A DNA stretch of 64,000 bases, taken from the sequence record NC_022968.1, one strand, 5' to 3'. The notes under the pieces were generated by a model that was not told the origin of the DNA, ran no database searches, and worked only from the letters and a program-made list of their open reading frames with translations. Positions 1 to 64,000 of the stretch are shown here, piece by piece. Both the position numbers and the translations under genes were made by a program. The DNA comes from Escherichia phage 4MG. Numbering within the stretch: position 1 is the stretch's first letter; every line of letters starts with the position of its first letter.

Positions 1-347
1 GACTGTTTTATTGTATTGCTCTCAGTCTGGATGATTGCGGTAATCATTTTATTGAATACTTCAATATCCACACTGTTGCACCAACTTCTGTTAAGTCTTT
101 TGCCCGTAGTCTGCTCCCGGAAGATGAGCAATGGGAAGTTAAGGAAAAGCTTGACAAAAAGAAGAATAAAATGGTATCATCCAAGTCCAAAGTTAAGATG
201 GACAAAGCCATGATGGTTAAGGCTGTCAATTACGACTGCCCTGGCTGGTTGGATGGTGTTACTCTTGCAGCAGGAAAGGCTGACTATGCAGATGCATATT
301 TGATTGGGAAAAAGTTCTTGGAGGACCTATCCGCAGGAAAAGAGTAA
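1..347 (+). CDS. 5'-truncated CDS running in from the window edge (C-terminal ~115 codons), unknown function
   Basis: Open frame from position 3 to TAA at 345-347 with protein-like composition; absent from ORF track because no start codon lies inside the window. Confidence 0.35.
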   Translation, partial: LFYCIALSLDDCGNHFIEYFNIHTVAPTSVKSFARSLLPEDEQWEVKEKLDKKKNKMVSSKSKVKMDKAMMVKAVNYDCPGWLDGVTLAAGKADYADAYLIGKKFLEDLSAGKE

Positions 348-388
348 AGAGTCCTGCATCTAAACCCAAGGCAAGGAAGAAACCTGTC

Positions 389-877
389 GTGGTGCCATTG
401 ACGGCAGAACTTTGGGTTAAGGATGCAAGACAGATAGCAGCATTCAGGGAGAAGTTAATTCTGGAACAAGGCGGTCTTGATCCTGTACTTGGTGAGCCAC
501 TTCGCAAACCATGTCTCGATCATGATCACTTCGACGGAAAGTGTCGAGGAGTCCTTAGCCAGTGTGTGAATACGTTTGAAGGATATGTCCTGAAGGCTTG
601 GATGAAGTACGTTTCTGCTTACACAGAGACCTCGTTGTCCACAGCGCTTAGAAATCTTGCTGACTACTTGGAACAAGATTTCAGTGGGTATCCTATTCAT
701 GCTGGCTACAAGGACGACATGCTGAAGTTTTTGAGAAGATGTACCAATGAGAAGATCATTGAAAGGGCTGAGTCGGATCTCGGCCTCATCATTCCGAAAG
801 GAACTCAGAAGCATGACAGCATCACACTTTACCTTACGGAGTTTGTCAGACAGACGGAGGAAAGATTTGCTGAATAA
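389..877 (+). CDS. Endonuclease VII-like (T4 gp49 family) nuclease
   Basis: Motif LDHDHFDGKCRGVLSQCVN matches the Endo VII DHDH..G..RGLLC..CN signature; GTG start. Confidence 0.55.
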   Translation: MVPLTAELWVKDARQIAAFREKLILEQGGLDPVLGEPLRKPCLDHDHFDGKCRGVLSQCVNTFEGYVLKAWMKYVSAYTETSLSTALRNLADYLEQDFSGYPIHAGYKDDMLKFLRRCTNEKIIERAESDLGLIIPKGTQKHDSITLYLTEFVRQTEERFAE

Positions 878-878
878 T

Positions 879-1079
879 TTGAGTAAGCCCCTGAAGTTCT
901 ATTACAAGAACTGGCGCGGGGAATACGGTTACCGTACCGTGGTGGACCCGGTGATGTGGTATGGGTCTACAGAGTTTCACAAAAAGCCTCAATGGATGAT
1001 CAAGGCATATGATGTCGAGAAAGATGCCGTGCGAGACTTTGCTGTGAATGATATCGTTGAATTTATCCGAGAGGTGTAA
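879..1079 (+). CDS. hypothetical small protein (start uncertain)
   Basis: Track ORF 747-1079 trimmed to TTG just after the upstream stop; no clear RBS. Confidence 0.3.
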   Translation: MSKPLKFYYKNWRGEYGYRTVVDPVMWYGSTEFHKKPQWMIKAYDVEKDAVRDFAVNDIVEFIREV

Positions 1080-2053
1080 TGCTGAGTGCAGAAGAAATCC
1101 TTGATTTAAAAGCTAAAGGCCTGAGTAACCGTGAAATTGCTCGTCGTTATCTGGGAAAAGAAAGCAAGGAATCCCACATCCGTCTTATTCTTAAGGCGCA
1201 TGAGTATAACAAGGAAGCTGAGAGAGTGATCAGTGATGTTATTGAGCAGCATCCCGGTGCTAAGATCTTCCTCGGTGACGTAGAAGTATCACCAACACTG
1301 GCTTGGGTCTTTAACCGATTCAAGGCGTTTGTAACACCTTCCCACGTAGAGCATGAACCTTACATGTACACATGGGCTGGTAAGTGGTTACATAACCCTG
1401 CGATCATCAGTCGCAAACTTCCTGACTACGAAACGTTCAAAACAGATATCCACGACGACCGTGAACTGGTTGAAGAACTGTGGCATATTTTGGATGAGTG
1501 TGATATCTTCATCGCACACAACGCTCGCTTCGACAAAGGTTGGGCTAACCAGCGTTTCGCGTTCCACGGAATGAAACCGCCATCTCCGTACATCGTGATC
1601 GATACGCTTGCAGAACTCAAGTCAGCATTCTCCTTGCCTTCTAACGCTCTGGAAGCTGCGTGTAATTACTTCCAACTGGACGCTCGTAAGCGCCACCACG
1701 AAGGTATCACGCTGTGGATTCGTTGTTTCCACGGAGAGATTGAAGCATTCGAAGAAATGGAATACTACAACATCGGGGATATCCCGACACTTGAAGGTAT
1801 CTACTTGAAAGTCCGTCCTTTCATGAAGAAACACCCTAACGTGACCCTGTACAATGATGAAGACGAAAACACGGTCCTGCGCTGTGTCCGTTGTAACTCT
1901 GATCAGGTTGTTGAGATGCCGGGTAAGGTCGGTACTACGTACCTGTCTAAGTTCCAGGCATACCGTTGTGAGTGCTGCGGTTCTGTGATGCGTGACCGCC
2001 GTAACATCCGTACTAAGGAAGAAATGGCTAACACGCTTGTGAATATCATTTAA
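1079..2053 (+). CDS. DEDDh-type 3'-5' exonuclease (DnaQ-like)
   Basis: IFLGDVEVS (Exo I DxE) and IAHNARFDKGW (Exo III HxAxFD) motifs; ATG overlaps upstream stop. Confidence 0.55.
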   Translation: MLSAEEILDLKAKGLSNREIARRYLGKESKESHIRLILKAHEYNKEAERVISDVIEQHPGAKIFLGDVEVSPTLAWVFNRFKAFVTPSHVEHEPYMYTWAGKWLHNPAIISRKLPDYETFKTDIHDDRELVEELWHILDECDIFIAHNARFDKGWANQRFAFHGMKPPSPYIVIDTLAELKSAFSLPSNALEAACNYFQLDARKRHHEGITLWIRCFHGEIEAFEEMEYYNIGDIPTLEGIYLKVRPFMKKHPNVTLYNDEDENTVLRCVRCNSDQVVEMPGKVGTTYLSKFQAYRCECCGSVMRDRRNIRTKEEMANTLVNII

Positions 2054-2084
2054 GGGCTTCGGCCCTTTTGCAAAGGAGAGAAGA

Positions 2085-2690
2085 TTGGATATTATTGTTC
2101 TTAACGCCCCGCCACAAAGCGGTAAAGATGAGATCTCTGCGTATCTGTGCAAAGGTAATCCCAACATCAACCACGAAGAGGTAAAGGAACTCCTGTTTGA
2201 GGTTGCTATTCGTTCAGCGGGGATTTCCCGTGAGTTGTGGGATGCAATGTATACTCGTCGGTATAAAGAGATCCCAAGCCCATATCTGATGATTGATGGT
2301 GTGAATGTATCTCCACGTCAGTGGATGATCCATTGCTCTGAGAAGGTTATCAAGCCGTTGTTTGGTAAGTCTGCATTTGGTAAGGCCGCTGTAGAGCACC
2401 TGAAAAAGACCTATGCGAATGATGAAGTCATTGTGTATTCTGATGGTGGTTTCAGGGAAGAAATCAAAGAGTTATCCGATTACGCATATTCAACTGGTGG
2501 TGAATTCTTCCTTGCACGTATCCACCGAAAAGGTTATGATTGGGGTAATGACAGTCGTAACTGGTTGTACCTTGATGGTATCAGAGGCCACGAACGTGAC
2601 TTTGACAACAAAGAGGGCGGCATGATAGACTGTGCTGAAGAGGTTCTCGAATGGGCGAGAACTATTAGCTACGGAGAAGAGAATGCGTAA
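2085..2690 (+). CDS. P-loop deoxynucleoside monophosphate kinase-like
   Basis: Walker A-like LNAPPQSGKD resembling T4 gp1 dNMP kinase (LSGVKRSGKD); RBS AAAGGAGAG upstream. Confidence 0.5.
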   Translation: MDIIVLNAPPQSGKDEISAYLCKGNPNINHEEVKELLFEVAIRSAGISRELWDAMYTRRYKEIPSPYLMIDGVNVSPRQWMIHCSEKVIKPLFGKSAFGKAAVEHLKKTYANDEVIVYSDGGFREEIKELSDYAYSTGGEFFLARIHRKGYDWGNDSRNWLYLDGIRGHERDFDNKEGGMIDCAEEVLEWARTISYGEENA

Positions 2691-3285
2691 ACCGCTAAAT
2701 ATCGGTATTGATGTTGACCTGACTTTTGTCGATTCAGGGTCCCCTTGGATTCTATGGATGGAACAGGTGTATGGTGTGAGTGCTGACTACAAGCTTCCAC
2801 CACCAAACCCACAAGGGAAACTCTACTACAACGTTTCCAAGTATTTTCCACCTGCAAAGGTAAATCAGGTTCCACCATACGAGTTCTGGGAAGACCCATA
2901 CCTCTATGACAAACTGAAGCCTCTGCCTGGTGCAGTTGAAGCAGTAGCGGCTTGGGCCGAAGCTGGACACTTCAACCAGTTTGTGTCTTACTGTAAGAAA
3001 GGCCACTTCTCGTCTAAGGTGCGATTCCTGAAACGTGAAACGGAAGAGTTTTTCAGTATCGAGCCAGGCTCAGGCCACGGGTTCTATGCAACGAAAAACA
3101 AAGCTGGTATCAAACTCGATGTCATCATTGATGACCGCAACGAGTTCCTGAATCAGTTCGGTCCTGAAGTGATCAAGATTAAGTTCAAGACACCTTACGA
3201 TCAGTCCGAAGAACTTCGTGTCTCGATTGACCTTGAGACCGATAACTGGGACGACATCCGGAAGTTTGTTCTGGACATTGCATAA
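2683..3285 (+). CDS. HAD-superfamily phosphatase, probable 5'-(deoxy)nucleotidase
   Basis: N-terminal IGIDVDLTF = HAD motif I DxDxT; start trimmed to ATG with GGAG RBS, overlapping the kinase stop. Confidence 0.5.
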   Translation: MRKPLNIGIDVDLTFVDSGSPWILWMEQVYGVSADYKLPPPNPQGKLYYNVSKYFPPAKVNQVPPYEFWEDPYLYDKLKPLPGAVEAVAAWAEAGHFNQFVSYCKKGHFSSKVRFLKRETEEFFSIEPGSGHGFYATKNKAGIKLDVIIDDRNEFLNQFGPEVIKIKFKTPYDQSEELRVSIDLETDNWDDIRKFVLDIA

Positions 3286-3479
3286 TGAAGAGATGCCCCA
3301 CAGGAGACTTCGTTGTCCACTATGGGGATTGGGTGGAGGTTTTCACCGAGGACGGAACCTTCCTCATATCCTTCAAAGCAACAAGCGACATGTGTCAGGA
3401 CATCCTGACACGTTATCTGGTGTTTAAAGCAGGAATGAACCCTGAGACACCATATCGAATCAAAAGGAGAGGCAAATGA
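3285..3479 (+). CDS. hypothetical protein
   Basis: ORF with TAATG stop/start overlap. Confidence 0.45.
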   Translation: MKRCPTGDFVVHYGDWVEVFTEDGTFLISFKATSDMCQDILTRYLVFKAGMNPETPYRIKRRGK

Positions 3480-3799
3480 CATTAAAACAAGAATCTTTCG
3501 ACATCCTGAAAAATGAATTGCAACGCCGTGTGGATAAGGTTCCACAGGTTATGGGGTTTGATGCCTATGGTATCACCGCCGCAGATATGGGTCTCGATGC
3601 CGATTTCATTAACCGACTGATCACTGAAGCCTACCTTGGTATCTTCACTGCCGAAGAAGCTGAAGAAATGATCGCATTCCAGCAACGCTTTGCTGATCGC
3701 ACCGCGATCCTTGAAAAGGTTGTGGAAGAAGCTGTTGGAAAGGTAATGGAAGCCAACAAAGAAAACATCCTGAAAAAACTGCAAGAAGGGGTTAAGTAA
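3476..3799 (+). CDS. hypothetical protein
   Basis: ORF with ATGA overlap, RBS AAAGGAGAGG. Confidence 0.5.
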   Translation: MTLKQESFDILKNELQRRVDKVPQVMGFDAYGITAADMGLDADFINRLITEAYLGIFTAEEAEEMIAFQQRFADRTAILEKVVEEAVGKVMEANKENILKKLQEGVK

Positions 3800-4764
3800 T
3801 GACAGAAGCTGTAATCGCTCGCGTAGTAGCGGATAGTGTTTCTCCGCAGGGACAACGTATTACAACTTTTGAGCTTGAATACCCGCGTATCATCCACAGT
3901 GAGTTGATGACGCACCGACTATTCAGTCGTAATGCTATGAGTAGCCGTGCAATTCCGATCAAGAAGATGATCGAGCAGGTTCAGCAAAATCCAGCAATGC
4001 CTGTTAAGTTCGGGAAGAACCAGCCCGGTATGCAAGATGCAGGTGACCATAACCAGTTGATCGATGCGGGTTATGAACCCGCAACTTGGTGGGGACTAGC
4101 AGGGCTGAGTGCAGCACGATTTGCTGAGGCATTTGCAGAAGCTGGGTATCATAAGCAGATTGCAAACCGCCTTCTGGAGCCATTCCAGCGTATGAAGACG
4201 GTCCTGACTGCTACCGACTTCGAGAACTTCTGGTGGTTGCGTGTGGATAAGGATGCAGATCCTACCATCTTCGCACTGGCTGAAGCCATGAAGAAGGCCT
4301 TTGATGAGTCCTTACCAGAACTTCTGGAACCGGGACAGTGGCATACGCCGTATGTTGATCACGTCTACGAATACGAAGACATTGACGACAAAGAATGTGT
4401 TGTGTTTGTTGGGTATTGTGTTCTTGACGAGAACGACAAGCCTGTTATGCTTACCGTTGAGGAAGCAAAGGCAATATCTGCCTCGTGTTGTGCTCAGGTC
4501 TCTTACCGTGTCCTGAACAACACAAAAGATAAGGCGCTGGACATTTATGGGAAACTTTTGAGCGGTAATAAGGTTCATGCTTCTCCGTTCGAACACCAGG
4601 CTACGCCACTTGTTCATGCTTCCTGTGATGAACTGGAGAATGGGGCATTCGCTTGGGAAGAGGGCGTTACCCACGTTGACCGGAATGGGATGTTCTGGAG
4701 TGGTAATTTCCGTGGTTGGTCACAACACCGCCAGTTAGTTCCCAACAACGTAGTTTCAGGTTGA
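3799..4764 (+). CDS. putative flavin-dependent thymidylate synthase (ThyX-like)
   Basis: THRLFSRNAMSSR resembles the ThyX RHR-x7-S-x-R signature; sits in nucleotide-metabolism module; 321 aa is long for ThyX. Confidence 0.4.
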   Translation: MTEAVIARVVADSVSPQGQRITTFELEYPRIIHSELMTHRLFSRNAMSSRAIPIKKMIEQVQQNPAMPVKFGKNQPGMQDAGDHNQLIDAGYEPATWWGLAGLSAARFAEAFAEAGYHKQIANRLLEPFQRMKTVLTATDFENFWWLRVDKDADPTIFALAEAMKKAFDESLPELLEPGQWHTPYVDHVYEYEDIDDKECVVFVGYCVLDENDKPVMLTVEEAKAISASCCAQVSYRVLNNTKDKALDIYGKLLSGNKVHASPFEHQATPLVHASCDELENGAFAWEEGVTHVDRNGMFWSGNFRGWSQHRQLVPNNVVSG

Positions 4765-4845
4765 CAAAGGTTCCAGTAATCCGTATCTTGGTTGTATGAA
4801 TTGCGGGGAGAGTTTCTCCCCGATTATAGGCAGAATGGAGAATAC

Positions 4846-5322
4846 ATGAGTAAAACAAAACGCAAACCTACCCAACACATTTCGGTCACTTTGGACTTCC
4901 TGAGAACCGTTCCTGGATTCGATGTGACACAAGAAAGTGGACTCCGCGCTGCCCTTTATGCAGTAGGATTCCAAGTCTCCGACAGTGAGGGTAATCCTAA
5001 GCAAGTAACTATGCTTAACAACAAAAATGTACGATGTGCTAATTTGCCATATTTGTACCGTAAGACCACGATCTTTGTCGGTGACATGCGTCCGGACTAT
5101 CCGTATGCAAAAATTTATAACGGCGTTGACATCCTTGATGTCGGTGTGTATTCAGAGCGCGACATGGAGTTCGTTATCGACTTGCCTTATGACATCCCGG
5201 TAAACGAAAAAGTCAACACCCGTAAGTACACAAAACGCGGTGACCGCCCAGACTCGTTCGATATTACGTTCAATAGTGAAGATGAAGCACGTCTGAGTGA
5301 CGCATTTGGTCTGGGGGACTAA
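4846..5322 (+). CDS. hypothetical protein
   Basis: Track ORF 4792-5322 trimmed to ATG with GGAG RBS; preceded by hairpin CGGGGAGAG-TTT-CTCCCCG. Confidence 0.5.
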   Translation: MSKTKRKPTQHISVTLDFLRTVPGFDVTQESGLRAALYAVGFQVSDSEGNPKQVTMLNNKNVRCANLPYLYRKTTIFVGDMRPDYPYAKIYNGVDILDVGVYSERDMEFVIDLPYDIPVNEKVNTRKYTKRGDRPDSFDITFNSEDEARLSDAFGLGD

Positions 5323-5552
5323 TGAGTAAAGAGAAGACCAAGTGGAAAGACCGTGGCTTTGATGATAAGCATCACTACGCCGGGTGGCTCTACTTCAATG
5401 ATTTGACCGATGACAGTAAGATGTACGATGATGTTTACTATGATCAATATTCTGGTAAAATAATCAATGTCACTGCTCCGTCTGAAGAAACACCTCAAGA
5501 CGAGGAAGTTGACGAAGCCGATAAATATCTTGCTCAATTCGAAGAGAAATAA
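5322..5552 (+). CDS. hypothetical acidic protein
   Basis: ORF; start overlaps upstream stop. Confidence 0.5.
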   Translation: MSKEKTKWKDRGFDDKHHYAGWLYFNDLTDDSKMYDDVYYDQYSGKIINVTAPSEETPQDEEVDEADKYLAQFEEK

Positions 5553-5561
5553 GGAGAAAGT

Positions 5562-7877
5562 TTGATCAATACAGTTGTAAAGAGTGATGGAACAGAAGTT
5601 GTGTTCGAGCCGGAACGTCTTAACAAAGCAGCAATCTTTGGTGATGACGGCAATGGCAACTGGTCACATATCTCAATGGACGCTTACAAGCGTCTGTATG
5701 ACGGTTGCACCACTCGTGAAGTAAACCAGGCATTGATCGACGCTTGTGTAAGTCGTAAAGATGAAGCTCACTCCCGCATGGCTGGACGTGTTCTCATCGG
5801 GCAGATCTACAAAGAGGCGTATGGTGGTTTTACAAAGATCCCTACGCTGTTTAACTTCTACCACTACATGACCAATATCGGCTACTGGGAAGATATGGGT
5901 TATGACTCTTTCGACCTGATTAAGCTGGAAGAAGCTATTGATCACTCGAAAGACCTGAGTTATGGTTATGCGGTTCTGAAACAGTTCCGCGATAAGTACG
6001 GTATCAAGGACAACATCAACGATGTTCTGTTTGAATCTCCGCAGATGATGTTCATGGGTATCGCAATGGCAGTAATGAAACGTATGCCGAAGGAACGCCG
6101 TATCAATGACGTTATCCAACTGTACACGTACCTGTCTGATCTGAAGATCAATGCTCCAACGCCGTACCTGAATGGTCTGCGTACTGGTCGCACTGGCTAT
6201 GCGTCATGTTGCATCATCAAAGCAGACGACACAGCTAAGAGCATCGGTGTTGCTCGTGAAGTTGCGTACACAATGACGGTTGCACAGGCCGGGATTGGGT
6301 ATTACCTGTCCTCCCGTTCAATCGGTGATGGTGTCCGTGGCAATACGATCAAACACATGGGTAAAATCCCATATTACCGTGGGATTGACTCTGGTGTGAA
6401 AGAGAACCGTCAGTCAACTCGTGGTGGCTCTGCAACAGTTTCGTTCTTGGCTATCGACCCACAAGTCGAAGACCTGATGAAGCTGAAGAACCCGCTCACA
6501 GTGACCTCTAAACGCCTGAACACAATGGATTACTCCATCGGTATTAACCAGTCGTTCATGAACCGTGTGGCTAAGAACCTTGACTGGATGCTGGTCTCTT
6601 ACAAGGATGCACCTCAGTTACACGAGGGTATGTTTAAGATGACCATGCAGGAGTTCGATGCGGAAGTTGCTCGTATCGCAGCGGATAAGAAGATCCCTAA
6701 GACTTGGGTTAAAGCCCGTGACTTAGCTCTGGAGATCATCACACAACGAGCAGAAACAGGTCGCCTGTACGTGTACTGGCCTGATGAGATGAACCGACAC
6801 ACGCCGTTCCTGGAGACAATTTACTCCTCTAACCTGTGTCAGGAAATCTGTCTGCCGACCAAGGGCTACAAAGATATGCGTAATATCTTCAACCCTGTTG
6901 CAGACGATGGTGAGGTTGCGCTATGCTTCCTGTCCTCTTTGGTTGCTGGTCGTGTTACTCCTGAAGAGTACGAGGATGTTGCTTACTACACCGTCCTGAT
7001 GATCGATAACGTTATGGATATCATGGAATATCCGTATGAGAACATGAAGCACACAGCCGAATCTCGTCGTTCGATTGGTGTTGGCCTGACTAACCTTGCT
7101 CACTACATCGCGAAACACAAAGTCGCGTATGGTTCTCCGGAAAGCAAGCAGTTGGTTCACGATCTGGCAGAACTGCACAGCTACAGCCTGCACAAGGCAA
7201 GCTTGCGACTGGCGAAAGAGCGTGGTGTGGCACCGTGGATGCATAAGACCAAATACCCTCAGGGTTGGTTGCCTATCGACACCTATAACAAGGCAGTTGA
7301 TAGTGTTGTGAAGAATCCGAGTCTGAAGCAGGACTGGGAAACTCTGCGACAGGAAATCATCAAGAATGGTGGTATTCGTAACAGTGTTCTGGAAGCGTAT
7401 ATGCCGAACGAAAGTTCCTCATTGGCTACCAACACAACCAACGGTCTGTATCCGGTACGTGATCATGTGATCTTCAAGAAATCGCCTCAAGGCTCTGTGC
7501 TGTTTATTGTGCCTGAGTATGAAGAACTGAAGGATTACTACACCTCTGCGTGGGATATCAACACAAACGACCTGATTGACATTTACGCCATCATTCAGAA
7601 GTTCGCAGGCCAGGCAATCAGTGCTGACCTCTACATCGACTACACCCAGTTGAAAGACGGGAAGATTTCGATGAAAGACCAGATTGGTTATCTGATCCGT
7701 GCGACGAAGATGGGGATGAAGACCTGGTACTACCTGAACTCGAAGGTTGGTGCTGGCGACTCCCTCACCGCAGAACTTCAGGCGAAGAAAGAAGCAGAAG
7801 AGGCCACCCGCAAGGATTATCCTCTGATCGCTGACAACTCTGTCGAAGATCCGTACTGTGAAGGTTGTGCATTGTAA
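5562..7877 (+). CDS. nrdA: ribonucleotide reductase class Ia large subunit
   Basis: 771 aa; N-terminal ATP-cone-like segment, SSNLCQEI active-site motif, C-terminal YCEGCAL Cys pair; TTG start after AAGGAG. Confidence 0.9.
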   Translation: MINTVVKSDGTEVVFEPERLNKAAIFGDDGNGNWSHISMDAYKRLYDGCTTREVNQALIDACVSRKDEAHSRMAGRVLIGQIYKEAYGGFTKIPTLFNFYHYMTNIGYWEDMGYDSFDLIKLEEAIDHSKDLSYGYAVLKQFRDKYGIKDNINDVLFESPQMMFMGIAMAVMKRMPKERRINDVIQLYTYLSDLKINAPTPYLNGLRTGRTGYASCCIIKADDTAKSIGVAREVAYTMTVAQAGIGYYLSSRSIGDGVRGNTIKHMGKIPYYRGIDSGVKENRQSTRGGSATVSFLAIDPQVEDLMKLKNPLTVTSKRLNTMDYSIGINQSFMNRVAKNLDWMLVSYKDAPQLHEGMFKMTMQEFDAEVARIAADKKIPKTWVKARDLALEIITQRAETGRLYVYWPDEMNRHTPFLETIYSSNLCQEICLPTKGYKDMRNIFNPVADDGEVALCFLSSLVAGRVTPEEYEDVAYYTVLMIDNVMDIMEYPYENMKHTAESRRSIGVGLTNLAHYIAKHKVAYGSPESKQLVHDLAELHSYSLHKASLRLAKERGVAPWMHKTKYPQGWLPIDTYNKAVDSVVKNPSLKQDWETLRQEIIKNGGIRNSVLEAYMPNESSSLATNTTNGLYPVRDHVIFKKSPQGSVLFIVPEYEELKDYYTSAWDINTNDLIDIYAIIQKFAGQAISADLYIDYTQLKDGKISMKDQIGYLIRATKMGMKTWYYLNSKVGAGDSLTAELQAKKEAEEATRKDYPLIADNSVEDPYCEGCAL

Positions 7878-7914
7878 TTCTTATGGGGCTTCGGCCCCGT
7901 TTTAGAGGGGAATA

Positions 7915-9003
7915 ATGGCTGTATTTAACGTTGAGAACACCGCTCATAAAACTGGTGACTATCCGCTGTTCTTAGGGCAGCAAATGGGGATGTATGACTC
8001 CATCAACAAAAAGTACCCGCAACTGTTCGACCTGTACAAAAAGCAGAAAGAGCAGGACTGGTCTGAAGATGAAGTTGAACTGAACCAATCCATTACCGAT
8101 TTCGCGACCTGTAGCAAATCAACCTACGATGTCATGGTCCAGACGATCATGTGGCAGTGGGAAGCCGACAGCGTTGCAGCACAGGCGATTATTTGTCTGT
8201 TCGCACCATTCATCACCAATAGTGAACTGTTTGCTATGATGATGAAGCAATCTGAGATTGAAGTTCTTCATGCTTTAACGTATTCTGATATTGTCCGTCA
8301 GTGTCTGCCAAACTCACGACAGATCATTGAAGACATTCAGAATAACCAAGCTGTTCTCGAACGCTCTGGTGTAATCGTGAAGTATATGCGTGAACTGGAA
8401 GTTCTCGGTGCAAAATACCGTATCGATCCTGAGTCCGTGGACAAAGAAGAGATTCGCCGTGGTATTCTGCGAGCGCTGTTCTCTCTGCTTGGTCTTGAAG
8501 GTATCGAGTTCATCTCCAGCTTTGCATGTACCTTTGCACTGGCAGAACAGGGTGTGTTCGTTCAGGTCGGTCAGCTTGTCCAGAAAATCATGCTGGATGA
8601 AATGCTGCACACCAAGATGGACTTCGGTGTTATTGACATTCTCCTGAAAGACCCTGTGTGGAAAGATAGTTTCTACGCTATCAAGTCAGAACTGAAGGCG
8701 ATCCTCGATGAGGTACGTACAAACGAGTATGCATGGGGTGATTACCTGTTCAGTGAAGGCCGTGCGATCATCGGGCTTAACGCTCCATTACTGAAGGACT
8801 GGACAGACTGGAACTGCGCCCCGATCTACGATTACTACGGTATCGAACGTGACTTCGAAGCACCAAAACGCGATCCTCTTCCGTTCATGGACACTTGGAT
8901 GAACCCAAGCAAACAGCAGAATGCGAATCAGGAACAAACCAACACCGATTATCGTGTCAACGCGGCAATTGATGACACTGAAGGCGAAACCTGGGATTTC
9001 TAA
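7915..9003 (+). CDS. nrdB: ribonucleotide reductase class Ia small subunit
   Basis: 362 aa directly downstream of nrdA with RBS GGGGAATA; size and position as expected for NrdB. Confidence 0.8.
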   Translation: MAVFNVENTAHKTGDYPLFLGQQMGMYDSINKKYPQLFDLYKKQKEQDWSEDEVELNQSITDFATCSKSTYDVMVQTIMWQWEADSVAAQAIICLFAPFITNSELFAMMMKQSEIEVLHALTYSDIVRQCLPNSRQIIEDIQNNQAVLERSGVIVKYMRELEVLGAKYRIDPESVDKEEIRRGILRALFSLLGLEGIEFISSFACTFALAEQGVFVQVGQLVQKIMLDEMLHTKMDFGVIDILLKDPVWKDSFYAIKSELKAILDEVRTNEYAWGDYLFSEGRAIIGLNAPLLKDWTDWNCAPIYDYYGIERDFEAPKRDPLPFMDTWMNPSKQQNANQEQTNTDYRVNAAIDDTEGETWDF

Positions 9004-9013
9004 GGAGAAAAAT

Positions 9014-9370
9014 ATGACAGTGCAAGACAACGTTCCACTTAAACCGCTACGCTTAGTGGCTTACGACCCACAGAAACTCCATCTTTTCCTTGGTGGCGAA
9101 CGGGTTAGTGGATTCATGCCATACCGTAAGATTTCCTTGCGCCGTGGTCTGAACGGCACGTTTGAAATGGAAATTTTCCTAAGTGGGGTGTCTTCTTGGG
9201 TCCCTAAGTTGCGTCAACTTTTAGGTTATGAAATGGCTATCAGTGTTCAGTATCCAAATGAATTTGCTGATAATCTTGGTTTTGAGGATGTTGGTGTCCT
9301 CTCCGGATTCGACCTGCACTTCACCAACGAAGTTCCGGAAATTGTGTTCTACTTTAAAAATAAGGATTGA
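9014..9370 (+). CDS. hypothetical protein
   Basis: Track ORF 8921-9370 trimmed to ATG after TAAGGAGAAAAAT. Confidence 0.5.
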   Translation: MTVQDNVPLKPLRLVAYDPQKLHLFLGGERVSGFMPYRKISLRRGLNGTFEMEIFLSGVSSWVPKLRQLLGYEMAISVQYPNEFADNLGFEDVGVLSGFDLHFTNEVPEIVFYFKNKD

Positions 9371-9371
9371 T

Positions 9372-9638
9372 ATGAGTATCAAAGACAATACCTTCGTGAT
9401 CTATGGCAAAGATAGCTGCCCTCACTGTGTTCGTGCGAAAGAATTCGCAAAGTCAAAAGGTCTTGACTTCCTGTACATGACCCTTGACAAGAACTATACA
9501 AAGGAAGAACTGGTTGCCAAATGTGCTCCAGTGATCCCGACAACCGTCCCACGCGTATTTATGGAAGTAGACGGTACTGAGCGTTATGTAGGGACCGCAG
9601 ATGAGTTTATCGCATTTGTGAAATCTCATAACATCTGA
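9372..9638 (+). CDS. glutaredoxin/NrdH-like redoxin
   Basis: CPHC active-site motif in an 88 aa protein next to nrdAB; trimmed start. Confidence 0.65.
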   Translation: MSIKDNTFVIYGKDSCPHCVRAKEFAKSKGLDFLYMTLDKNYTKEELVAKCAPVIPTTVPRVFMEVDGTERYVGTADEFIAFVKSHNI

Positions 9639-9716
9639 TTGACAGTCGTCTAAAAACCATATAAGATTAACTAAGCCCATCCTCATGTTGTTGGTGGGCC
9701 ACAAAGGAGAAAAGAA

Positions 9717-9857
9717 TGAGCAAACGTACTCTGCGTAAGGCATATCAAAAGGAACTGGCACTGGAACTGCGTGGTAAAAAGCGTAAGACTAAACGTGCCA
9801 CTGAAGACGAACTCCTGCAACTGGTAGCTGACGCTGCTGCCCGTAGCACATACTGAG
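9717..9857 (+). CDS. small basic protein (46 aa)
   Basis: Below track cutoff; ATG preceded by AAAGGAGAAAAGA. Confidence 0.35.
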
Positions 9858-9864
9858 GTAACCC

Positions 9865-10290
9865 ATGACTGACGTTATCAATGATGAAGGACAAACATTC
9901 GTCCCAATGCCACAATCAGAGCTTGACACTATTCTGTTTGGTGACCACGAGCAACTGGCCCGTGACTTTGTTGGTCTTGTATTCCCACGACTGATTAATC
10001 AGTTCAGTGAACAGACTCAATACCAGATCGAGGCAATGCGCCAGATGAAGTCTAGTTCAAAAGACCCGGCTTTCGAAAAGGAACTGAATGCCGCTCAGGT
10101 TCGCCTGAAAAAGGCTCTTTCCGAAGAGGTTATGCAAAAAGTTATGGATAAGATGGTCTATCTCCTGAAAGAAGAGCTTGCGCCACATGAGCTGGCCTAT
10201 GCTATCTACCAGGAACGTATTACCATCAAGATCTCTGGGATTGCCGCCCAACTTGAAACGGCTTTTGAAGAGGCGCTAGGAGAGGGTTAA
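9865..10290 (+). CDS. hypothetical protein
   Basis: ORF with RBS-like GAGGTAACCC upstream. Confidence 0.5.
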   Translation: MTDVINDEGQTFVPMPQSELDTILFGDHEQLARDFVGLVFPRLINQFSEQTQYQIEAMRQMKSSSKDPAFEKELNAAQVRLKKALSEEVMQKVMDKMVYLLKEELAPHELAYAIYQERITIKISGIAAQLETAFEEALGEG

Positions 10291-10309
10291 TCCGTAAGGA
10301 GGTCTTCTT

Positions 10310-10864
10310 TTGAAACTAACGCTTGAACAACTCAACAAGATTTTTCCAGTAGGTGCATCCGCTGGGCGTAACGCAAAGTTCATTGATGCACTGAACGACT
10401 TGTTTGAGAAGGGTGGTATTAATACTGTCAACCGTATCGCCGGATTCCTCTCCCAAATTGGTGTGGAGTCTGCCGAGTTCCGTTACGTCAAGGAGCTTGG
10501 GAAGGATTCGTACTTTGATAAGTATGATACTGGCTCTATCGCAAAGCGTCTTGGTAACACCCCAGAGAAGGATGGGGATGGGGCCAAGTACAAGGGGAGA
10601 GGCCTGATTCAGGTAACCGGACTTGCAAACTACAAAGCTTGCGGTAAGGCACTTGGTCTGGACCTCGTTAACCACCCAGAATTGCTTGAACAGCCTAAGT
10701 ATGCAGTTGCCAGCGCTGGTTGGTATTGGAACATGAGAAACATCAACGCCGCTTGCGATGCTGATGATATCGTTAAGATTACCAAGCTGGTAAACGGTGG
10801 TACAAACCACCTGGCCGAGCGCACAGCCTATTACAAAAAGGCAAAATCTGTTCTAACCTCGTAA
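10310..10864 (+). CDS. glycoside hydrolase family 19 lysozyme-like endolysin
   Basis: KYKGRGLIQVTGLANYKACG matches the GH19 catalytic signature (GRGxIQ[LV]T..NY); TTG start after TAAGGAGG. Confidence 0.7.
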   Translation: MKLTLEQLNKIFPVGASAGRNAKFIDALNDLFEKGGINTVNRIAGFLSQIGVESAEFRYVKELGKDSYFDKYDTGSIAKRLGNTPEKDGDGAKYKGRGLIQVTGLANYKACGKALGLDLVNHPELLEQPKYAVASAGWYWNMRNINAACDADDIVKITKLVNGGTNHLAERTAYYKKAKSVLTS

Positions 10865-10875
10865 GGAGAACCAAT

Positions 10876-11676
10876 ATGGGAAGAAGCAAAGAGGCTCGTG
10901 CAACAAAACTGAGCGCCCGTCAACAGCAACGTGCTGAACGTCAGGCCGCTAGTCAGGCAAAGCACCACCCGAAATTCGATGAGGAACGAAAAAGCGCACC
11001 ACCGCTAGTTGCTCTGAATGAAAAGCAGCAGGATTACCTTCACAAGTTGCAGACATGCAACATTATCATCGCGAAGGGGATCTTCGGAACAGGTAAAACC
11101 TACCTTGCATCCGCTCATGCTGCCGACTTGCTGCGTAGAAACGAACTCGACAAGATCATTGTCGCTCGTCCATACGTGCAGACGGGTAAAACCTCCGGCT
11201 TCAAACCGGGTACTTCACTGGAAAAGCTGTTCCCTTACGTCCGAAATATGCTGGATACCATCCGTAAGCGTATGGGTGATGGGGCTTACTACAATGCCCT
11301 GAAGGACGGCTTGAATGGGCGTATCGAAGTTCAGGAACTGGAAAGCATCCGTGGTCGTTCATTCGACGAAAAGAGCTTCCTGCTGATCGACGAAGCGCAG
11401 CAGAGCACCCCGGAAGAAATGCTGAGTATCATCACTCGTATTTCTGATAACTGTACGCTCGTAGTCATGGGTGATGCAAGTCAGAAAGATATTCATGGTC
11501 AGTCAGGCCTTGAATGGTTGATCGAGTTCACTCAGCGTCACAATCTTGCAGGCGTGGGATCTGTTTCCTTTGATGACCCGAATGAGGATATCGTTCGTGG
11601 TGGTATGGTTCGCGACATCGCTCTTGGCCTCATGGCTGACCGCGAAGAGAAGCGCTATACCCCGATGGCTTCTTAA
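10876..11676 (+). CDS. phoH: PhoH-like ATPase
   Basis: Walker A GIFGTGKTYLA, Walker B LLIDEAQ, typical PhoH size. Confidence 0.8.
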   Translation: MGRSKEARATKLSARQQQRAERQAASQAKHHPKFDEERKSAPPLVALNEKQQDYLHKLQTCNIIIAKGIFGTGKTYLASAHAADLLRRNELDKIIVARPYVQTGKTSGFKPGTSLEKLFPYVRNMLDTIRKRMGDGAYYNALKDGLNGRIEVQELESIRGRSFDEKSFLLIDEAQQSTPEEMLSIITRISDNCTLVVMGDASQKDIHGQSGLEWLIEFTQRHNLAGVGSVSFDDPNEDIVRGGMVRDIALGLMADREEKRYTPMAS

Positions 11677-11686
11677 CAGGAGGATT

Positions 11687-12319
11687 ATGGCATATTACAC
11701 TGGGGTAGGATCTCGCGAAACACCCCCAGAGGTTATCAGCGTCATGGAAGACGCTGCTTTCCGATTAGCAAGACTTGGATTCACACTGCGAAGTGGAAAA
11801 GCCGGGGGTGCTGATGAGGCATTTCAGGTAGGAATGCAAAAATATTACGAATCTCTTGACAATGGAAAACAAGAAGAGTATCGTACACGCTTGGCAGAGA
11901 TTTACATACCGTGGGACGGGTTTGCAGCAGATAATGACAAGCTCTGGGATTATTGGGATTATCCTTTGAGTTATGTCGATTACCTAATGCCGGAGCAAAA
12001 AGTGGTCAGGGACTCACTGGTCGAGGAAATTCATCCTAATTTCGAGGCACTTAAGAAGAAGCGTGGTGCTTTTGCACTTCACTCTCGCAACGTGCATCAG
12101 GTTTTGGGTGCAAATATTCTTGAGCCGCGCCCCTCTGCGTTTTGCCTGTACTATGCATCCGAGGATAAGCATGGTAATCCGAAAGGTGGTACGGCTACTG
12201 CGGTAAATCTTGCCAAAAAATATGGCGTGAGAACGCTTAATCTAAACACTCCGGAGCGCTTGGCCTTACTTGAGCAGTTCCTGACCAATCTTGAGAGGAA
12301 AAGAGGTGTCCAGGTTTAG
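11687..12319 (+). CDS. Rossmann-like nucleotide-binding protein (SLOG/DprA-like), function unknown
   Basis: N-terminal YTGVGSRETP ... SGKAGGADEAF pattern; trimmed to ATG after CAGGAGG. Confidence 0.4.
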   Translation: MAYYTGVGSRETPPEVISVMEDAAFRLARLGFTLRSGKAGGADEAFQVGMQKYYESLDNGKQEEYRTRLAEIYIPWDGFAADNDKLWDYWDYPLSYVDYLMPEQKVVRDSLVEEIHPNFEALKKKRGAFALHSRNVHQVLGANILEPRPSAFCLYYASEDKHGNPKGGTATAVNLAKKYGVRTLNLNTPERLALLEQFLTNLERKRGVQV

Positions 12320-12614
12320 AGATAAGCTGAATCAGTCCTATTGTCTCGTGAAATATGACAAAAAGGGCTGGGTTCTGGCTAAAAAGACAGGAAAACGGAT
12401 TTATGTCACTGAAAGTAATGGTGAAATCCGCTATATCTGCACCACAGATGATACTGACCAGTTCAAACATCTTACCGAGTCCTTGGAATATGAGTCAAGG
12501 AAGACCCTTGTAGTGGGTGATGTGGTGAGATTGGACAATTTTGGGCCATATCATGTGGTTGATTCCGGTTACCGTGGGGATGACGGTGAAGTGAAATATC
12601 TGATAGCTCGATAG
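12291..12614 (+). CDS. hypothetical protein
   Basis: ORF. Confidence 0.45.
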   Translation: MRGKEVSRFRDKLNQSYCLVKYDKKGWVLAKKTGKRIYVTESNGEIRYICTTDDTDQFKHLTESLEYESRKTLVVGDVVRLDNFGPYHVVDSGYRGDDGEVKYLIAR

Positions 12615-12621
12615 GAGGAGT

Positions 12622-13104
12622 ATGACAGTTAGTATTCATGGGGTTATCTCCCATCGAAAACTGATGGAGTTGAAGAATTGTGGGGTTGTTTCTCCGGGGC
12701 TGTTTGATGCTGAAGCGGAAAGCCTCTTCAATTTTTATCGTAAGGTTGTGGCTCAGTCTCTGTATGAGATGAACGATGGGTTCTTTACCCGAATGATTTA
12801 TAACACTGCCGCAGCAGAACGCGATGCACGGTGGATGTTCCCGGATCGTCGTGATTTGCTGAATCACCTGATCTACCTGGATGGTAAATCCAAGTATGTG
12901 ACTGTCGAAAAGGAAGAACTTGACAAGTTCACAATGCTGCACACCGCAGCCGTAGCCTCTGAAAGGGCGAGAAAAGTTCTCGTGACATTCAAGTACAGCG
13001 ACCAGGTACTTGTCGATGACGAAACAGGGTATTACATCGACTGGCTGATGAAGAATGCATACATTCTGAAAGGCTATATTGCAAACGCTCGTGAGGAGGA
13101 TTAA
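12622..13104 (+). CDS. hypothetical protein
   Basis: ORF after TAGGAGGAGT. Confidence 0.5.
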   Translation: MTVSIHGVISHRKLMELKNCGVVSPGLFDAEAESLFNFYRKVVAQSLYEMNDGFFTRMIYNTAAAERDARWMFPDRRDLLNHLIYLDGKSKYVTVEKEELDKFTMLHTAAVASERARKVLVTFKYSDQVLVDDETGYYIDWLMKNAYILKGYIANAREED

Positions 13105-13105
13105 T

Positions 13106-14029
13106 ATGGAACAGAACAAGAACTTTTTCGGAATGCCGGGATTCAGTGGCAACGTGTACAGCTACCCTGTCCACTCTCACGATCATGTTATCTACATTGA
13201 TGACCTGTCATGGTTAGAAGATCATCAGGACCGCTTGCAGGTAATTCGCCAGGCATCTCCTGATGATACCATTCGTGTGGTAATTAACAGTCCTGGTGGG
13301 GTTGTTTCTATCGCAATGGCTTATGTAAGTGCTATTCGTGAAAGCCAGGCGTCGATTGTTACCCACGCAGAAGGTAACGTGTGTTCTGCTGGTACTGTTC
13401 TGTGGCTTGCCTGTAAGGATCGCACGGTCTCTCCCCTGACTATGTTCATGTTCCACAACTACCAGGGCGGTACGTATGGTGACGGTGCAAACATGTACAG
13501 CCAGATTGCCTTTGAAAAGCACTACTTTGATCGCCTGATGGATACCTTCTACACCGGGGTTCTGACAGAGACTGAAATTGCTACGATCAAAGGTGGTGGT
13601 CAGGTGTGGATGGATGAAGTTGAGATCCTGAAGCGCACCCCAGCGGTTCTGCTCGATGAACGAAACATTAAGCGTATGCAAGAGGGGCAGCGTCCGATCA
13701 TCTCCGGTGAGAAGCCGAAAGAAAAGACCGTGGTCGAGAATGTTGATCTGAATAACCTCCCTGAAGACGGCGTGCCAGAAAGCATTTTCCTGAGAATTGA
13801 AGTTGAGGGTGAGACCTTTAAGTTCGACGTATCGACTCTCCAGGCAAAAGACTTTGATCCTTTCAACGTTGCTGAACTGCAAACCATCTACTCTCAGATT
13901 GGTGCAATCGCCTCAGGGTCAGAGGAAGCCTTGATTGTGAATACTCGAAACCGTCAGGACCTGATCGATGCGATTCTCGCCGCTTCTGAAGAGATTATGG
14001 CTGATGTGCTGGAGAAAATGGGGAAATAA
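13106..14029 (+). CDS. ClpP-like serine protease
   Basis: VINSPGG and GNVCSAGT motifs resemble the ClpP fold; trimmed to ATG after GTGAGGAGG. Confidence 0.55.
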   Translation: MEQNKNFFGMPGFSGNVYSYPVHSHDHVIYIDDLSWLEDHQDRLQVIRQASPDDTIRVVINSPGGVVSIAMAYVSAIRESQASIVTHAEGNVCSAGTVLWLACKDRTVSPLTMFMFHNYQGGTYGDGANMYSQIAFEKHYFDRLMDTFYTGVLTETEIATIKGGGQVWMDEVEILKRTPAVLLDERNIKRMQEGQRPIISGEKPKEKTVVENVDLNNLPEDGVPESIFLRIEVEGETFKFDVSTLQAKDFDPFNVAELQTIYSQIGAIASGSEEALIVNTRNRQDLIDAILAASEEIMADVLEKMGK

Positions 14030-14709
14030 TGTCTGCGCCTTTGAAGAAGAAGGGGGAACGTAGGGATTATGACGTGTATGAGACACCAGAATGGGCTGTC
14101 ACGGCCCTTTTGGATGTTATCCCTATCAACCCACACTGGAAATATTTAGAGCCGTGTAGAGCGTCTGGGAGATTCTACAACCACATGCCAATAGGTTCAG
14201 CCTGGGGTGAAATCCGTCATGGTGTGGATTATCTCAACACAGAGTACAAGCATGTGGATTGTATCATCACAAACCCGCCTTATTCTTTGGCTCAGGAGTT
14301 CGTTACAAAGGCCCTTGAAGATGCGGATGTGGTAATTATGCTCCTCAGGTTAGGATTCCTTGAAAGCCAGATCCGGAACAAGTGGTGGCAGGACAATAAA
14401 CCGTCCAGCCTGATGGTCTTATCACAAAGGCCTTCATTCACCGAAGACGGTAAGACTGATGGTTCTGGGTACGCTTACTTTGTGTGGGATAAGAAGAACC
14501 GCCTTAACCTTGAACCATTCTATTTCTTGGAGGGTCAAAGCGATGAGTGTCGCAAACAAGATGCGAGAGATCGCAAACAACGCAGAAAAGCAAACGCCAG
14601 CAGAAATGAAGGACATCTTCGAACAGATAGTGAGCGGGATAGCTCAGTGTGCGAGGAAGGGGATGTACGGGATGGGACTCTCAATGGACTTCCCGGTGGA
14701 GATGAGTGA
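14029..14709 (+). CDS. N6-adenine DNA methyltransferase (NPPY class)
   Basis: CIITNPPYSL catalytic motif; C-terminal ~55 codons are low-complexity and overlap the next ORF. Confidence 0.55.
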   Translation: MSAPLKKKGERRDYDVYETPEWAVTALLDVIPINPHWKYLEPCRASGRFYNHMPIGSAWGEIRHGVDYLNTEYKHVDCIITNPPYSLAQEFVTKALEDADVVIMLLRLGFLESQIRNKWWQDNKPSSLMVLSQRPSFTEDGKTDGSGYAYFVWDKKNRLNLEPFYFLEGQSDECRKQDARDRKQRRKANASRNEGHLRTDSERDSSVCEEGDVRDGTLNGLPGGDE

Positions 14710-14821
14710 TTACCTGCCTCATATTGTTGGGGATCTTCGTAATGGAGGTTTCACAGTTGACATCATCGGATACCAGCCGACAATGCAAGGCACTTCGATA
14801 AACTTCTTTGTTACCTGGTAA
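14543..14821 (+). CDS. hypothetical protein (overlaps methyltransferase 3' end; boundaries uncertain)
   Basis: Alternative-frame ORF with internal ATG; ends just before a terminator. Confidence 0.3.
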   Translation: MSVANKMREIANNAEKQTPAEMKDIFEQIVSGIAQCARKGMYGMGLSMDFPVEMSDYLPHIVGDLRNGGFTVDIIGYQPTMQGTSINFFVTW

Positions 14822-14826
14822 ATTAA

Positions 14827-14854
14827 CCCGCTTCGGCGGGTTTTTTCGTTTTTG
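14827..14854 (+). terminator. rho-independent terminator
   Basis: CCCGCTTCGGCGGG hairpin followed by TTTTTTCGTTTTTG. Confidence 0.8.
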
Positions 14855-14857
14855 TGC

Positions 14858-14886
14858 TTGACATCAATTTTACCGAGGATTATTAT
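14858..14886 (+). promoter_or_regulatory. sigma70-type promoter
   Basis: TTGACA - 17 nt - TATTAT, about 20 nt upstream of the AAGGAG/ATG of the next gene. Confidence 0.7.
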
Positions 14887-14907
14887 CTACCCAACAAAGG
14901 AGAACAC

Positions 14908-15180
14908 ATGAAATTTTTCATCTATTACCGACCACTGGAAACGATTCGATTCAAAGAGTACATGGGTGACTTGATCCATCTCTCCACTGAAGAGAAAGAA
15001 TATTCCCCGGATGGGAAAGTTTGGAAAATTAGACGTTGCAATCGTCCACAGAGTGTGTATACTCGTTTAGTAAAGATGCTGGCACATGGTGGGATGGAGA
15101 GTGACATGGTTTACCCTCTTGACGGCAAACGGTCAGTAAGAGATCTTGTTAACTACATGAATAAATGGGAGAACAAATAA
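14908..15180 (+). CDS. hypothetical protein
   Basis: Trimmed ORF; AAAGGAGAACAC then ATG. Confidence 0.55.
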   Translation: MKFFIYYRPLETIRFKEYMGDLIHLSTEEKEYSPDGKVWKIRRCNRPQSVYTRLVKMLAHGGMESDMVYPLDGKRSVRDLVNYMNKWENK

Positions 15181-15398
15181 TGTCAAAACGCCTTACGAAA
15201 GAGCAAGCGATTATCATCACCGGGTTTACAGGGCGCACAGCTTGTGGTTTTAGCCTTTTTCACGAGGATGTTGAAAAGCGTCTTGGGCGTCCTGTTTGGA
15301 CGCATGAGTTTGCCAACAAACAATTCTCTGAAGAGCTTCGCGATCTCTATCGTGAAGATTACCTGGCGATCTGTTACAGTGAGGAGGAAGCAGAATGA
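15180..15398 (+). CDS. hypothetical protein
   Basis: TAATG overlap with upstream gene. Confidence 0.5.
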   Translation: MSKRLTKEQAIIITGFTGRTACGFSLFHEDVEKRLGRPVWTHEFANKQFSEELRDLYREDYLAICYSEEEAE

Positions 15399-15784
15399 GC
15401 GAACTGAATGCTCGTGAAAAGCTGTTAGCCATTGCTGACTGGTTGGGTTGGCAGAATGAAGATCTATCTTTCGGCCTGAAGTCTCCTGAAGATGCAGTCA
15501 AGCTGTACAACTACTGGCAGGAACGTGCCGACACCCTACCTGAAATGGCAGACGAGGTAGAGGACGACGAAGGTCGTTATGTGTTCATGTTCCGTAAACA
15601 TGCCTTGGGCTATGACCCGCTTGGACAGGATGTTGAGATCCTTGCAAGCCTTGCACGGGACAAGTATGAAGAGAACAACGAAACACCGTGCTGTGATTTC
15701 AATGGACTCCGTAAACACGTTCGTACAATGTACATGAACGATGCCGAGTGGAAACTGCAAAAGGAGTATGGCCTTGTTCGATGA
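15395..15784 (+). CDS. hypothetical protein
   Basis: ATGA overlap; RBS GAGGAGG. Confidence 0.5.
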   Translation: MSELNAREKLLAIADWLGWQNEDLSFGLKSPEDAVKLYNYWQERADTLPEMADEVEDDEGRYVFMFRKHALGYDPLGQDVEILASLARDKYEENNETPCCDFNGLRKHVRTMYMNDAEWKLQKEYGLVR

Positions 15785-15926
15785 AAAATTTGAAGCGTGG
15801 TTCAATGAGAACTACCCTCATGTGACCGATCCAATCACTCGTGCCATTGCTCACTGTGCGTGGGATGCCCGGTGGGAGCTTCTGGTTGAAGAATTCCGTG
15901 AAGTTCACGGGGAGAAACAAAAATGA
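15768..15926 (+). CDS. hypothetical small protein
   Basis: Trimmed ORF with AAAAGGAG upstream. Confidence 0.4.
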   Translation: MALFDEKFEAWFNENYPHVTDPITRAIAHCAWDARWELLVEEFREVHGEKQK

Positions 15927-16174
15927 ACGGGGTCTCCATCAAGTATCGAGCATACTGGGGTGGGACTCGAAAACAACCGCTCGCAGGGTTCTCTGTAGGC
16001 AACAAACCCTGGGTGACTGTTCGCGAGAACTACGAAAAGCCTCTGCTTGTTCTCTGCACATGTGGGGCAAACGACTGGACCGATAACGGTCGCACAATGA
16101 ATGAATACGAATGTGGCTGTTGTGGCGAATTCGTACTAACAGAACCTAAACAGGAGAAACACAATGACCAATAA
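15923..16174 (+). CDS. Cys-rich small protein, possible zinc ribbon
   Basis: CTCG ... CGCCG cysteine pairs. Confidence 0.45.
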   Translation: MNGVSIKYRAYWGGTRKQPLAGFSVGNKPWVTVRENYEKPLLVLCTCGANDWTDNGRTMNEYECGCCGEFVLTEPKQEKHNDQ

Positions 16175-16475
16175 AACGTACACCGTTGTAAAAGACCAGT
16201 GCCATGAAAACATGGGTACTCCGTCTACCGTGGGTCAGTCAGTGACCACAATTGTGGCAGTTCCTTCTGGAACACAGATCGTGATAGTAGACCAAAACGG
16301 AGCCAAAGGCTTTTCACGGGTTCGTCGTGATGTTTATCTTACTCTTGGCGGTACATCACGAATTGCAGACAGATTCGGAAATGTTTCAGATTGTACATTC
16401 TCTGTGTACATTGGTGGGGTCGCCTATAATGGTAACGATGTGTACACCGCAGAGGAACTGGGGATCACCGAATGA
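16164..16475 (+). CDS. hypothetical protein
   Basis: ORF with AACAGGAGAAACAC RBS. Confidence 0.5.
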   Translation: MTNKTYTVVKDQCHENMGTPSTVGQSVTTIVAVPSGTQIVIVDQNGAKGFSRVRRDVYLTLGGTSRIADRFGNVSDCTFSVYIGGVAYNGNDVYTAEELGITE

Positions 16476-16738
16476 AAGTAACCGCGTTTTTAAAGTACGA
16501 TTTATACCCGTACTACATTGTTCTTGAAGGGGAACTCCAAGAGAACTTTGATGTGAAAACCAGTTGTGGAACCTATTCCCACACAAAAGTTCTGCGTGTT
16601 AAGCCTTTCTCTGAGTACGATTTACACTCTAAAATACACAGAGATATCAAACAACAGCATGATCGTTGTCTTCGTAAATTAAAAGTTGACTTGTTGAAGC
16701 AAAATGGTATAGACTTCATCAACACAGAAAATTTCTAA
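16472..16738 (+). CDS. hypothetical protein
   Basis: ATGA overlap. Confidence 0.45.
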   Translation: MKVTAFLKYDLYPYYIVLEGELQENFDVKTSCGTYSHTKVLRVKPFSEYDLHSKIHRDIKQQHDRCLRKLKVDLLKQNGIDFINTENF

Positions 16739-16747
16739 GGAGAAAAG

Positions 16748-18001
16748 ATGAAAGTATATCTGGTAGGTGGCGCAGTACGTGACGGTTTGCTTGGTCGTGA
16801 AGTTCATGACCGTGACTACGTGGTTGTGGGTGCAACGCACGAAGAAATGATCAATAAAGGTTTCACCCAGGTTGGCGCTGCTTTTCCAGTATACCTGCAT
16901 CCTGAAACCAACGAAGAGTATGCTTTGGCCCGTACCGAGCGCAAGACGGGCAACGGTCATACAGACTTCGAAACATTCTTCAGCCCGGACGTGACTTTGG
17001 TTGAGGATTTGTCTCGTAGAGACCTGACGATCAACGCTATGGCTAAAGATTTGGAAACAGGAGAGATCATCGACCCGTTTGGTGGTCAGTATGATATCGA
17101 AAAGAAAATTCTGCGTCATACAACGCTGGCATTCCTTGACGATCCTCTCCGCATCCTGCGTGTGTACCGATTCAAAGCACAACTGGGCAAAGACTGGGAA
17201 ATCCATGCCGACACTAAAGCTCTGTGCTTTAATAACCGTTATGGGCTGTCCCACATCAGCGGTGAGCGTAAGTGGAAAGAGATGGAGAAAGCCCTTGGTT
17301 CTGACAACTTCCGGGCATATGCTGAAGCAATGGCAGAGCTTGGTGAGTTGCCAGAACTGGATGCCCTGCGTGGAGTAGCACAACCACCAGAACACCACCC
17401 GGAAGGTGATGCTTTCGTTCATACACTGCTGTGTTTGGATGTGGCTGACCTTTACGAGGCTAACCCGTATACCAAATTTGCAGTGCTGTGCCATGACTTC
17501 GGTAAGGCGATCACTTTCCGTAAATACGGCAATCTGATCGGGCATGAAGAGGCAGGTCTGGAACCAGTACGTACATTGTGTGAGCGTATCCGTGTGCCTA
17601 ACGACTTCCGTGATGTTGCACTGTACGTAACAGAGCACCACACCCGTGTTCACTGTATCGCCCCTCGTGGCGGCAATAAGGGTGCAAAGCCACGGTCACT
17701 GATGAAACTGTTTGAGGCAGCAGGTAATGTGGCGAGCGCCAAAACAGCGATGAAGGTTGGTTCTTTGGCAGATGCGTGTTTCTGCGATGCAAAAGGTCGT
17801 GGTCCAACAAAAATTGCAGAGCCGTATCCGCAGGGTTATGTTCTGATGGATGCTTTCCGTTGCATGAAGGCTGTTGACACTAAGGTGATCTCTGCTGAGT
17901 GCCTTGCAAAAGGTAAGAGCGGTATCGAGATTGGTGAAGCTATTCGTGTTGCACGTATTGATGCTATCCGTAGCATCACCCAGCGTGAAATTAAGTGGTA
18001 G
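16748..18001 (+). CDS. cca: CCA-adding tRNA nucleotidyltransferase with HD domain
   Basis: MKVYLVGGAVRDGLLGREVHDRDYVVVG ... RRDLTINAMA ... HD-domain residues; close resemblance to E. coli Cca recalled from memory. Confidence 0.85.
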   Translation: MKVYLVGGAVRDGLLGREVHDRDYVVVGATHEEMINKGFTQVGAAFPVYLHPETNEEYALARTERKTGNGHTDFETFFSPDVTLVEDLSRRDLTINAMAKDLETGEIIDPFGGQYDIEKKILRHTTLAFLDDPLRILRVYRFKAQLGKDWEIHADTKALCFNNRYGLSHISGERKWKEMEKALGSDNFRAYAEAMAELGELPELDALRGVAQPPEHHPEGDAFVHTLLCLDVADLYEANPYTKFAVLCHDFGKAITFRKYGNLIGHEEAGLEPVRTLCERIRVPNDFRDVALYVTEHHTRVHCIAPRGGNKGAKPRSLMKLFEAAGNVASAKTAMKVGSLADACFCDAKGRGPTKIAEPYPQGYVLMDAFRCMKAVDTKVISAECLAKGKSGIEIGEAIRVARIDAIRSITQREIKW

Positions 18002-18009
18002 GAGAGACT

Positions 18010-18471
18010 ATGACCCTATTTGATTTTCCAAAACCGAATGGCAAGACGGTGCAGGAGAAGTACGAATATGCCAAGTTCCTAGTGTTGTGCAAGGAGCCTA
18101 CACTGGAACTTCTGCGATTCCTTGAAAGGGAGAAAGATAATTTTACGTACCGTCATCTTATGGTTGGTGGTTACACGTTTAGCTATGACCTTGTGTGGAG
18201 CAAAGGACTGCTCTTTGATAATCTTTCCCGGCAGGATACTACCTATCCACACTACGGTGTGGGCGGGTATGTAAGCAATGTCACCAGCAGGTACTATGGT
18301 TTTTCGTGGGCGAACCCTTATGAGGCATCTTTGTTGGAAAAGGCTGTTGACAACCTTATATTGTGGTCGGAAGAGCGTACAAGACTGGCAGAGATCCAGA
18401 GGGAAAAGGATATTCAAAATGCTCACCGAACTCGTGTCAAAGAATGGTTGAATACCCATGAAGAAAGCTGA
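18010..18471 (+). CDS. hypothetical protein
   Basis: Trimmed ORF after TAGGAGAG. Confidence 0.5.
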   Translation: MTLFDFPKPNGKTVQEKYEYAKFLVLCKEPTLELLRFLEREKDNFTYRHLMVGGYTFSYDLVWSKGLLFDNLSRQDTTYPHYGVGGYVSNVTSRYYGFSWANPYEASLLEKAVDNLILWSEERTRLAEIQREKDIQNAHRTRVKEWLNTHEES

Positions 18472-18664
18472 CAAGGAAGAGTACACATACGAGAAACACC
18501 ATTTCTACGCAGACAAACATGCAGGGAAGCAGGTCTGCGCCTGGTGCGGCCTTGTAGCCTTGAGAAACAAGGCAAGTGACTGGTGCGTTGACAAGGGGTG
18601 CAACTACAAACTGCACCCGTCTTATCGCAGCGCCATGTACAAATTTACGCAATTCTTCAAATAG
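18458..18664 (+). CDS. Cys-rich small protein
   Basis: CAWCG ... CNYK cysteine pairs. Confidence 0.45.
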   Translation: MKKADKEEYTYEKHHFYADKHAGKQVCAWCGLVALRNKASDWCVDKGCNYKLHPSYRSAMYKFTQFFK

Positions 18665-18672
18665 GAGAGCAT

Positions 18673-18993
18673 ATGTTCTGGTGGATTGATAATGTTGTAG
18701 GGCCATATATGTTCTTCGTGAACGAGTGGTTTGAGTGGCTGACGCTTGGTGTACTGATCGTGTCTTCTGCATTGATAGGTAAATTCTTCCATCCAAGAAG
18801 TTTTGATAGCTGGGAGGACTATTTCTGGCCCGTGTTGTTTATCACGGTGGCGACAGTGCTTATTCCAACTGCATCGGTACTGATAATGTTTATACTTCCG
18901 ATAATCGCCGTTGTCCTCTTGATCGCAGCGGTAGGTGGTGGAATATTCTGGGCTGTGCAGAATAACTTCTGGATAAAAAGGGGAAAACAATGA
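18673..18993 (+). CDS. small membrane protein
   Basis: Hydrophobic segments; RBS AGGAGAG. Confidence 0.5.
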   Translation: MFWWIDNVVGPYMFFVNEWFEWLTLGVLIVSSALIGKFFHPRSFDSWEDYFWPVLFITVATVLIPTASVLIMFILPIIAVVLLIAAVGGGIFWAVQNNFWIKRGKQ

Positions 18994-19208
18994 CTATTGA
19001 ACTTGTAATTTACCTGTGCATCGGTATACTGTGCATGGTCGCTGTAATAGCTGCTGATTGGTTCTTGGCAGATAGATTATCTGGACAAGGAATTGGTATT
19101 GGGCTGCTGGCTGTTGTGTTCTGGCCTTTATTTGGGATTTGCCTTATTGGTGGCCTGATAGCTGCCCTGTTTGAAGAAGATTTTGTAATCGCAAGGAGAA
19201 AGAGATGA
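18990..19208 (+). CDS. small membrane protein
   Basis: Two hydrophobic segments; ATGA overlap. Confidence 0.5.
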   Translation: MTIELVIYLCIGILCMVAVIAADWFLADRLSGQGIGIGLLAVVFWPLFGICLIGGLIAALFEEDFVIARRKR

Positions 19209-19693
19209 AGACACGCATGTACTGCGTAGTAAACCAATATATTGCTGGCATCCATGCCGGGATTCAGTCGGCACACGCGATGTCGGAGATGTTCCTTGAT
19301 TACTCTCAGCGCCGTAACAATGCCGGAAACCTGTTGTGGGACTGGGCTGATCGCGACAAGACCGTAATCGTGCTCAACGGTGGCTACCAGTCTTCATTGC
19401 AGGAACTATGTGAGAAACTGAAGCCTCTGAGCGGCACTTACCCTTGGGCTTCCTTCTGTGAGGAACAGGATGCCCTGAACGGTGCGATGACCGCAGTTGC
19501 TGTTGTGCTGCCTGAGTATATGTACTCACCGCAATACGCAGAAGTTGTTGACTTGGTGAAATTACCAGGTTACAATCCACCACAAGTTGCTAATCAGTAT
19601 CGTGACGAGATGGGAAATACCATCCACAACTATACGCAACCTGAAAAAGACCTGATCACAATGATCAAATCATTCCGACTGAAAGGAGAATAA
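19205..19693 (+). CDS. hypothetical protein
   Basis: ATGA overlap; RBS AGGAGAAAG. Confidence 0.5.
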   Translation: MKTRMYCVVNQYIAGIHAGIQSAHAMSEMFLDYSQRRNNAGNLLWDWADRDKTVIVLNGGYQSSLQELCEKLKPLSGTYPWASFCEEQDALNGAMTAVAVVLPEYMYSPQYAEVVDLVKLPGYNPPQVANQYRDEMGNTIHNYTQPEKDLITMIKSFRLKGE

Positions 19694-19695
19694 AT

Positions 19696-20031
19696 ATGAT
19701 CTACACTATCTTTTTACTCTGGACCCTCTTTGGCCTTGGCATCTGTACATATTCTTGGCTGAAAGGCGAAGATACCGTTGCCGACCCGAAATCGTTTGGT
19801 GTATTCGTTGTTCTGGCAATGGTCGAGGGGCTGATGTTGGTAACAACCCTGATCCCACCAAGCGCGGGTCTGTTTGCAGGGTGCTTGTTTGGTTTCTGGC
19901 TGTTCCGTCACCTGGTGGCAGCAAAAGCAATTCTCACCGGGAAGACCTGCAAAAACAAGAATATGGGTTATGGCATTCTTGTTAACGCCGTGTTCCTTGG
20001 CCTTGTGACCATCTCTTACTTCGGAGGGTAA
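19696..20031 (+). CDS. small membrane protein
   Basis: Hydrophobic segments; RBS AAGGAGAAT. Confidence 0.5.
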   Translation: MIYTIFLLWTLFGLGICTYSWLKGEDTVADPKSFGVFVVLAMVEGLMLVTTLIPPSAGLFAGCLFGFWLFRHLVAAKAILTGKTCKNKNMGYGILVNAVFLGLVTISYFGG

Positions 20032-20032
20032 T

Positions 20033-20209
20033 ATGAAAGTTGAAGAACTGAACCCGGAAATCCTTGTAGCCATGATAAATGCAGCGAGCAACATCGCCGC
20101 TGCTAAAATCAGGACAATTGGTGACGAATTCAACCGTGACCACAACTTTTTTAGCCGGGAATTTGGACGTGTTATCGAAGGCGTAATGAAAGAGGTCAAC
20201 AAAGAATGA
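20033..20209 (+). CDS. hypothetical small protein (58 aa)
   Basis: Below track cutoff; CGGAGGG RBS. Confidence 0.35.
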   Translation: MKVEELNPEILVAMINAASNIAAAKIRTIGDEFNRDHNFFSREFGRVIEGVMKEVNKE

Positions 20210-20547
20210 AAGACGTTCGTGGTGAAACCCTGAATGTTGGTGATGAGGTTTATATCTACTGGGGGTATAACCAATTGCGCCCAGCCGTGGTAAAGCAGAT
20301 CACTAAAAACAAGGCCAAAGTGTTTTGTGACGGGTCACTCTCCAAATGGAAGTCAGGTGAGTGCATGATCAAGGCAGAAGAACCAACAGGCTACTACCCT
20401 GACGAGGTGATCATGCTTCTTGAAGAGATTCGTCGTATTCGGGATGAGGCTCCGATGAATAAAGAGGGTCTTCCAACAAAACAACTGTGCCAGGGGCTTC
20501 TGAATTTTTGGGATATGAAGCGCCCAATGAAACTGGTTACCTCTTAA
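20206..20547 (+). CDS. hypothetical protein
   Basis: ATGA overlap. Confidence 0.45.
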   Translation: MKDVRGETLNVGDEVYIYWGYNQLRPAVVKQITKNKAKVFCDGSLSKWKSGECMIKAEEPTGYYPDEVIMLLEEIRRIRDEAPMNKEGLPTKQLCQGLLNFWDMKRPMKLVTS

Positions 20548-20555
20548 GGAGAGAT

Positions 20556-21629
20556 ATGAAAACTTTTGATATGATGCGATGCTACTCAGGTAGCCTCGCG
20601 TATGGGACTAATCTCCCAACATCGGATGTTGATATCCGTGGTCTGTTCTGTGCGGAACCTAAGTTCATCCGTACTCCATTCTTCAATATCAAAGAGCAGA
20701 CGCTCGCTGATGAAGAGGATGGTAAGATCTACGAACTGACAAACTTCATGAAGTTGTTTGTGGAGATGAACCCCAACATCATCGAACTGATGTTTGTTGA
20801 TGAAAAAGATATCATTTCCAGTTCAGACGCTTACGCATACCTGCGTACAATGGCACCTGAGCTTATGTCAAGTAAGGTTGCATTTAGCTTCTCTGGTTAT
20901 GCTATGGCACAGCTTAAGCGTATCCGTGGTCATGATAAGTGGATCACCAATCCGCAACCGGAGGAAAAGCCAACGCAAAAGGACTTCTTCCGTTTAGTCC
21001 ACAACTACAGTGAGCACCCTTTCCTTGCTGGTGTAATTAAGCACGAACGCTTCATGGAGGCCATGACAAATCTGAACGATATGTGCGTCCTCGTTCCTTA
21101 TGGCAACGACATCTATGGTGTGATGGAGAACTTCAGTAGCTCAGGTATGTTCAACGCAGATGGTTCTATTCGTCATGTTGACTACCAGCAACTGTCTGAT
21201 ACAGACAAGCGCCGGAAACCTGTGTTCATTGTAAAGTATCTGGCAGAAGAGCACAAACAGGCAAAGGAGAAGCACCGTAACTACTGGGCCTGGAAGCAGA
21301 ACCGTAACGAAGTGCGTCATCAGCTTGAAGTGAACTTTGGGTACGACACCAAACACGCCATGCATCTTGTACGTCTGATGCGCATGGCTGAAGAGATCCT
21401 GACTGATGGAAAGGTTCTGGTGAAGCGTCCTGACGCTCAAGAACTCTTAGATATCCGTGGTGGCAAGTGGACTCTTGACGAGCTTCTTAAATGGGCTGAT
21501 GAAAAAGATCATTACATTCGCGAAGTTCTGTACAAAAAGACAGACCTGCCGAAGTACACCGATCTTGAGTTAGCTTCTCGTGTTCTCATGACAGCGCAGG
21601 ATATCTGCTGGGCGAGTATGGATGTTTGA
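20556..21629 (+). CDS. Pol-beta superfamily nucleotidyltransferase (minimal NTase or CD-NTase-like)
   Basis: SGSLAYGTNLPTSDVDIRG = GS-x9-13-DxD nucleotidyltransferase motif; RBS TAAGGAGAG. Confidence 0.55.
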   Translation: MKTFDMMRCYSGSLAYGTNLPTSDVDIRGLFCAEPKFIRTPFFNIKEQTLADEEDGKIYELTNFMKLFVEMNPNIIELMFVDEKDIISSSDAYAYLRTMAPELMSSKVAFSFSGYAMAQLKRIRGHDKWITNPQPEEKPTQKDFFRLVHNYSEHPFLAGVIKHERFMEAMTNLNDMCVLVPYGNDIYGVMENFSSSGMFNADGSIRHVDYQQLSDTDKRRKPVFIVKYLAEEHKQAKEKHRNYWAWKQNRNEVRHQLEVNFGYDTKHAMHLVRLMRMAEEILTDGKVLVKRPDAQELLDIRGGKWTLDELLKWADEKDHYIREVLYKKTDLPKYTDLELASRVLMTAQDICWASMDV

Positions 21630-21834
21630 GGCAATCGTAGGCATAATTGGGGTTGCATATGCTGTGATTGCTGTGGTATACTCCGTGAAGATGGAGAACG
21701 ATAAGGTTCTTAAGCAGGTATATAAAGCAAAGTCAGATCATGACTGGTCAGAAATATGCTTTGCGGTCGGGTTCGCCTGGCCGCTGGCTACTTTGCTCCA
21801 CTATGTTATGAGGAGAAGAAATGCGTCAGCTTGA
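21622..21834 (+). CDS. small membrane protein
   Basis: Hydrophobic N-terminus. Confidence 0.45.
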   Translation: MFEAIVGIIGVAYAVIAVVYSVKMENDKVLKQVYKAKSDHDWSEICFAVGFAWPLATLLHYVMRRRNASA

Positions 21835-21996
21835 ATTTTCAGGAAAAATGCTTGAGCTTGTTGCTGAGTGGATGGATGACTATAAACGTCAACGTAGCTT
21901 CAGCGACGAGCCTGAGAACTGGCCTTATGAGCGCACCCAAGAAGACTGGATGAGTGACTTCTTTGTGTGGCTCCAGTGTAAGGGGTATCCGGTATG
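21821..21996 (+). CDS. hypothetical small protein (58 aa)
   Basis: Below track cutoff; AGGAGAAGAA RBS. Confidence 0.35.
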
Positions 21997-22224
21997 AGCT
22001 TCGGGACACTAACAGCAGAGCAGGCACAGATCCTGCAAGACCGTTATAAAGAACAGCAAGGTATTGAGAAGGTCGTATGGCCCTCACCAGGTAACTCCGG
22101 TGTTATCAAATGCCTGCATGACCAATGTCCTAATTGCGGGGGAACAGGTGTTCGCAAAGACGGCTTAGGACTGTGCTTCCACGGGATAGCCTGTCCTTGC
22201 CCTAAATGCAGTTTTACTTGCTGA
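21994..22224 (+). CDS. Cys-rich small protein
   Basis: CPNCGG and CPCPKC cysteine clusters. Confidence 0.45.
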   Translation: MSFGTLTAEQAQILQDRYKEQQGIEKVVWPSPGNSGVIKCLHDQCPNCGGTGVRKDGLGLCFHGIACPCPKCSFTC

Positions 22225-22231
22225 GGTATTA

Positions 22232-22882
22232 ATGGAAGAGATGCTATTGGTTGGTGGTGGAAAATCACCTGGGGTCACTGTCCTTGATATTGACCCATCA
22301 AAACAAACCCTTGGACAAACAAACCTTGTAGATGTCTACGGGCATCCGTTTACAAAGGTTGGGGCTGGCAATGCCATAATTCAGGATGTCTCTGGTCAAG
22401 GAAGGGTCATGTCCTTCCCAGGATCAGCATACTTCGAGACACCAATGACGGCAGACATAAGCATGGCAGTAGGTAAATTTGAAGTTCGTTCTGAGTTTTA
22501 TCTCAACAATACCGCAACTATGGCAGTATGGGGTACAGGGGATTATGTCTCTACAGGAAATATTGTTGGTGGGGTATTGCAGGTGGCGAACCTGTCTGGA
22601 GGTTCTCAGTATTTTGTTACAGACAATATTGGAAACTTTGTGAGGGCATTCTTCAGTCCGGCTGCTCCGGGGTGGAATGATTTCTCAATGATTTGGGACT
22701 CAACAACCAAAGTTATGAAAGTAGTGAATAACAACAATCCTTTAGCGACACAACAATACATAATTCCATATGGCTTTGGAAACGGGACAAAGTTGAGTGT
22801 CGGGGGAAGCTATCCACGAGGAGTCGGTTCTTATACCCTACAGGGATACCTGAAGCGGTTGCGGATCATTAAGTTATCATGA
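22232..22882 (+). CDS. hypothetical protein
   Basis: ORF. Confidence 0.5.
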   Translation: MEEMLLVGGGKSPGVTVLDIDPSKQTLGQTNLVDVYGHPFTKVGAGNAIIQDVSGQGRVMSFPGSAYFETPMTADISMAVGKFEVRSEFYLNNTATMAVWGTGDYVSTGNIVGGVLQVANLSGGSQYFVTDNIGNFVRAFFSPAAPGWNDFSMIWDSTTKVMKVVNNNNPLATQQYIIPYGFGNGTKLSVGGSYPRGVGSYTLQGYLKRLRIIKLS

Positions 22883-22955
22883 TTCATCCTGTCTCCTATA
22901 TAATATCTTGACTAACCATGATAAAATGGAGGTTAATAATATGATAGGAGGTAGT

Positions 22956-23444
22956 ATGTTTCAGAAATTAGTTCGTGAACACCCTACCCTACAAGAACAC
23001 TGGCAGACCCTGCTGGAAAAGGGGTTCATAGAGAACTCTAAGGGTTGCATCGCGCTTGTACGCAAGTACGCCGCTGATGAAAGAGTGCTTATTATCAGGG
23101 ATGCTAAAAACAGTATCCTTTATACCATTCGTGTAGGGCGATTGGAAGTTACTCGTGGCGTAGACACACAAAACCCGGTGACGTATACATTCCGTGTGGG
23201 TGATATGGGGAAGCTCGACCCAGAGCATCTGGAAGAGGCATTTGACCAATATGAGGGTTTTGAGACTTCCATCCGTGATCTCTATCGTACAATCGACAGG
23301 ATCATTAACGAGTATAAGAAGTCTCTTGGATGGGGATACAGAATCAAAGATTGGTTCAGAAACCCGCCGAACAAGGTGTTCTTTGCTGTATTCGTTATCT
23401 ATGCAATAATTAGCATGGTTGTGTATTTCTATCCACTTTTCTGA
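22956..23444 (+). CDS. hypothetical protein with C-terminal membrane anchor
   Basis: Trimmed to ATG after ATAGGAGGTAGT; hydrophobic C-terminus. Confidence 0.5.
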   Translation: MFQKLVREHPTLQEHWQTLLEKGFIENSKGCIALVRKYAADERVLIIRDAKNSILYTIRVGRLEVTRGVDTQNPVTYTFRVGDMGKLDPEHLEEAFDQYEGFETSIRDLYRTIDRIINEYKKSLGWGYRIKDWFRNPPNKVFFAVFVIYAIISMVVYFYPLF

Positions 23445-23455
23445 GGAGATTGTCT

Positions 23456-23851
23456 ATGAGGGACAGAGGAGATTATTACCGTAAGTACGCCGAGCGGAGG
23501 CGAATGATAGACCGTGAGCGTCGTTCTACGCCAGAAGGAAAGGCAAGGCAGTTACAGATCAGGCTTGAGCGTATCGAGGCTGAGAAACGTGCAACCATGC
23601 ACAGTGAGTGGGACATCTTTGTAAGAGAAGAGGCCAACCATCTTTGCAACGTGAGGATGTGTGAAACTGGCATCCGTTGGGAGCCAGACCACATGCTGCC
23701 CCTCCGGGCAAAGATTGTCTCCGGCCTTAACTGTGGTGATAATATCCAGGTAATCCCTGCAAAGATGAATCGTAGCAAAAAGAACCACATGATTTATACC
23801 AACCGCTTTGAGTGGATTAAGGATTTGGAGACCGTATGCAGGATGAAATGA
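23456..23851 (+). CDS. HNH endonuclease-like protein
   Basis: C-x4-C ... EPDHMLP ... N.Q..P ... NRSKKNH resembles the HNH motif. Confidence 0.45.
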   Translation: MRDRGDYYRKYAERRRMIDRERRSTPEGKARQLQIRLERIEAEKRATMHSEWDIFVREEANHLCNVRMCETGIRWEPDHMLPLRAKIVSGLNCGDNIQVIPAKMNRSKKNHMIYTNRFEWIKDLETVCRMK

Positions 23852-24330
23852 TTAGACTGTTTGTAAAAGACACCAGCCACGAGGTGATAAGCAAACTCCC
23901 CGGAATATCTAGTGCTGTTGCACAGGTAAAGTCCGGGGTTTGTGGGGCAATTGTTTTTGTCGTGAAGTCAAAACACAACATTGATTCTGAAGGCATACTC
24001 AATCCAAGATTGGTTATCACAAAGAGTGCTGGTAAGAATGAGCAGATATTTATGATAGCCACGAGTAAGGATGAGAAGATTTGGATTCATCCGGACGAAG
24101 TTTTCATTGGTAACACCCAGGTCTACAACCGGGACATGTTCTTTGATGCTTCTGCTCCAACTGAGGAAGAAGTCCAAATGCTGAGAATGGCTAAAGGTGC
24201 GGATTTGGATGCCCTTATGAAGGCATTTGGGAAAGTCCCCGGAAGGATTATGGAAAGGATAATGTCCGGGACTTTTGTGGAAGAGTACACAGCGGTAACC
24301 AAAGAAAAGGTAATCGTTTTAATGGGATAA
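23836..24330 (+). CDS. hypothetical protein
   Basis: ORF, last plus-strand gene before a terminator. Confidence 0.5.
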   Translation: MQDEMIRLFVKDTSHEVISKLPGISSAVAQVKSGVCGAIVFVVKSKHNIDSEGILNPRLVITKSAGKNEQIFMIATSKDEKIWIHPDEVFIGNTQVYNRDMFFDASAPTEEEVQMLRMAKGADLDALMKAFGKVPGRIMERIMSGTFVEEYTAVTKEKVIVLMG

Positions 24331-24356
24331 CCCGCCTTGAGCGGGTTTTCTTTTAT
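24331..24356 (+). terminator. rho-independent terminator
   Basis: CCCGCCTTGAGCGGG followed by TTTTCTTTTA. Confidence 0.75.
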
Positions 24357-24667
24357 CTGTCTTTTGACATTTTCTCAATAACGAGCCTGTCAGAATCATC
24401 CAACAGCATGAGGTGCTCTAAAGGAATGTCAATTGTTACTGGCATACCCCTAACGTGACATTCAAACCAGATGTCGTCTGGTGGGTATGGGATACGATCA
24501 GGTCCAAACTTTGATCGTTGGATCACAAAGCATTCACGACCATTAAGTTGCCCGGTAAGAGGGTTTTTAGGGCTGAATCCGTACAGAAGGCAAATGGTGT
24601 CCTCGCGTACACGGTTATCTGGTTCATTGCGGTCTGGACGACCACCCTTATCTTCGAGTAATTGCAT
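24353..24667 (-). CDS. hypothetical protein
   Basis: Minus-strand ORF in a two-gene inverted island. Confidence 0.45.
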   Translation of the reverse strand: MQLLEDKGGRPDRNEPDNRVREDTICLLYGFSPKNPLTGQLNGRECFVIQRSKFGPDRIPYPPDDIWFECHVRGMPVTIDIPLEHLMLLDDSDRLVIEKMSKDR

Positions 24668-24915
24668 TATTTGACTCCAAAGTTGAGTTTGCCATTGAGC
24701 TTCTGCACACGATGCGGCAGTATTTCTTCATACCACCAATCTTTCTCATGAAGACGGTATGATACGTGGGTCCCATAAGTATCTTCCTGACCGTTCTCAC
24801 CCTTGATGCGGTAAGTCCTGGTGAAGATGTCACGGATTGTTGCTTCAAACTGACCATCGATCAAGACGATCTCATTGTATTTGTACTTATCTTGTTCTAA
24901 GATTTCTTGAGACAT
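24667..24915 (-). CDS. hypothetical protein
   Basis: Trimmed to ATG preceded on the minus strand by AAAGGAGAAACATA. Confidence 0.5.
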   Translation of the reverse strand: MSQEILEQDKYKYNEIVLIDGQFEATIRDIFTRTYRIKGENGQEDTYGTHVSYRLHEKDWWYEEILPHRVQKLNGKLNFGVK

Positions 24916-24975
24916 TATGTTTCTCCTTTGTGTTGGTAAGGTAAGATTATCAGTGAAATTATTTTTAGTCAATAG

Positions 24976-25003
24976 TTGACATCATCTTTATTCCTGCCAT
25001 AAT
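24976..25003 (+). promoter_or_regulatory. sigma70-type promoter
   Basis: TTGACA - 16 nt - CATAAT upstream of the GHKL ATPase gene. Confidence 0.6.
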
Positions 25004-25034
25004 GGTTGAACACAAACCGTTTCAAGGAGAAACC

Positions 25035-26183
25035 ATGAAAAGCATTAAACTGAGCATTGCACCAACCTACGTAGCCCATTGGTCATGGTGGGAGGGCGTT
25101 CGTGAACTCATTCAGAACGCCATTGACGCTGGTGACCACGAAGTTGTGTTCATTAAGGACACCATTTCAATTGCATCCTACGGTGGTAAGCTGCCTATCC
25201 AATCCCTCCTGATGGGTAAGACCACTAAGGAAGATGATGATACCAAGATCGGTAAGTTTGGCGAGGGGATGAAGGTAGGTTTCCTGTGCCTGTTACGTGA
25301 AGGTGCAGACATTACCATGTACAACGGTCGAGATCTGTGGAAACCAGAGCTTGCGATGGATGATGTGTTCGACGAGAAGGTTCTCTCTGTCAATATCGAG
25401 GAGGGGCGTTTCCCTAATCGCTCTGAGGATTGTGTTACCATCCATATCAAGAATGTTCCTGAACACGCCATACGTGAAATAAAGAACAACTATGCCCCGG
25501 AACGTGCTAATCTTGAGGTGGTGTTTGAAGCAGAGGGCTATGGTAAGGCCTACGCGAAAAAGAACGAGCGTGATTACAAGGATTGCCGTCTATACGTTAA
25601 TGGCCTGTACGTAACCACCGTTGAGGGTAAGTACAAGTTCGATTATGACTTCCCGGCAGACCGATTCACTCTGGATCGTGACCGTAACCAGGCAAGTGAG
25701 TTCGAAGTTCGCTGGAATGCAACCCGTCTTCTGTCACAATCTGACGATGTGCTTATGCTGGCAGACCTGGGTGTTGGTCAGTACGATGACCTTGAGCACT
25801 TCGATAGTCAGAACGAGTCAAGCTATTATGTTCGTGGTTATGAACAGGACACTCTCGAAGAACGGGCGGTATCCATCTTCCGTGAACAAAATGGTTGGAA
25901 GGCATTCCCTATCAATGCCAATTGGTCTGATAGTCGTAAACGATTAGTTACTGAAATGGCGATCAGCCACGGCAAAACTCCGGTGACAGTCAAGAAAGCA
26001 GCCTACCAGATGCTGAAACACGAGTTTTCTGTGCCTGAGGAGATCAACGAAATGGTTGAATTCAAGGCTCTTAGCTACCTTGAGAAATTCCTTGCAAAAC
26101 ACGGTCGAAAACTGTACAGTAAGCCGCGTAAGGACCTGGAAAAAACAATCCATATGCTAAAAGTGGCTAAAGGGGAAGCATGA
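25035..26183 (+). CDS. GHKL-superfamily ATPase (Hsp90/MutL/MORC-like)
   Basis: N-terminal ELIQNAIDAG matches the Bergerat N-box E-x3-N-x2-D-A; GKFGEG matches the G2 box; RBS CAAGGAGAAACC. Confidence 0.5.
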   Translation: MKSIKLSIAPTYVAHWSWWEGVRELIQNAIDAGDHEVVFIKDTISIASYGGKLPIQSLLMGKTTKEDDDTKIGKFGEGMKVGFLCLLREGADITMYNGRDLWKPELAMDDVFDEKVLSVNIEEGRFPNRSEDCVTIHIKNVPEHAIREIKNNYAPERANLEVVFEAEGYGKAYAKKNERDYKDCRLYVNGLYVTTVEGKYKFDYDFPADRFTLDRDRNQASEFEVRWNATRLLSQSDDVLMLADLGVGQYDDLEHFDSQNESSYYVRGYEQDTLEERAVSIFREQNGWKAFPINANWSDSRKRLVTEMAISHGKTPVTVKKAAYQMLKHEFSVPEEINEMVEFKALSYLEKFLAKHGRKLYSKPRKDLEKTIHMLKVAKGEA

Positions 26184-26327
26184 CATACTCGATCTACGGC
26201 AGAATGTCAAAAGACTCGGCCTCCCGCGAGGGGGCCTGGTACTGTTTGAAAACTAAGGTTTCTGTTGACAATGTTCAGCAGGTTATGGAATACTACGCTA
26301 AGACATGGCGATATGTGGAGAAAAGAA

Positions 26328-26576
26328 ATGAAATTGAGTGAAATCAAAAAGGTCCTTGAGCAGTCCCGCTCTAATGGTATTTATTTTCACGATAAGGGTT
26401 GGAATCAGGACCCAGGAAGTGTTCGTGGACTGGCCTACCTCTCTAAGGATGGTCATTTGTTCATGACCTACTTACACCCACTTAAAAATAGGCGTGTGGT
26501 ACGTCCATTCACGCCGGACATGGAAAACATGCTCAGACCGTCAGAGGGCCTTGTCATCTGGGAGGGTTCTGTATGA
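26328..26576 (+). CDS. hypothetical protein
   Basis: Trimmed ORF with GGAGAAAAGAA RBS. Confidence 0.45.
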   Translation: MKLSEIKKVLEQSRSNGIYFHDKGWNQDPGSVRGLAYLSKDGHLFMTYLHPLKNRRVVRPFTPDMENMLRPSEGLVIWEGSV

Positions 26577-26767
26577 AAATTTCAAGCAATATGAAGAACT
26601 TCCTCATCGGCTTTCCGGTAGTGATTTTCGTTCTGGTAACTCTCGGCTTCCTGATCTCAACTTTCGGCCCAGGCTCCCTATTAATCCTTGGATTTTTGGC
26701 ATTTTTCGGGATGATCGGGATTGTTGTTGGGGATTTTATTCGTGATAAGTTCGGGGTCTGGAAATGA
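26573..26767 (+). CDS. small membrane protein
   Basis: Two hydrophobic segments; ATGA overlap. Confidence 0.5.
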   Translation: MKISSNMKNFLIGFPVVIFVLVTLGFLISTFGPGSLLILGFLAFFGMIGIVVGDFIRDKFGVWK

Positions 26768-26940
26768 CAGAACAAGAACTACGTGTGCAACAGGCAGGTG
26801 ACCTGTTGCATTACATTGAGAAAACGCTGCTGTTTGAGGCGGTTTTTAATTACTGGGAAGACCGTTGTCGGGTTGCAGACAAGATTAAAGAGCTTCACGA
26901 AATGGCTGTAGAGCCACGGGAGCCGTATGCAAAGTCGTGA
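26764..26940 (+). CDS. hypothetical small protein (58 aa)
   Basis: Below track cutoff; ATGA overlap. Confidence 0.35.
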   Translation: MTEQELRVQQAGDLLHYIEKTLLFEAVFNYWEDRCRVADKIKELHEMAVEPREPYAKS

Positions 26941-27175
26941 TTATCGTGAGCTACTGAAAGAGATCCACGGGGATTCTATTGATAACTGGTATCTCCCAGA
27001 AGAAGAGTGGGGAAAGGAGAACGCTATGGGCGGTGAAAATATTCTGGAGTTCATTAACCACGAGGTGTGGAAAGACACCGACACAGGGCAATGGCGATTC
27101 AAGGACAAGCTTTTCAAGCGAGAGGGTCAGGCCCGTAAAGCGGCACGTCTGTACTTTCGCAAGAAATTCTCCTGA
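26927..27175 (+). CDS. hypothetical protein
   Basis: ORF. Confidence 0.45.
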   Translation: MQSRDYRELLKEIHGDSIDNWYLPEEEWGKENAMGGENILEFINHEVWKDTDTGQWRFKDKLFKREGQARKAARLYFRKKFS

Positions 27176-27214
27176 TTTTGTGATAAAATAAAGGTTTACA
27201 AATAGGAGGAAATA

Positions 27215-27868
27215 ATGTTAGAAGCGATGTTAACAGCGGGTAAGAGTGCCCCAGTTGTGGGTAATAAGACTCTTCTTCTGCTACAGGCAGATAAAGGCGG
27301 TGTCGATCAGGCAAAAAGTGACAGGGTGTTCTCTAAAGTGGCGACAGTTAGTACCACAACCACAGCAAAGTTCAACAACAAGCAGTTTGATTGCCTGTCT
27401 GCGGCAAGTTATTTTGAAATAATGGCGGCAAACAAAACAGACCTTGTTTTTGGGTCAACAGATGACTACACTATCGAATTCTGGTGTAAGAACTCCAGTG
27501 TTGCATCCTCGTGGTGGTTGTATTTTGGAACCGGAACACAAAGTTGCTTGAAGGTATATCAGAGCGTTGTCTACTTACAGGATCAACTGAGGTATCTAAG
27601 TTTTAACTCAAACTTCTGGCCTTTATCAACATGGGCGCATATAGCAATTGTTAACAAGGACGGTATAACAAAGCTTTATATCAACGGGTCAACCGCTGTG
27701 ACTGGGGCTGGTTTTGCTTCTGGGGGTTGGAGTCTCCCATCTGTCTATGCGCGAATTGGGTATGGTGAGGCTACAGCGTTTGCATACATGGACCAAATCA
27801 GGATCAGTAAGGTTGCCAGGTATAGCGGTAACTTCTCTGTTCCAACAGCACCCTTTATTCTTGATTAA
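27215..27868 (+). CDS. hypothetical protein
   Basis: RBS AATAGGAGGAAATA; followed by a terminator. Confidence 0.5.
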   Translation: MLEAMLTAGKSAPVVGNKTLLLLQADKGGVDQAKSDRVFSKVATVSTTTTAKFNNKQFDCLSAASYFEIMAANKTDLVFGSTDDYTIEFWCKNSSVASSWWLYFGTGTQSCLKVYQSVVYLQDQLRYLSFNSNFWPLSTWAHIAIVNKDGITKLYINGSTAVTGAGFASGGWSLPSVYARIGYGEATAFAYMDQIRISKVARYSGNFSVPTAPFILD

Positions 27869-27890
27869 GGCCCTTAGGGGCCTTTTTTGT
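27869..27890 (+). terminator. rho-independent terminator
   Basis: GGCCCTTAGGGGCC hairpin followed by TTTTTTGTTGTT. Confidence 0.8.
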
Positions 27891-27948
27891 TGTTGACATC
27901 CAGAAAAATAGCTGGTACGCTCTTGGTAGATAACTAACAGGAGAAACT

Positions 27949-28065
27949 ATGGACACTATTTTAACAATCATCTTCCTTCTTGTGATGGTAGGTGTTGGTT
28001 TACGAGGACTGCCCTTCTGGGCCTGGGTTGTTTTGGCACACGAATCTAAAAGGAGGGATCGATGA
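27949..28065 (+). CDS. small membrane protein (38 aa)
   Basis: Below track cutoff; CAGGAGAAACT RBS; hydrophobic. Confidence 0.3.
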   Translation: MDTILTIIFLLVMVGVGLRGLPFWAWVVLAHESKRRDR

Positions 28066-28256
28066 AGCGAAGATACCGAGTTGTTACAGCAATTTCAGAG
28101 GGCGGCACTGAAATGTTTGTGCTACAGACCCGGAATATCTTCTGGCCCTTCTGGGCTGATGTGAGTCGGCATATGTACGAGGAATATGCTACAAGGGCCT
28201 TAGAGACAGAGAAGAAAAAAGATGCCTACAAGGGACGTGTCGTTCGCTTAGGCTGA
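28062..28256 (+). CDS. hypothetical protein
   Basis: RBS AAAAGGAGGG; ATGA overlap. Confidence 0.45.
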   Translation: MKRRYRVVTAISEGGTEMFVLQTRNIFWPFWADVSRHMYEEYATRALETEKKKDAYKGRVVRLG

Positions 28257-28468
28257 TATTTGCTGCCGTCAGGCAGCGCCGCAAAAATCCAATAGGAGAT
28301 TTTCGTGAAAAGAGGTGTAACTTTTGAGAAAGCGGTAGCCCTCGTTGAGGACACGCTTTCCAAAACAGGGGCCGGAAAATACATTAACGAGTACGTGGTG
28401 AAAATTATGGAGATCACGTATGATATGGGCTTCAAAGCCGGGGCAAAGACCTTAGAGAAGGAGAGGAA

Positions 28469-28714
28469 ATGAACATTTTTATTGACGAGCGTCGTGGAAC
28501 GCCGATCACCCAGGAAGAGCGCGAGTGGATCGAGAAAGAGATCCGTGAACTCGAAGCGTACCGTGTAGATGAGGATGCGCTAGCCGCTGAAGCGCAGTCT
28601 ATGAGGGAGGAAGGCATGTCTGCTTTTGATCGTGACGTGATCATTATGTGTATTGATGCTGATATCTACGGAATGAAACGAACCCTCGAACAGGGTCGTG
28701 TTATTTTGTGGTAA
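28469..28714 (+). CDS. hypothetical protein
   Basis: RBS GAAGGAGAGGAA. Confidence 0.45.
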   Translation: MNIFIDERRGTPITQEEREWIEKEIRELEAYRVDEDALAAEAQSMREEGMSAFDRDVIIMCIDADIYGMKRTLEQGRVILW

Positions 28715-28787
28715 TTCGCTTGACAGCCAGTTAATGCTGGCTTAAAATCACTGCATACAAAACAAATCCATAAAGGAGAAATAAAAC

Positions 28788-28958
28788 ATGCTGTCATTAA
28801 CCACTATCGCTTTTACCCTGAACCTTATCGCGGCGGTACTAAATACCTACATCGGTTTCCAGGGAAAGTCTACGTTCAATCTCGGCCTTGCGATGTTTAA
28901 CTGGCTCCTGACAGGGGCATTTCTGGCTGCGTTGGCACACGAGACAGGGTTATAATGA
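28788..28958 (+). CDS. small membrane protein (56 aa)
   Basis: Below track cutoff; AAAGGAGAAATAAAAC RBS. Confidence 0.35.
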
Positions 28959-29202
28959 AAGCTCATCGCTGGAACGTACCAAAAACGAAAAAGATGACAG
29001 ACATTCAGTACCTGTTCGGCGTTGCCGGGGTGCTTATGTGTGTGGTAGCATTCATTGGTTTTTGGTTGCTCATCCTTGCGGCGCTGCTGTCATGAAGCCG
29101 ATGAGCGAGTACCTGCTGTGCTTCCTGTACTTCGTTATGGTCTTTGCCATTGGAAGCGTTGTCTGGGGCATGTTTATTTTCCTTACCAACTGAGGATAAA
29201 AG

Positions 29203-29385
29203 ATGACACATGAAGATTATGTAAAAGATATGGATGACAAATCCCTGCGACAGCATGTTGAGCATGGAAGACAATTCCTCATTGACCACCCTGAGCCGGA
29301 GGCCCTGAAAGGTCGTAGTCAGGTCCGTAAGTGGGTTGAGTGTGCAGAGCGTGAACTGAAACGGCGATTCCCTGATGAATCGTAG
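29203..29385 (+). CDS. hypothetical protein
   Basis: RBS TGAGGATAAAAG. Confidence 0.45.
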   Translation: MTHEDYVKDMDDKSLRQHVEHGRQFLIDHPEPEALKGRSQVRKWVECAERELKRRFPDES

Positions 29386-29683
29386 CATCACCTATGCCGA
29401 TATCAGCGCGTTGACCAGAGACCTTCTTCAAAGAACCTATCCTAAAGGGAAGGCTCTTTGCATTCGTGCTGACTCTGACTTCTTCCGTGTTGGGGAGTCT
29501 TACGATATCGTCCGTATCGATCACTGGGAAGATACAGTCCACATAGCCACCGGGAATTATTTTGACGATGTTCTGGTCTGCGGAAGAACAATGTACGAAG
29601 GCATTGTTGCGGCTAAGGTCGAGAACGAAGAAAATGTTTACGTGTTTGATATTTGTGAGAGGAGACAAAAACGTGAAAGTTAA
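29375..29683 (+). CDS. hypothetical protein
   Basis: Overlapping start. Confidence 0.45.
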   Translation: MNRSITYADISALTRDLLQRTYPKGKALCIRADSDFFRVGESYDIVRIDHWEDTVHIATGNYFDDVLVCGRTMYEGIVAAKVENEENVYVFDICERRQKRES

Positions 29684-29903
29684 TGTAACACAGAAGAACA
29701 AAGCCAGAGCGATCATTGGTGAACTGGAGGCTGGCGACGGATTCCTTTTTGACGGGTATCCATATATGGTTTGTGAGAACGGCTTGCTGGTGAACTATAA
29801 AGGCTACGTGCCTGCGGTTTGCCTTCGTAATGCAAGAATTGTGACCATCCGATTTGAAACGGAGGTCCAGTTAACGCAGATCGATGTGGAGTACACCGTA
29901 TGA
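29673..29903 (+). CDS. hypothetical protein
   Basis: GTG start after GAGGAGACAAAAAC. Confidence 0.4.
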   Translation: MKVNVTQKNKARAIIGELEAGDGFLFDGYPYMVCENGLLVNYKGYVPAVCLRNARIVTIRFETEVQLTQIDVEYTV

Positions 29904-30292
29904 GTGAAATGCGAATAACCGATGACCCTATCAAGGCCATTGAGGGGACAGTTGGTGATATTACCATCACAGGGACTGGGGTTTACTACCCAGCACACAG
30001 AACGATCAGCATCAGCCAACCGAATGCAAATCGGCCAGACGACGAAGATTTTGTCCTGATGTGCGACGTTTCAGATTTGCCTAAACTGATCGCTGCCCTG
30101 AAAGAAATCCAGAAAGCATATGAGGGGCCGATCTCCTATAGTGGAGAACGATCTGCACACTACGCTAGTGGCTGGGATGATTGCATGAGACATCACAGAG
30201 GCCCACAACTACCAGACGGTTACCGTGGACCCTTGGGTGTTGTAAATAGCGAATATGATGAAGGCTGGAATGATGCCTGGGATTTCTTATAG
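29900..30292 (+). CDS. hypothetical protein
   Basis: ATGA overlap. Confidence 0.45.
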   Translation: MSEMRITDDPIKAIEGTVGDITITGTGVYYPAHRTISISQPNANRPDDEDFVLMCDVSDLPKLIAALKEIQKAYEGPISYSGERSAHYASGWDDCMRHHRGPQLPDGYRGPLGVVNSEYDEGWNDAWDFL

Positions 30293-30300
30293 GAGATGCC

Positions 30301-30720
30301 ATGATTGATTATGATATGCTGAATGAGTATTTCCTCCATGAACGCCATGAGCGGTTGATGGTTGTTTACAAAGAGGGCAGTGTTTCACAGGCAGAGCTAT
30401 ATCGCAGACAAAAGTACCTGAAGGCTTACTACTTCGTCAGTGATAAGCGAGAACTGCGGATGATGATCTGCGGAATCCGGTTCAGTGGTGTCATCATTGA
30501 GCCTGGTGCAGACCTGACCTACGAGAATTTCCGTTACTCGATGAGCCGTATGCGGTCAGAAGATGATGACCTGTTATTTGTGATGGACGATAAACATAAG
30601 GAACGTCTGGACGATATCATGGAAGAGTTCTGGGAAAGTTCCAGCAACAAAGAACTCATGGATAAATTCAAGGAGCGGATCAAGTTTGTAAAAATGGAGG
30701 ATACGAAATGTCAGCATTAA
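30301..30720 (+). CDS. hypothetical protein
   Basis: RBS TAGGAGATGCC. Confidence 0.5.
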   Translation: MIDYDMLNEYFLHERHERLMVVYKEGSVSQAELYRRQKYLKAYYFVSDKRELRMMICGIRFSGVIIEPGADLTYENFRYSMSRMRSEDDDLLFVMDDKHKERLDDIMEEFWESSSNKELMDKFKERIKFVKMEDTKCQH

Positions 30721-30899
30721 TGGTTGTGCTCTGGGTATTGTGGTTTGTGATCGCCGTGCGACTGAACTTCGAATTCGTTGGAATGCGGAGCATGGTTCAG
30801 TTCTTCCCGGAAGGCTGGCGTTGGTGGATGTTGCCAGTACAACTGTTGACACTCTTCAACTTCGCCATGTGTGTACTCTTCAATCCGTTTTCGGGGTGA
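30708..30899 (+). CDS. small membrane protein
   Basis: Hydrophobic; overlapping start. Confidence 0.45.
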   Translation: MSALMVVLWVLWFVIAVRLNFEFVGMRSMVQFFPEGWRWWMLPVQLLTLFNFAMCVLFNPFSG

Positions 30900-30903
30900 T
30901 ACC

Positions 30904-31332
30904 ATGATAAAACATTGCCACAATTGCAGTGCCTGTTGTGAAGTTATCGCTATAGACAACATCACACACGAAGACTTCCACGAAAAGATCAGGACCGGAA
31001 GAATATCCGCTATCCACGGGGAGATGATGAAACCAATCTCCAGGGATGAGGCCTACAAACGGAATCCTCTTGTTGTTACAGGTCGTGAGGAAGTTGGTAA
31101 AGGAACAAAACACTTCACCAGCTACTTTACCTGCACAAAGCTGAAAGACAACAAGTGCTCAATGTACGAGGATCGCCCGTACATGTGCAGCGGGTATCCG
31201 TTCTATGACCGGGAGCCTGTTGACACACAATCCCACGCTTCTCTGTGCAAGACACAGCTACGCAGGAAGGACACCCCGTACTCACCAACATGTACGTATG
31301 TCCCAACACTAATCGCGGTCAGAAATATCTAA
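30904..31332 (+). CDS. Cys-cluster protein (YkgJ-like CxxCxxCC)
   Basis: CHNCSACC near N-terminus plus further conserved Cys residues. Confidence 0.45.
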   Translation: MIKHCHNCSACCEVIAIDNITHEDFHEKIRTGRISAIHGEMMKPISRDEAYKRNPLVVTGREEVGKGTKHFTSYFTCTKLKDNKCSMYEDRPYMCSGYPFYDREPVDTQSHASLCKTQLRRKDTPYSPTCTYVPTLIAVRNI

Positions 31333-31356
31333 CCCACACAATAATGGAGCTTAAAG

Positions 31357-31914
31357 GTGACTAAGAAAAGAACAGAACTCAAGTTGTATAGACTAGTTTT
31401 CATGCTGGACCATATCAAAGAGTGCGATGTTGATGAGACTGGGTATTTGATATATCCAACAACAGACAATAAGTTGTACGACATATACATACTTGCTGAA
31501 AATAAAGAAAGTGTCATATTCAGGGCGGGAAGCTCCATAGCGGATCGCCAATCCTATTTTGGGATTGGTAATTTTTGGGGTGATGTAGAGGTCCTGAAAG
31601 TGGAAGAGATCCCCAGTGAAGACTATAAGGAATATATCATCACCGACACCCCTTTTGAAGGGGGTGGATTAAAGGTCTGGTGTTCAGGACCTGGTTATGA
31701 AAAGAGTAAATGGGAAGAGCTATGCGATGTCAAAGAAGGTACTAATATGCTCCGTGTATCAGACCTCAATGCTCACGCCGGGTGTGGTGCAGTACCTGCC
31801 AAAACGATAGAGGCTGCGCTTGAGAGATACAGGCTAGAAAGGGCAGAGCAAGAGCGCAGACACAAGGAGCGGGAGGAACGGAAGCTCAAGAGGCAGGCAA
31901 AGAAAGTAAAGTAA
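31357..31914 (+). CDS. hypothetical protein
   Basis: Lys/Arg/Glu-rich C-terminus; followed by a terminator. Confidence 0.5.
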   Translation: MTKKRTELKLYRLVFMLDHIKECDVDETGYLIYPTTDNKLYDIYILAENKESVIFRAGSSIADRQSYFGIGNFWGDVEVLKVEEIPSEDYKEYIITDTPFEGGGLKVWCSGPGYEKSKWEELCDVKEGTNMLRVSDLNAHAGCGAVPAKTIEAALERYRLERAEQERRHKEREERKLKRQAKKVK

Positions 31915-31925
31915 CACACAACAAG

Positions 31926-31952
31926 GGAGCCTGAAGAGGCTCCTTTTCTTTT
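31926..31952 (+). terminator. rho-independent terminator
   Basis: GGAGCC-TGAAGA-GGCTCC hairpin followed by TTTTCTTTT. Confidence 0.8.
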
Positions 31953-31977
31953 ATCTAAAGTGGCACATCAATTTCCC

Positions 31978-32006
31978 TTGACCTGAAGTGTCCCGTCGAT
32001 TATACT
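31978..32006 (+). promoter_or_regulatory. sigma70-type promoter
   Basis: TTGACC - 17 nt - TATACT, then GAGGAG RBS and ATG at 32037. Confidence 0.7.
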
Positions 32007-32036
32007 CCATCTATCAATTACACGAGGAGAAATTTT

Positions 32037-32150
32037 ATGACTGGACTTGAATTTTTAGTGCTAAGTGCGTGGGTGTGCTTCATGCTGTTCGGAAGCATTG
32101 GCCTGCTTCTGTGGGTATCTGTTGGTCCAGTGGCTAAGAAGGACGAATGA
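32037..32150 (+). CDS. small membrane protein (37 aa)
   Basis: Below track cutoff; strong promoter and RBS; hydrophobic. Confidence 0.4.
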   Translation: MTGLEFLVLSAWVCFMLFGSIGLLLWVSVGPVAKKDE

Positions 32151-32326
32151 TGGAACTGATTATCTTGTGGGGACTGCTGATCCTCTGTGTTGTCCTGATA
32201 GTGCTTGCTATCTGCGCCATCTTCAGCGATGACGATGACGACACGCCTTCCTCCGGCTCAGGCACTGTTGATACCGCTATGCTGATCACCACACAACAGG
32301 CTATGGTTGTCACCATGATTTTATAA
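32150..32326 (+). CDS. small membrane protein (58 aa)
   Basis: TGATG overlap; hydrophobic N-terminus, acidic DDDDD tract. Confidence 0.4.
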   Translation: MELIILWGLLILCVVLIVLAICAIFSDDDDDTPSSGSGTVDTAMLITTQQAMVVTMIL

Positions 32327-32338
32327 GGAGAACACAAC

Positions 32339-32566
32339 ATGTTTATATTCAGCAAAGAAGTGGTCAACACCCTTCTGAAAGAGGCCCACCAGGAATTAAC
32401 AAGGGTTGAGGATGCCCTGCTTGCACTTCACGACAGGGGGTACGGAATGTGCTCTGAAGAGTTCGTTTCCCTGATGGAGTATCGCAGACTGACAAAGAAT
32501 TCCATTGAAGATCTGGAGAAGAAGTTCAAAAGACTTGGGCTGATTGAGGAGATCCTGAAGAAATGA
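32339..32566 (+). CDS. hypothetical protein
   Basis: RBS TAAGGAGAACACAAC. Confidence 0.5.
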   Translation: MFIFSKEVVNTLLKEAHQELTRVEDALLALHDRGYGMCSEEFVSLMEYRRLTKNSIEDLEKKFKRLGLIEEILKK

Positions 32567-32802
32567 AAGAGCACGAGTTCAAAATACGTTTCGACAAAGC
32601 CACAGGTGAGTGGCGTGTATGGGTGAAGGTTCCGTTCCTGTTCTTCTGGACCTGCTGGCAGGTTGTTTTCAAAACCCAGAATGGCATATACGGAAATCCG
32701 TTCTTTGATAGCGAAAGAGACTGCGAGAAAGGCATCGAGAAGTGGAAGCTGGAAAACGCACCGGACTATGAGCGTTACAACACAACCCACCGCAAACTCT
32801 AA
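32563..32802 (+). CDS. hypothetical protein
   Basis: ATGA overlap. Confidence 0.45.
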   Translation: MKEHEFKIRFDKATGEWRVWVKVPFLFFWTCWQVVFKTQNGIYGNPFFDSERDCEKGIEKWKLENAPDYERYNTTHRKL

Positions 32803-32811
32803 GGAGAACAC

Positions 32812-33099
32812 ATGGCTTTCCACAAGGTTGTAAAAGCGCCTGCGAAACGGGCGCATATAAAGAATTACCCACACAAGAAGTCTGAAGCGAGAGACCGAAG
32901 AGTGAAGTGGTTATGGGACTATACAAAATCACTTCTTGGGGTTATCCTCGTAAACAGCGGCTATCATAAGTTTCACTTCTACGAACAATGGAGTGCTGTG
33001 AAAAAAGAGCTTAAAGAACTCGATGCTTACGATGAGCGAAACACCTGGCTCATTATCTCAGATGTTAAGTGGGAGCACAACAGATTTTATCGGTGGTGA
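32812..33099 (+). CDS. hypothetical protein
   Basis: RBS TAAGGAGAACAC; last gene before the non-coding region. Confidence 0.5.
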   Translation: MAFHKVVKAPAKRAHIKNYPHKKSEARDRRVKWLWDYTKSLLGVILVNSGYHKFHFYEQWSAVKKELKELDAYDERNTWLIISDVKWEHNRFYRW

Positions 33100-33112
33100 C
33101 CACACAAAAGGG

Positions 33113-33141
33113 TTGACGTAAACTGTCAGCCCTGTTATAGT
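33113..33141 (+). promoter_or_regulatory. sigma70-type promoter with no ORF downstream
   Basis: TTGACG - 17 nt - TATAGT directly after the last plus-strand gene; no RBS or ORF follows. Confidence 0.55.
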
Positions 33142-34805
33142 CATTATACGCCACATCTCCTGAAGCGGGAGGATACAATCACCAGACCTGCGTGAAAGGT
33201 TGTACACCCTGTTAACATTCTGTCATGTCGATAAAACACCATTTCATAAACATATACCCCACAACATGTCGATGCTATAAACATGTCTGAAGTGACCCAG
33301 CAAATTAGCCGGGGACTAATCGCCTTGCGATATACCCACCCCTCCCCCGCCCGGAGGGAAACGTAAACAGGCCCCTCTCTTTGTGTTTTCTGGCACGAAA
33401 ATATCCTGAAGAGGCAGGGCCTCGAAGACAGGTGTTTCTGGGCGCAATCTCTATGTCTGATGTGTTAGACGGACAATCACAGCCCCTCCGGGTTGTCAAG
33501 GATCTTTACAAAATATCTGAGAGGTCTGACCACGAGACCCTATCGAGTTTTTGGCACGATGATTGCATGATGATTACGTGGCGCAACTAATGATTACAAG
33601 TGCAACTATTAGCAATGTGACAGTTTACACCTGTTACAGCACGATTTGCTCTTGACTTGCTTATATTTGTGTGAATGAGCCTATTTAACATAATACACGT
33701 TATGCGAACCACAGATCACCGGGAGACAGGCCATATAGTCACATATGTTATCATTGCATCAGTGAACCATACCACAAGGCAACCAATAGCCTGCTACATG
33801 TTACCACCACGACAGTTTCACGCTGTTATTATTCATTTTGTGGGGTGTTTTGTCGATGAGAATACAAATGATAATCATTCTGAATACGATTTCGATTTCA
33901 GTTTCGAAATGAAAACCATTCTCAAATGGAAAATATTTTGTAAATCTGCCATAAAAAGCTTGACACAGAGGGAAAAATGTGTTTAGCATTTAAGCCTATC
34001 TTGAGCATCCAACCGCAATGATAATCATTAACGTTAAGCCTTGCTACGCCTGGCTTTAATAGACTTTTCCTATCAATAAAAAGCTTGACAGTTTACACCT
34101 TTTCATGCTCAAGAAAACCGCTTTTCATCGGGCATCTAGCCCGGTTTACAACATGATTAATCATGATTTGTCAATCATTAAACATGATTAAACCGCTTTT
34201 GATCTTCATAACCTGGCGACACAATAACACGAGGGCGATCATGCGATAGCGTGATCGGTGTTATCGTGGCGAGGTTATAAAATACTTCAACTATGCAATA
34301 GTTGCATTATGAATTATTCATTGTTCTAGTCATCTTGTCTGTTAACGCTTAGGCGCTAACGAGCCACGATAACGCGAACGAAAACGATATTTATTATCGT
34401 TTGAGTTACCCTCGTGTTATTGTGTCGCTCGCTCCGCTCGCGCCACTCACCCCGATAACGCGAACGATATTTTTATTTGACAAAAGATGATTACTATGCT
34501 CAAAAAAGACAGTTCACACAAAGGGTTAGATGAGAAAAGTTATCATTTCAGGGCTTTTGCTTCGTATTCACTCAATTTGCATAAAAACACGGTGTTTATT
34601 CACTTGATAACCTGCGTTATCATTTTTGGGGTGTGAGTGAGTCAAAGGCGGGTAATGATACACGATTAAACGCAATATAACGCGTTTTGAGAGGGTTTAT
34701 CTGTTAGGCTTGCCGTTGTATGGCTTCAAAGAGATCTCTTTAAATTCACTTTTTTGCATAAAGACGGGTAAAGATTTAGTGTTTTGTTTGGGGTGTTGGT
34801 ATGAT

Positions 34806-34834
34806 ATGCAAAAAGCCGGGGATTATCCCGGCCT
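34806..34834 (-). terminator. rho-independent terminator (minus strand)
   Basis: Minus-strand hairpin GGCCGGGATAATCCCCGGC followed by TTTTTGCATAT, just after the stop of gene 34853-35062. Confidence 0.7.
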
Positions 34835-34852
34835 TACTTGGTGTGACTTTGA

Positions 34853-35062
34853 TCAGATAAACATTGCAGCATAATGATCGTAAAGGTCTTGCGCTTGTCT
34901 GGCAGGCCAGCGGCTTTCATCCACCGGGACACGTAGATCAATCGGGCGGCGATCTTTCAATCCGTTAACATGAAAAAATGTTTCACCTGTAAGCTGTACG
35001 ATCTCCAGTTTAACGAGGTTGTCAGAATCTTTTACGGTCTGCTGAATGAGAATAGTAGTCAT
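34853..35062 (-). CDS. hypothetical protein
   Basis: Trimmed ORF; minus-strand GTGGAG RBS. Confidence 0.45.
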   Translation of the reverse strand: MTTILIQQTVKDSDNLVKLEIVQLTGETFFHVNGLKDRRPIDLRVPVDESRWPARQAQDLYDHYAAMFI

Positions 35063-35068
35063 TTGCAA

Positions 35069-35434
35069 TTACTCCACAATTGTGATGGTTTGACCTGGTA
35101 ACAGGAAATTCCCGGTTTTATCGTCAAAAATTCCGGTTGCACTTGTTACGGTGACCGTTTCGCCTGATGTCACGATCATAACTTGGGATTCAGTTGGATA
35201 ATCAAAGGTGTAAAGGCGAGGTGTTAACGGCTTGCCGCTTTCTTTCGAATAGTTAACATCATAATCATAAACGGCTTGACATTTGATCGCTACCGTTTCG
35301 GCCTTGTAATAGTGGTTATCATAGCCATAGCCACGCATAAACGGCGCGGATATTTCCAGGACTTCACACAGCGAACCACGAAACAACATATCGCCTTTTT
35401 TCAGGTCTAAAAGGTTGATTTTCTTAAGATCCAT
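35069..35434 (-). CDS. hypothetical protein
   Basis: Leader hairpin plus AGAGGTAAACAAAATG. Confidence 0.5.
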   Translation of the reverse strand: MDLKKINLLDLKKGDMLFRGSLCEVLEISAPFMRGYGYDNHYYKAETVAIKCQAVYDYDVNYSKESGKPLTPRLYTFDYPTESQVMIVTSGETVTVTSATGIFDDKTGNFLLPGQTITIVE

Positions 35435-35457
35435 TTTGTTTACCTCTCAAAGTGTAA

Positions 35458-35474
35458 CGGGGCGACTAGCGCCC
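35458..35474. repeat. GC-rich leader hairpin (family member)
   Basis: GGGGCG-ACTAG-CGCCCC between two minus-strand genes, about 20 nt upstream of the start codon. Confidence 0.6.
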
Positions 35475-35484
35475 CCGATGATTA

Positions 35485-35862
35485 TTACTGATAAGCGGGA
35501 TCGTTGGTGATGTCGATCCAATGAGTTAAATCAATTTTGCCTTTTTCTTTCATTTTCTCGATCAGGCGGTCGGCTAATGTCTCAGAACGAACATAAACAT
35601 TCTCGCTAAAATCCTGGCCTGTTTCATCGTCGATCATTTCGCAATATTCGATTTTACCGATGAAAGCATGATTCAAGGCGTAAGTTTTACCAGTAAACCA
35701 GTTGTGTAAATGAATCTCGCATTTATAATCATCGCTACGGCCTTCAGTAGTCATAACGTCGATCAGATCACCTTTGAAAACTGAAAGATTCCACATGAGA
35801 TCTTTAGTTTTACCGCCAAAATCTTTAGTTTCTACGGTTGAAGCCAGGTTAATGATCGACAT
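35485..35862 (-). CDS. hypothetical protein
   Basis: First gene of a minus-strand unit; RBS AGAGGTAAATCA. Confidence 0.5.
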   Translation of the reverse strand: MSIINLASTVETKDFGGKTKDLMWNLSVFKGDLIDVMTTEGRSDDYKCEIHLHNWFTGKTYALNHAFIGKIEYCEMIDDETGQDFSENVYVRSETLADRLIEKMKEKGKIDLTHWIDITNDPAYQ

Positions 35863-35899
35863 TTGATTTACCTCTTAGTCTGTTTTGTTTGATTTCGTT

Positions 35900-35945
35900 T
35901 GTTTGCCCTACGAGATAAATATTACTATAGGGGGATCAGCACGTC
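35900..35945 (-). promoter_or_regulatory. sigma70-type promoter (minus strand), conserved family
   Basis: Minus-strand TTGACG - 17 nt - TAATAT followed by conserved CGTAGGGC. Confidence 0.5.
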
Positions 35946-36358
35946 AATAGCTCTTTACATAACTTTACACTATTCACTGTTTGCATCTTTATGCATCGCT
36001 ATGCAATTCATTTCATGGTGAAATTACTTTTTAGGCGTTTTTCCGTGTCAAGCTATTTTTATATAGCCTTTAAACGTCCTGTAACGCGTTTTAAGCGGTT
36101 TTGCGTCCAGGCTGTACCCTAGCCCGTTTTAACGGAGATCTCCCCATATTCACTATTTTGCATAGGATTTGAGGGTGTAGTGATAATCATTCTCATCGCC
36201 CAGCGATTAGCCCCCGGCTAACTATCTAAATGATAGTGATTCTCATTACCGGAATAACAGGCACCTCCGGTGGCTTTCCTCCGGTGTCCATCGTTGCCGC
36301 TTCCACAAAAGAATAACAAAAACCGGGACAGAAAACAAGCCCCGGAATTGTAAAGATT

Positions 36359-36676
36359 TTAGCGGATATTTATCCCGGCGGGTAGCCAGTAGCCAGAATA
36401 ATGATCATGAGGTGTGAACCCGTGGGACGGCTTTATATATGTAACTGATAACCATTCTCGATCATCCAGATAAAGCGCCTCATCTATTGCCACCACAAAA
36501 CACAATTCACCTTCACGATCTTTAACGGTTGCGATAGCGTGTTTTTCTATCGCCTTTTCAAGTGCAGCCAGGCCGCGCCGGAATTGTTCCGGGCGTGTGC
36601 GGTAACCTAAGTTATCCTCAGGGCAAAGTCTGTTTAAGGTAGCCCAGCTAACCGCAATCATTTTTTGAAGTGTCAT
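36359..36676 (-). CDS. hypothetical protein
   Basis: Trimmed to ATG with minus-strand AAGAGG RBS. Confidence 0.45.
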   Translation of the reverse strand: MTLQKMIAVSWATLNRLCPEDNLGYRTRPEQFRRGLAALEKAIEKHAIATVKDREGELCFVVAIDEALYLDDREWLSVTYIKPSHGFTPHDHYSGYWLPAGINIR

Positions 36677-36686
36677 TGTCTGCCTC

Positions 36687-37163
36687 TTATCTGTAACGGT
36701 GCATTGATTCACGATAGACCGATCCGCCGTCGAACTTCTCCGCACTTCTCAGGGCGTCCACTAGCTCGCACATTTTGCGGAGTACATACGAACAATGATC
36801 ATTAAAGTCAATGGCTTTTTTAATCATTTCCTCTTTACTCTCCCCATCAATAAAGACAAGTTGATCAAGGGCGTTATAGTGATCAAGCCAGGCGCGGATC
36901 GCGTCATGCTCCAGGGGGCGATCTGTCTGGCTAAAACTTGACAGGCCGAAAGATTCAAAAGTGTTTACATTGTCCATTAATTCATCATAAGCGGTTTCCC
37001 AGCTACTAGCCCAGAACTCAACCGCATCAGATTGAAAATCAGGATCATCAGGGTCAATAAAACAGATTGAAAAAAGTTGCAGGCCTTCACGCTTTGTTAA
37101 GGTATAGCGAGCACTATCAAGGGCGCGTGTTTTGGTGTCTTCTGGGGTGATTTCATATTTCAT
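36687..37163 (-). CDS. hypothetical protein (start uncertain)
   Basis: Track ORF trimmed to internal ATG. Confidence 0.4.
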   Translation of the reverse strand: MKYEITPEDTKTRALDSARYTLTKREGLQLFSICFIDPDDPDFQSDAVEFWASSWETAYDELMDNVNTFESFGLSSFSQTDRPLEHDAIRAWLDHYNALDQLVFIDGESKEEMIKKAIDFNDHCSYVLRKMCELVDALRSAEKFDGGSVYRESMHRYR

Positions 37164-37305
37164 TCTTTGATACCTATAAACGGAAAATGTGAGAGATCTG
37201 CGGGGCGTAAGTGTTGACTTTGAACCCATTCACCAGACATCAGAGCCAGGACACGGGAACCGCGCCAGCGGTAGCGATTCCCATTCAAAAGGTTAACGTA
37301 AATGA

Positions 37306-37533
37306 TCATGCGCCGTAAAGACCATCACTATTAAAATCATCCTCAAAAGAGGCCAAGTATTCGAAAAATTCAAACTCCATCGCGACAACATGTTTAACCA
37401 AATCAGCATTTTTGTATTCAGCCGGGGACAGGCGGATCGGCGCGTCACTATATAGATCCGTAAGTTCGATGTATTCCCCGACCTTTTGAGCGGTTACCGT
37501 GTTTTTCTTGTTGTCGAAAATTACTTGTTTCAT
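37306..37533 (-). CDS. hypothetical protein
   Basis: ORF with ATGA overlap to upstream gene. Confidence 0.45.
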   Translation of the reverse strand: MKQVIFDNKKNTVTAQKVGEYIELTDLYSDAPIRLSPAEYKNADLVKHVVAMEFEFFEYLASFEDDFNSDGLYGA

Positions 37534-37754
37534 GATATACGCTCAATAATAATGATTGCTTGCGGGATAGAATCAGGAGTAACGATCAGGGCTTTTGATT
37601 GACGAATTTTAAAGCCTAGTTTCGCTTTGCACACCGTGGCGGTCATTTTCCGCATTTCAGGATCTACGTTTGCACCTTCACAGAACCATACAGCCTTTTC
37701 ACCTGCGATAAGGTTGCGTAAAAATTCAGTTTGCCCGGTTTGATTCTTTAACAT
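37530..37754 (-). CDS. hypothetical protein
   Basis: Leader hairpin plus GAAAGGTAAACGAAATG. Confidence 0.5.
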   Translation of the reverse strand: MLKNQTGQTEFLRNLIAGEKAVWFCEGANVDPEMRKMTATVCKAKLGFKIRQSKALIVTPDSIPQAIIIIERIS

Positions 37755-37775
37755 TTCGTTTACCTTTCAAAGTAT

Positions 37776-37794
37776 GCCGGGGACGTTCCCCGGC
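37776..37794. repeat. GC-rich leader hairpin (family member)
   Basis: GCCGGGGA-CGT-TCCCCGGC, 8-bp stem and 3-nt loop. Confidence 0.65.
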
Positions 37795-37801
37795 TTGCTG
37801 A

Positions 37802-38062
37802 TTAGATTGATTTTTCGATATCGGCTAAAATCTCTTTTGCAAGAGTATAGTTTACATTCAGATCCCGCGCTATGTCTTCGGCTAACAGTTTACGACCTAC
37901 GTTACCGAAACTTAACATTCTTTTAACTTCTGGTAACCCTTTGCCCCAATAGTTATAGCAGGAATCACCGATATATTTTGAGTAAAACGCGTTATCGTTG
38001 CGAACTCCACCTAAAACAGCGACATTAACAGAGATAACGTGTTTAAAATTGTGCTTTTCCAT
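37802..38062 (-). CDS. hypothetical protein
   Basis: Leader hairpin plus AAAAGGTAAACAAAATG. Confidence 0.5.
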   Translation of the reverse strand: MEKHNFKHVISVNVAVLGGVRNDNAFYSKYIGDSCYNYWGKGLPEVKRMLSFGNVGRKLLAEDIARDLNVNYTLAKEILADIEKSI

Positions 38063-38082
38063 TTTGTTTACCTTTTCGGCTT

Positions 38083-38103
38083 GCCGGGGAGGTATTCCCC
38101 GGC
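38083..38103. repeat. GC-rich leader hairpin (family member)
   Basis: GCCGGGGA-GGTAT-TCCCCGGC. Confidence 0.65.
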
Positions 38104-38147
38104 CTCAAAAAGATATTAACCGATCCGCGCCTTGCTTGCAAGCGTTT

Positions 38148-38480
38148 TTATTCATCTTCCCCGTAATCATCGCCAATGTTGAAAATGTCCAGCATATCAC
38201 CAGCAGCGATCCACAGCAGGTACATTTCCAGGGTATGGCGATCCATATTATCGATCCCGTCTACCCCTTCACGCTCGATCCCGGTTTCAGCCAGATAATC
38301 CCGGATCATTTGATCGGTGTAGGCGCTAAACTGTAAACCGTCCCGGAAATAGGGCAGGGCTTCAACGGTGGAGGCTTCACAATCCCCAGAGTGGGCGATC
38401 TCTTCTACCTGGTCACGGTCACGGAAAATCAGACACAACCGACCACAGGAGGAAGACCAATAAACGTTTTTCTTTTTCAT
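38148..38480 (-). CDS. hypothetical acidic protein
   Basis: Trimmed start; acidic C-terminus DDYGEDE. Confidence 0.45.
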   Translation of the reverse strand: MKKKNVYWSSSCGRLCLIFRDRDQVEEIAHSGDCEASTVEALPYFRDGLQFSAYTDQMIRDYLAETGIEREGVDGIDNMDRHTLEMYLLWIAAGDMLDIFNIGDDYGEDE

Positions 38481-38482
38481 GA

Positions 38483-38716
38483 TTAAGCCCACACTTTAGC
38501 ATAAGAGAAGAGATCGGAAATATAGCCACGATACCCGCCGCGCTTGTGATTGCTTGCGTTATTCTTCCAGGCAACAACCACAGATCCCGAACGTTTTACA
38601 CCACAGAAGATCCCGCGATCCCCACCTTTTCCGGCTTCTACCCATTGCCCCGGCTGCAATTTTGCAACGTTGGTTTGAGCGTCCCAGATATCCACGGTTT
38701 TAGTGTATCGTGCCAT
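38483..38716 (-). CDS. hypothetical protein
   Basis: Leader hairpin plus GAAAGGTAAATATTATG. Confidence 0.5.
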   Translation of the reverse strand: MARYTKTVDIWDAQTNVAKLQPGQWVEAGKGGDRGIFCGVKRSGSVVVAWKNNASNHKRGGYRGYISDLFSYAKVWA

Positions 38717-38737
38717 AATATTTACCTTTCATTATGA

Positions 38738-38756
38738 CCGGGGACAATCCCCGGCC
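38738..38756. repeat. GC-rich leader hairpin (family member)
   Basis: CCGGGGA-CAA-TCCCCGG. Confidence 0.65.
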
Positions 38757-38768
38757 TGTTAGAATACT

Positions 38769-39110
38769 TTAGCCGATCTGGTTTTCAGAGTCAACCGGGA
38801 AAACATCATTTACAATCTCAACAACTACCGCGAAAACATCCAGAGCATCACGGATCGGCAGGCTATCCGCTTGCTTTACATAGCCTTTCACGCTTTCAAG
38901 CTGATAAGAGATGTAATGAGCTTTGCAGGGTTTTTGTGTGCCGTGATCAATGCTGTTTTCCGTGCGGATCATGATATCCAGGCGATCCCCGTTCACAGCG
39001 TCATTGATATGACAAAAACGCAATAACGTTTTATCATCGAAACGACGAAAATCACATTTTGCTTTGTCAGTAACGCCAGCCAGGAAGAAAAATTTATTTG
39101 CCAGTTCCAT
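38769..39110 (-). CDS. hypothetical protein
   Basis: ORF. Confidence 0.45.
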   Translation of the reverse strand: MELANKFFFLAGVTDKAKCDFRRFDDKTLLRFCHINDAVNGDRLDIMIRTENSIDHGTQKPCKAHYISYQLESVKGYVKQADSLPIRDALDVFAVVVEIVNDVFPVDSENQIG

Positions 39111-39126
39111 TTTTAAAACCTCGTTT

Positions 39127-39243
39127 TAGAATAAAGATAATAACAGCAGGAAGATCACGAAAGACCACACCAGACGACACATGATCCGCGCCTCAGTGTA
39201 AACCGGGTTTTCGGTAGTGTATTCTACTTTGTAACCTTTCATG
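39127..39243 (-). CDS. small membrane protein (38 aa)
   Basis: Below track cutoff; leader hairpin plus GGTGAGGTGAATCATG. Confidence 0.3.
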
Positions 39244-39261
39244 ATTCACCTCACCAGGTGA

Positions 39262-39280
39262 CCGGGAACCGCTCCCGGCC
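39262..39280. repeat. GC-rich leader hairpin (family member)
   Basis: CCGGGA-ACCGC-TCCCGG. Confidence 0.6.
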
Positions 39281-39321
39281 TTGTCTGATAATTATTGATC
39301 AACCGTTCCCCGTTGTCAAAT

Positions 39322-39618
39322 TTATTTTTTGGCCTCTTGTGTGGCGTACATTTCAACCAAACTTTGAGCGCTCAAATTATCCACAAAAAAGGATGTCACG
39401 GCAACCGCCGGATCACCTTCCACGGCTTCACCTTCCGGCATTGGTTCGACTTCCGGCGATGGTATGCAAGCCGGATTAATCCAGCGGCGATCCTCGGAAT
39501 AGCCACGCGCTACAATGTAGCAGGTTAGCGGATCGTCGTATGATTCAACAATAAAATCATCACACTGTTTAAGCGCAAGGGCGCTATAAAAACACATTCC
39601 GGCGAATACTTCAAACAT
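39322..39618 (-). CDS. hypothetical protein
   Basis: ORF. Confidence 0.45.
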   Translation of the reverse strand: MFEVFAGMCFYSALALKQCDDFIVESYDDPLTCYIVARGYSEDRRWINPACIPSPEVEPMPEGEAVEGDPAVAVTSFFVDNLSAQSLVEMYATQEAKK

Positions 39619-39627
39619 GATCTTTAC

Positions 39628-39846
39628 CTACTTTTTGAGGGTGAGGATAGGGCGTTTATCGCCTTCTTTAACTCCGGGATCTAGCTCATCACAGATCCCG
39701 ATCTGCTCGCCTTTGCCTAACGTGTATTCGTTTTCGTACACGTTGCAAGCCTGCTCGGTGGGGAATGTTTTTTTAACATCCCAGCTACATTCTAACTTCA
39801 TTGAAGTTAGCGAGATATGGCAGGCCATAACGATAAACCCGAACAT
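39628..39846 (-). CDS. hypothetical protein
   Basis: ORF. Confidence 0.45.
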   Translation of the reverse strand: MFGFIVMACHISLTSMKLECSWDVKKTFPTEQACNVYENEYTLGKGEQIGICDELDPGVKEGDKRPILTLKK

Positions 39847-40082
39847 TACGCCACCTCTTCAAAAGTCGATTCCCAGGCCCCGTGATAATCAACGCCGTTT
39901 TCGGTGTCCTCATCACAAGAGTGGATATTATCAAAAAGTTCGCCGGATGTATAGCCCTCATTCAACATTTCGAAAATTCTTTCTTGTGCTGATTCTTCTA
40001 AAAAATCCGCGTGGCGGTCTAATACTTCACCGTTATTATCTGACTTTTTCCACCAATAAGAGATTTTGATTTCGCGTTTCAT
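39846..40082 (-). CDS. hypothetical acidic protein
   Basis: Trimmed to ATG (MKREIKISYWW...). Confidence 0.45.
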   Translation of the reverse strand: MKREIKISYWWKKSDNNGEVLDRHADFLEESAQERIFEMLNEGYTSGELFDNIHSCDEDTENGVDYHGAWESTFEEVA

Positions 40083-40189
40083 TTTTCGGACTCCAGAATG
40101 ATATGGATAGCGACAACAGAGCAAGCCGCTACGATGAAAGATACCAGCGCCGCCACACACCAAAGGTTTGTATAATCTAACATTTTCAT
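40079..40189 (-). CDS. small membrane protein (36 aa)
   Basis: Below track cutoff; minus-strand AGAGAGG RBS; ATGA overlap. Confidence 0.3.
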   Translation of the reverse strand: MKMLDYTNLWCVAALVSFIVAACSVVAIHIILESEK

Positions 40190-40259
40190 TACCTCTCTTT
40201 AAGTGGTGGCATTATTGCCGCCTATGAATAAAGATACCATAAGCGGCGCAGATTGCAAG

Positions 40260-40550
40260 TTATTTTTTGATCTGGTTTGTGCGGTTATAGTCCTCATACC
40301 GTACACGGGACACGGTGACCGATTGAGGGAGGAGGCAACGCACACGATCCGCGCGGTTGTCATATTTCTGGATATGTGCCGGGGTATTGTTGCGGGTAAA
40401 CTTCACGCGTAAACGTAATTTTGTTGGATCACGGTCATCGATCCCGGTGACCACACCGAACCCAATTTGACCATAATTATGATAAACCATTTTGCCCAAG
40501 TATTTGTTTTCAAGAGCATTTTTAGTCAGAGCATTCATTACTTTACACAT
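40260..40550 (-). CDS. hypothetical protein
   Basis: First gene after promoter region; RBS AAAAGGTAAATATCATG. Confidence 0.5.
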   Translation of the reverse strand: MCKVMNALTKNALENKYLGKMVYHNYGQIGFGVVTGIDDRDPTKLRLRVKFTRNNTPAHIQKYDNRADRVRCLLPQSVTVSRVRYEDYNRTNQIKK

Positions 40551-40589
40551 GATATTTACCTTTTGGTTGTGTGGGCTTCACTATGTCGC

Positions 40590-40635
40590 CCTACGTGTTA
40601 AATATTAACAGATTCACGCCAGGACGCAAGAAAAT
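40590..40635 (-). promoter_or_regulatory. sigma70-type promoter (minus strand), conserved family
   Basis: Minus-strand TTGCGT - 16 nt - TAATAT followed by conserved CGTAGGGCGAC. Confidence 0.45.
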
Positions 40636-40839
40636 TATTAAATCTTTACAATATTCACTGTTTTGCATAAGTATTCAATGATATGCAAATAGTTTCACGT
40701 TGTTACTAAATTTAAGCCCTTTTGAGCGTGGCGCGGTTTCGTGATACCGCTTTAAAGCTCCTGTAAGCCTCTCTAAGCGCTTCAACGTCGAACCCTGGCA
40801 AGTGCATCACCTCGCGGAGAAGTCCCCAAATTCACTTTT

Positions 40840-40873
40840 TTGCATAGAAAAAAGGCCGGGGATCGTCCCGGCC
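40840..40873 (-). terminator. rho-independent terminator (minus strand)
   Basis: Minus-strand GGCCGGGACGATCCCCGGCC followed by TTTTTTCTATG, just after the stop of gene 40879-41082. Confidence 0.75.
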
Positions 40874-40878
40874 TCTTG

Positions 40879-41082
40879 TTAGTCAGTTTGTACGGCTTGC
40901 CACTGTAAAGCACGTTTGCGATCCGCCAACCGTTTATTGAGATTTGGATCATAACGGTCTGGCGTCCAGGTTTTGGCAACGCGTTCCGGCTTGTGTAATT
41001 TGTCGTTACGTTGGCGGCGCTCGTTTACTTCACCATAAGCCAGGCGATCACGCTTGCTTGTCATCTTCTCAATATTTCGCAT
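40879..41082 (-). CDS. hypothetical basic protein
   Basis: ORF ending at the terminator. Confidence 0.45.
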   Translation of the reverse strand: MRNIEKMTSKRDRLAYGEVNERRQRNDKLHKPERVAKTWTPDRYDPNLNKRLADRKRALQWQAVQTD

Positions 41083-41096
41083 TCTAAACCCTCGTT

Positions 41097-41444
41097 TTAT
41101 TTTCGTTTGTTGTATACATGTTCAATGATCCGGCCTTGCTGTTCTGCTAGCTCATTAGCTCGCCATTCTATGATCTCGGTTATCTGCTCTTTTGTGCCTT
41201 CTTTGTGATACGTGATAAACCCGCCACGCTTTTTCACTTCACACAATAGCCCGTTACCCTCAAGATCATTTAATGCCCCAGATCGCCGGGTGTGGTAGTG
41301 CTTACCGTGGAACCTATATTCAATATAATGATACACTTTCCCGATCCTGTATTCGTAGTAAATCCAGAGCACTCCCCGCCATAGCCTGGCGGGGATCTTC
41401 CAGTAAATAGCAGCAGCAGCTACCAAAAACAGGATTTTAAACAC
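41097..41444 (-). CDS. hypothetical protein with N-terminal membrane anchor
   Basis: Hydrophobic N-terminus. Confidence 0.45.
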   Translation of the reverse strand: MFKILFLVAAAAIYWKIPARLWRGVLWIYYEYRIGKVYHYIEYRFHGKHYHTRRSGALNDLEGNGLLCEVKKRGGFITYHKEGTKEQITEIIEWRANELAEQQGRIIEHVYNKRK

Positions 41445-41446
41445 TG

Positions 41447-42013
41447 TTAATAATCCTCTAACATTTCGCGCAGGGCTTCCAGTTCCTCACCTGTAAAGAT
41501 CTTGCGGAGTTCCTCGCCTGTTTTCTGGCAAGCAAGATAAATCTCTAAACCTTTGCGGCTATCCTCATCATAACCCATGTTAGCGCAAAAATCAGCATGA
41601 GTTTCTGATCCACAATCAGCATCAGCTAGCAGGCAGTAAAGCACGTTTGCGGCGCAAGGTGTCGCAACATATACACGGTAACCGAAAGACATTGCTTTAT
41701 TATTGTTGCGTTTGTAATCGTCGCGTGTCCAGTTTTTCTGATCCACTTGTGCAACTTTCGCGCCAACTTTCGCAAGCTCTCGCGCATCAGTCGGAGTTAC
41801 GCCACCGTTACGGCCTACACGGTGCCCGGTTCCCGTTTTAAATTCAGTGCGGTAAACGTTAGCGCCCTTTTCGAAACTCACAAAAAACAGATCCGCTTCC
41901 CACTTAGGATCATTGTTAACGCCGCCATATTGAGCATTAAAAGTAATGCCCTTTTCTTTCAGGAAGTTAGAAACGGCTACGTCTTGATCGTTGAAAGTGA
42001 TTTTGTTATTCAT
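41447..42013 (-). CDS. hypothetical protein
   Basis: 188 aa ORF. Confidence 0.5.
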   Translation of the reverse strand: MNNKITFNDQDVAVSNFLKEKGITFNAQYGGVNNDPKWEADLFFVSFEKGANVYRTEFKTGTGHRVGRNGGVTPTDARELAKVGAKVAQVDQKNWTRDDYKRNNNKAMSFGYRVYVATPCAANVLYCLLADADCGSETHADFCANMGYDEDSRKGLEIYLACQKTGEELRKIFTGEELEALREMLEDY

Positions 42014-42108
42014 GATATTTTACCTTTTGTTTGGTTTGGCATTATTGCCGGGTTATTTCTCTTACTTGGTGGAGCTATCTTAAAGCCCCACCTATTAAGA
42101 GTCAACAA

Positions 42109-42294
42109 CTATTTAATAATTTCTTTGCCGAAAGAATCAAAAGAGGCGATCACTTTTAGATTATCATCTAACAGCTTGCCGGGGATCTTTAGATTGTTGA
42201 TCCGTTGGCTAGCCTCTTGTTTAACGTCCTCAATAGTGCGGCTTGCCGAATTGAAGATCGTTAAAACTTGCCCGTTATCCATGCTTACAACCAT
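42109..42294 (-). CDS. hypothetical protein
   Basis: ORF. Confidence 0.4.
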   Translation of the reverse strand: MVVSMDNGQVLTIFNSASRTIEDVKQEASQRINNLKIPGKLLDDNLKVIASFDSFGKEIIK

Positions 42295-42295
42295 T

Positions 42296-42691
42296 TCACA
42301 CCGCCTTTAAATAATTGTTAGTTACTCGGTAAACGTGGCGATAAGCTTGTTTTTTGGTGTGCGGCGCATAGGTCATAGACTGATAAGCCAGATCATAACC
42401 GATTTTTTCAAGCCAGTAAAGCGCGGCGCTTTGCCCTTCATTGTGTGATTGTTCCCGGCGGCGTGGCGATTCCAGGACGGTGACGCCGAACCCGGTATAA
42501 CCATTTTGCACGGACAGAAGATCCCCACGGTGAAGCGTGGCGCGGTATTTGTTGATCGTGTTACCGTTGACATCTCGCCCAAAATCAAAGGAATCAATGA
42601 CCACGAAAAAATCCCCGGTTGTCTGGCGTGAAACTTCTTTCAGGCGGTTAACAGCGTCATACAGATTGATTGAGGTTTTAAACTTTGCCAT
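42296..42691 (-). CDS. hypothetical protein
   Basis: Leader hairpin plus TAAAGGTAAAGAAAATG. Confidence 0.5.
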   Translation of the reverse strand: MAKFKTSINLYDAVNRLKEVSRQTTGDFFVVIDSFDFGRDVNGNTINKYRATLHRGDLLSVQNGYTGFGVTVLESPRRREQSHNEGQSAALYWLEKIGYDLAYQSMTYAPHTKKQAYRHVYRVTNNYLKAV

Positions 42692-42711
42692 TTTCTTTAC
42701 CTTTAGTCAGT

Positions 42712-42729
42712 GCCGGGAACCGTCCCGGC
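42712..42729. repeat. GC-rich leader hairpin (family member)
   Basis: GCCGGGA-ACCG-TCCCGGC. Confidence 0.6.
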
Positions 42730-42770
42730 TTGAGTAGAATTATCGGCTTTTCTTGCCGGGGTGTCAATAC

Positions 42771-43064
42771 TTACAGAAGATTTTTTAATTCTTCGTAAGT
42801 GGCGGCGCTAATCTCGGTTACAGATTTAACACGTACAACATGAGCGCCACAATCAGACCAATAACCGCTTTCGTTCACTTCGTCGATATCATCGAAAGAA
42901 TAATGGGCGGCGGCGCAACGGTTTTCCGCTTCGTTGGTTGCATCTTCCAGGGAGTGATCAACAATAAGATCCACGGTCGGGAATTCTTTCCCATCATACA
43001 TGCAATAGATACGGGCAAGGAAAAATTTTGCTGGGGCGGTAGTGGTTTTGTTTGTAGTAGTCAT
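42771..43064 (-). CDS. hypothetical acidic protein
   Basis: Leader hairpin plus AAAAGGTAATACAAAATG. Confidence 0.5.
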   Translation of the reverse strand: MTTTNKTTTAPAKFFLARIYCMYDGKEFPTVDLIVDHSLEDATNEAENRCAAAHYSFDDIDEVNESGYWSDCGAHVVRVKSVTEISAATYEELKNLL

Positions 43065-43085
43065 TTTGTATTACCTTTTTTGTGT

Positions 43086-43104
43086 GGCGGGAACTATTCC
43101 CGCC
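43086..43104. repeat. GC-rich leader hairpin (family member)
   Basis: GGCGGGAA-TAG-TTCCCGCC. Confidence 0.6.
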
Positions 43105-43144
43105 TTGATTTGTAATATAATCGATCTAGCTTAGGATTGCAAAT

Positions 43145-43342
43145 TTATTTTGCAACATAATCCGGGTTAGGTGTACGGCGTTCAATGATCCGGGCTTCGT
43201 ACCCGTTGCGGCGATAATCTTTCTTTGTTGCTCTCGCATCAGACCAATTTGCCTCGGCGCAGGAATCCTCCCAGCCGTTGCAGGTTCTTTCCTGTACGAT
43301 GATTTCATAAAGCCATTTATTAACACGCGGAGCCTTTGCCAT
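43145..43342 (-). CDS. hypothetical protein
   Basis: RBS GAGGTAAACGAAATG; preceded by a hairpin-containing promoter. Confidence 0.5.
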   Translation of the reverse strand: MAKAPRVNKWLYEIIVQERTCNGWEDSCAEANWSDARATKKDYRRNGYEARIIERRTPNPDYVAK

Positions 43343-43373
43343 TTCGTTTACCTCGTTTTGTTTCGGTTTTGGT

Positions 43374-43403
43374 ATTATGCGCCGGATTCCCGGCGCTTGT
43401 CAA
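43374..43403 (-). promoter_or_regulatory. sigma70-type promoter whose spacer is a GC-rich palindrome
   Basis: Minus-strand TTGACA - AGCGCCGGGAATCCGGCG - CATAAT; spacer is a family hairpin. Confidence 0.5.
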
Positions 43404-43405
43404 AT

Positions 43406-43735
43406 TTATTTTCTTGCCATATGAGCAGCAAGCCGGGCGGCAACCTGGGATCGCTTATGCATTACCGGGATCGGCTTGCCGTTTGCGTCGTGTACATAGG
43501 ATACACGGGGCGCTTTGCGGTTGCGATAGCCTGCTTTTACTTCCAGCGTAACAACCGGGGCGCGTTCCATTTCAGCACGTTGATCGGCGGTGTCCTGGAT
43601 TGCTTCAACCATAACGCCGGGGATCACTTGCCAGCGTTTACCAGCAGGGGCGGCGGTGCCGTTGTCGATCACTTTGCCACCGTTAGATTTTGCAGCAGTA
43701 CGGGCAAGGGCGCGAGAATTGAAATAGTTATTCAT
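43406..43735 (-). CDS. hypothetical basic protein
   Basis: Track ORF trimmed to ATG (MNNYFNSRAL...). Confidence 0.45.
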   Translation of the reverse strand: MNNYFNSRALARTAAKSNGGKVIDNGTAAPAGKRWQVIPGVMVEAIQDTADQRAEMERAPVVTLEVKAGYRNRKAPRVSYVHDANGKPIPVMHKRSQVAARLAAHMARK

Positions 43736-43825
43736 GGTGTAACCTCGTTTAGTGTGGTTGTTTGTTTCGCTTGTCAATGTCCGGGAAGTATAACCCCAGA
43801 CATTAACCAGCGTCAACAATTATTT

Positions 43826-44122
43826 TTATTCTTCGGTGTCGTCATCAGGATCACCGTAAGCACTAGGGATCGGGGTGTTACAGTTATCACAAGGCAGATC
43901 CGCGCCTTCCCAGTAGACATCCACGCCAGCAGGCATCCAGGCCGGATCGCATTCGTCCCTTAATTCTTCCAGCAGGCGGGGGAAGTTTTCACGGGTACAC
44001 TTTGAACAAAGGCAACCGCCATCACGCATGATCAAAATTTTCGGATACCCGCCGAACTCATACGGGTGACGGATATAATTTTTTACAGTGCCGATCAATT
44101 GCTTGTTAGCGGAAATTTTCAT
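43826..44122 (-). CDS. Cys-rich acidic protein
   Basis: CLCSKC ... CDNC cysteines; leader hairpin plus GAAAGGTAAAACAGAATG. Confidence 0.5.
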   Translation of the reverse strand: MKISANKQLIGTVKNYIRHPYEFGGYPKILIMRDGGCLCSKCTRENFPRLLEELRDECDPAWMPAGVDVYWEGADLPCDNCNTPIPSAYGDPDDDTEE

Positions 44123-44143
44123 TCTGTTTTACCTTTCGTTAGT

Positions 44144-44162
44144 GCCGGGGCGCGTCCCCGGC
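44144..44162. repeat. GC-rich leader hairpin (family member)
   Basis: GCCGGGG-CGCGT-CCCCGGC. Confidence 0.65.
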
Positions 44163-44195
44163 TTGTTAGTAAGATAGCCGATCCGAACCTGGGGA

Positions 44196-44726
44196 TCAAG
44201 CTACTTTTAAAATATTTTTCAGGCCGTCGATATTAGACAGCAGATCCGCGCCTGCTTTCTTTGCAGCTTCCAGGGCTTCGGAGTCGATCCCGTTTTCCTT
44301 GTAAACATCTTTTGCAGCGTCGATCAATGTTTCATCGTCATCATAGGAATAATCGAAACTACATCCCATCGTTTCGCCGTCCAGGAGTGTGATCCCGTTT
44401 GCGGTAGCAGTTACCACGAAACCATAATCACTAGCGTTTAAATCGCGCTCTAATGCCTCTTGTGCGGCCTTGTAAGCGTTAGCCGATGGATTCTCATCAC
44501 CCTGGCTTATCAGGTGTGCGATCCTTTCTTTCAAGCTGTATTGAAGCGGGATCGCGTACTTGTAAGAGTTTCGGCAGGCTTGCGGATTTTTAACCGTTAC
44601 CCCACCTTCGTGATCGTCGGTCATTTCCCATTGATCCGCGAACCCGGTAAACTCATTAAAGTTAACAACGTTAACAGTAAAATCAATGCCGTTTGAAGAG
44701 TAGTTGAAAGTTTCGATAGTGTCCAT
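44196..44726 (-). CDS. highly acidic protein, first gene of a minus-strand unit
   Basis: 176 aa rich in Asp/Glu; RBS AAAAGGTAAAGCAAATG; directly downstream of a promoter. Confidence 0.5.
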   Translation of the reverse strand: MDTIETFNYSSNGIDFTVNVVNFNEFTGFADQWEMTDDHEGGVTVKNPQACRNSYKYAIPLQYSLKERIAHLISQGDENPSANAYKAAQEALERDLNASDYGFVVTATANGITLLDGETMGCSFDYSYDDDETLIDAAKDVYKENGIDSEALEAAKKAGADLLSNIDGLKNILKVA

Positions 44727-44764
44727 TTGCTTTACCTTTTGTGTGTGGGCGGCGGTGTGTCGCC

Positions 44765-44800
44765 CTGATGAGATGAATAGTAAGCGCTTTACTAATTGCC
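44765..44800 (-). promoter_or_regulatory. sigma70-type promoter (minus strand), conserved family
   Basis: Minus-strand TTGACG - 17 nt - TACTAT followed by CAGGGCGAC. Confidence 0.5.
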
Positions 44801-44850
44801 GTCAATACCCCTGGATGAAAATATTTTAAAAATCTTTTTGCCCGGTGTGG

Positions 44851-44878
44851 TTGCATCCCGGCGGGGATCGTGTACTAT
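44851..44878 (+). promoter_or_regulatory. sigma70-type promoter (plus strand), divergent from the minus-strand promoter
   Basis: TTGCAT - 16 nt - TACTAT, preceded by AAAATCTTTTTGCC element. Confidence 0.45.
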
Positions 44879-44908
44879 ATAAAGACACACACAAGAGAGG
44901 TAAACGAA

Positions 44909-45100
44909 ATGGAAAACGGGAAAGTAGTTGCAAGCGAAACAATGGTAACCCTGTACACCTGGGAGAGTGAGCGCGGAGCGCCCCAGGTTAGGATCGTGCC
45001 TTTGCCGTTTGCAGAACGTGCGAGCGTGTCCGGGTTTTACTATGGCACAAAGGCGGTGAGTGAGTCCGGCGCGGTGTTATGGGATAGCAGGGAAGACTAA
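44909..45100 (+). CDS. hypothetical small protein
   Basis: Trimmed to ATG after AGAGAGGTAAACGAA. Confidence 0.4.
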   Translation: MENGKVVASETMVTLYTWESERGAPQVRIVPLPFAERASVSGFYYGTKAVSESGAVLWDSRED

Positions 45101-45120
45101 AAAATCTTTTTGCCTGGGGC

Positions 45121-45149
45121 TTGCAATCCGTGCGGCCCTGGGTTATATT
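45121..45149 (+). promoter_or_regulatory. sigma70-type promoter with no ORF downstream
   Basis: TTGCAA - 17 nt - TATATT, preceded by a second copy of AAAATCTTTTTGCC; no RBS-led ORF follows. Confidence 0.45.
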
Positions 45150-45475
45150 TATCAGACAGAAGAGAAAACGCCACTCCACGGCGAAAAGGCGGGGCTAACG
45201 TACCGGGCGCGGGTGCCAGGTCGGAAGGTGGATCGCCGGTAGTTCGTCTGAATGACATTTGTAAAGATTTGTAAAGATGGTTGATCCTGGGGTTGGTTCT
45301 GCTATTATTATCACATAGCGGGAACATTGAAACCGGAGTACAAAACACCGGGGGTGCCTGTCATTCTGCAAATGATAATGATTATCATTCAACAAGCTAA
45401 ATGAGAATGCTTCTCATTCCGCATAAAAATTTATCTTGACATCGAGTGTGCTTGTGTGAGAAAATTATTGATCCC

Positions 45476-45681
45476 AAAAAATTTTTTCGCGTCTATAGAA
45501 AAAATACGTTTTTGAAACTGAAAAGTCGATCGAGAACCGGGCGCAAAAATTTTTTCGAGAGCGAGAAAAAATACGATCTCGATTTTGAAAAATCGATCGA
45601 GAACCCAATCTCTACCGAGAAAAATTTTTTGAGCAGTATAGAAAAAATACGATCTTGAAAACGAAAAAGTGATCGAGTACC
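45476..45681. repeat. three imperfect tandem direct repeats (~62 bp unit)
   Basis: Units at about 45476, 45545 and 45621 sharing AAAAATTTTTTCG...AGAAAAAATACG...TCGATCGAGAACC. Confidence 0.7.
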
Positions 45682-45907
45682 TGAAGTTTTACTCCCGAAA
45701 TATTGGAGATAAGTTTTGCAGTTTTTTGAGATATTTGTCCAGATGTGACAGTTGTTTTTGCAGTAAATTCATACAGTTACGTGCATGTTTTTGAGATATG
45801 TGGCAGGTTGTTTTCGAGATCTTTATTCACAAAATATTGGATTTACCTGGACACTTCAGCAGAGGCCGTTTCGAAAACCATTTCGATTTTCATTTTGATT
45901 TCTGGTT

Positions 45908-45942
45908 CAAAATATCCAGGCAAATATCAGGTCAAATATCAC
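45908..45942. repeat. short iteron-like repeats
   Basis: CAAAATATCCAGGCAAATATCAGGTCAAATATCAC (AAATATC three times). Confidence 0.5.
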
Positions 45943-45949
45943 ACGGTTT

Positions 45950-46774
45950 TCATTTCGGTTCCTTACCGAAAATATCTCTCCACATACAAATATCATAGCT
46001 CTTGTGGTGCGCCATCTCATACATCTGAATTTCTTCGTCTGTTGGATGCAAGATATCCATGAAAAGATGCTTTATATCTGAGGTGTTAAACGTTGAAGAA
46101 ACCCCGTCTATGGTGGTATGGATAGCCAGTTCACCATATGCCTTTGTCAGGTGGATACGGTCTTTACCATTCATGATGGTTACACGATCATCTTGCACTG
46201 CAATCCAACTATCCACACCGATAACCATATCACTTGGTGTGCTTGCATGGACCAAAAGCTCTATGACCGTGCTGGTTGGGATGATACTGTTCAGGTAATC
46301 CCTTTGCCACTCATTCCATCCACGCTCCTGGAGGCATCTACGCAATACAAAATCGCATCTAAGCTCGTTAGTGGCATCTCCAACGATATAGTTAAACTCA
46401 TCCGAGATCTCGGCTCTGTCCATTTTGTTGTCGAGGGATAAAATATCTTTTGCCATGTTATCAGCACGGCGAGCAACATTAATCAAGCTCCACGTCAAGG
46501 CCTCTATTTGACGTTCAAGCGCCTCAACGTAGGCTTGGTAATCAGCAATCTCAGAACTCTTTGCATAGGACTTAAGTTCTTCAAGCTCCGACGCGACCTT
46601 GCCCTTCTGCTTATCAAAGTCAGTTTCATCATCTGGATCACTTGAAAACTCAAGATATGATAGCTCATGCTCTGTGCTTTCATAGATCTTTTTCAGGTCT
46701 GTCTCGATGTCTGGGACATCAAACTTCTTTTTGTGGTGTGGGACGATCTCTGTTGTGTGAAATACTGTAGTCAT
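45950..46774 (-). CDS. hypothetical protein
   Basis: 274 aa ORF. Confidence 0.5.
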   Translation of the reverse strand: MTTVFHTTEIVPHHKKKFDVPDIETDLKKIYESTEHELSYLEFSSDPDDETDFDKQKGKVASELEELKSYAKSSEIADYQAYVEALERQIEALTWSLINVARRADNMAKDILSLDNKMDRAEISDEFNYIVGDATNELRCDFVLRRCLQERGWNEWQRDYLNSIIPTSTVIELLVHASTPSDMVIGVDSWIAVQDDRVTIMNGKDRIHLTKAYGELAIHTTIDGVSSTFNTSDIKHLFMDILHPTDEEIQMYEMAHHKSYDICMWRDIFGKEPK

Positions 46775-46896
46775 CTAAAAGCTCCTGTAAGCTCTTCTGA
46801 GCGTTTCTAATCAAAGGCTGTACGTTCGCCTACCTTACATGCTAAAAACCCCGTAGAACTCGATTGGTGAGCTTTACGGGGCATTGTGGTGTCATT

Positions 46897-47046
46897 TTAC
46901 TGACCGTGCTTCTGACTCATCTGATATTTCATCCAAGCCATGTTCATTTTGTGCTTCACATCGTATGTGATCGGGAGATTACCGAATAGAAAATAGCTCA
47001 GGTCATAAAGCTTCTCCCAAAATTTAAATATCAGTTTCTCTTTCAT
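46897..47046 (-). CDS. hypothetical small protein (49 aa)
   Basis: Below track cutoff; minus-strand AAGGAG RBS. Confidence 0.3.
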   Translation of the reverse strand: MKEKLIFKFWEKLYDLSYFLFGNLPITYDVKHKMNMAWMKYQMSQKHGQ

Positions 47047-47167
47047 CCTCGATCTCCTTCAGTAGTCGTTTTGCTTTCGCAAATATGAATCCTCTAGCTG
47101 AACCTCTTGGAGATGCATCGCACAACTCTTTCAGCATCTCATATAGTTTGGTTTCTTTATCTGTCAT

Positions 47168-47512
47168 TCACCCTCCGTTCTTTTCTATACCAAGGATCAT
47201 CCCCTGGAGTTGTTGTTTCATCGGGATCAATGCTGGGAAGTCGTCTACCCAGACATCCGGAACCCAACCCGCTTTTGCACAAACTGTAGCCTTCTGTACA
47301 CCACCACAGTAGATGATGTCAATGCCAAGTTTCTCAGCCCAGTATTCGATGTCTTCATTGCGATCCGTTTCATGTCGGAAGGTAACGAACTTCACCGACC
47401 AACCAGACCCACGAGAACAAAACAGGTGGACAAACTCAGCCCACCGTTGAGGGTCGAGGGTGAAGGTATCATCGAAGTCAAGCGCTATCCGCTTACTTTC
47501 AAATGGCTTCAC
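47168..47512 (-). CDS. small HAD-like protein
   Basis: IALDFDDTFT contains the DxDxT motif; GTG start. Confidence 0.4.
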   Translation of the reverse strand: MKPFESKRIALDFDDTFTLDPQRWAEFVHLFCSRGSGWSVKFVTFRHETDRNEDIEYWAEKLGIDIIYCGGVQKATVCAKAGWVPDVWVDDFPALIPMKQQLQGMILGIEKNGG

Positions 47513-47847
47513 AGCGCCCCCGGATCTGCATTCTCACAACGATCCCACTTGCCACACTTCTTATCAACGTAGTGCTCAAGGCGACGTTGGACTGTTTCTA
47601 CGATTGCTGGCATGTCATCCTCACGAGGATTAATGCAGTCCTGAAGTTCAAGCAGGAAGGCCAGATCGATTACACAGTTGATAACATCAGCAATCTCACC
47701 GATTGCAGGTTCATCGCAACGCCAAGGGCGATTAAGCGCTCTTGACAGTTCACCAACTTCCTCTACGAGATTCTTAAACACTGAATCAACAGTCCGGGCT
47801 TGCGCCCGAACCGAGGACTGGAGTACGCGTTCAGCGATTCCTGTCAT
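47509..47847 (-). CDS. MazG-like nucleotide pyrophosphohydrolase
   Basis: EEVGELSRAL ... EIADVINCVIDLA matches the MazG fold motif. Confidence 0.5.
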   Translation of the reverse strand: MTGIAERVLQSSVRAQARTVDSVFKNLVEEVGELSRALNRPWRCDEPAIGEIADVINCVIDLAFLLELQDCINPREDDMPAIVETVQRRLEHYVDKKCGKWDRCENADPGAL

Positions 47848-48491
47848 TTAGACTCCTTCTCCTTTGCCTTTTCTGCTTCGGCAGCTTTGGCAGAAGCATC
47901 AAGCTCTTCAGTGTACTTCTTGATTTGAGCATCAAGGTACTTGATCGTGCTATCAGCCAGTTGCTGAGTACGAGGTGACTCAACCACGTTCTGACCTACA
48001 TATGCTGCCAGCATCTTGTACGCAGTCTCTTTCTGAGGCATGAAGTTGGCATACAGAATACCGATGAAGCAAACAATCATGCCAAACACAGCGATCTTAC
48101 GTGGTCCTTTGGTCATATCACGCTTAGGAACAGGTTGTTGTTCTTGTTCACGGCGTGGCGGTGCAGTAACTTCGCCAAGAACTTCAAATCGCAGCCAACC
48201 GGAAGTCTCGCCATTTGGATACCGAACTTTCAAAGTTCCATCGTTATCGACGGTTGTGATTACCAGCACATCCCCAGTCTTTAAATTGATCCAGTCCTTA
48301 GTCAGGACAAGGTTCTGACCGAGATAGAAGCCGTAGCTCTCTTTTTTACCGTCAGTCTCTTCATAACATTTCTGGATAGCATACATGATCACATATGCTG
48401 CGCCAGCGATAAACATCAGGAAACCCCAACCGCTGTAAGTACCGTCAGTGGTGAGTACATCAATTAAGTAAATCAGAAAAGGCCATGACAT
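47844..48491 (-). CDS. membrane protein
   Basis: Multiple hydrophobic segments; Lys/Glu-rich C-terminus. Confidence 0.5.
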   Translation of the reverse strand: MSWPFLIYLIDVLTTDGTYSGWGFLMFIAGAAYVIMYAIQKCYEETDGKKESYGFYLGQNLVLTKDWINLKTGDVLVITTVDNDGTLKVRYPNGETSGWLRFEVLGEVTAPPRREQEQQPVPKRDMTKGPRKIAVFGMIVCFIGILYANFMPQKETAYKMLAAYVGQNVVESPRTQQLADSTIKYLDAQIKKYTEELDASAKAAEAEKAKEKESK

Positions 48492-48748
48492 CAGTTATTC
48501 TCCTCTACGTAAGAAACAGTTGTGGAAGGATCATTTTTACTTCCACCGTAATTTGTGTGGGTGGTTGAGTTAGGGCAGCGAACTACGTACAGAGTTCTCT
48601 GTCCACGCTCAGATGAAGACACCCGGTAAATATGACAATCCCGAAGACCATCTGGTAGTTCATAAATTCCAGTTTTTTCCTCTGAAGGATATGGACCACA
48701 ACCAGATAATATCATCGTAACAGCCAGCAATGCAAGAACTTTTCTCAC
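48491..48748 (-). CDS. lipoprotein
   Basis: Signal peptide MRKVLALLAVTMILSGC with lipobox LSGC. Confidence 0.55.
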   Translation of the reverse strand: MRKVLALLAVTMILSGCGPYPSEEKTGIYELPDGLRDCHIYRVSSSERGQRTLYVVRCPNSTTHTNYGGSKNDPSTTVSYVEENN

Positions 48749-48759
48749 TTAATTTCCCC

Positions 48760-48963
48760 TTACGGAATCTCAGCCTTTCGATTATCAACACACATGACAG
48801 TGGGGATAGGTTTGGTAGAGAAATCCTTGATCTTATCTTTGCCGTTGCAAAACTCAACAGCCCACTTGAATGCCCCTTCATCACGGCTAACGCCAGAAAA
48901 GACCACAGCAAAAACAAACAATGAAAGAAAAATACCAACCATAAAATAGTATGGATTACTCAT
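48760..48963 (-). CDS. small membrane protein
   Basis: Trimmed start; one hydrophobic segment. Confidence 0.4.
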   Translation of the reverse strand: MSNPYYFMVGIFLSLFVFAVVFSGVSRDEGAFKWAVEFCNGKDKIKDFSTKPIPTVMCVDNRKAEIP

Positions 48964-49232
48964 GTTGTTGTCGGCTCCGCGCCGCCCCCAGTTGATTCGT
49001 CGCATTTAGAAGCTCCTGTCGCCCATGCCTCCGAGCACATTGAACTTCCACACACATCTGAAGTGACTCACATCACTTCCTCTTGGAACTAACTATACAC
49101 TAACAAATCTTTAGATCAAGTGTTTTTTATAAAGATCTTATTTTTATTTGTTTATATCTTTATTATTTAGTTCTTTATTATATCGTAGGTCGTTTTTGTC
49201 ACCCCTCCACCTACGTTTTTGGCAGGGGTTGG

Positions 49233-49529
49233 TTACTTCTTAATCAGTTCATCAAGAGGAATGTACAGACTGGTTTTGCCGGGTCTTTCTACCACTTCGA
49301 GGTAACCTAGTGCCTCTAAAGTTTTAAGAGACCTCTGTACACTTCGTGGGCTAACACTAGTTGCTTCCGCAATGGTGTTAACTGACTCTACAAACTCTGC
49401 TCCCTTGCTCTGGAAGAACTGCCACCTGAACTTAATATACAGGTAGACCCGGAGGTCTGTTGACGAGACCTCCGGATTTGACAGGATTCCATACGAGCAT
49501 AAAACACTGAAAGACTTATCTATTCTCAT
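49233..49529 (-). CDS. helix-turn-helix DNA-binding protein
   Basis: IAEATSVSPRSVQRSLKTLEALGYL resembles a winged-helix HTH. Confidence 0.45.
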   Translation of the reverse strand: MRIDKSFSVLCSYGILSNPEVSSTDLRVYLYIKFRWQFFQSKGAEFVESVNTIAEATSVSPRSVQRSLKTLEALGYLEVVERPGKTSLYIPLDELIKK

Positions 49530-49912
49530 GCTGTCTCCAGATAGTCTTTCAGATATTCGATGACGTAGCTACGTGCATAGTTCTCATCAGCATCGTTATG
49601 CCACATTTTAGTGACAACACCAGTCAATTTGTATAGTGAACGTTCAAAATGGTTCATCCCCGGAAGAATACTCACCATAAAATCCTCTTCCTCACTAATT
49701 TCAAGAGGATTAACAGTGAAGTCTGGTTGAACTAGTGTCTCCCAGGCTCCATTTTTGAACCGTTTTAAGGTCAAGGCACGACGATTTGAAGAGGTAAGAT
49801 ACTCAGAGTAGTCATCCCCCTGGTGAAAACCGATCCTGACCATAGCCCCACTGTACATAAAATCAACATCCACAGTGAGGCGCTCTACCTTCAGCCTATT
49901 TTGCGTGTTCAT
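49526..49912 (-). CDS. hypothetical protein
   Basis: ATGA overlap. Confidence 0.45.
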   Translation of the reverse strand: MNTQNRLKVERLTVDVDFMYSGAMVRIGFHQGDDYSEYLTSSNRRALTLKRFKNGAWETLVQPDFTVNPLEISEEEDFMVSILPGMNHFERSLYKLTGVVTKMWHNDADENYARSYVIEYLKDYLETA

Positions 49913-51332
49913 CTAAGTCAACAGCCCTCCCAAATGGTGGGTCGTACTTGGATTTGTTACGTCCACACAGCACCCACAACGTATCCCACTTCTTACCCCA
50001 GTCTTTTTTGCGTGAGGTAAGGTCTTCAATGTACCCATCAGTGAAGATTATCACATCTTTTGCATCAGGGATATTCTTTTCGATGTATTCAAAGGCAACA
50101 CCAGCGCGTGTACCACCTGTGGAAGTCACATTATAGTCCAGCATCTCCTTGATGTTATCCTGTGTGTACACTTTCACTTCCCCAACCATCGTAGACCAGC
50201 AGAAAAGTGTTACCCGGAAGCACTTATACAGGGTGCACAGGCCAATAATCTCATTGAATATCCTGGTCATGGTCTGTCTGCTGATAGAACCCGACACATC
50301 GAAGCATACAACGATGTCGATTGTCTCAGATTGCTTCCTTCCCGGAAGAATAATGCTCTGTTTGTGGGTGATTGCCCCATAATTACGCAGTACCTGGGTC
50401 ACCGAGCCAGACCTACGAGCGGGTTTACGGTACGAAAGGTGCGACCTCACACGAGAAACCATACGTTGTTTAATGATTTTCATGTAGTCAATGTGTGGTT
50501 TCCGCATTCTTGCAATCAATTCCCGCGCTTCTTTCGGCCCTTCACCCCCGGCAGCACTCATTGCAGCATCAATCAGCCCAGCAGACCACGCAAGATTCTC
50601 ATCTTTGGCGATTGGGCCGAGGCTTGGGTGCGGGTCTACATACCCAAGGATGTCACGCTCAGGGTCATAATCCCCGATATGTGTACCCATAGGGTTGCCA
50701 GTAACCGCTTTCCCATTGTAGATCATCTCGTAAATTTCTTCTGCTGTCTTGTTTTGGAATGCAAAATCACAATAGCAGTAGGCAAGGAATCCAAATTCTT
50801 TGTCTTTATTGAACTTAGTTTGCGCCCCCAGAGGGAAGAACTTCAGGGTTTTATTCCTTGGCCCCAAGTCTCCAGCCACCAAATCTGTGTTGATGTACTG
50901 ATCCGCTGCGATATTGTACATCTTGGAGTTGAAGCTTTTACCACGGGCCATATGGTCGTTGGTGATATGGCGTATTTCATGCATGAGAATAACCACCACT
51001 TCTTTTGGTGTTTTCTTGCGATAGAATACGTCTACATACGTCTTGTAATCATCCTTCTGTTGTTGTGTCATTGTTGGATGATTGTCAATACGATCAAACA
51101 CTTTCTTTTTGCGCTCTGCTGGCATACCCATAATGAACTCAGGGTTGTAATACAGATTACGATGGTCTGTTGCAGCCGTTGGCAACCAACGCCAGTCAGC
51201 GATGATCGGTAAAGAACTCAGCAAAGTTCCGTAAAATGGGCGATGTTGCAGCAATGCAATACGTGCTGACTGAATTAGTTTTAGCGCTTCATCTTGAAGC
51301 TTAGAGATCATCTCAGATTCATCTTTGTACAC
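49896..51332 (-). CDS. metallopeptidase-like / von Willebrand factor A domain protein (DUF2201-like architecture)
   Basis: HEIRH (HExxH) in N-terminal half; DVSGSI (MIDAS DxSxS) in C-terminal half; start set at GTG with GGAG RBS. Confidence 0.55.
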   Translation of the reverse strand: MYKDESEMISKLQDEALKLIQSARIALLQHRPFYGTLLSSLPIIADWRWLPTAATDHRNLYYNPEFIMGMPAERKKKVFDRIDNHPTMTQQQKDDYKTYVDVFYRKKTPKEVVVILMHEIRHITNDHMARGKSFNSKMYNIAADQYINTDLVAGDLGPRNKTLKFFPLGAQTKFNKDKEFGFLAYCYCDFAFQNKTAEEIYEMIYNGKAVTGNPMGTHIGDYDPERDILGYVDPHPSLGPIAKDENLAWSAGLIDAAMSAAGGEGPKEARELIARMRKPHIDYMKIIKQRMVSRVRSHLSYRKPARRSGSVTQVLRNYGAITHKQSIILPGRKQSETIDIVVCFDVSGSISRQTMTRIFNEIIGLCTLYKCFRVTLFCWSTMVGEVKVYTQDNIKEMLDYNVTSTGGTRAGVAFEYIEKNIPDAKDVIIFTDGYIEDLTSRKKDWGKKWDTLWVLCGRNKSKYDPPFGRAVDLDEHAK

Positions 51333-51344
51333 AGTTATCTCCAA

Positions 51345-51372
51345 ATAAAAAAGGCCATCTATATGATGGCCT
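51345..51372 (-). terminator. rho-independent terminator (minus strand)
   Basis: Minus-strand GGCCATCATATAGATGGCC followed by TTTTTTATTT. Confidence 0.65.
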
Positions 51373-51381
51373 GATTATAAT

Positions 51382-51645
51382 TCACTCTTCTACAGGATGC
51401 AAGAACTTTTGTGGTAAAAAGTGATCAAGCCCTTCTATTCTGAAACACCAGGCCAACTGAGCACCAGGAGCACCGGGGAAATGTGGGATAGCAAACAAGA
51501 CAATCCCATCAACTTTTCCAATTACGAGTCGCCCCATAGAGGTTGTTGATACCTTTTGACCGAACTTGATATCCGGAATAAAGCCTGCATCCAACATTTT
51601 CTTTTCAGGAGCCGACGCGGGTCGGCCCAGCATTTCTTCGTACAT
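51382..51645 (-). CDS. hypothetical protein
   Basis: TAATG overlap with upstream gene. Confidence 0.45.
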   Translation of the reverse strand: MYEEMLGRPASAPEKKMLDAGFIPDIKFGQKVSTTSMGRLVIGKVDGIVLFAIPHFPGAPGAQLAWCFRIEGLDHFLPQKFLHPVEE

Positions 51646-52577
51646 TACACCACCTTGTTGAGCATCGCAGCAATCTTAGGCAGGCCCATCTCTGTCTGAA
51701 TGATCAGTTGGGTCAGCGCCTTTTCCATTTTCTTCGACACAATGATGAAGTTGTCTTTAGCAAAACCAACTTTAAGGTCCATAATCAGGATCGCCTTTGG
51801 TTCACCAGACAGCTTCTCTCCGGTCAGAGAGCAGGTATTGCGAATATACTTCGCTTTGAACTGTGCATAGGTCACAGAAACGTTCATACCAGCGTCGGAG
51901 AATGTCTTGCAGTAGTTGGCGTAGGCCAGCGCTACAGCAACATCATCAGGCAGTTTTTGCTTCTCTTCCGCTGGTGCTGTAGTTTCTTCTGCAACCGGAG
52001 GCTGTTTATGGAAGTGCTGTTCAGCAAGTTCCATTGCGGAAGACGCGGTGCGCTCTTTAGGTTCCGGGTGACGTGGAAAATCTTCTGCAACAACAGGTTT
52101 TTCTACAACTTCTGAAGTATCTACTGGCATTTCTTTCTCCTCTTTTGGAATATATTTGGTTTTCAGTTTTTCCATGTGCTCTTTTGACATGTTGAGCATC
52201 ATTGCTTGTACGATTTCACGGTCAAGTGGCTCAATTATAGTGATTGCCGTCTTCTTGTCAACCAAACAATCTTTCAGTTCGTTAGCACGTTGAAGAACAA
52301 CACAGACGTTACCACGTACATAACCCTTCTTATCGTTGATACGCTCAACGGTTGGGTACAGCGGGTCTTTTTCACCATGCACAGAGCGCATACTGAAGTC
52401 CATATTGGTATAGTCACATTTACCCATACCAAGAAGCTTTTCACCCATCATGAACCAGTCATCAAGGGTCAGACTGAATTCCAGGCCACGTTTCTTTGTG
52501 CGTTCAACCTTTTTACGGTAACGTTCCTCTAGACTTTTGATCTCACTGGCGGTAAATTTCTTTTTCACATCAAACAT
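51645..52577 (-). CDS. hypothetical protein with degenerate HNH_3-like segment
   Basis: ERINDKKGYVRGNVCVVLQRANELK resembles the C-terminal half of HNH_3; minus-strand AAGGAG RBS. Confidence 0.45.
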   Translation of the reverse strand: MFDVKKKFTASEIKSLEERYRKKVERTKKRGLEFSLTLDDWFMMGEKLLGMGKCDYTNMDFSMRSVHGEKDPLYPTVERINDKKGYVRGNVCVVLQRANELKDCLVDKKTAITIIEPLDREIVQAMMLNMSKEHMEKLKTKYIPKEEKEMPVDTSEVVEKPVVAEDFPRHPEPKERTASSAMELAEQHFHKQPPVAEETTAPAEEKQKLPDDVAVALAYANYCKTFSDAGMNVSVTYAQFKAKYIRNTCSLTGEKLSGEPKAILIMDLKVGFAKDNFIIVSKKMEKALTQLIIQTEMGLPKIAAMLNKVV

Positions 52578-52647
52578 TTTCTACTCCTTGGGTTATTCCC
52601 GTTCTTGTTGGGAGAATTATCCTGGATTGTGTCCCCACTGTCAACAC

Positions 52648-52676
52648 TTGATTTCAAAATTTTTACAGTGTATGCT
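52648..52676 (+). promoter_or_regulatory. sigma70-type promoter
   Basis: TTGATT - 17 nt - TATGCT, then GAGGAA RBS and ATG at 52708. Confidence 0.55.
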
Positions 52677-52707
52677 TTCTATACATTCAGTAAGCAGAGG
52701 AATAAAA

Positions 52708-53739
52708 ATGAGTAAGTTTAACGTTGATGTGCGACCCGTGTCTGTCCCAAAAGTGACTGCGGATATAGACTGGAGCCTGTTGAAAGATGACCAAACAACC
52801 CGTGACATGCTGGAACAGCTACAGAGAGAAAGGGAGTATCGACAAATGGCAATGATAGGTATGTGGGAAAACCCACGAGCCAGTAAGGATGAGTTTATCT
52901 CCCGTTTGCAACCCAAGATGGTGGAGGATAATCCTTTCGTAGAACTGCTCAGAGAACTTGTTGATAGGGTTGATGTCAGAGATGGCCCATATTCATGGTT
53001 ATGGGGGACATATGAAGACCGCCGTGGTGGTATGGACAGACGCCAAATGGCAAGATTAGAAGTAGAAATAAGAGAAAGAAACCCTTCCTCAAGCCCTTTT
53101 GAGCGCGCGCCGGGTGAGGATGTATCACGGGGTAGTGTTATCGCTTCTATTCGTGGTCATGGTGATGGTGCAGCGCTTATTGATAGTCATAACTGGCGTT
53201 TGTCTTCACGCACAAGGAACTTTCTCTCTATCTTGAAGCCACTGATCCGGCAAATGGGCCGCTGTGAGCCTGACCTGGTGATAAAGGCAGATTTCAGAAG
53301 GTATAGTGCCAGTACATCGAGCTTTATGCAGCCGCGCTCTGATATCGACCTGCTGGGTATTTCTTTAACCATTGGCGACCTGCTTGTATATTGTGATTTC
53401 AGAGATCGTGATAATTTTGATGTACACTGCAATCACATTGGACACAGTGTTTTCCATTTGCGTGACCAAGGTGTAAGGGTGCAGAATGCTCGTGAGGCGA
53501 TGTTGATTTGCAATAAATATGAAACGCTCTTCACTTTTAAGTGGGACGAACGTCTGAGAAACATGATGGCAGGTGAATCTCCAACGGAAGATGAACTGCT
53601 AATGATGGAAATGGCTGGTTATAAAGATGAATTTTGGCTTGACAAGATAGATTACTTTGATACACTCAAGATCAAACCTTTTAACATGATGGAGCAATCA
53701 CGATGGTACGAACAAACAATTCCTCGATTCCAGTTTTAA
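52708..53739 (+). CDS. hypothetical protein
   Basis: 343 aa, trimmed start. Confidence 0.5.
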   Translation: MSKFNVDVRPVSVPKVTADIDWSLLKDDQTTRDMLEQLQREREYRQMAMIGMWENPRASKDEFISRLQPKMVEDNPFVELLRELVDRVDVRDGPYSWLWGTYEDRRGGMDRRQMARLEVEIRERNPSSSPFERAPGEDVSRGSVIASIRGHGDGAALIDSHNWRLSSRTRNFLSILKPLIRQMGRCEPDLVIKADFRRYSASTSSFMQPRSDIDLLGISLTIGDLLVYCDFRDRDNFDVHCNHIGHSVFHLRDQGVRVQNAREAMLICNKYETLFTFKWDERLRNMMAGESPTEDELLMMEMAGYKDEFWLDKIDYFDTLKIKPFNMMEQSRWYEQTIPRFQF

Positions 53740-54212
53740 CCCCGGCACAAGAACTCGCTTTAGCGATTAAAATTGCAGCAGAAGGCCACCTGAATCAGAA
53801 AGATAAGGGTGGTAACCCGTATATTCTTCACCCGCTGAAGGTGATGCACTACCTGAAGACCGATGATTTTCAGCTTATGGCTATCGCCGCGCTTCATGAT
53901 GTGGTTGAAGACACCGATGTTACCGCTTCGGATCTGGTAATGCTGGGCTTCTCGAATCGTGTGAAGGATGCTGTGGTTCTTCTGACGAAAACCCCTAATC
54001 AGACACCGGAAGAGTATTTTAACCGCCTAGCCCAAAACTACGATGCGGTACGTGTGAAGCTTGCAGACCTGCGCCATAACTCTGATGTTCGTCGTCTGAA
54101 AGGGCTGACGGATAAAGATTTGTTGCGTGTTCGTAAGTATCACGACATGTACCTTCGTCTGACAAAGATGAAAGAACACCATGAAGCAATCAATATGTTG
54201 TCGCAACTATGA
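53703..54212 (+). CDS. HD-domain (p)ppGpp hydrolase-like protein (small alarmone hydrolase)
   Basis: HLNQKDKGGNPYILHP ... AALHDVVEDT ... LADLRHN match the RelA/SpoT hydrolase motifs. Confidence 0.6.
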   Translation: MVRTNNSSIPVLTPAQELALAIKIAAEGHLNQKDKGGNPYILHPLKVMHYLKTDDFQLMAIAALHDVVEDTDVTASDLVMLGFSNRVKDAVVLLTKTPNQTPEEYFNRLAQNYDAVRVKLADLRHNSDVRRLKGLTDKDLLRVRKYHDMYLRLTKMKEHHEAINMLSQL

Positions 54213-54562
54213 ACCTCTTGACACTGCTCCGCACAAACAAGTATACTCAGAAACAGATGGGGTTCCTGCTGGGAATTCCCTCGTGGAAAGTGAGTAAGCT
54301 CGTTCTCAAGCTTGAGAGCCGTGGTTACATACAGGTTAATCGTAGATACAAACTGAGTGGTCCAGTGTCAAGACCTTTTTTGATTTACGATCAGAATCTT
54401 TACAAAGTGACTCTATACAGGAGCAAAGAATGTCCAGAAATCAAGGTTACACCCACAAAGGAACAGTCCAGAAGCCGCGACTCGGTTGGGCGTGGACTGA
54501 GAAACTTCGCGAAACATCTCGTTACTGGATGTCTTACCAGCATTCGGAGACCGGAAAGGTAG
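54209..54562 (+). CDS. hypothetical protein (3' end overlaps next ORF)
   Basis: ATGA overlap with upstream gene. Confidence 0.35.
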   Translation: MNLLTLLRTNKYTQKQMGFLLGIPSWKVSKLVLKLESRGYIQVNRRYKLSGPVSRPFLIYDQNLYKVTLYRSKECPEIKVTPTKEQSRSRDSVGRGLRNFAKHLVTGCLTSIRRPER

Positions 54563-54642
54563 TGAAGTACCGTAAAACTGACGGTAAAGTTGTGGGTGGT
54601 GAAGACTACCTTGATCTCGAATCCATTAAGGAGCTTAAATGA
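54430..54642 (+). CDS. hypothetical protein
   Basis: CAGGAGCAAAGA RBS; overlaps previous ORF in another frame. Confidence 0.4.
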   Translation: MSRNQGYTHKGTVQKPRLGWAWTEKLRETSRYWMSYQHSETGKVVKYRKTDGKVVGGEDYLDLESIKELK

Positions 54643-55127
54643 ATATCAAATCAAGCAAACAGCTTTACGAAGAGCACCTTGAAAAAGGTACACCACTTGA
54701 GAACATCCTCAAGGTTATGGTCAACAGGGCTGATCGTTATCAGAACTATTACAACGATATGAAGATCCGTGCAAAGAACTACGAAAAGCAATATGATGAC
54801 CTGCTTCGTAGTTCTGGACGGCTTATCACTGTTAAGGTTGATCATATAGCACAGGACAACTGGGTGTCATACACCTGGTACAAGCACAACAAATATCGCT
54901 GGAACGGTAAATGCTGGCACAAAACTGATGATAAAGGGCCGCATTACAATGCAAAACACTACCAAGGGAAGTTTACTGTGGATATTCTTCTTTCAGAAGA
55001 AGATATGCCAGAAGTTTTCGTTGGTAAATGCACGGGTAGTGTCTTCGGAGAAAAGGTGATCACAGCCAAAGGGCATATGATCGGGTACGGTGATGAATTT
55101 GAATTGAGGAAAATAACCAATGGCTAA
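54639..55127 (+). CDS. hypothetical protein
   Basis: ATGA overlap. Confidence 0.5.
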   Translation: MNIKSSKQLYEEHLEKGTPLENILKVMVNRADRYQNYYNDMKIRAKNYEKQYDDLLRSSGRLITVKVDHIAQDNWVSYTWYKHNKYRWNGKCWHKTDDKGPHYNAKHYQGKFTVDILLSEEDMPEVFVGKCTGSVFGEKVITAKGHMIGYGDEFELRKITNG

Positions 55128-55500
55128 CTGGAAAACACGGTTTGACATACGTGATGTATGGGGTCAACGAAATGGTGAATGCGGTCCTGAAGAATGGACT
55201 GATAAAACTGTTCATGAGTTGGCAAAAGAGGTTGCTCGTCGCATAAAGCGTAAGTGGCCTCAACACATGATTGACGGTCATGACTGGGACCCTAATCTCA
55301 CAGAAATCTACGACTGGTTTGTGTCGGTTCCTTCTTTGAAAGAACATCGTGATATGCTGGCGCGTCTGATTGCGAATGAGAATGTCAGTGATGATGAGAT
55401 CTGCGATCTTTCAAACAACACACCGATGAAAGAGTTCAATGACGCAATGGACCTTTTCTACGACTGGTGTGATCGTAACTTGGTATGGGTGGAAAAGTGA
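55120..55500 (+). CDS. hypothetical protein
   Basis: ORF. Confidence 0.45.
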   Translation: MANWKTRFDIRDVWGQRNGECGPEEWTDKTVHELAKEVARRIKRKWPQHMIDGHDWDPNLTEIYDWFVSVPSLKEHRDMLARLIANENVSDDEICDLSNNTPMKEFNDAMDLFYDWCDRNLVWVEK

Positions 55501-55713
55501 AGCCTTTAGATTTTAACAGGGACGTTCCTCGTCATCGACACCGCCTTAGTCGTCGTGCATGGTATGTGGTTTTTGGTGCTGGTAGGGTGCATCAAACAGA
55601 TAAGTTATTGCCGAAAGACCTTGCAGAGAGAATCCATACCCTATACAATGATATAGACCCCATTGATATTGAGGGGGTAATTGAAAGTTATCTTGAACAA
55701 AGGAGACAAACTA

Positions 55714-56922
55714 ATGTCGAGTCGTAACATTTTTGATGAGAACCGTATCACACTTCGGGATGTTCCTGATCTGATGAAGTTCTGTCAGCGTCGTGGACGC
55801 GCTTTGATGATGTTTGGTGGTGCTGGTCTTGGCAAGAGCCAGGCAATGAAGCAGGTAGCCAATATGATGTTTGGTGAGCGTGACGACAACCTGATCGACT
55901 TCCGTCTTGCGGATAAAGAACCGTCTGACGTTGTTGGGGTGCAGATCCCCGTTACCGACAACAATGGTATTACACGTACTGTGTACGCTATCCCAAGCTT
56001 CTGGCCTGATGATCCGAACTGGCAGGGCATTGTGTTCCTGGATGAGTTGCTCCATGCGGAGCCATATCTCCAGAAAGTTGCCTATCAGATCATGCTTGAT
56101 CATAAGATCGGTACATATAAGTTCCCGGTAGGCGCGGTGTTTGCAGGTGCAGGTAACCGCCCTGGTGATGGTACTGCGGTAAGTATGCTGGAAGCTCCAC
56201 TGGCTAACCGTATGATCCTCGTTGAACTGGATTACGACACAACTGTTTGGTTACAGGACTTCGCTATGCACAACGATGTTCACCCATCCGTTGTTGGTTT
56301 TGTGAGCGCAAACCCAAGTAAGATCGAAAACTATGAAGAGATGCTGGAGATTAACTCCCCTTCATACGCCACTCCGCGTACTTGGGTCACCGCAAGTGAT
56401 ATTCTGTACGATTATGACGCAGGCCTGCTCTCTGCTCGTCTGGCACTGGCATCGTTGCAGGGTAGTATCGGTAAGCCTCTGGCTAACGAACTGTGGGAAT
56501 ACCATACCCGTATCTCCAAAATGGTCTCTATCGAGGATGTGATGAGCGGTAAACTTACTAAACATACCGGGGCTGACTCATCCGACATCCTGTGGACACT
56601 GGGTTCTCAAGGTTCTATCTGGCTTCGTAAGGCTATCCAGAACAAGGAGTACACTGATGATGAGGTTATCGCGTTTGCTGCTAACTTCCTGAAGTATATG
56701 TATGATAACTTCGGGCAGGATGACACGGCATCCAACCGTGACTTCGTAAGTTCGGTGTTTATGTCCTTCATCCAGGAGAACTCCTTCGGGAAGGCGATCC
56801 TGATGTCGGGTAACCGTGAGCGTTTACCTGCTAAACTACTCCAGAAATACCCGGTGGTTATGGAGATCATCACAGAATACCGTAAGAACTTCTCTGACGG
56901 TGTAGATGCAATCGTGAACTAA
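55714..56922 (+). CDS. MoxR/CobS-like AAA+ ATPase
   Basis: Walker A GGAGLGKSQ, Walker B IVFLDELLHAEP; trimmed to ATG after AAAGGAGACAAACTA. Confidence 0.65.
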   Translation: MSSRNIFDENRITLRDVPDLMKFCQRRGRALMMFGGAGLGKSQAMKQVANMMFGERDDNLIDFRLADKEPSDVVGVQIPVTDNNGITRTVYAIPSFWPDDPNWQGIVFLDELLHAEPYLQKVAYQIMLDHKIGTYKFPVGAVFAGAGNRPGDGTAVSMLEAPLANRMILVELDYDTTVWLQDFAMHNDVHPSVVGFVSANPSKIENYEEMLEINSPSYATPRTWVTASDILYDYDAGLLSARLALASLQGSIGKPLANELWEYHTRISKMVSIEDVMSGKLTKHTGADSSDILWTLGSQGSIWLRKAIQNKEYTDDEVIAFAANFLKYMYDNFGQDDTASNRDFVSSVFMSFIQENSFGKAILMSGNRERLPAKLLQKYPVVMEIITEYRKNFSDGVDAIVN

Positions 56923-56931
56923 GGGGGCGTT

Positions 56932-57621
56932 GTGTCTGGAGATCGCTGGATTCTGTATCGTCAACAGCATGAGCTTGGGTTTTATGAGCTTAAACTCTGC
57001 CTGAACAGTGGTGATGAGTGGGCGTATGCCCCTATCATCTCTCTTGGCTCTGGAAGCCAACAGGCAGATTTTGCTGCTGAGGATTATTTTAAAAGGTCTT
57101 TACCTTTGCTAGGAGAAGAGGGCTACGACAGAAGTATAGACCTGAAGCAGAAGAGAAGCTATGTTGAGGTGGAGACAGACACACAACGCAGACACCTTAG
57201 TTTTATCGAAAGGGGAATATTCCCCTTTGGTGAATGGGCGGGTGTTGCTTTCGAGGACTGTCCCCCACCCCTGCTGTTGTGGTATATCAACGGGGGTGAT
57301 TTTGATAACCTCAAAATTTCTTGCTCTCTGAAGGCAGCGTGTCTTGGTGCGTATCTTTCAATTCAGGATCGTGCTGATTATTACAAACCATCAAGGGACA
57401 AGGTGAGTCTTTCTGGAACCATATTACGCTGTGAAAGGTTCAGAGAGATGTACAGCGTTCATATGGTAACAGAAGACAGGAATTACTTGACCTTCCTGAG
57501 CAAGACACAATACGAATGTGGTGATGAGGCCTGTTTTAATGGCTACATTATTGAGAACATGGAATGGGGTGGTATCTGCTACAATCGTGGTTCTTCTAAA
57601 AAACCTGCTAAAAACATTTGA
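56932..57621 (+). CDS. hypothetical protein
   Basis: GTG start after CTAAGGGGGCGTT. Confidence 0.45.
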   Translation: MSGDRWILYRQQHELGFYELKLCLNSGDEWAYAPIISLGSGSQQADFAAEDYFKRSLPLLGEEGYDRSIDLKQKRSYVEVETDTQRRHLSFIERGIFPFGEWAGVAFEDCPPPLLLWYINGGDFDNLKISCSLKAACLGAYLSIQDRADYYKPSRDKVSLSGTILRCERFREMYSVHMVTEDRNYLTFLSKTQYECGDEACFNGYIIENMEWGGICYNRGSSKKPAKNI

Positions 57622-57646
57622 CAGCCTCTTCGGAGGCTGTTAATCT
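57618..57646 (+). promoter_or_regulatory. sigma70-type promoter whose spacer is a hairpin (may also act as a weak terminator)
   Basis: TTGACA - GCCTCTTCGGAGGCTGT - TAATCT. Confidence 0.4.
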
Positions 57647-57680
57647 TTGTGCATACCAAACAGAACGAGGATAAACTCAA

Positions 57681-58022
57681 ATGCAAATTACTGAAACTCT
57701 GAATGACCAACAACGTCTGATGTCTCTTGGACACAAAGAGGCTCTGCAACAGAACTTCCCGATCTTCAACGAACTGACCACCGATGGTTATGAGGTTGAG
57801 TTCTATTATGTTGATGGTTTTGGTGGCCTGACCATCGTTCCAAGCGTGAAGCGTATCCGCGTTAAAGCGAACCAGGAAGCGCTGTCTGACGTGGACTACT
57901 GCTCTAAACTGGCACATAAGGTCCGTCAATCCTTTGAATCTCGTCTGACAAATCCGAAATTCCTGTCAGGTCAGAAGATCTCCAGTGCATTCAAAAACAA
58001 GAAGGGGAAATACCGTGTATAA
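57681..58022 (+). CDS. hypothetical protein
   Basis: RBS GAGGATAAACTCAA. Confidence 0.5.
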   Translation: MQITETLNDQQRLMSLGHKEALQQNFPIFNELTTDGYEVEFYYVDGFGGLTIVPSVKRIRVKANQEALSDVDYCSKLAHKVRQSFESRLTNPKFLSGQKISSAFKNKKGKYRV

Positions 58023-58206
58023 CTTAACCTGGGAACAAGCAAAGCAGGCAATGCGTGAAGGTAAGCGTGTACGCAACCAATATTTCACCAGCGATGAGTG
58101 GTTTGAAATGGTTGATGGGCGTATCTACGCAGAGGACGGTTGCCCTATGGCAGGCTGGTATCGTGGTGAGGCGTGGCAGGATGAAGGCTGGAGTGTGATC
58201 GAATGA
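58015..58206 (+). CDS. DUF2829-like small protein, possible Thoeris anti-defence (Tad2-like) signal sponge
   Basis: N-terminal YNLTWEQAKQAMREGKRVRNQYF resembles the DUF2829 pattern; GTG start overlapping upstream stop. Confidence 0.35.
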   Translation: MYNLTWEQAKQAMREGKRVRNQYFTSDEWFEMVDGRIYAEDGCPMAGWYRGEAWQDEGWSVIE

Positions 58207-58351
58207 TCTACAAAAACCAATTCTGTAATGTTTGGCGCAAGTTTGTTAACGGTAAAGGCTATGTATCTGGTGACCAAGGCCTTACTTGGACAGAGAACGG
58301 CGCTCCTGAAGACCTGATCAAGCGTTTACCTTACTATGTGGAGAGCAAAGC

Positions 58352-58552
58352 ATGACAACAAAGTGGATCGAGACCCCCAATGGTGTTAATGACATCCCTG
58401 TTGGTTACTGGTGTGTTGTCATGAAAGATGGGAAACCCGGCTTTTGCGAAGCCAGTAAGGGTAACGGTTGCATTCACTACATCATCAACGGGCATTTCTA
58501 TTTCGATATGGAACCTGTTGTTGCGTATTGTAAATTCCCACTTTGGCTTTAG
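58352..58552 (+). CDS. hypothetical protein
   Basis: ATGA overlap. Confidence 0.45.
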   Translation: MTTKWIETPNGVNDIPVGYWCVVMKDGKPGFCEASKGNGCIHYIINGHFYFDMEPVVAYCKFPLWL

Positions 58553-58562
58553 GAGAGAAAGT

Positions 58563-58856
58563 ATGAGCCGCAGACCCGGTTTCGGTTATATCTACATTGT
58601 TGATAAAGAAGGTGATGATCGCCTGGTGCGTCTTGGTTCTCTCGATATCGACTACGTGAAGGACCAGTATGGTCCTGATGCAAAGAACTGCCATATCCGT
58701 GAAGATAGTGGCTTCTGCCAGTCGTCATGGACAGCGGGTGAATCTGCTGGTGCAATTCTGGCTAAAATCTCAGAGCACGATAAAGAGTATGTCCATTTTG
58801 TCCGTGACTTTGCTCAACGGAACCACATTGTCCTGATGAAGGGGGAGTTATGGTAG
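58563..58856 (+). CDS. hypothetical protein
   Basis: Trimmed to ATG after TAGGAGAGAAAGT. Confidence 0.5.
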   Translation: MSRRPGFGYIYIVDKEGDDRLVRLGSLDIDYVKDQYGPDAKNCHIREDSGFCQSSWTAGESAGAILAKISEHDKEYVHFVRDFAQRNHIVLMKGELW

Positions 58857-59047
58857 AATTTAGACCTGTTCCGGATTATGCAGATGTTATGTCAGCGGAA
58901 GATTGGTCAAACTGTGTAAGGGTCGGTGCATTTATTCCCGATGATGGTGATGGGTACTGGTGCAAAAATGATATATCCGAATCCAATATCAGTTGCTGGA
59001 AGCCTAAGCCGGAGTGGGCCACCCATGTTGCGTGGTACAATCGCTAA
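58850..59047 (+). CDS. hypothetical protein
   Basis: ORF. Confidence 0.4.
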   Translation: MVEFRPVPDYADVMSAEDWSNCVRVGAFIPDDGDGYWCKNDISESNISCWKPKPEWATHVAWYNR

Positions 59048-59219
59048 TGGCTAAGTTTAAATTCCAGAAATCCGAACTAAATGAGCGTTGGTGGCTTGAC
59101 ACCGCCAACCTTGTTGTGGGAGGATACACCTACAAAAGGCATCGGGTGTTCGTTGTCTGTGCTAAAACCAAAGCAGAAGCTCGTGAGAGCATGGCTGCTT
59201 TCATTGAGAGGAGTTGTAT

Positions 59220-59732
59220 ATGACGATTGAATTAAAACTGGACACAGCGGCAGTAGAAAAGCTTTTCCCAGAGGGGACAGAACTGCGTGTAAACCTACAA
59301 CAATCTGTGGTGAACAATATCGCCAAGCGGATTCTTGATCGCGATATCTCTGTTCGCCTGGAAACCTTGATCCGTACCCATGTGGCGCATGAGTGCGGCA
59401 TGATGGACCTGAATACCCTGGTCAAGAATGCTCTTGATGCACACCTTGAGAAAACTGGCTGGCATGATCACCGTCTTAAGGATAGCACCACCTCACAGAT
59501 CCGTGAATTGGTTAAGAAAAAGGTGCAACAGCTTGCGGATTCAGAAATGCAAAAGATCATTAACGATACCCTTTCTCGTTCTACCAATACGATGAAGGAT
59601 ACCCTTGATCGCCATATCGACAATGCGCTTCAGGATGTGGAAAAACACATCGCTACACGCCTTAACCAGAAATTCGCTGCGGTTGTTGATGCTGCGATTG
59701 CTGCTAAACTCGGTATGGAGGTGAAGAAATGA
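59220..59732 (+). CDS. hypothetical protein
   Basis: RBS GAGGAGTTGTAT. Confidence 0.5.
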   Translation: MTIELKLDTAAVEKLFPEGTELRVNLQQSVVNNIAKRILDRDISVRLETLIRTHVAHECGMMDLNTLVKNALDAHLEKTGWHDHRLKDSTTSQIRELVKKKVQQLADSEMQKIINDTLSRSTNTMKDTLDRHIDNALQDVEKHIATRLNQKFAAVVDAAIAAKLGMEVKK

Positions 59733-60223
59733 GCTTCAAATACAAAGTTGGTGACCTGATCGAAGCGGTCAAGAATGGTGAGGTTAATGTTTTTGCGCAT
59801 GGCTGCAACTGTTTTTGCACAATGGGTAGCGGTATCGCACCACTGATCAAAGAAGCGTTTCCGAAAATGTACGCTGCGGATCTGAAGACCGAGAAGGGTG
59901 ATAAGCATAAGCTTGGAACCTACACAATGGCCTTCCTGAAGGACGGCGAAGCTGCTGGTTTTAATCTGTATTCGCAATATGGCTATAATCGCCGTAAACA
60001 GGGCCTCAGGGACCTCGATTACAATGCCCTGTATGATTCGTTGGATTTGATGAAGAAGGCCTTACAGAGCTTTACAGACGGTTCTGTGGCTGACTACAAA
60101 ATCGGCTTCCCTAAAATCGGTGCTGGTCTTGCAGGCGGCGACTGGAACGTCATCGAAGCGATGATCAAGTCCGTGTTTTGGGATTGCGATGTCACAATCT
60201 ACATCCTTCCGGAGAAAAAGTGA
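59729..60223 (+). CDS. macro domain protein (ADP-ribose binding or hydrolysing)
   Basis: VFAHGCNCFCTMGSGIAPLI and IGFPKIGAGLAGGDW match the two glycine-rich macro-domain motifs; ATGA overlap. Confidence 0.55.
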   Translation: MSFKYKVGDLIEAVKNGEVNVFAHGCNCFCTMGSGIAPLIKEAFPKMYAADLKTEKGDKHKLGTYTMAFLKDGEAAGFNLYSQYGYNRRKQGLRDLDYNALYDSLDLMKKALQSFTDGSVADYKIGFPKIGAGLAGGDWNVIEAMIKSVFWDCDVTIYILPEKK

Positions 60224-60411
60224 TGTTCGTGATAATCTATTTGGCTATGTGGGTTCTGGCAACAACTGTATTCATCAGGCGCTGGCAGCGTCAGTTTGGA
60301 AGGGTTGATGCCTTTATCTTGGTATCGGCTATCTTTGCAGGGTTCTTTTGGTTCGCATACTTCCCGATTTTGGTAATCCTTCGCTTAATAAACGGAGACT
60401 GGAGATCATGA
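60223..60411 (+). CDS. small membrane protein
   Basis: Two hydrophobic segments; overlapping start. Confidence 0.4.
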   Translation: MFVIIYLAMWVLATTVFIRRWQRQFGRVDAFILVSAIFAGFFWFAYFPILVILRLINGDWRS

Positions 60412-60608
60412 TCGAATTAAAAGATGGTATGGTTGCACATACTAAAAAGATCGACCTTCATGTCGGTAATACGGTGTTCACCTATAACGCCCCTCGTGGT
60501 CAGAGCTTTGCTATCCTACTCCTTGGTGCAGAGAAGCCAAGTGGTGACGGCACTGGTATCCAGATCGATGAGTGGCTGAAGAATCGCGGTTGGAAACTGG
60601 AGGACTAA
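60408..60608 (+). CDS. hypothetical protein
   Basis: Trimmed start. Confidence 0.45.
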   Translation: MIELKDGMVAHTKKIDLHVGNTVFTYNAPRGQSFAILLLGAEKPSGDGTGIQIDEWLKNRGWKLED

Positions 60609-60850
60609 TGTATTATAAACATAAAAGCGCAGACCAGCAGAAAGAATTATTCGCTATTTTGGATACGGATAACAACTCTTTCTGGTTCTCAGGTATGAAT
60701 CGTGTAGCATATTCATCCTCTGGGATTGCAAAGACAGCGTTCTCTTCCAGCGCGAAAAATCCTCTCCGCTGCAAGTTCGGAGAACAGACTCGCTTTAAGA
60801 TTGTTCGCGTAGCGATTACACCAGAGGGGATTATTGCTCATGAGGTATAA
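60608..60850 (+). CDS. hypothetical protein (paralog pair, copy 1)
   Basis: Shares D-T-x-FW-x-G-x-AW/Y-x-S-xG-AK-xA...RxK...Q-TR-x-V-V pattern with next gene. Confidence 0.5.
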   Translation: MYYKHKSADQQKELFAILDTDNNSFWFSGMNRVAYSSSGIAKTAFSSSAKNPLRCKFGEQTRFKIVRVAITPEGIIAHEV

Positions 60851-61088
60851 AAAACGACTTGACACAGTTTTCTTAATCTTCGATACTGAGGACGGTATTT
60901 TGTGGAGTCATGGGCCAAAGGCTGCTTGGATAAGTACCGGGGCAGCAAAGAATGCCTGGAACTTATGCTCTAAGTCATACTATGACGACAAAGGCGACCG
61001 CATAAAACCGAAGTTTGACGATCAAACGCGTTATGTCATCGTTGAAATTCATGAAAATTTTGTTAGAAATCTTGTAGAGGAGAAATAA
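60840..61088 (+). CDS. hypothetical protein (paralog pair, copy 2)
   Basis: Tandem duplicate of previous gene. Confidence 0.5.
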   Translation: MRYKKRLDTVFLIFDTEDGILWSHGPKAAWISTGAAKNAWNLCSKSYYDDKGDRIKPKFDDQTRYVIVEIHENFVRNLVEEK

Positions 61089-61475
61089 ATGACTATGAGT
61101 AAATCTTTGGGCCAAACTACCCCTGCACAGCCTACAGAAATTGGGGGTAAGCGTTTCGCTGGTATCCTGCGTGATGTGGAACCGTTCTTCGGTTTCGGTA
61201 CGCATAAAGAGGTTCGTTGCATCTATGGTATCTTGGGCCGTGACCACAAAAACCGTGGCTTTGATGGTGGGCCGGTCCGTACTTCTGTTGTGCAGGATCT
61301 GATTGTCCATGAAGGTGATATTTATGCTATCACTATGAATAGCGCCTATCTGCTGGAAAGCGTACAGCTTCAGCATTTTATCGCCAGCGATATTTGGCGT
61401 GATGACATTGCCAAGCTCATTGCTCTCGCAATGATTGGTCAGGCAGCAAAGAATGAGGAGTCTAAAATTGACTAA
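61089..61475 (+). CDS. hypothetical protein
   Basis: ORF. Confidence 0.45.
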   Translation: MTMSKSLGQTTPAQPTEIGGKRFAGILRDVEPFFGFGTHKEVRCIYGILGRDHKNRGFDGGPVRTSVVQDLIVHEGDIYAITMNSAYLLESVQLQHFIASDIWRDDIAKLIALAMIGQAAKNEESKID

Positions 61476-62514
61476 ACCTATTAAGTACCCAAGCACCAAC
61501 CAGTTCCGTCAGGTTATTAAGGCGATTCATGATCGCCTGACCTTTGATGGTATTGATGAGAATGGAAACATCAAGCGCAAGGTTGTTGCGCCAGATCAGT
61601 ACCTGATCCCGTACATCGGTACAGTTAAGATCCACGGGACCAACGGCAGCATTGTCTTCCACTCTGAAGATGAGGTTGTTTTCCAGTCCAAAGAGCGTAT
61701 CGTTCAGGTTGGGGATGACAACAACGGCTTTGCTGCGTTCATGACCCGTAAAGATACCAAAGAGCTTCTGGAGCAGGTCAAGTACCTGTGTGAATGCAAT
61801 GACACACCATTCTCTTTCCCAGTTGAGATCGCTGGTGAGTGGGCTGGTCGCGGTATCCAGAAAGGCGTTGCTGTAAGCGAAGTTGAGCCGTTCTTCACGA
61901 TCTTCCGTGTTGCGGTTGGTCGCAATGAAGAGGGAAATTCCCTGAACTGGATGCCACCAAACTTCCAGTACGGCATTGGCCTGCCACAACAGCGGATCTT
62001 CAGTGTTCTTGACTTTGGTTTCTGGTCTGTGCAGATCCCATTCAACGAACCTGAACTGGTACAGAACGATCTGACCACACTGACGATGCAGGTTGAAGCC
62101 TCCTGCCCGGTTGGGAAACACTTCGGCGTTGAAGGTGTTGGTGAAGGCATTGTGTGGTCTCCTCTGCAACCTGAACTGGCTAAAGACTCCGGTCTGTGGT
62201 TCAAGGTGAAAGGCGAGAAGCACTCTGTGTCTAAGGTGAAAACTCTGGCTGAAGTTGACCCAGTACGTCTTCAGAACATGCGTGAGTTTGTTGACTACGC
62301 TGTGACTGAGAATCGCCTTGAGCAGGCTCTTGGTGAGGTTGGTCTCGACCAAACCAAGATCGGTGAGTTCATCGCATGGGTTAGTCGTGACATCAACAAG
62401 GAAGAAGGCGATGTTCTGGAAGCTAACTCCCTGACCATGAAGGATGTTGCGAAGTTCATCAGTAACAAATCTCGTGGCTGGTACATGCAGAAACTGAACG
62501 AGAGTCCACTGTAA
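61468..62514 (+). CDS. Rnl2-family RNA ligase
   Basis: VKIHGTNGSIV (motif I KxHGxN) and AGEWAGRGIQKG parallel T4 Rnl2 EKIHGTNFSL and FGEFAGPGIQKN as recalled; TTG start after GAGGAG. Confidence 0.6.
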   Translation: MTKPIKYPSTNQFRQVIKAIHDRLTFDGIDENGNIKRKVVAPDQYLIPYIGTVKIHGTNGSIVFHSEDEVVFQSKERIVQVGDDNNGFAAFMTRKDTKELLEQVKYLCECNDTPFSFPVEIAGEWAGRGIQKGVAVSEVEPFFTIFRVAVGRNEEGNSLNWMPPNFQYGIGLPQQRIFSVLDFGFWSVQIPFNEPELVQNDLTTLTMQVEASCPVGKHFGVEGVGEGIVWSPLQPELAKDSGLWFKVKGEKHSVSKVKTLAEVDPVRLQNMREFVDYAVTENRLEQALGEVGLDQTKIGEFIAWVSRDINKEEGDVLEANSLTMKDVAKFISNKSRGWYMQKLNESPL

Positions 62515-62699
62515 TGGCGCTGATCGTATGCACCTCACGGCCTGTTAAGGACAGGCCAGTGAAGTCTGAAGTTGATACTCTTATCTTCGAAGATGAAGAA
62601 ATGGGTAGACAATACGTAGAGGAACATGGTACGTTTGTCTTCTCAGTTCAAAAAGCGAGGATTATTCATGCAACAGACAGAGCCGAAGTTCGAAGTTAA
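62514..62699 (+). CDS. hypothetical protein
   Basis: ATGG overlap. Confidence 0.4.
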   Translation: MALIVCTSRPVKDRPVKSEVDTLIFEDEEMGRQYVEEHGTFVFSVQKARIIHATDRAEVRS

Positions 62700-62847
62700 T
62701 CATTTTGTTCGCGATAAGCACACGGGTAGAGTTATGAGAATCACCGATGTGCAATGGCAAGATGGTTGGTGTTATTCTTTTGATATGTTGGGTTGGCGTT
62801 TGTACCCAGAAGAGGATTTAGAGCCAATTGTTCCGATGCGTGGGTAA
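62668..62847 (+). CDS. hypothetical small protein
   Basis: Trimmed ORF. Confidence 0.35.
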   Translation: MQQTEPKFEVNHFVRDKHTGRVMRITDVQWQDGWCYSFDMLGWRLYPEEDLEPIVPMRG

Positions 62848-62875
62848 GCTTAAGGATTTATTAAGAGGAGAAAGT

Positions 62876-63238
62876 ATGGTAAAATCGAATGTTATTACTA
62901 TCAATGGACAGACCATTGTCAATGGTAGTATTAATTTCAATGGTGACCTGAACATCACCTCGAATGGAGATAACGTCTTCATCAATGGTGAACTTGTTCA
63001 CACCACACAGGAAAAGAACATCACTGTCGTTATTAACGGTGACACTAAGGGGATCAGCACAGTCTCTGGTGATGTCAACGTATACGGCACAGTGGCTGGT
63101 AACATCAAAACCACCTCTGGTGATGTTCACGTTGAAAACGGCGCACTTGGTGACGTTACCACAGTGTCCGGAGATGTACGTGCAAAAACAATAGAAGGCA
63201 ATGTAAAAACTGTCTCAGGCGATATCTCCCGCCGTTAA
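62876..63238 (+). CDS. repeat protein with beta-helix-like periodicity (bactofilin-like?)
   Basis: Repeated SGDV/NGxx units; RBS AAGAGGAGAAAGT. Confidence 0.5.
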   Translation: MVKSNVITINGQTIVNGSINFNGDLNITSNGDNVFINGELVHTTQEKNITVVINGDTKGISTVSGDVNVYGTVAGNIKTTSGDVHVENGALGDVTTVSGDVRAKTIEGNVKTVSGDISRR

Positions 63239-63243
63239 TTGAT

Positions 63244-63266
63244 AGCCCCTGCCCTGGGGCTTTTTA
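63244..63266 (+). terminator. rho-independent terminator
   Basis: GCCCCTGCCCTGGGGC followed by TTTTT. Confidence 0.7.
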
Positions 63267-63280
63267 ATTTGGAGCGTAAT

Positions 63281-63811
63281 TTGAAAGTAAAAAATCTGAT
63301 CCTGGCAACCGCCTGTGTGTTTTCTCTAGCCACCACGCCTGTACTGGCTAAAGACAACGCAAAGAAGCCCAAGGTGATTCATCTCTGCAAAAAAGATGAT
63401 TCAGCGGTAAATATCTTGGCATGTAATATGTATCGTGAAGCCCGTGGTGAGAGCGATTCTGGGATGATGTCTATCGCCTTTGTCACCCTTAACCGAAAGG
63501 ACAACGATAAGTTCCCTCACACCGTAAAGAAGATCGTGTACCAGTCCGGGCAATTCTCCTGGACATCTGGTAGTTCTTCCTTCAAAGTGTATGAAAAGGA
63601 GCGTTGGGAAAAGGCAAAAGAGTTTGCCTCGTTTCTAATCAAGGTGCATACCACGAACAAAATTGTGTATGATGCCCTTGACATCACTAAGGGTTCTACG
63701 TATTATCACTCAAAGAAGGTTAAACCATACTGGACGAAAGTTATGATTCGCACTGTAAGGATTGATAACCACATTTTCTATAAAGAGAAGCCTGAATCCC
63801 AGGGAGCCTGA
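63281..63811 (+). CDS. secreted SleB-like cell wall hydrolase
   Basis: N-terminal signal peptide (LILATACVFSLATTPVLA); NMYREARGES ... VTLNR ... YQSGQFSWT match Hydrolase_2/SleB motifs; TTG start after GGAG. Confidence 0.55.
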   Translation: MKVKNLILATACVFSLATTPVLAKDNAKKPKVIHLCKKDDSAVNILACNMYREARGESDSGMMSIAFVTLNRKDNDKFPHTVKKIVYQSGQFSWTSGSSSFKVYEKERWEKAKEFASFLIKVHTTNKIVYDALDITKGSTYYHSKKVKPYWTKVMIRTVRIDNHIFYKEKPESQGA

Positions 63812-63815
63812 ACGT

Positions 63816-63989
63816 ATGAAGAGTATTTTGCTACTTTGTGTTTGCATTATCCCGTATCTTGTGATACTGTCTCTTACTCAATGGATGTTCTGGGAGCAAG
63901 TGTCTGGGGCTTACGCTCTTGGCCTGCTGGCAGGTATCTATATCGTGCGGAAGGCTCGCAAAAGAAACCCCATAAATAACTGCAAATAG
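63816..63989 (+). CDS. small membrane protein
   Basis: Trimmed to ATG after AGGGAG; hydrophobic. Confidence 0.4.
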   Translation: MKSILLLCVCIIPYLVILSLTQWMFWEQVSGAYALGLLAGIYIVRKARKRNPINNCK

Positions 63990-64000
63990 AGGAGAAGCGG

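Follow-up and report, generated by a model that had tools for sequence, protein, structure and literature searches.

Escherichia phage 4MG, a Seunavirus-like (Vequintavirinae) myophage, encodes a 114-residue protein that, judged by its conserved residues and a structural model, is well supported as a complete, capless, four-stranded minimal member of the HAD superfamily with all four HAD motifs. It is encoded together with a 112-residue protein that, at the family level and from its sequence, is well supported as a single-domain NTP pyrophosphohydrolase of the all-alpha MazG type. We refer to the two as the mini-HAD and the MazG-like protein, and to the whole stretch of 64,000 nucleotides analysed here (from sequence record NC_022968.1) as the window. 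A functional coupling of the two proteins is plausible.

The original prediction had placed two overlapping ORFs at this locus, and both are present on the minus strand with a shared stretch of 4 nt (Table 1). By their sequences they are real genes and not chance ORFs, because they match PHROG families and dozens of phage genomes carry close homologues. Their GTGA overlap probably leads to translational coupling, and an overlap of the same type joins the two genes in the related loci L004, L005, L007, L008, L010, L011 and L068. In the window the pair is surrounded by genes for a membrane protein and a lipoprotein and by small ORFs; a small ORF begins immediately past the stop codon of the mini-HAD (TGAATG). 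Scans of the region from 44 to 50 kb for promoters and terminators, tandem repeats and Rfam families gave nothing above background, and the whole window, scanned for tRNA genes, had none.

Table 1. Positions in the window of the two genes, their predicted functional motifs and the adjoining upstream gene
Feature	Position	Strand	Basis or remark
Predicted membrane protein, 215 aa, conserved, directly upstream of the MazG-like gene	47844-48491	-	phrog_12750, 1.2e-122
MazG-like gene, 112 aa, predicted single-domain all-alpha NTP pyrophosphohydrolase	47509-47847	-	ORF, phrog_1247, PDB profile matches
MazG motif 1, LVEEVGELSRAL, E29-E30-V-G-E33 (EExxE), predicted metal-binding	47749-47763	-	read from sequence
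MazG motif 2, EIADVINCVIDLA, E51-I-A-D54 (ExxD), predicted metal-binding	47686-47697	-	read from sequence
GTGA, 4-nt overlap; GTG is the mini-HAD start, TGA the MazG-like stop	47509-47512	-	read from sequence
Mini-HAD gene, 114 aa, GTG start, predicted minimal capless HAD-superfamily phosphatase	47168-47512	-	
HAD motif I, D12-F-D14-D15-T16, predicted nucleophile Asp and Asp+2 acid/base, end of strand 1	47465-47479	-	read from sequence
HAD motif II, T44-F-R46 (T-x-R), end of strand 2	47375-47383	-	T44/R46 invariant; model strand 38-44
HAD motif III, K74, N-terminus of helix 3	47291-47293	-	invariant; model helix 74-80
HAD motif IV, D90-D91, predicted Mg2+ ligands, end of strand 4	47240-47245	-	invariant; model strand 87-89

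The MazG-like protein matched phrog_1247 ('MazG-like pyrophosphatase') at 3.8e-34. With the Pfam model MazG (PF03819) it scored 19.5 bits, under the gathering cut-off of 22, and all 32 of the 32 family members matched this model at E <= 1, the best E-value being 7.8e-5. When the family profile was compared with the PDB, the MazG-type structures 1vmg (E 0.0026), 2gta, 2q73, 5ie9 and 7ody were found. The carboxylates E29, E30, E33, E51 and D54 are invariant among the 32 homologues, and the 17 residues between E33 and E51 fit the motif pair EExxE(12-28)ExxD, which bears out the MazG motif and identity claimed earlier. With EExxE(17)ExxD the protein has the motif pair of the MazG family, to which iMazG (2q73), YpjD (2gta), SSO (1vmg) and MazZ (7ody) belong, and the size is that of single-domain members. 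It differs in staying below the Pfam threshold and in features peculiar to its own family, namely an RPWRCDEP loop, three near-invariant cysteines and a C-terminal KKCxKWD. The MazG-like gene by itself is routine, since relatives in GAP31, PVP-SE1 and other phages already carry this annotation; of the two, the mini-HAD holds the greater interest.

The mini-HAD starts with MKPFESKRIALDFDDT; its residues 9-16 read IALDFDDT and strand 1 of the model covers residues 7-12. The length of 114 aa and the DFDDT of motif I had been reported in the original prediction, and both were confirmed. Motifs II to IV, which had been left for checking, are retained with T44, K74 and D90-D91. In an alignment of 31 diverse family sequences with 26-93% identity, D12, D14, D15, T16, T44, R46, K74, W88, D90, D91 and P93 were invariant. 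The AlphaFold (AF2) model has a pLDDT of 85.7, with values above 90 in the core, and shows a Rossmannoid alpha/beta core resembling solved HAD structures, in which motifs I, II and IV fall where strands 1, 2 and 4 end and motif III where helix 3 begins. Four strands are predicted, and a fifth strand, a cap and a flap hairpin are missing. A helical turn of three residues at 17-19 is compatible with a squiggle, and no hairpin lies ahead of the helix 21-31.

In the searches, the mini-HAD matched the HAD-like family phrog_4919 at 1.9e-53. The HMM assignment that had been foreseen thus holds for both proteins at the level of the PHROG families, whereas Pfam MazG remained below threshold and the Pfam HAD models gave nothing: 11 mini-HAD members had no match at E <= 10 to Hydrolase, HAD_2, HAD_PNKP, Acid_phosphat_B or NT5C. 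Their sole Pfam match was to DUF6679 and was sub-threshold (17.2 vs 23.9 bits). Searches with the single sequence found nothing in NCBIfam or, by phmmer, in the PDB, the profile of the 11 sequences retrieved no relative from the PDB, and PADLOC had no matches at the locus. At the profile level there was a weak full-length match (E 0.21) to the small HAD protein 2obb, with the motifs in register; this protein, BT_0820, is a bacterial structural-genomics HAD of 142 aa. The class B/C acid phosphatases (AphA and e(P4)-type, 'DDDD'; 2b82, 2i33) matched at E 0.36-2.2. They are capped, secreted or periplasmic enzymes of 210-250 aa, and in the weak match to AphA motif II was aligned with 'FVTGR', so that a TGR stands against the T-F-R of the mini-HAD. 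Alignment of the family to a single phage HAD_PNKP sequence by hhalign covered the motif II region only, with a probability of 1.4%.

The mini-HAD family is large, with about 2,000 clusters at 50% identity. Homologues were found in 342 records of isolated phages, including rV5 and BASEL Bas86-90; 197 of these records are from Escherichia phages (rV5-like and G7C-like), and the members span rV5-like, G7C-like, Pakpuna-like and aquatic T4-like phages. The members are 88-140 aa long, which is below the size of every HAD enzyme known to us; the smallest characterised ones have, to our knowledge, roughly 140-160 aa. Longer members are mostly tandem duplications or have unannotated tails. In the tandem duplicates P0166 and P0187 the second half is a degenerate copy, and degeneracy was seen only there. 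A protein of 1771 aa (P0167) was rejected as a false positive caused by an 'ALDFGDVY' repeat.

The linkage of the two genes is conserved within a limited group of phages. Genomes of the Seunavirus-, Mydo- and Erwinia-phage-like types keep the genes in the sequence membrane protein, MazG, mini-HAD, even where MazG identity has dropped to 54%. The adjacency is confined to one phage subfamily and has exceptions there: MazG is replaced in L009 and absent in L012, and in GAP31-like phages a gene of 67 aa lies between the two. The MazG-like gene was found in 309 phage records, mostly of T4-like phages of Klebsiella and Aeromonas, where it adjoins an FmdB-like gene. It is usually apart from the mini-HAD, and co-occurrence of the two is practically limited to Seunavirus-type phages and their relatives. 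The mini-HAD homologue gp021 of rV5 has no MazG neighbour and sits behind an annotated sigma-70 early promoter, and no mini-HAD is near the distant MazG relatives L071-L074. Among 15 lineages of distant mini-HADs, defined as clusters at 70% identity in a sample of viral contigs, other all-alpha NTP-PPase families adjoin the mini-HAD in four, as a raw count. MazG (PF03819) and a MazZ-type gene (PF18909) lie directly upstream in L049, PF18909 is a neighbour in L043 and L026, and PRA-PH (PF01503) in L038 and L039. Other mini-HADs have metallophosphoesterase genes or RNA-repair genes nearby, the latter being a T4 Rnl1-type ligase in L014 and HAD_PNKP in L040. The long-contig neighbourhoods of two distant family members, P0044 and P0102, contain ThyX, ferritin and RNaseH-like genes and no NTP-PPase.

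We tentatively propose, at a little under an even chance, that the MazG-like protein and the mini-HAD are two small nucleotide-active hydrolases of the early region that work in series and convert an NTP to the NMP and further to the nucleoside. The 4-nt overlap, the conserved gene order, the NTP-PPase neighbours of distant mini-HADs, the early promoter before gp021 of rV5 and the precedents described below speak for this proposal; the mostly separate occurrence of the two genes, the exceptions within the syntenic clade and the RNA-repair neighbours of some mini-HADs speak against it. The carboxylates of EExxE and ExxD in the MazG-like protein would bind Mg2+, and the alpha-beta bond of a (d)NTP or of a hyperphosphorylated nucleotide would be cleaved to the monophosphate and PPi. 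The mini-HAD would then act as a Mg2+-dependent phosphomonoesterase reduced to the bare catalytic core. D12 is expected to form the aspartyl-phosphate intermediate and D14 to serve as the general acid/base, while T44, R46 and K74 would grip the phosphate and D90 and D91 would ligate Mg2+. The overall reaction would be (d)NTP to (d)NMP and PPi, followed by nucleoside and Pi, and the target nucleotide would be lost irreversibly and not be re-phosphorylated. Since the mini-HAD has no cap, its substrate would probably be selected by self-association or by a partner, possibly the MazG-like protein; the tandem-duplicated members fit self-association. Likely purposes are the sanitising or reshaping of the nucleotide pool during infection, or the destruction of nucleotide immune signals or their precursors. 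Disposal of canonical nucleotides would bring the phage no obvious gain, and the substrate should therefore be special. The disposal of non-canonical or signalling nucleotides, which the original prediction had suggested, appears reasonable by analogy to recent precedents. Cyclic nucleotides are phosphodiesters and, as far as we know, would not be expected as substrates for either the MazG or the HAD class.

The main rival explanation is that the adjacency reflects nothing but inherited synteny and that the mini-HAD works on its own, independently of the MazG-like protein, as a 3'-phosphatase like that of T4 Pnkp. Its targets would be broken RNA or DNA ends, which it would help to heal (e.g. 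after attack by a host anticodon nuclease or another nuclease), or 3'-nucleotides. We regard both the activity and these targets as doubtful, with a real minority chance of being right. Motif II of T4 Pnkp is SGR, which the T-x-R of the mini-HAD resembles, and capless HADs reportedly tend to act on macromolecules. Rare fusions to nucleic-acid-binding domains (RNA_pol_A_CTD in P0254, HTH_31 in P0292) and the name 'polynucleotide kinase' given to homologues by some annotation pipelines point in the same direction, as do the RNA ligase of L014, which lies two genes upstream, and the different phyletic distributions of the two genes. However, no kinase or ligase partner stands beside the mini-HAD in the window or in rV5, and at four loci a true HAD_PNKP gene stands one or two genes from the mini-HAD, so that another 3'-phosphatase would be superfluous there. 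The recurrence of NTP-PPase genes near mini-HADs also argues against a stand-alone repair enzyme. The 3'-phosphatase domain of T4 Pnkp (HAD_PNKP, PF25109; 1ltq, 5uj0) spans about 140 aa within a fusion protein that also contains a kinase, and separate HAD_PNKP genes co-occur with the mini-HAD in some phages. The PF25109 model did not match the mini-HAD and the window has no adjoining kinase or ligase; membership in the T4 Pnkp family by sequence or context was rejected. A non-enzymatic role, in which the mini-HAD would be a truncated remnant serving as a nucleotide or phosphate binder, a regulator or an inhibitor, is suggested by the structural elements missing from the model and by a family size below that of the known HAD enzymes. 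We give it very little credence, since all catalytic residues are invariant in the 31 sequences even down to 26% identity, a pattern expected for an active enzyme under purifying selection. The number of clusters and the confinement of degenerate copies to the second half of tandem duplicates speak for activity as well.

Two further alternatives keep the mini-HAD active on small molecules. As an alarmone module, the MazG-like protein would cut (p)ppGpp or (p)ppApp and the mini-HAD would strip the leftover 3'- or 5'-phosphate (e.g. of pGp), blocking abortive infection by the stringent response. The precedent is Atd1 of the Vequintavirinae phage PcCB7V, a MazG-like (p)ppGpp hydrolase that was reported to leave rNTPs uncleaved and to protect against TIR effectors (Ho et al., 10.1101/2022.06.09.495361). 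Like the MazG-like protein of the window, Atd1 is a small MazG-superfamily enzyme of a Vequintavirinae phage, and it serves that phage as an anti-defence factor; a location in the early region would suit such a module, and a 3'(5')-nucleotidase would agree with the likeness of the mini-HAD to Pnkp and the class B/C acid phosphatases. We nevertheless consider the module decidedly unlikely. The atd1 gene is most likely the 86-aa PRA-PH-type gene two genes from a nucleotidyltransferase in PcCB7V, and its product gave no BLASTP alignment to the MazG-like protein, so that orthology was rejected. No orthologue of either of the two genes turned up in the 96-146 kb third of PcCB7V, and, according to PMC12846349, which cites Rihtman 2019, a cyanophage MazG was inactive on (p)ppGpp. 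The mini-HAD could also attack a phosphoanhydride, either the gamma-phosphate of a dNTP or the PPi released by MazG, and so act in parallel to or upstream of the MazG-like protein. HAD-family inorganic pyrophosphatases exist, BT2127 being one, and the HAD of PUA-Cal-HAD converts dNTPs to dNDPs, with rare variants pairing this HAD with MazG. Nevertheless, the signature of DxDDT, T-x-R and DD is of the monoesterase type seen in AphA, Pnkp and T5 Dmp, the window has no PUA or calcineurin-CE partner and PADLOC was empty, and we find this reading very unlikely.

The two-step disposal proposed above has parallels in systems that act on nucleotide pools. The HAD protein Dmp of T5 is a dNMP phosphatase whose removal of dNMPs has been demonstrated and counters the Kongming defence (10.1101/2024.12.20.629578). 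Dmp and, by prediction, the mini-HAD are phage-encoded, early-expressed HAD phosphatases, and they have in common DxDxT, T-x-R ('CTAR' in Dmp, 'VTFR' or 'VTAR' in mini-HADs) and hhIDD. However, Dmp is longer (244 aa), carrying between motifs I and II a long insertion absent from the mini-HAD, its gene is not paired with a MazG gene, and comparison of the mini-HAD with the single Dmp sequence by HMM and hhalign found no similarity. In bacteria, the PUA-Cal-HAD system has MazG-HAD variants, and MazG-HAD or Calcineurin-HAD cascades deplete dNTPs (10.64898/2026.01.15.699771). The PUA-Calcineurin-CE-HAD and PUA-MazG-HAD modules likewise combine a HAD phosphatase with a MazG or calcineurin phosphoesterase for a two-enzyme degradation of nucleotides. 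These modules are host defences with a PUA sensor and filament assembly, whereas the pair of the window belongs to a lytic phage; with no PUA-like sensor among the neighbours and no PADLOC match, it was rejected as a module of this kind.

Recent work has brought out nucleotide pools and modified nucleotides as signals or targets of bacterial immunity (Kongming/dITP, PUA-Cal-HAD/m6-dAMP, dNTP depletion, viperins). A common phage protein predicted to be a nucleotidase, and sometimes paired with an NTP pyrophosphohydrolase, is a credible new counter-defence candidate. The stronger claim that the pair erases nucleotide-derived immune signals, toxins or their precursors, and that mini-HADs are a general class of anti-defence nucleotidases, seems unlikely to us as it stands. 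Targets of such a pair may include dITP, dIMP and dAMP (Kongming), m6-dAMP (the trigger of PUA-Cal-HAD), viperin-made ddhNTPs and (p)ppGpp. The mini-HADs retain all four motifs within about 90-115 residues, on a core predicted to have four strands, and if the counter-defence reading were true, no smaller functional HAD enzymes would be known. This very large phage family is without a Pfam model or an assigned function, and because model phages that are easy to work with (rV5, BASEL Bas86-90, PVP-SE1) carry members, the function is directly testable.

The gene upstream, for a predicted membrane protein of 215 residues, is counted here as syntenic context and not as a component of the pair. It overlaps the MazG-like gene in an ATGA (47844-47847), and it precedes either MazG or the mini-HAD in 12 of the 12 related loci, one of them being L012, which lacks MazG.

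The original prediction held that a gene for a MazG-like pyrophosphohydrolase overlaps a gene for a minimal HAD-like protein, here called mini-HAD, and this was confirmed overall by the motifs, the coordinates and the PHROG matches. Both ORFs are, on sequence grounds, conserved genes (phrog_1247 at 3.8e-34 for the MazG-like protein and phrog_4919 at 1.9e-53 for the mini-HAD). HAD motif I (DFDDT) was found in the mini-HAD product when the codons were checked. Whether motifs II-IV are retained had been raised as a check; all of them are, and they are invariant in an alignment of 31 diverse members (26-93% identical) from 48 viral-contig loci. The invariant residues are A10, L11, D12, F13, D14, D15 and T16 in motif I, T44 and R46 in motif II, K74 in motif III and W88, D90, D91 and P93 in motif IV.

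The AlphaFold2 model from this alignment (pLDDT 85.7, core 90-98) has a strand at residues 7-12, a short turn at 17-19, a helix at 21-31, a strand at 38-44, a helix at 53-62, a strand at 65-68, a helix at 74-80, a strand at 87-89 and a low-confidence C-terminal helix. Given these positions, each motif sits at its expected HAD place, at the ends of strands 1, 2 and 4 and at the beginning of the helix that precedes strand 4. The model has no cap insert, no flap hairpin and no fifth strand, and many relatives end 10-15 residues past the DD motif. Judged from sequence and model, the minimal HAD of 114 residues is genuinely complete and not a fragment. The predicted fold resembles P-type ATPase phosphorylation domains, the Nir2 LNS2 domain, 2pr7, phosphoserine phosphatase, class C acid phosphatase 2i33, T4 Pnkp (1ltq, 5uj0) and Pnkp1 (4xrp). 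The small HAD BT_0820 (2obb) gave a weak full-length profile alignment (E 0.21) with DFDGT, S-V-R and IDD in register, and the profile aligned the FVTGR segment of class B acid phosphatase AphA. Among curated models, Pfam gave only a sub-threshold DUF6679 match, and NCBIfam and PADLOC gave none. Since no curated model matched, but the predicted fold and all catalytic motifs are present, the HAD domain call is right at the superfamily level, and the protein belongs to no described HAD family. We conclude that the mini-HAD represents a known superfamily in a new and very small form.

The MazG domain call was likewise right, and the proposed motif EEVGE was read, together with EIAD, from the checked codons of the second gene. 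Its product scores 19.5 with the Pfam MazG model, just under the threshold of 22; all 32 collected homologues (42-96% identity) match that model. The acidic residues E29, E30, E33, E51 and D54 are invariant among the 32, with 17 residues between the metal-binding motifs EExxE and ExxD, and the family profile matches the solved MazG-type proteins 1vmg (E 0.0026), YpjD (2gta), integron MazG (2q73/2q5z), 5ie9 and MazZ (7ody). As far as annotation goes, the MazG half was known before; in RefSeq and by several submitters, orthologues are labelled 'MazG-like pyrophosphatase' or 'nucleoside triphosphate pyrophosphohydrolase'. N57, D61, K97, K100 and W101 are family-specific invariants. C44, C58 and C98 (contexts RCDEP, NC and KKC) are nearly invariant and could form a metal or disulphide site; to our knowledge, three such cysteines are not typical of MazG domains.

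The window belongs to a Seunavirus-type myophage (Vequintavirinae). Over 1.8 kb at the locus, the DNA identity was 86.6% to E. coli phage vB_EcoM_LNA4, 82% to Cronobacter phage GAP31 and 79% to Salmonella phage PVP-SE1. The two proteins are 98-99% identical to their LNA4 counterparts and share 99-100% identity with the pair of IMG/VR contig UViG_2595698946_000001. Their genes belong to a densely packed series of small genes that encodes, in order, an 81-aa protein of the 'Rz-like spanin' type, an 85-aa lipoprotein, a 215-aa membrane protein, the MazG-like protein, the mini-HAD, 47-aa and 49-aa ORFs and a 274-aa protein. The junctions read ATGA, GTGA and TGAATG, which suggests a single transcription unit with translational coupling. 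The 49-aa ORF ('...FWEKLYDLSYFLFGNLPITYDVKHKMNMAWMKYQMSQKHGQ') is probably a real gene because it is kept in all 12 related loci; the 47-aa ORF had no match in PHROG or Pfam. The 81-aa protein matches phrog_6073 ('Rz-like spanin'), and the 85-aa protein, with a lipobox-like LSGC, weakly matches Cor superinfection-exclusion proteins (phrog_1119, 5.9e-4). These two could be a spanin pair or exclusion proteins.

Positions of the features discussed (window coordinates unless a locus is named)
Feature	Position	Strand	Remark
Mini-HAD gene	47168-47512	-	114 aa
HAD motif I	47465-47479	-	DFDDT
MazG-like gene	47509-47847	-	112 aa
MazG motif	47749-47763	-	EEVGE
Second acidic motif	47686-47697	-	EIAD
MazG-like/mini-HAD overlap	47509-47512	-	
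Predicted membrane protein	47844-48491	-	215 aa, phrog_12750
Lipoprotein	48491-48748	-	85 aa
Rz-like spanin type	48760-49005	-	81 aa
Two tiny ORFs directly downstream of mini-HAD	46897-47046; 47024-47167	-	
Interval with no long minus-strand (coding-strand) ORF	45100-45950		about 850 bp
482-aa ORF	49896-51344	-	
L049, MazG	2025-2348		PF03819, Pfam-positive
L049, MazZ-type dGTP_diPhyd_N	2348-2764		PF18909
L049, mini-HAD	2767-3123		abutting
L040, stand-alone HAD_PNKP	2211-2753		
PcCB7V HAD-like gene (L077)	25204-25815	-	record 121303-121914

Gene order speaks for a functional link: the series membrane protein, MazG, mini-HAD recurs in Seunavirus-, Mydo-, Klebsiella- and Erwinia-phage-like genomes whose MazG identity falls as low as 54%, and usually the stop and start codons overlap. 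The membrane protein gene, whose sole other matches are weak, sub-threshold and SH3-like, always directly precedes the MazG-like and mini-HAD genes in relatives and stays with the mini-HAD even in locus L012, where MazG is absent. More tellingly, distant mini-HADs are flanked by non-orthologous genes of the all-alpha NTP-PPase superfamily in 4 of 15 lineages (70% identity level, sampled loci), an enrichment that we take as no more than suggestive. The clearest example of a 'nucleotide-hydrolase cluster' was the trio of L049, a metagenomic phage contig, where an RNase H/exonuclease-like gene lies upstream of a classical MazG, a MazZ-type gene and a mini-HAD, and a ribonucleotide reductase gene is close by. 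A dGTP_diPhyd_N gene adjoins the mini-HAD in L043 and L026, and a PRA-PH gene lies three genes away in L038 and L039. In a Rhizobium phage a DUF3310 gene overlaps the mini-HAD start, and calcineurin-type metallophosphoesterases recur near mini-HADs. Against such a link, an unrelated 85-aa ORF takes the place of MazG in locus L009, L012 has no MazG, and in GAP31-like phages a 67-aa gene separates the two. No MazG neighbour was found beside rV5 gp021, and no mini-HAD near four distant MazG relatives (L071-L074). Many T4-like phages of Klebsiella, Enterobacter and Aeromonas have a member of the MazG-like family (about 36-40% identity), which adjoins an FmdB-like gene and not a HAD, and apart from the Seunavirus group hardly any species appears on the lists of both families. 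We regard a functional pairing as no more than plausible.

Sequence and model show a metal site of the MazG type and the complete catalytic set of a HAD. By analogy, the MazG-like enzyme would convert NTP to NMP and PPi; in the mini-HAD, D12 would be the nucleophile and D14 the acid/base, T44, R46 and K74 would bind phosphate, and D90 and D91 Mg2+. Such chemistry is established for the two superfamilies. T-x-R as motif II and DD as motif IV are the forms of T4 Pnkp, AphA and the T5 phosphatase Dmp (CTAR and MIDD in the Dmp translation), which all act on nucleotide or polynucleotide phosphomonoesters. The gene context suggests that both enzymes act in series and would degrade a nucleotide irreversibly, from the triphosphate down to the nucleoside. 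Without a cap, a HAD normally relies on a macromolecular substrate, an oligomer or a partner to close its active site, so self-dimerisation or docking on the MazG-like protein would be expected. Several members are tandem duplications (e.g. P0164 and P0288), sometimes with one degenerate copy, which suggests a dimer as the working unit.

Some contexts of the mini-HAD point away from the MazG link. Stand-alone HAD_PNKP genes (the phosphatase domain of T4 Pnkp) that lack the kinase domain occur in L040 and three similar loci, one or two genes upstream of the mini-HAD and next to ThyX, in aquatic T4-like phage contigs; in L040, ThyX is followed by HAD_PNKP and this, within about 250 nt, by the mini-HAD. 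In L014, an RNA ligase of the T4 Rnl1 type lies two genes upstream, and ribonucleotide reductase is found in the context of L049 and the Rhizobium phage. The strongest rival to the series reading has the mini-HAD act on its own as a 3'-phosphatase, on nucleic-acid ends or on 3'-nucleotides. The RNA-ligase neighbour, the likeness to Pnkp, the capless design and occasional DNA-binding fusions (N-terminal HhH (RNA_pol_A_CTD) or HTH domains on two members) argue for it; we consider it rather unlikely. An activity directed at a phosphoanhydride is improbable. Least likely, at a very small chance, is a non-catalytic remnant, since every catalytic residue is absolutely conserved across the aligned family.

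Three reports make the nucleotide cascade concrete. T5 Dmp shields T5 from Kongming: it removes dAMP, from which the dITP signal is made (10.1101/2024.12.20.629578). PUA-Calcineurin-HAD defence depletes dNTPs by a cascade of HAD and phosphoesterase, and rare variants keep the HAD and have a MazG-like enzyme in place of calcineurin (10.64898/2026.01.15.699771). Atd1, a MazG-like protein of Vequintavirinae, hydrolyses ppGpp and blunts TIR-dependent abortive infection (10.1101/2022.06.09.495361). Its gene in Pectobacterium phage PcCB7V is probably the 86-aa PRA-PH-type gene beside a nucleotidyltransferase, to which the window's MazG-like protein shows no BLASTP similarity; orthology with Atd1 was thus rejected. 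An alarmone-specific version of the cascade seems to us a slim prospect, though less so than the phosphoanhydride reading. The finding is of moderate interest, and of more if a counter-defence role is true.

An exhaustive profile search gave 1,996 representatives of 50%-identity mini-HAD clusters (1,547 at E < 1e-10), almost all stand-alone proteins of 88-140 aa. P0167 (1771 aa), a large repetitive secreted-type protein with 13 profile matches via its ALDFGDVY repeat, is a false positive and should be excluded from any census. With a word-indexed search, the count was 1,057 clusters at 90% identity; 120 of them were listed, all without a Pfam domain and nearly all as 'hypothetical protein'. 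Mini-HADs are carried by 342 isolated-phage records, among them those of rV5 (gp021), further Vequintavirus phages, G7C/N4-like coliphages (NJ01, Bas86-Bas90), Salmonella phage 7-11, Proteus Privateer, phiPsa374-like, Rhizobium and Vibrio phages, and a BFVD fold search matched Pakpuna-like Pseudomonas phages. Annotators occasionally wrote 'HAD-like domain protein', 'class B acid phosphatase' or 'polynucleotide kinase', and we found no functional study of the family in the literature. The mini-HADs form a large uncharacterised phage family that is easily tested in model phages.

PcCB7V encodes a different HAD-like protein of about 200 aa, annotated as hypothetical (ILVDVDLTF..., ...IIDDRNQF), between thymidylate synthase and a gene annotated as 'dephospho-CoA kinase'; it may be a deoxyribonucleotidase-type HAD of another Vequintavirinae phage. 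In the window, the interval that separates the 274-aa gene from the conserved gene that comes next holds nothing but short imperfect repeats and had no Rfam or tRNA match. Translated, the 482-aa ORF contains ILMHEIRHITNDH, with a zinc-peptidase-like HExxH motif, and the C-terminal CFDVSGSIS, whose DxSxS resembles the von Willebrand A MIDAS motif. It is called 'HNH endonuclease' in phrog_1314 and in related GenBank entries, apparently a mis-annotation that has spread.

Follow-up and report, generated by a model that had tools for sequence, protein, structure and literature searches.

Organization of the locus

The window analysed here, a stretch of 64,000 nucleotides from Escherichia phage 4MG (NC_022968.1), derives from a large, lytic, Seunavirus-like (PVP-SE1/GAP31) myophage. 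Three open reading frames, all on the minus strand, were confirmed at the locus: gene A (48963-48760), a member of phrog_6073 whose 67-aa product begins with a hydrophobic anchor or signal; gene B (48748-48491), which encodes an 85-aa lipoprotein precursor of phrog_902; and gene C (48491-47844), which encodes a 215-aa protein with two transmembrane segments (TMs) assigned to phrog_12750. On the same strand, a conserved leader of about 125 nt (48964..49091), defined by DNA alignment and ending in a GGAG Shine-Dalgarno sequence, lies downstream of a putative sigma-70-like promoter (TTGATC-16 nt-TATAGT, 49092..49119) located by a consensus scan. The three genes are translationally coupled, with the Shine-Dalgarno sequence of B overlapping the stop codon of A and the stop codon of B overlapping the start codon of C (TGATG). 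Codon differences from L006, a 93%-identical metagenomic relative, indicate purifying selection on A, B, and C, with synonymous to non-synonymous counts of 19:6, 9:3, and 46:10, respectively.

A preliminary description of this DNA, which gave no strand, had placed a lipoprotein with a signal peptide and an LSGC lipobox at 48491-48748, with membrane proteins on both sides. The lipoprotein is real, as its N-terminus combines the residues MRK, a hydrophobic core, and the lipobox, and the flanking genes do encode membrane or secreted proteins, A having a hydrophobic N-terminus and C two TMs.

A lipoprotein of the phrog_902 family

Gene B starts with GTG, 7 nt downstream of a GGGG Shine-Dalgarno sequence at 48759-48756. 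This good ribosome-binding site, together with nine synonymous versus three non-synonymous changes against L006, marks B at the sequence level as a real gene under selection. Its signal peptide occupies codons 1-17 (48698..48748, minus strand), with the lipobox L14-S15-G16-C17 at 48709-48698, and the N-terminal sequence MRK-VLALLAVTMI-LSG/C17 satisfies the PROSITE-type lipobox rule, applied as a regular expression; a scan with this rule found no other convincing lipoprotein start in the 64-kb window. The call is rule-based and backed by conservation, the lipobox cysteine being found at the same place in all 120 retrieved homologues. Lipoprotein-signal models also respond to the family: the NCBIfam models for the LptM and SA0632 signals match the N-terminus of B weakly, and the Pfam model LPAM_1 gives similarly weak matches to its relatives.

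Glycine at position +2 directs lipoproteins of Enterobacterales to the outer membrane by default under the Lol +2 rule, and aspartate at this position causes retention in the inner membrane. As B carries glycine at +2, we infer that it is anchored in the outer membrane. Aspartate occupies +2 in 36 of the 120 family members, which suggests that outer-membrane anchoring may not be essential for the function of the family.

The mature protein comprises 69 aa (~7.7 kDa, pI 5.5) and includes five prolines. Its core motif, Y-x-LP-x-GL-x-DC-x-IY...LYVVRCPNS-x-T, contains two conserved cysteines, Cys38 and Cys58, which flank a predicted beta-hairpin. The AlphaFold2 (AF2) model reaches a pLDDT of 67, i.e., moderate confidence, and the picture of a hairpin closed by a disulfide is accordingly tentative.

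Comparison with family profiles assigns B to phrog_902 with an E-value of 4.6e-13 at full length and 3.2e-7 for the mature part alone. Alignments of the family show a lipobox followed within ~12 residues by a D-C...VVRCPNS-x-T core with two conserved cysteines, a pattern to which B conforms. There are 255 relatives in 90% clusters, and a search with the family profile yields 1,021 clusters at 50% identity; every relative is 61-154 aa long and carries the domain directly after the signal peptide. The Pfam tag DUF4884 (PF16225) is precomputed on all of them, whereas a local Pfam-A search gave no match to this entry even at E 10. The family is present in 278 phage records, and those listed are all virulent-type genomes, among them Felixounavirus/Mooglevirus, the jumbo Eneladusvirus, Vequintavirinae-like phages, and Acinetobacter and Aeromonas myophages. 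Phages with the core motif infect Escherichia, Salmonella, Serratia, Erwinia, Yersinia, Klebsiella, Acinetobacter, and Aeromonas. The family appears to occur almost only in phages: across 100,044 bacterial species genomes, two scans gave 0 and 1 match, both requiring an exact VVRCPNS-type motif that divergent homologues could escape. In Mordin-type phages the homologue lies between the DNA polymerase and ligase genes, in Serratia phage BF it lies near a polynucleotide kinase gene, and in six of seven other phages it has no membrane-protein neighbour.

Searches of Pfam, NCBIfam, and PADLOC with B returned no match besides lipoprotein-signal models, and sequence-profile searches of the PDB with A, B, and C gave no meaningful match. 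Foldseek with the B model found nothing in the PDB at E <= 0.001 and only family members in BFVD. In the literature on DUF4884 and on phage lipoproteins and exclusion, no functional study of the family was found; the sole mention of DUF4884 found in phage-genome papers is a gene-table entry. B is assigned by profile similarity to a catalogued but uncharacterised family of phage lipoproteins.

An exchangeable slot behind a conserved leader

The stretch between the promoter and leader on one side and gene C on the other is a cassette-exchange (recombination) slot, because its contents differ among the nine genomes compared and the homology breakpoints coincide with gene edges. B is missing in GAP31, both A and B are missing in EC152 and LNA4, and PVP-SE1 carries other genes without B. 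The blastn breakpoints fall at 48758 and 48504 against GAP31 and at 48961 and 48504 against EC152; together with the slot comparison, they delimit an exchangeable B cassette (48505..48757, minus strand) consisting of the Shine-Dalgarno sequence and nearly the whole open reading frame. In GAP31, B is replaced by a different 191-bp segment with a Zn-ribbon-like 61-aa open reading frame. A secreted small protein is encoded upstream of C in three of the four slot arrangements. The preliminary description had treated the lipoprotein and its two neighbours as a module. This did not hold up, as A and B are swappable and absent from near relatives that retain C; judged from these alignments, the apparent module is an accident of cassette exchange, and B is a self-contained accessory cassette rather than an obligate partner of A and C.

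Upstream of the slot, both promoter hexamers are invariant in GAP31, EC152, PVP-SE1, and SPLA5a, and the consensus scan gave fewer sites than shuffled sequence. The leader is common to relatives whose first downstream genes differ, and its homology with EC152 reaches exactly 48961, the ATG of A. An alternative, 81-aa form of A starting at the ATG at 49005 seems less likely, as this codon lies inside the conserved leader, where the reading frame is not conserved and upstream frames differ between relatives. Hairpins predicted in the leader RNA were not significant (z = -1.25).

Genes transcribed in the same direction as B encode a Srd-like sigma decoy, a DUF2201/VWA protein, an HTH protein, and MazG, and the "tail protein" labels nearby are PHROG names attached to small early open reading frames. 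The operon looks like one of early or host-takeover type, a timing suggested by the consensus promoter and the neighbouring genes.

Genes A and C and the spanin annotation

Protein A has a single N-terminal segment of strong hydrophobicity (Kyte-Doolittle 2.55 over 19 residues) followed by an ectodomain of 41 aa with two cysteines. It matches the phrog_6073 profile with an E-value of 8.7e-23 and aligns with PVP-SE1 gp211 and with homologues from T5-like phages. In PVP-SE1 and the T5-like phages, these proteins are genuine lipoproteins with an LTGC lipobox; in the window, L006, and GAP31, the lipobox position of A reads FSGV and has no cysteine. Profile-profile comparison shows no relationship between the A and B families.

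PHROG labels phrog_6073 as "Rz-like spanin", and some records annotate the locus likewise. The curated spanins of the lineage lie elsewhere: according to the tables of Kongari et al. 2018 and the GAP31 locus, they are found beside terL at 60594-61283 in PVP-SE1 and at 92267-92959 (GAP31_194/195) in GAP31, outside the window, and each consists of a TMD/coiled-coil protein paired with a Pro-rich lipoprotein. A, B, and C are unrelated to them in sequence, the blastp match of B to GAP31_195 (E 0.078 over 18 residues) covering the signal peptide only. In PVP-SE1, GAP31, and SPC35 alike, the curated spanins occupy loci other than those of the phrog_6073 genes, and in T5-like phages the phrog_6073 gene lies within the tRNA region, well away from the curated spanins. 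The widely propagated annotation of phrog_6073 as an Rz-like spanin is very probably wrong.

Protein C contains two hydrophobic helices, spanning roughly residues 21-40 and 132-151, and its PVP-SE1 orthologue is annotated with two TMs by TMHMM/Phobius. An invariant N-terminal tail is followed by a variable SH3-like loop, predicted to be cytoplasmic, and by a near-invariant second TM and C-terminal helical domain, the latter predicted to be periplasmic. The AF2 model has a pLDDT of 63.5, and the only Foldseek result was a generic SH3/Tudor-like fold in the loop, at an E-value of about 0.06. The C family occurs solely in Vequintavirinae-like phages. Every relative has C, whether or not it has A and B, and the start of C overlaps whichever gene precedes it.

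Possible functions of the lipoprotein

The explanation that we favour, at somewhat less than an even chance, is that B is expressed early, is anchored in the outer membrane, and acts on a conserved component of the envelope, either for exclusion or for envelope protection. Under this proposal, B would be transcribed early by host RNA polymerase; its domain of about 50 residues, a beta-hairpin probably stapled by Cys38-Cys58 and followed by a Ser/Thr-rich, strand-prone tail, would bind a conserved component facing the periplasm; and the envelope of the infected cell would be altered to the benefit of the phage, so that other phages are excluded or the envelope is protected. Preservation of the family core across many hosts fits a conserved target better than the masking of one phage-specific receptor. 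That B blocks other phages is plausible. The preliminary description had proposed B as a candidate for superinfection exclusion; what stands of this is the early or host-takeover appearance of the operon and membership in the same general class of genes as T5 Llp, Cor, and Rtp45, while neither homology to known receptor-masking lipoproteins nor a conserved module was found.

The same description had suggested receptor masking. In the manner of Llp, Cor, and Rtp45, B would then sit on the periplasmic face of the phage's own outer-membrane protein receptor and allosterically block adsorption of the same phage. B does share its size class, lipid anchor, conserved cysteine pair, and probable early expression with Llp, Cor, and Rtp45, which operate in this way (PMC12685063). 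However, the match to Cor is a signal-peptide artefact, that to Llp is restricted to residues 1-18, and no fold match was found; B does not lie beside a receptor-binding gene, as llp, cor, and rtp45 do; phages of at least eight host genera, with differing receptors, share its core motif almost unchanged; and B is missing from near relatives whose adsorption apparatus is presumably the same. Vequintavirinae, moreover, have been reported to target glycans as receptors (NGR; PMC11990801). Masking of this type is consequently regarded as unlikely. The glycan receptors reported for Vequintavirinae (PMC11990801) also offer no obvious target for a lipoprotein that faces the periplasm to block and, in this respect, count against the exclusion-or-protection explanation too.

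Somewhat easier to accept, though still doubtful, is that B serves envelope-directed host manipulation or counter-defence rather than exclusion, for example by inhibiting a periplasmic or outer-membrane host enzyme, protease, or stress sensor (Rcs, sigma-E) so that the infected cell stays productive. The many hosts spanned by the family suggest a conserved host target, its neighbours are host-takeover genes in this phage and early or replication genes in others, and the mixed +2 residues suggest a target that can be reached from either membrane; yet B resembles none of the known inhibitors or anti-defence proteins, and the idea is drawn purely from distribution. A bolder proposal, which we consider improbable, is that DUF4884/phrog_902 represents a new, receptor-independent class of envelope-acting proteins of virulent phages, whose lipid-anchored hairpin, stapled by a disulfide, would dock onto a conserved machine of the outer membrane or a structure in the periplasm, for example LptDE, BAM, OmpA/Pal, or peptidoglycan, and thereby render the infected cell or its debris refractory to many phages or shield it from an envelope-triggered defence. 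Such a class would account for the occurrence of one motif in phages of unrelated hosts and for the hopping of the cassette.

Two further explanations draw on the neighbouring genes. A, B, and C might form one envelope-spanning complex, spanin-like or injection-blocking, with C in the inner membrane, B in the outer membrane, and A as an accessory. Contiguity and translational coupling of the genes, the predicted periplasmic exposure of the most conserved parts of C, and the secreted small protein encoded upstream of C in three of four slot arrangements are consistent with this proposal, but EC152 and LNA4 have C and neither A nor B, and GAP31 and PVP-SE1 have C and no B. In addition, C overlaps any preceding gene, and its family is restricted to Vequintavirinae-like phages, whereas relatives of B are much more widespread and have no C-like neighbours; a joint complex is therefore rated as quite improbable. 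A role in lysis, with B or A as an o-spanin or auxiliary lysis lipoprotein, is less probable again and in our judgement can hardly be correct. The outer-membrane lipoprotein signal of B (LSG/C17, Gly at +2) and the spanin label of phrog_6073 might be cited in its favour. Against it, the curated spanin genes of the lineage adjoin terL and show no relationship to A, B, or C, and the phrog_6073 gene of T5-like phages resides in the tRNA region away from the curated spanins. No i-spanin-like partner is found beside B, since A has an ectodomain of only 41 aa and C has two TMs and exists without B. The context is early, and B is predicted to be beta-structured and is not Pro-rich (5 Pro in 69 residues). 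As far as sequence can tell, B is neither a homologue of Llp, Cor, or Rtp45 nor part of the lysis machinery.

Implications

The practical result is modest at present: B is a bona fide lipoprotein of a catalogued, uncharacterised family. Should exclusion or envelope protection prove to be the role of the family, this would be a generic mechanism of hundreds of virulent phages. Among these are Felix O1-like, rV5/PVP-SE1-like, and jumbo phages, all popular choices for therapy and biocontrol. It would then matter for the design of phage cocktails, in which one phage could shut out another, and could expose a conserved, druggable site in the Gram-negative envelope, as Rtp45 did for LptDE.

Comparison with known systems

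The genes llp, cor, and rtp45 lie beside tail or receptor-binding genes. Their products are small lipoproteins of the outer membrane that contain disulfides and attach to FhuA or LptD on the periplasmic side; Rtp45 of phage Rtp, of about 6 kDa and with one disulfide, binds LptDE by beta-strand augmentation (PMC12685063). T5 Llp (PDB 8A60 chain B) resembles B as a small, early lipoprotein of a virulent phage with a periplasm-facing outer-membrane anchor and a cysteine pair. In contrast, the match of B to 8a60_B has an E-value of 5.1 and covers residues 1-18 only, and Foldseek found no fold match. Furthermore, llp adjoins a receptor-binding gene, whereas the neighbours of B encode MazG, the two-TM protein, an HTH protein, a DUF2201/VWA protein, and a Srd-like protein, and Llp is tied to phages that use FhuA, whereas the B family occurs in phages of many hosts. 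The strand augmentation described for Rtp45 is compatible with the predicted hairpin and strand-prone tail of B; a PDB sequence search gave no match between the two. Kinship with Cor of phi80, N15, and T1 (phrog_1119) was considered and rejected, as the match (E 5.9e-4) disappears without the signal peptide and ten mature family members gave no match at E <= 1. Both cor and rtp45 belong to small siphophages and adjoin tail or receptor-binding genes, whereas B is found in a myophage and has no such neighbour.

Two-component spanins such as lambda Rz/Rz1 are similar to B in that the o-spanin is a small outer-membrane lipoprotein encoded beside a membrane-protein gene. They differ in that the spanin pair of this lineage lies beside terL, whereas B has no i-spanin partner, is not Pro-rich, and lies in an early context.

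Sp of phage T4 is periplasmic, soluble, and helical rather than a lipoprotein, and A, B, and C have no PHROG or Pfam match to the Imm or Sp families. Imm and Sp are nevertheless envelope-located, early exclusion proteins of a virulent myophage, and they provide the conceptually closest comparison for gene C and for exclusion that does not act through a receptor.

Gene layout of the A-B-C region

The 6 kb around genes A, B and C share 83-86% DNA identity with genomes of the genus Seunavirus (Vequintavirinae), namely those of Cronobacter phage GAP31, Escherichia phage LNA4 and Enterobacter phage EC152; Salmonella phage PVP-SE1 is among the more distant matches. All genes considered here lie on the minus strand and, in order of transcription, A (48963-48760, 67 aa), B (48748-48491, 85 aa) and C (48491-47844, 215 aa) are followed by a MazG-like gene (47847-47509). 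B starts with GTG, preceded 7 nt upstream by a GGGG Shine-Dalgarno sequence that overlaps the TAA stop of A, while its own stop overlaps the start of C as TGATG. The operon contains host-takeover-type genes, namely those for MazG, an HTH protein, a 310-aa protein (51645-52577) matching Srd-type 'decoy of host sigma70' PHROGs, and a 482-aa protein (49896-51344) assigned by Pfam as a DUF2201 metallopeptidase and VWA protein. PHROG-based annotation calls the latter 'HNH endonuclease', contrary to its Pfam domains, and the Srd-like protein carries the same label; the 'tail protein' labels of the small neighbours at 49526-49912 and 51382-51645 are also doubtful.

The N-terminus of B (MRK-VLALLAVTMI-LSG|C) obeys the lipoprotein rule in a pattern scan and is the sole convincing lipoprotein start within the 64-kb window. 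Relative to L006, a metagenomic relative 93% identical to the window, synonymous changes exceed non-synonymous ones in A (19:6), B (9:3) and C (46:10). The product of A starts with a single strongly hydrophobic segment, and that of C contains two such segments; in PVP-SE1 the C orthologue carries a two-TM annotation. The preliminary description of a small lipoprotein gene at 48491-48748 with membrane proteins on both sides is therefore correct as an observation.

A cassette-exchange slot rather than a module

Interpretation of A-B-C as one module was contradicted by comparison of nine genomes from the upstream HTH gene to C, which revealed four arrangements. The window and L006 carry A and B; GAP31 carries A with a Zn-ribbon-like 61-aa ORF unrelated to B; in EC152 and LNA4 the sole ORF is Cys-rich, 142 aa long and similar to PVP-SE1 gp212; and PVP-SE1, R7, SPLA5a and EspYZU15 carry a gp212-like ORF together with gp211, a 70-aa true lipoprotein homologous to A. 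Gene C is found in all nine, irrespective of A and B. Breakpoints coincide with cassette edges, as DNA homology to GAP31 ends at 48758 and returns at 48504, the precise limits of the B cassette, and that to EC152 ends at 48961, at the ATG of A, and likewise returns at 48504. Every lineage retains a sigma-70-like promoter found by consensus scan (49119-49092, minus strand) and a leader of ~125 nt, and the whole promoter-leader stretch (48964-49119, minus strand) is almost invariant in GAP31, EC152, PVP-SE1 and SPLA5a despite their differing first genes. Thus, with a fixed promoter and leader in front of varying genes, the slot is a cassette-exchange site, in which A and B, judged by these alignments, are independent accessory genes. 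The leader retains a GAAGTG...CACTTC stem with a variable loop, and the stretch may represent a regulatory 5' UTR, although the predicted RNA fold is non-significant (z-score -1.25). In other phages, the neighbours of B homologues are small soluble proteins in six of seven cases; flanking by membrane proteins, which holds in the window, is therefore a local rather than a conserved feature.

The gp212-like protein that replaces A and B in EC152, LNA4 and the PVP-SE1 group (~124-142 aa; comparison loci L007 2559-2987 and L011 4030-4404) is Cys-rich, with many CxC/CxxC motifs and no signal peptide. The record of R7 (Salmonella phage vB_Sen_SG_WM_RUS_R7, PQ002170.1, L002) gives Demerecviridae as its taxonomy; its gene order resembles that of Seunavirus PVP-SE1 over the 7.1 kb compared, with 80% identity to the query DNA segment, and the label is probably a taxonomy error.

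Genes A and C

Gene A belongs to phrog_6073 (window, 48760-48963, minus strand; L011, 3821-4033; L017/L018, 4001-4198), labelled "Rz-like spanin" in PHROGs, and this label has spread through many GenBank and RefSeq records. In PVP-SE1-type phages a lipoprotein form of A precedes gene C; in many T5-like phages the lipoprotein form lies within the tRNA region, distant from the curated SPC35 spanins. A spanin assignment was rejected, since family members lie far from curated spanins in both lineages, and the label is probably a systematic annotation error. At codons 23-26 of A (48885-48896, minus strand), the window, L006 and GAP31 encode FSGV in place of the LTGC lipobox of relatives, while the hydrophobic segment is retained, as are the two cysteines of the ectodomain. 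In these three, a lipoprotein has therefore apparently become a signal-anchored or signal peptidase I-cleaved protein. Profile-profile comparison found no relationship between the A and B families.

Gene C belongs to phrog_12750, a family restricted to Vequintavirinae-like genomes of 140-150 kb. Its N-terminal tail MSWPFLIYLIDVLTTDG, its TM2 and the following GILYANFMPQKETAYKMLAAYVGQNVVESPRTQQLADSTIKYLDAQIKKYT are almost invariant, and the inter-TM loop is variable, with an SH3/Tudor-like fold assigned at modest confidence. Charge distribution suggests an N-out topology that would place the loop in the cytoplasm and the helical C-terminal domain in the periplasm.

The phrog_902 family

B matches phrog_902, a PHROG with no assigned function (E 4.6e-13), and is a further member of a catalogued but uncharacterised family. 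Searching by tblastn identified homologues in 278 phage records, each sharing less than 60% identity with B and annotated as 'hypothetical'; among them are those of Felixounavirus, Mooglevirus, Klebsiella 149-kb phages, Acinetobacter and Aeromonas myophages, and the jumbo phages Serratia BF, Erwinia pEa_SNUABM and Yersinia fHe-Yen9. Each of 255 relatives from a profile search carries a precomputed Pfam PF16225 (DUF4884) tag, a match that the local Pfam copy did not reproduce. An exhaustive HMM search with a mature-domain profile yielded 1,021 clusters (50% identity), of which 437 reached E <= 1e-10, with members of 61-154 aa in which the domain always immediately follows the signal peptide, and no fusions among these clusters. 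The homologues lie in early or replication regions wherever context is readable, for example between the DNA polymerase and ligase genes in Mordin-type phages and close to the polynucleotide kinase gene in Serratia BF.

A lipobox is present in all 120 homologues examined; position +2 holds Asp in 36 of them, Asn in 21 and Gly in 10, including the window. Asp at this position, found in 30% of the homologue set (P0003-P0120), is an inner-membrane retention signal in Enterobacterales. Many members are also extended at the C-terminus, where they bear either repeats of a 'V-I-D/N-G-x-x-Y' motif or a 'ALKKLTPEERKALGL' tail. Across the family, C17, P32, D37, C38, V55, V56, R57, C58, P59, S61, T63 and K71 vary little or not at all. 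The AF2 model of B (pLDDT 67) places a beta-hairpin (39-44/52-57) enclosed by both conserved cysteines, and predicts the Ser/Thr-rich tail to be disordered.

Two scans of 100,044 bacterial and archaeal species (one genome each), which demanded an exact VVRCPNS-type motif, returned a single homologue, in Hylemonella gracilis ATCC 19624 (NZ_AEGR01000062.1, L019 4929-5207), possibly within a genomic island. An XRE-type regulator, a further lipoprotein and a secreted 488-aa protein are encoded nearby. Therefore, within the bounds of this exact motif, the family appears almost confined to phages, and to virulent ones among the records listed. These comparisons establish B as a predicted lipoprotein gene that is preserved by selection, belongs to a large and nearly phage-exclusive family and occupies an exchangeable cassette in a takeover-type operon. 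In a large lytic phage, B by itself is nothing unusual; its family, being large, nearly phage-restricted, cassette-mobile and wholly uncharacterised, is a reasonable experimental target.

Possible role and comparison with known lipoproteins

Several assignments of B were rejected. A match to Cor (phrog_1119, E 6e-4) disappeared for ten mature family members, and the PDB profile match to Llp (8a60_B, E 5) covers the signal peptide only. Nor is B the o-spanin: the spanins of rV5, PVP-SE1 and GAP31 adjoin the large terminase gene (Kongari et al. 2018; Buttimer et al. 2020), and B is unrelated to GAP31_194/195, a textbook pair of TMD/coiled-coil protein and Pro-rich lipoprotein. That pair is likewise unrelated to A and C, and the spanin region lies outside the window. 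Foldseek against PDB and BFVD found only B's own family members, and PADLOC and NCBIfam gave no match except weak lipoprotein-signal models in NCBIfam.

B would be transcribed early, processed by Sec/Lgt/Lsp and sorted by Lol to the outer membrane via its Gly +2, where a putative small disulfide-stapled hairpin could bind a periplasm-facing partner. The preliminary description proposed superinfection exclusion or receptor masking. Llp, Cor and Rtp45 bind FhuA or LptD (PMC12685063), and strict Llp-style masking of one receptor by B seems improbable, given that the receptors reported for Vequintavirinae are glycans (PMC11990801). Two further points count against it: phages that infect many different host genera share the conserved core of B, and B-family genes are never linked to receptor-binding genes. 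We therefore favour, on these comparative grounds, a conserved envelope component as the putative target, whether for broad exclusion, counter-defence or protection of the envelope; that B excludes or protects at all is possible rather than probable. B-family genes differ in this setting from those for Llp, Cor and Rtp45, which adjoin receptor-binding genes.

Follow-up and report, generated by a model that had tools for sequence, protein, structure and literature searches.

We consider it likely that the MoxR-class AAA+ ATPase and the metallopeptidase-VWA protein encoded in the window (the whole 64,000-nucleotide stretch of Escherichia phage 4MG, NC_022968.1) form one conserved phage module, that of N4 gp24/gp25, which was rearranged in the ancestor of the core Vequintavirinae and whose products still work together, early or in the middle of infection. 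The two genes belong to the N4 gp24/gp25 family (PHROGs 1297 and 1314), also reported in jumbo phages in 2021; they are thus no new system but a pair already known, whose layout here has gone unremarked. The phage is a Seunavirus-like member of the Vequintavirinae, and both genes are already annotated in its relatives.

The ATPase gene (55714..56922, plus strand, 402 aa; AAA_5-type, N4 gp24-type, phrog_1297 at 3.4e-106) starts with ATG, with AAAGGAGA directly ahead, and its product carries a C-terminal helical extension of about 120 aa. Walker A (GGAGLGKS, 55816..55839, plus strand; G38 and K41 invariant) and Walker B (VFLDEL, 56032..56049, plus strand; D110 nearly invariant, E111 invariant) were located where the initial annotation had read them. 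From residue positions, N148 is the candidate sensor 1, R166 the candidate Arg finger and R222 the candidate sensor 2, and these residues are, like the Walker motifs, invariant or nearly so. A Pfam search with the window ATPase itself returned no family at E<=0.01 (the sole match was bpMoxR, E=0.05), so the direct HMM check proposed earlier failed for both AAA_5 and CbbQ_C, though among 57 relatives AAA_5 was matched by 37, AAA_3 by 18 and bpMoxR by 14. The family profile matched midasin AAA domains (1e-28) and RavA (6e-7), and Foldseek with the AF2 model (pLDDT 91) gave NorQ and CbbQ as the best matches (E about 4e-9; target-normalised TM 0.63-0.65). The placement of the protein with the MoxR-class ATPases (NorQ, CbbQ, midasin) holds solely on this family profile and predicted fold. 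The CobS half of the earlier "MoxR/CobS-type" label is not supported: no CbbQ_C or CobS-specific domain was found in any of the 57 family members.

The peptidase-VWA gene (49896..51332, minus strand, 478 aa; N4 gp25-type, phrog_1314) encodes a DUF2201_N zincin-like metallopeptidase domain and a C-terminal VWA/MIDAS domain (DUF2201). It has a GTG start with GGAG ahead, at the position of the ATG start of EC152. The proposed HMM check succeeded for this protein, with Pfam matches to DUF2201_N (4e-24), DUF2201 VWA-like (8e-12) and VWA_CoxE (2e-7), all three exceeding the Pfam cut-offs. The HEIRH zinc-binding/catalytic motif (H118, E119, H122; 50967..50981, minus strand) and the MIDAS DxSxS motif DVSGS (D345, S347, S349; 50286..50300, minus strand) are present as previously described, and the further MIDAS residues TGGT (50109-50120) and FTDG (50034-50045), both on the minus strand, were also found. 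Across 49 homologues, with identity down to 22%, H118, E119 and H122 are invariant, as are D345, S347, S349 and D432, and T408 is nearly so. The sequence-profile match of the peptidase domain is weak (MJ1213 minigluzincin, E=0.01), and PDB fold searches with the protein did not retrieve the peptidase fold, the top matches all being confined to the VWA domain.

Family profiles centred on the two window proteins find N4 gp24 at 8e-76 and gp25 at 2e-78, and the Schitoviridae pair (AAA ATPase and vWFA) belongs to the same two protein families and the same PHROGs. N4 gp24/gp25 are reported as middle genes and counted among 14 core genes of N4-like phages (PMC4193335, PMC2784036). In N4 the two genes are neighbours on one strand with about 130-170 bp between them (128 bp for stop-to-stop ORFs, 166 bp for annotated CDS), whereas the window genes are divergent and 4.4 kb apart, and identity is only about 23%. 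The window proteins are also longer: the ATPase has the helical extension at its C-terminus, and the VWA protein has 478 aa against 380 aa.

Comparison across phages shows that in the ancestral layout the VWA gene lies next to the ATPase gene, after it and on the same strand. All 15 examined loci outside the core Vequintavirinae with both genes are co-directional in this order (N4, Vibrio D498, CB4, K64-1, PBECO4, fHe-Yen9-04, Atu_ph07, PA5oct, AR9, 4L372D, A5-4, ChuuTotoro, one bacterial genome and two metagenome contigs), which bears out the earlier remark that this architecture usually lies beside MoxR ATPases. The spacing ranges from an overlap to 631 bp, except in CB4 (1.2 kb, two small ORFs inside) and PA5oct (2.85 kb, four ORFs inside, one a homing endonuclease). 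In the core Vequintavirinae, 9/9 loci are divergent with the genes 3.6-4.5 kb apart, and the split is common to four genera (Vequinta-, Seuna-, Mydo- and Henunavirus). In Serratia phage ChuuTotoro the rightward genes come in the window's order (ORF, HD hydrolase, small ORFs, ATPase), and there the ATPase is still followed by the VWA gene.

The window genes had been described as about 4.4 kb apart and convergent; the distance stands (4,381 bp), but the orientation is divergent, the VWA gene occupying the lower coordinates on the minus strand and the ATPase gene the higher ones on the plus strand. Between the two arms, the intergenic region 52578..52707 contains putative back-to-back sigma70-like promoters, identified by consensus matches only, which would feed both arms. 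The leftward promoter (TTGACA at 52644-52639, 17 nt, GATAAT; minus strand) has a promoter scan score of 11/12, and the rightward one (TTGATT at 52650-52655, 17 nt, TATGCT; plus strand) was read from the sequence. A TGTCAA box in this region is invariant across six Vequintavirinae genomes, and a promoter is annotated at the corresponding site in the PVP-SE1 record.

The upstream genes of the leftward arm (51382..52577, minus strand) are an Srd-like "anti-sigma/decoy" gene (51645-52577, 310 aa, phrog_3118 at 8.5e-106) and an 87-aa ORF (51382-51645). The N-terminus of the Srd-like protein matches phrog_4592 "decoy of host sigma70" (6e-19) and phrog_1400 "Srd" (1e-11), and its counterpart is annotated as an anti-sigma factor in EC152, PVP-SE1 and Hena1; this gene was absent from the initial annotation. 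Immediately ahead of the ribosome-binding site of the VWA gene, a terminator scan detected a hairpin, AGGCCATC-loop-GATGGCCT then T6 (51352..51372, minus strand), single-copy in the window, with TATAAT (51373-51378) directly ahead, a minimum free energy of -13.6 kcal/mol and a z-score of -2.7. In EC152, PVP-SE1, KpS8 and Hena1 its stem is invariant, with one G-U wobble in EC152, and its loop is variable; no covariation was found in the stem among these four. The hairpin may act as a terminator, and since it is conserved between the shared promoter region and the VWA gene, the ATPase and VWA genes may not be co-expressed.

In the rightward arm, the genes upstream of the ATPase (52708..55727, plus strand) are a 343-aa ORF (phrog_10920), an HD hydrolase, a possible winged-HTH protein and small ORFs, the last of which overlaps the ATPase start. 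The ppGpp hydrolase noted earlier between the two genes is a real SpoT/RelA-type HD hydrolase (53703-54212, plus strand; RelA/SpoT hydrolase region, TIGR00691 at 2e-15). For the supposed HTH gene, the ORF is there (54209-54562, plus strand), but its winged-HTH matches are sub-threshold (0.016-0.12). The ATPase is followed by a 229-aa ORF (56932-57621, plus strand), and a bidirectional terminator-like hairpin (57618..57643; 11-pair stem, 5 G-C pairs, T-run on both strands) closes the arm. According to the explanation that we favor, the VWA gene would have crossed the bidirectional promoter region in the common ancestor of the core Vequintavirinae, ending up downstream of the Srd-like gene in the leftward arm; the ATPase gene would have kept its place in the rightward arm, downstream of the HD hydrolase.

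The two proteins probably still work as a pair, judging from the conserved split, near-equal record counts, parallel divergence, strong purifying selection and the invariant catalytic and MIDAS residues. The least probable alternative is that the rearrangement decoupled the genes, leaving the ATPase and the peptidase-VWA protein independent or newly partnered and their pairing merely historical. The separate transcription arms and the conserved hairpin insulating the VWA gene are consistent with decoupling, as is a distant ATPase homologue in phiTY18, around which no peptidase-VWA gene was found in the about 18 kb surveyed. Phage records with ATPase homologues also outnumber those with VWA homologues (779-830 vs 549-680), but this surplus is largely a sensitivity effect, because counts are equal with the N4 proteins as queries (112/112 in Pseudomonas, 20/20 in Rhizobium and 17/17 in Achromobacter; by tblastn, 16 vs 16 records with at least 95% identity). 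Within the split lineages tblastn counts are near-equal, at 64 vs 65 records with at least 60% identity to the window proteins and 118 vs 119 with at least 95% identity to the FV3 proteins, and nearly every record has one matching place per protein. Pairwise identities of the two proteins are correlated (Pearson r = 0.97, 153 pairs), although any two core genes inherited vertically would be expected to co-occur and to diverge in parallel, so these patterns do not prove partnership. Comparison of pairwise identities gave no rate acceleration of one gene relative to the other, and dN/dS within Seunavirus is below 0.07 for both (ATPase 0.025-0.056, VWA gene 0.035-0.067). The matching counts, the matching divergence and these dN/dS values of 0.03-0.07 argue that the two still work as a pair, and against decoupling stand also the invariance of all motifs of the joint mechanism and the finding of no second VWA or AAA+ candidate adjoining either gene in the window.

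What such a pair does can be read in other ways. A virion-assembly module, in which the pair would act on structural proteins as chaperone and processing protease while head or tail is assembled, is possible but rather unlikely. This role was proposed for the MoxR AAA+/metallopeptidase-vWA "chaperone-cochaperone" pair of group 2.2 jumbo phages (Iyer et al. 2021, PMC7824862), which has the same architecture, with the vWA fused to an N-terminal metallopeptidase, and homologues in K64-1, PBECO4, fHe-Yen9-04, Atu_ph07 and PA5oct. The pair directly follows virion structural genes in K64-1, PBECO4 and fHe-Yen9-04, and the PA5oct ATPase CDS bears an "ESI-MS/MS" note; both observations favor a virion role over an early one. 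Such a role has been shown in part for Acidianus two-tailed virus (ATV), where p618 (MoxR) binds p892 (VWA) and tail proteins, and the VWA protein stimulates the ATPase (PMC4124505); in this archaeal virus p618 is among the major components of the virion, p892 lacks a peptidase domain (PMC7824862), and the likeness to the window pair is known at the level of domain class. In contrast to the adjacent jumbo-phage genes, the window pair is split in an early-looking region, its neighbours being the Srd-like gene, the alarmone-type HD hydrolase and sigma70-like promoters, and no convincing structural gene was found in the scanned 47-60 kb stretch. An annotated early promoter directly precedes the AR9 pair, the middle genes N4 gp24/25 (PMC4193335) sit among nucleotide-metabolism genes, and at other loci the pair adjoins ThyX, dCMP deaminase, helicase or polymerase genes. 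With such early and middle expression contexts, a host-takeover or replication-stage role fits better than late virion assembly. An activase that inserts metal into, or reactivates, a phage or host enzyme of nucleotide metabolism or replication (cf. NorQD, CbbQO, CoxDE and CobST), its HExxH domain handling metal or regulating rather than cleaving, is unlikely. The nearest solved folds, NorQ and CbbQ, are metal-insertion/activase MoxR proteins, and thymidylate synthase/ThyX, dCMP/dCTP deaminase, DprA, a radical-SAM enzyme and polymerase/helicase genes are recurrent neighbours; however, a MoxR core fold says little about the client, no one candidate client enzyme is common to all loci, and the invariance of E119 is what catalysis, beyond metal binding alone, would lead one to expect.

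If the ATPase and the VWA protein remain partners, the ATPase would, by analogy with NorQ-NorD, CbbQ-CbbO and midasin, form a hexameric ring on or into which the VWA domain docks, with the MIDAS site holding an acidic residue of the target protein; ATP-driven movement could then remodel the target and the fused zincin-like domain could cleave it. The pair would probably act on a phage or host protein early or in the middle of infection. The template is the MoxR/VWA finger-in-pore model, in which NorQ-NorD and CbbQ-CbbO have one VWA protein per hexamer, its finger in the pore and its MIDAS on the client (PMC13036017). These are the best structural matches of the ATPase model, and the NorD VWA domain also matches the VWA model. 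Identity to the bacterial proteins is 12-18%, their adaptors have no peptidase domain, the window ATPase, unlike CbbQ, has no CbbQ_C, and the NO reductase and Rubisco clients are irrelevant to a phage. Among PDB sequence-profile matches, that of the ATPase family to midasin (Rea1/MDN1) is the strongest, at 1e-28 summed and 1.8e-8 for the best single AAA domain, and the MIDAS/VWA domain of midasin docks on its own AAA ring; this eukaryotic protein, about 4,900 aa long, carries six fused AAA domains with a VWA domain in cis and lacks a peptidase.

We detected the ATPase gene at 55714-56922 (plus strand), with an ATG start behind AAAGGAGA, and the VWA gene at 49896-51332 (minus strand), with a GTG start behind GGAG; the homologous position in Enterobacter phage EC152 is ATG. 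The motifs reported for both ORFs in the initial annotation are present at the places quoted: Walker A (GGAGLGKS) and Walker B (VFLDEL) in the ATPase, and HEIRH and DVSGS in the VWA protein, in which TGGT and FTDG follow and complete the MIDAS site. The suggested spacing of about 4.4 kb agrees with the measured gap of 4,381 bp. The convergent orientation was dropped: the VWA gene comes first in the window and is read from the minus strand, and the ATPase gene follows and is read from the plus strand, so that the two genes are divergent. With this one exception the observation holds, and the initial annotation interpreted it largely correctly. The window belongs to a Vequintavirinae phage; the 9 kb around the pair share ~86-87% identity with Escherichia phage LNA4, EC152 (Seunavirus) and Cronobacter phage GAP31, and a 148.6-kb IMG/VR contig (IMGVR_UViG_2595698946_000001, L008) bears a 100%-identical ATPase. 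No tRNA genes were found across the window (1-64000).

The family profiles matched N4 gp24 at 8e-76 and N4 gp25 at 2e-78, and the window pair are members of the gp24 and gp25 family. N4-like phages share a core of 14 genes, in which these two are listed as genes of unknown function (PMC4193335, PMC2784036). A pair of the same architecture, a MoxR AAA+ ATPase and a vWA protein fused to an N-terminal metallopeptidase, was described in group 2.2 jumbo phages by Iyer et al. 2021, with a proposed role in virion assembly and processing (PMC7824862). Hundreds of phage records hold homologues of both proteins, including N4-like and rV5-like phages, the jumbo phages RaK2/K64-1, PBECO4, fHe-Yen9-04, PA5oct and Atu_ph07, Bacillus phage AR9 and Aeromonas phages. 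The EC152 proteins are annotated as "MoxR ATPase" and "VWA-like domain-containing protein", and the former name is also used in rV5, PVP-SE1 and FV3. No PADLOC defence-system model matched either protein at E<=0.01. The gene pair as such is already known from phages, here with its genes split in a way specific to the lineage, and is ordinary by annotation standards; the natural split of a widespread module is moderately interesting, and no remark on it was found in the searchable literature. As a phage module the pair is strongly conserved: it is core in N4-like phages, therapeutic phages of the rV5 type carry it, as do many jumbo phages, and in all it occurs in ~1.6% of the phage records sequenced (Schitoviridae, Vequintavirinae, several jumbo lineages and AR9).

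The ATPase itself matched no Pfam family at E<=0.01 (the best, bpMoxR, had E=0.05 and 13 bits vs the 27-bit cut-off) and no NCBIfam model, and the proposed HMM search gave neither an AAA_5 nor a CbbQ_C match. Its family is very large, with 7,581 cluster representatives at E<=0.001, and among 57 aligned relatives AAA_5 was matched by 37, AAA_3 by 18 and bpMoxR by 14. Direct phmmer searches of the PDB sequences gave no match for the ATPase or the VWA protein; the ATPase family profile matched the midasin AAA domains (1e-28 summed) and RavA (6e-7). G38, K41, E111, N148 and R222 are invariant in the alignment of 57 sequences and D110 and R166 are present in at least 90%; N148, R166 and R222 are candidates for sensor 1, the Arg finger and sensor 2. 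In the predicted structure (pLDDT 91), the top 16 Foldseek matches were NorQ/CbbQ chains (E 4e-9 to 1e-7), with target-normalised TM of ~0.55-0.65 (0.63-0.65 for the best, E ~4e-9), clearly nearer than Clp, RFC, RuvB, McrB or dynein. Beta-strand pairs at 76-81/87-92 and around 131-136 of the model, where MoxR inserts are expected, are probably the helix-2 and pre-sensor-1 beta-hairpin inserts, and the C-terminal 120 aa are modelled as a family-specific helical extension. The Pfam matches of the relatives, the midasin and RavA profile matches, the NorQ/CbbQ fold and the conserved residues support a MoxR-class AAA+ ATPase. The "MoxR/CobS-type" assignment therefore holds in its MoxR part but not in the narrow CobS/CbbQ-like sense, which we rejected because no CbbQ_C or CobS-specific domain was matched by the window ATPase or its 57 relatives.

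The VWA protein matched its proposed families clearly: DUF2201_N (4e-24; 86 bits vs the gathering score of 23.2), the DUF2201 VWA-like domain (8e-12; 45.8 bits vs 26.4) and VWA_CoxE (2e-7) all exceeded their cut-offs, with DUF2201_N ahead of DUF2201. PF13203 was found in all 120 homologues listed, and PF09967 in all except one truncated 375-aa entry. The HExxH residues H118, E119 and H122 and the MIDAS residues D345, S347, S349 and D432 are invariant in 49 homologues, down to 22% identity, and the VWA fold carries a complete MIDAS (DxSxS...T...D). In RefSeq, homologues of this protein (phrog_1314) and of a Srd-like protein (phrog_3118) bear a PHROG-derived "HNH endonuclease" label (e.g., NC_019517.1, NC_008720.1, NC_042116.1). 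Neither the peptidase-VWA nor the Srd-like protein has an HNH Pfam match. The label looks like a propagated mis-annotation and should be corrected in the many RefSeq phage records that carry it for the peptidase-VWA protein.

The gene arrangement was compared in annotated phage regions from many lineages, scanned with HMMs of both families; a related-locus search with the window ATPase alone had returned 3 near-identical loci. The initial annotation described the peptidase-VWA architecture as usually found beside MoxR ATPases, and this is borne out outside the core Vequintavirinae, where all 15 examined loci with both genes are co-directional, the ATPase gene preceding the VWA gene. These loci are from N4, Vibrio phage D498, Pectobacterium phage CB4, K64-1, PBECO4, fHe-Yen9-04, Atu_ph07, PA5oct, AR9, Aeromonas phage 4L372D, the unclassified Vequintavirinae A5-4 and ChuuTotoro, one bacterial genome and two metagenome contigs. 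The gap ranges from an overlap to 631 bp, and is 1.2 kb in CB4 (two small ORFs) and 2.85 kb in PA5oct (L013, NC_071039.1, 2079-7265), where four ORFs, including a putative homing endonuclease, lie between the genes. An HNH homing endonuclease is placed between them in A5-4, as with the PA5oct insertion. All nine core Vequintavirinae loci including the window (Seunavirus, Vequintavirus, Mydovirus and Henunavirus) are divergent, with gaps of 3.6-4.5 kb; the window genes belong to different transcription arms and are not adjacent in an operon. In Serratia phage ChuuTotoro the rightward operon of the window recurs, from the large ORF through the HD hydrolase and the small ORFs to the ATPase, and the VWA gene is still attached behind the ATPase. 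Taken with the adjacency in 15/15 loci outside the core and the split in 9/9 inside it, this suggests, as the simplest reading, that the VWA gene moved once, in the core-Vequintavirinae ancestor, across the bidirectional promoter region to a place behind the Srd-like gene. The Vequintavirinae layout is a natural experiment, in which adjacency is dispensable and each half of the module is separately accessible to genetics.

Compact back-to-back sigma70-like promoters at 52616-52678, within the intergenic region 52578-52707, probably serve the two divergent arms. The leftward candidate (minus strand) has TTGACA, 17 nt and GATAAT (11/12 matches) and the rightward one (plus strand) TTGATT, 17 nt and TATGCT. 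The leftward -35 box (TGTCAA on the plus strand) is invariant in six Vequintavirinae genomes of four genera, and the PVP-SE1 record annotates a promoter at the corresponding intergenic place. The literature on Vequintavirinae transcriptomics provided nothing useful. In the rightward arm the ATPase start overlaps the ORF before it, and a predicted bidirectional terminator (57618-57643, both strands) ends the arm. In the leftward arm a terminator-like hairpin (51352-51372, minus strand), with an 8-bp G+C-rich stem, T6 and a minimum free energy of -13.6 kcal/mol, separates the VWA start from the 87-aa ORF. In five lineages across Seuna-, Mydo- and Henunavirus the stem is invariant except for one G-U wobble pair in EC152; the loop varies, and there is no covariation. 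TATAAT directly precedes the hairpin (element 51352-51378, minus strand), with TTGCAT 17 nt farther upstream. The element could act both as a terminator or attenuator and as an internal promoter (candidate at 51373-51401) that starts transcription inside the 5' arm of the hairpin. The conserved hairpin and the TATAAT ahead of the VWA gene suggest that this gene may be attenuated or separately driven; speculatively, low VWA expression would suit MoxR/VWA complexes, in which ring and adaptor stand at 6:1.

The arm to which the VWA gene now belongs opens with a gene absent from the initial annotation. It encodes the Srd-like protein (51645-52577, minus strand, 310 aa), whose N-terminus matches the "decoy of host sigma70" and Srd anti-sigma PHROGs. 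The "ppGpp hydrolase" placed between the pair was recovered as a small alarmone-hydrolase-like gene (53703-54212, plus strand); its 169-aa HD-domain product resembles the hydrolase half of RelA/SpoT (TIGR00691, 2e-15; motif LHDVVEDT). It shares the arm of the ATPase, a linkage repeated in ChuuTotoro, and the homologue at the same operon position in EC152 and KpS8 is annotated as a metal-dependent phosphohydrolase. The supposed HTH gene (54209-54562, plus strand) gave only sub-threshold winged-HTH matches (E 0.016-0.12). A clear HTH_36/replication-initiator-like protein (8e-9) is encoded not between the pair but downstream of the VWA gene (49233-49529, minus strand). The 343-aa ORF (52708-53739, plus strand) is labelled "thymidylate kinase" via phrog_10920 in related RefSeq records; the label is doubtful, since the ORF has no Pfam match at E<=1.

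All comparative signals point to continued joint work of the ATPase and the VWA protein. The two genes are, by sequence comparison, co-inherited: in matched identity bands the ATPase and VWA genes occur in 64 vs 65 records (>=60% identity to the window proteins), 118 vs 119 (>=95% identity to FV3) and 16 vs 16 (>=95% identity to N4), with one match per record for each protein in nearly every record and exactly one match to each profile in 20/20 loci. The paired identities to successive relatives fall in parallel (97/95, 87/83, 63/69, 50/49, 46/55, 42/37 and ~24/28%; Pearson r 0.97 over 153 genome pairs), and dN/dS within Seunavirus (0.025-0.056 for the ATPase gene, 0.035-0.067 for the VWA gene) indicates strong purifying selection on both. 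No alternative VWA or AAA+ partner was found beside either gene in the window. The 229-aa ORF at 56932-57621 was considered as a replacement VWA partner and rejected: the VWA profile did not match it, and none of its Pfam matches went below E=0.03 (QSregVF_b, sub-threshold). The matched counts, parallel divergence, purifying selection and lack of another partner nearby argue for a continued partnership; a caveat is that vertical inheritance of two core genes would by itself produce much of this signal. ATPase homologues were also detected in more records (779-830 vs 549-680 for VWA), but this surplus is largely a sensitivity effect, since N4 queries gave equal counts of the two for Pseudomonas, Rhizobium and Achromobacter phages. 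A further caveat is that at least one distant ATPase homologue stands without its partner: around that of Vibrio phage phiTY18 (MW451250.1; loci L026/L027), which matches the family profile at 3e-52, the ~18 kb examined hold no peptidase-VWA gene. We rejected phiTY18 as a second split pair: its distant VWA match, a 505-aa ORF 6.3 kb upstream of the ATPase homologue, looks from its sequence as read by eye like a Ro60-type TROVE+VWA protein and not like a peptidase-VWA protein.

For a continued partnership, the most likely mechanism can be proposed from NorQ-NorD, CbbQ-CbbO and midasin (PMC13036017). The ATPase hexamer would engage the VWA domain at the ring pore, a client protein would be gripped through an acidic residue by the MIDAS site and remodelled by ATP-driven motion, and the putative zincin-like domain fused to the VWA domain, whose presumed catalytic glutamate is invariant, would cleave it. 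Several observations speak for work at an early or middle stage, on host takeover, replication or nucleotide metabolism: the sigma70-like promoters, the Srd-like gene and the SpoT-type HD hydrolase of the window, the position of the AR9 pair gp028/gp029 directly behind an annotated "early promoter" (L024, NC_031039.1, 2870-5587), the middle-gene status of N4 gp24/gp25 (PMC4193335), and the frequent neighbours of the pair elsewhere, namely ThyX/thymidylate synthase, dCMP/dCTP deaminase, DprA, helicase and polymerase genes. The published virion-assembly role remains alive, as the pair directly follows structural genes in jumbo phages, the PA5oct ATPase CDS bears an "ESI-MS/MS" note, which presumably means that mass spectrometry of phage preparations detected the protein, and the archaeal virus ATV provides a precedent. 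Assembly sits uneasily with the sigma70-like promoters, the AR9 early promoter and the N4 middle class, and this mismatch makes the target question worth an experiment. Returning to the early or middle role, we consider it possible, although rather improbable, that the module is an AAA+-driven, MIDAS-targeted protease of early or mid-infection with one conserved target, either a host factor or a phage protein of replication or nucleotide metabolism. If so, the Vequintavirinae split would show that the halves of such a module can come from separate, differently insulated transcription units, possibly so as to keep the VWA:ATPase ratio low via the conserved hairpin ahead of the VWA gene.
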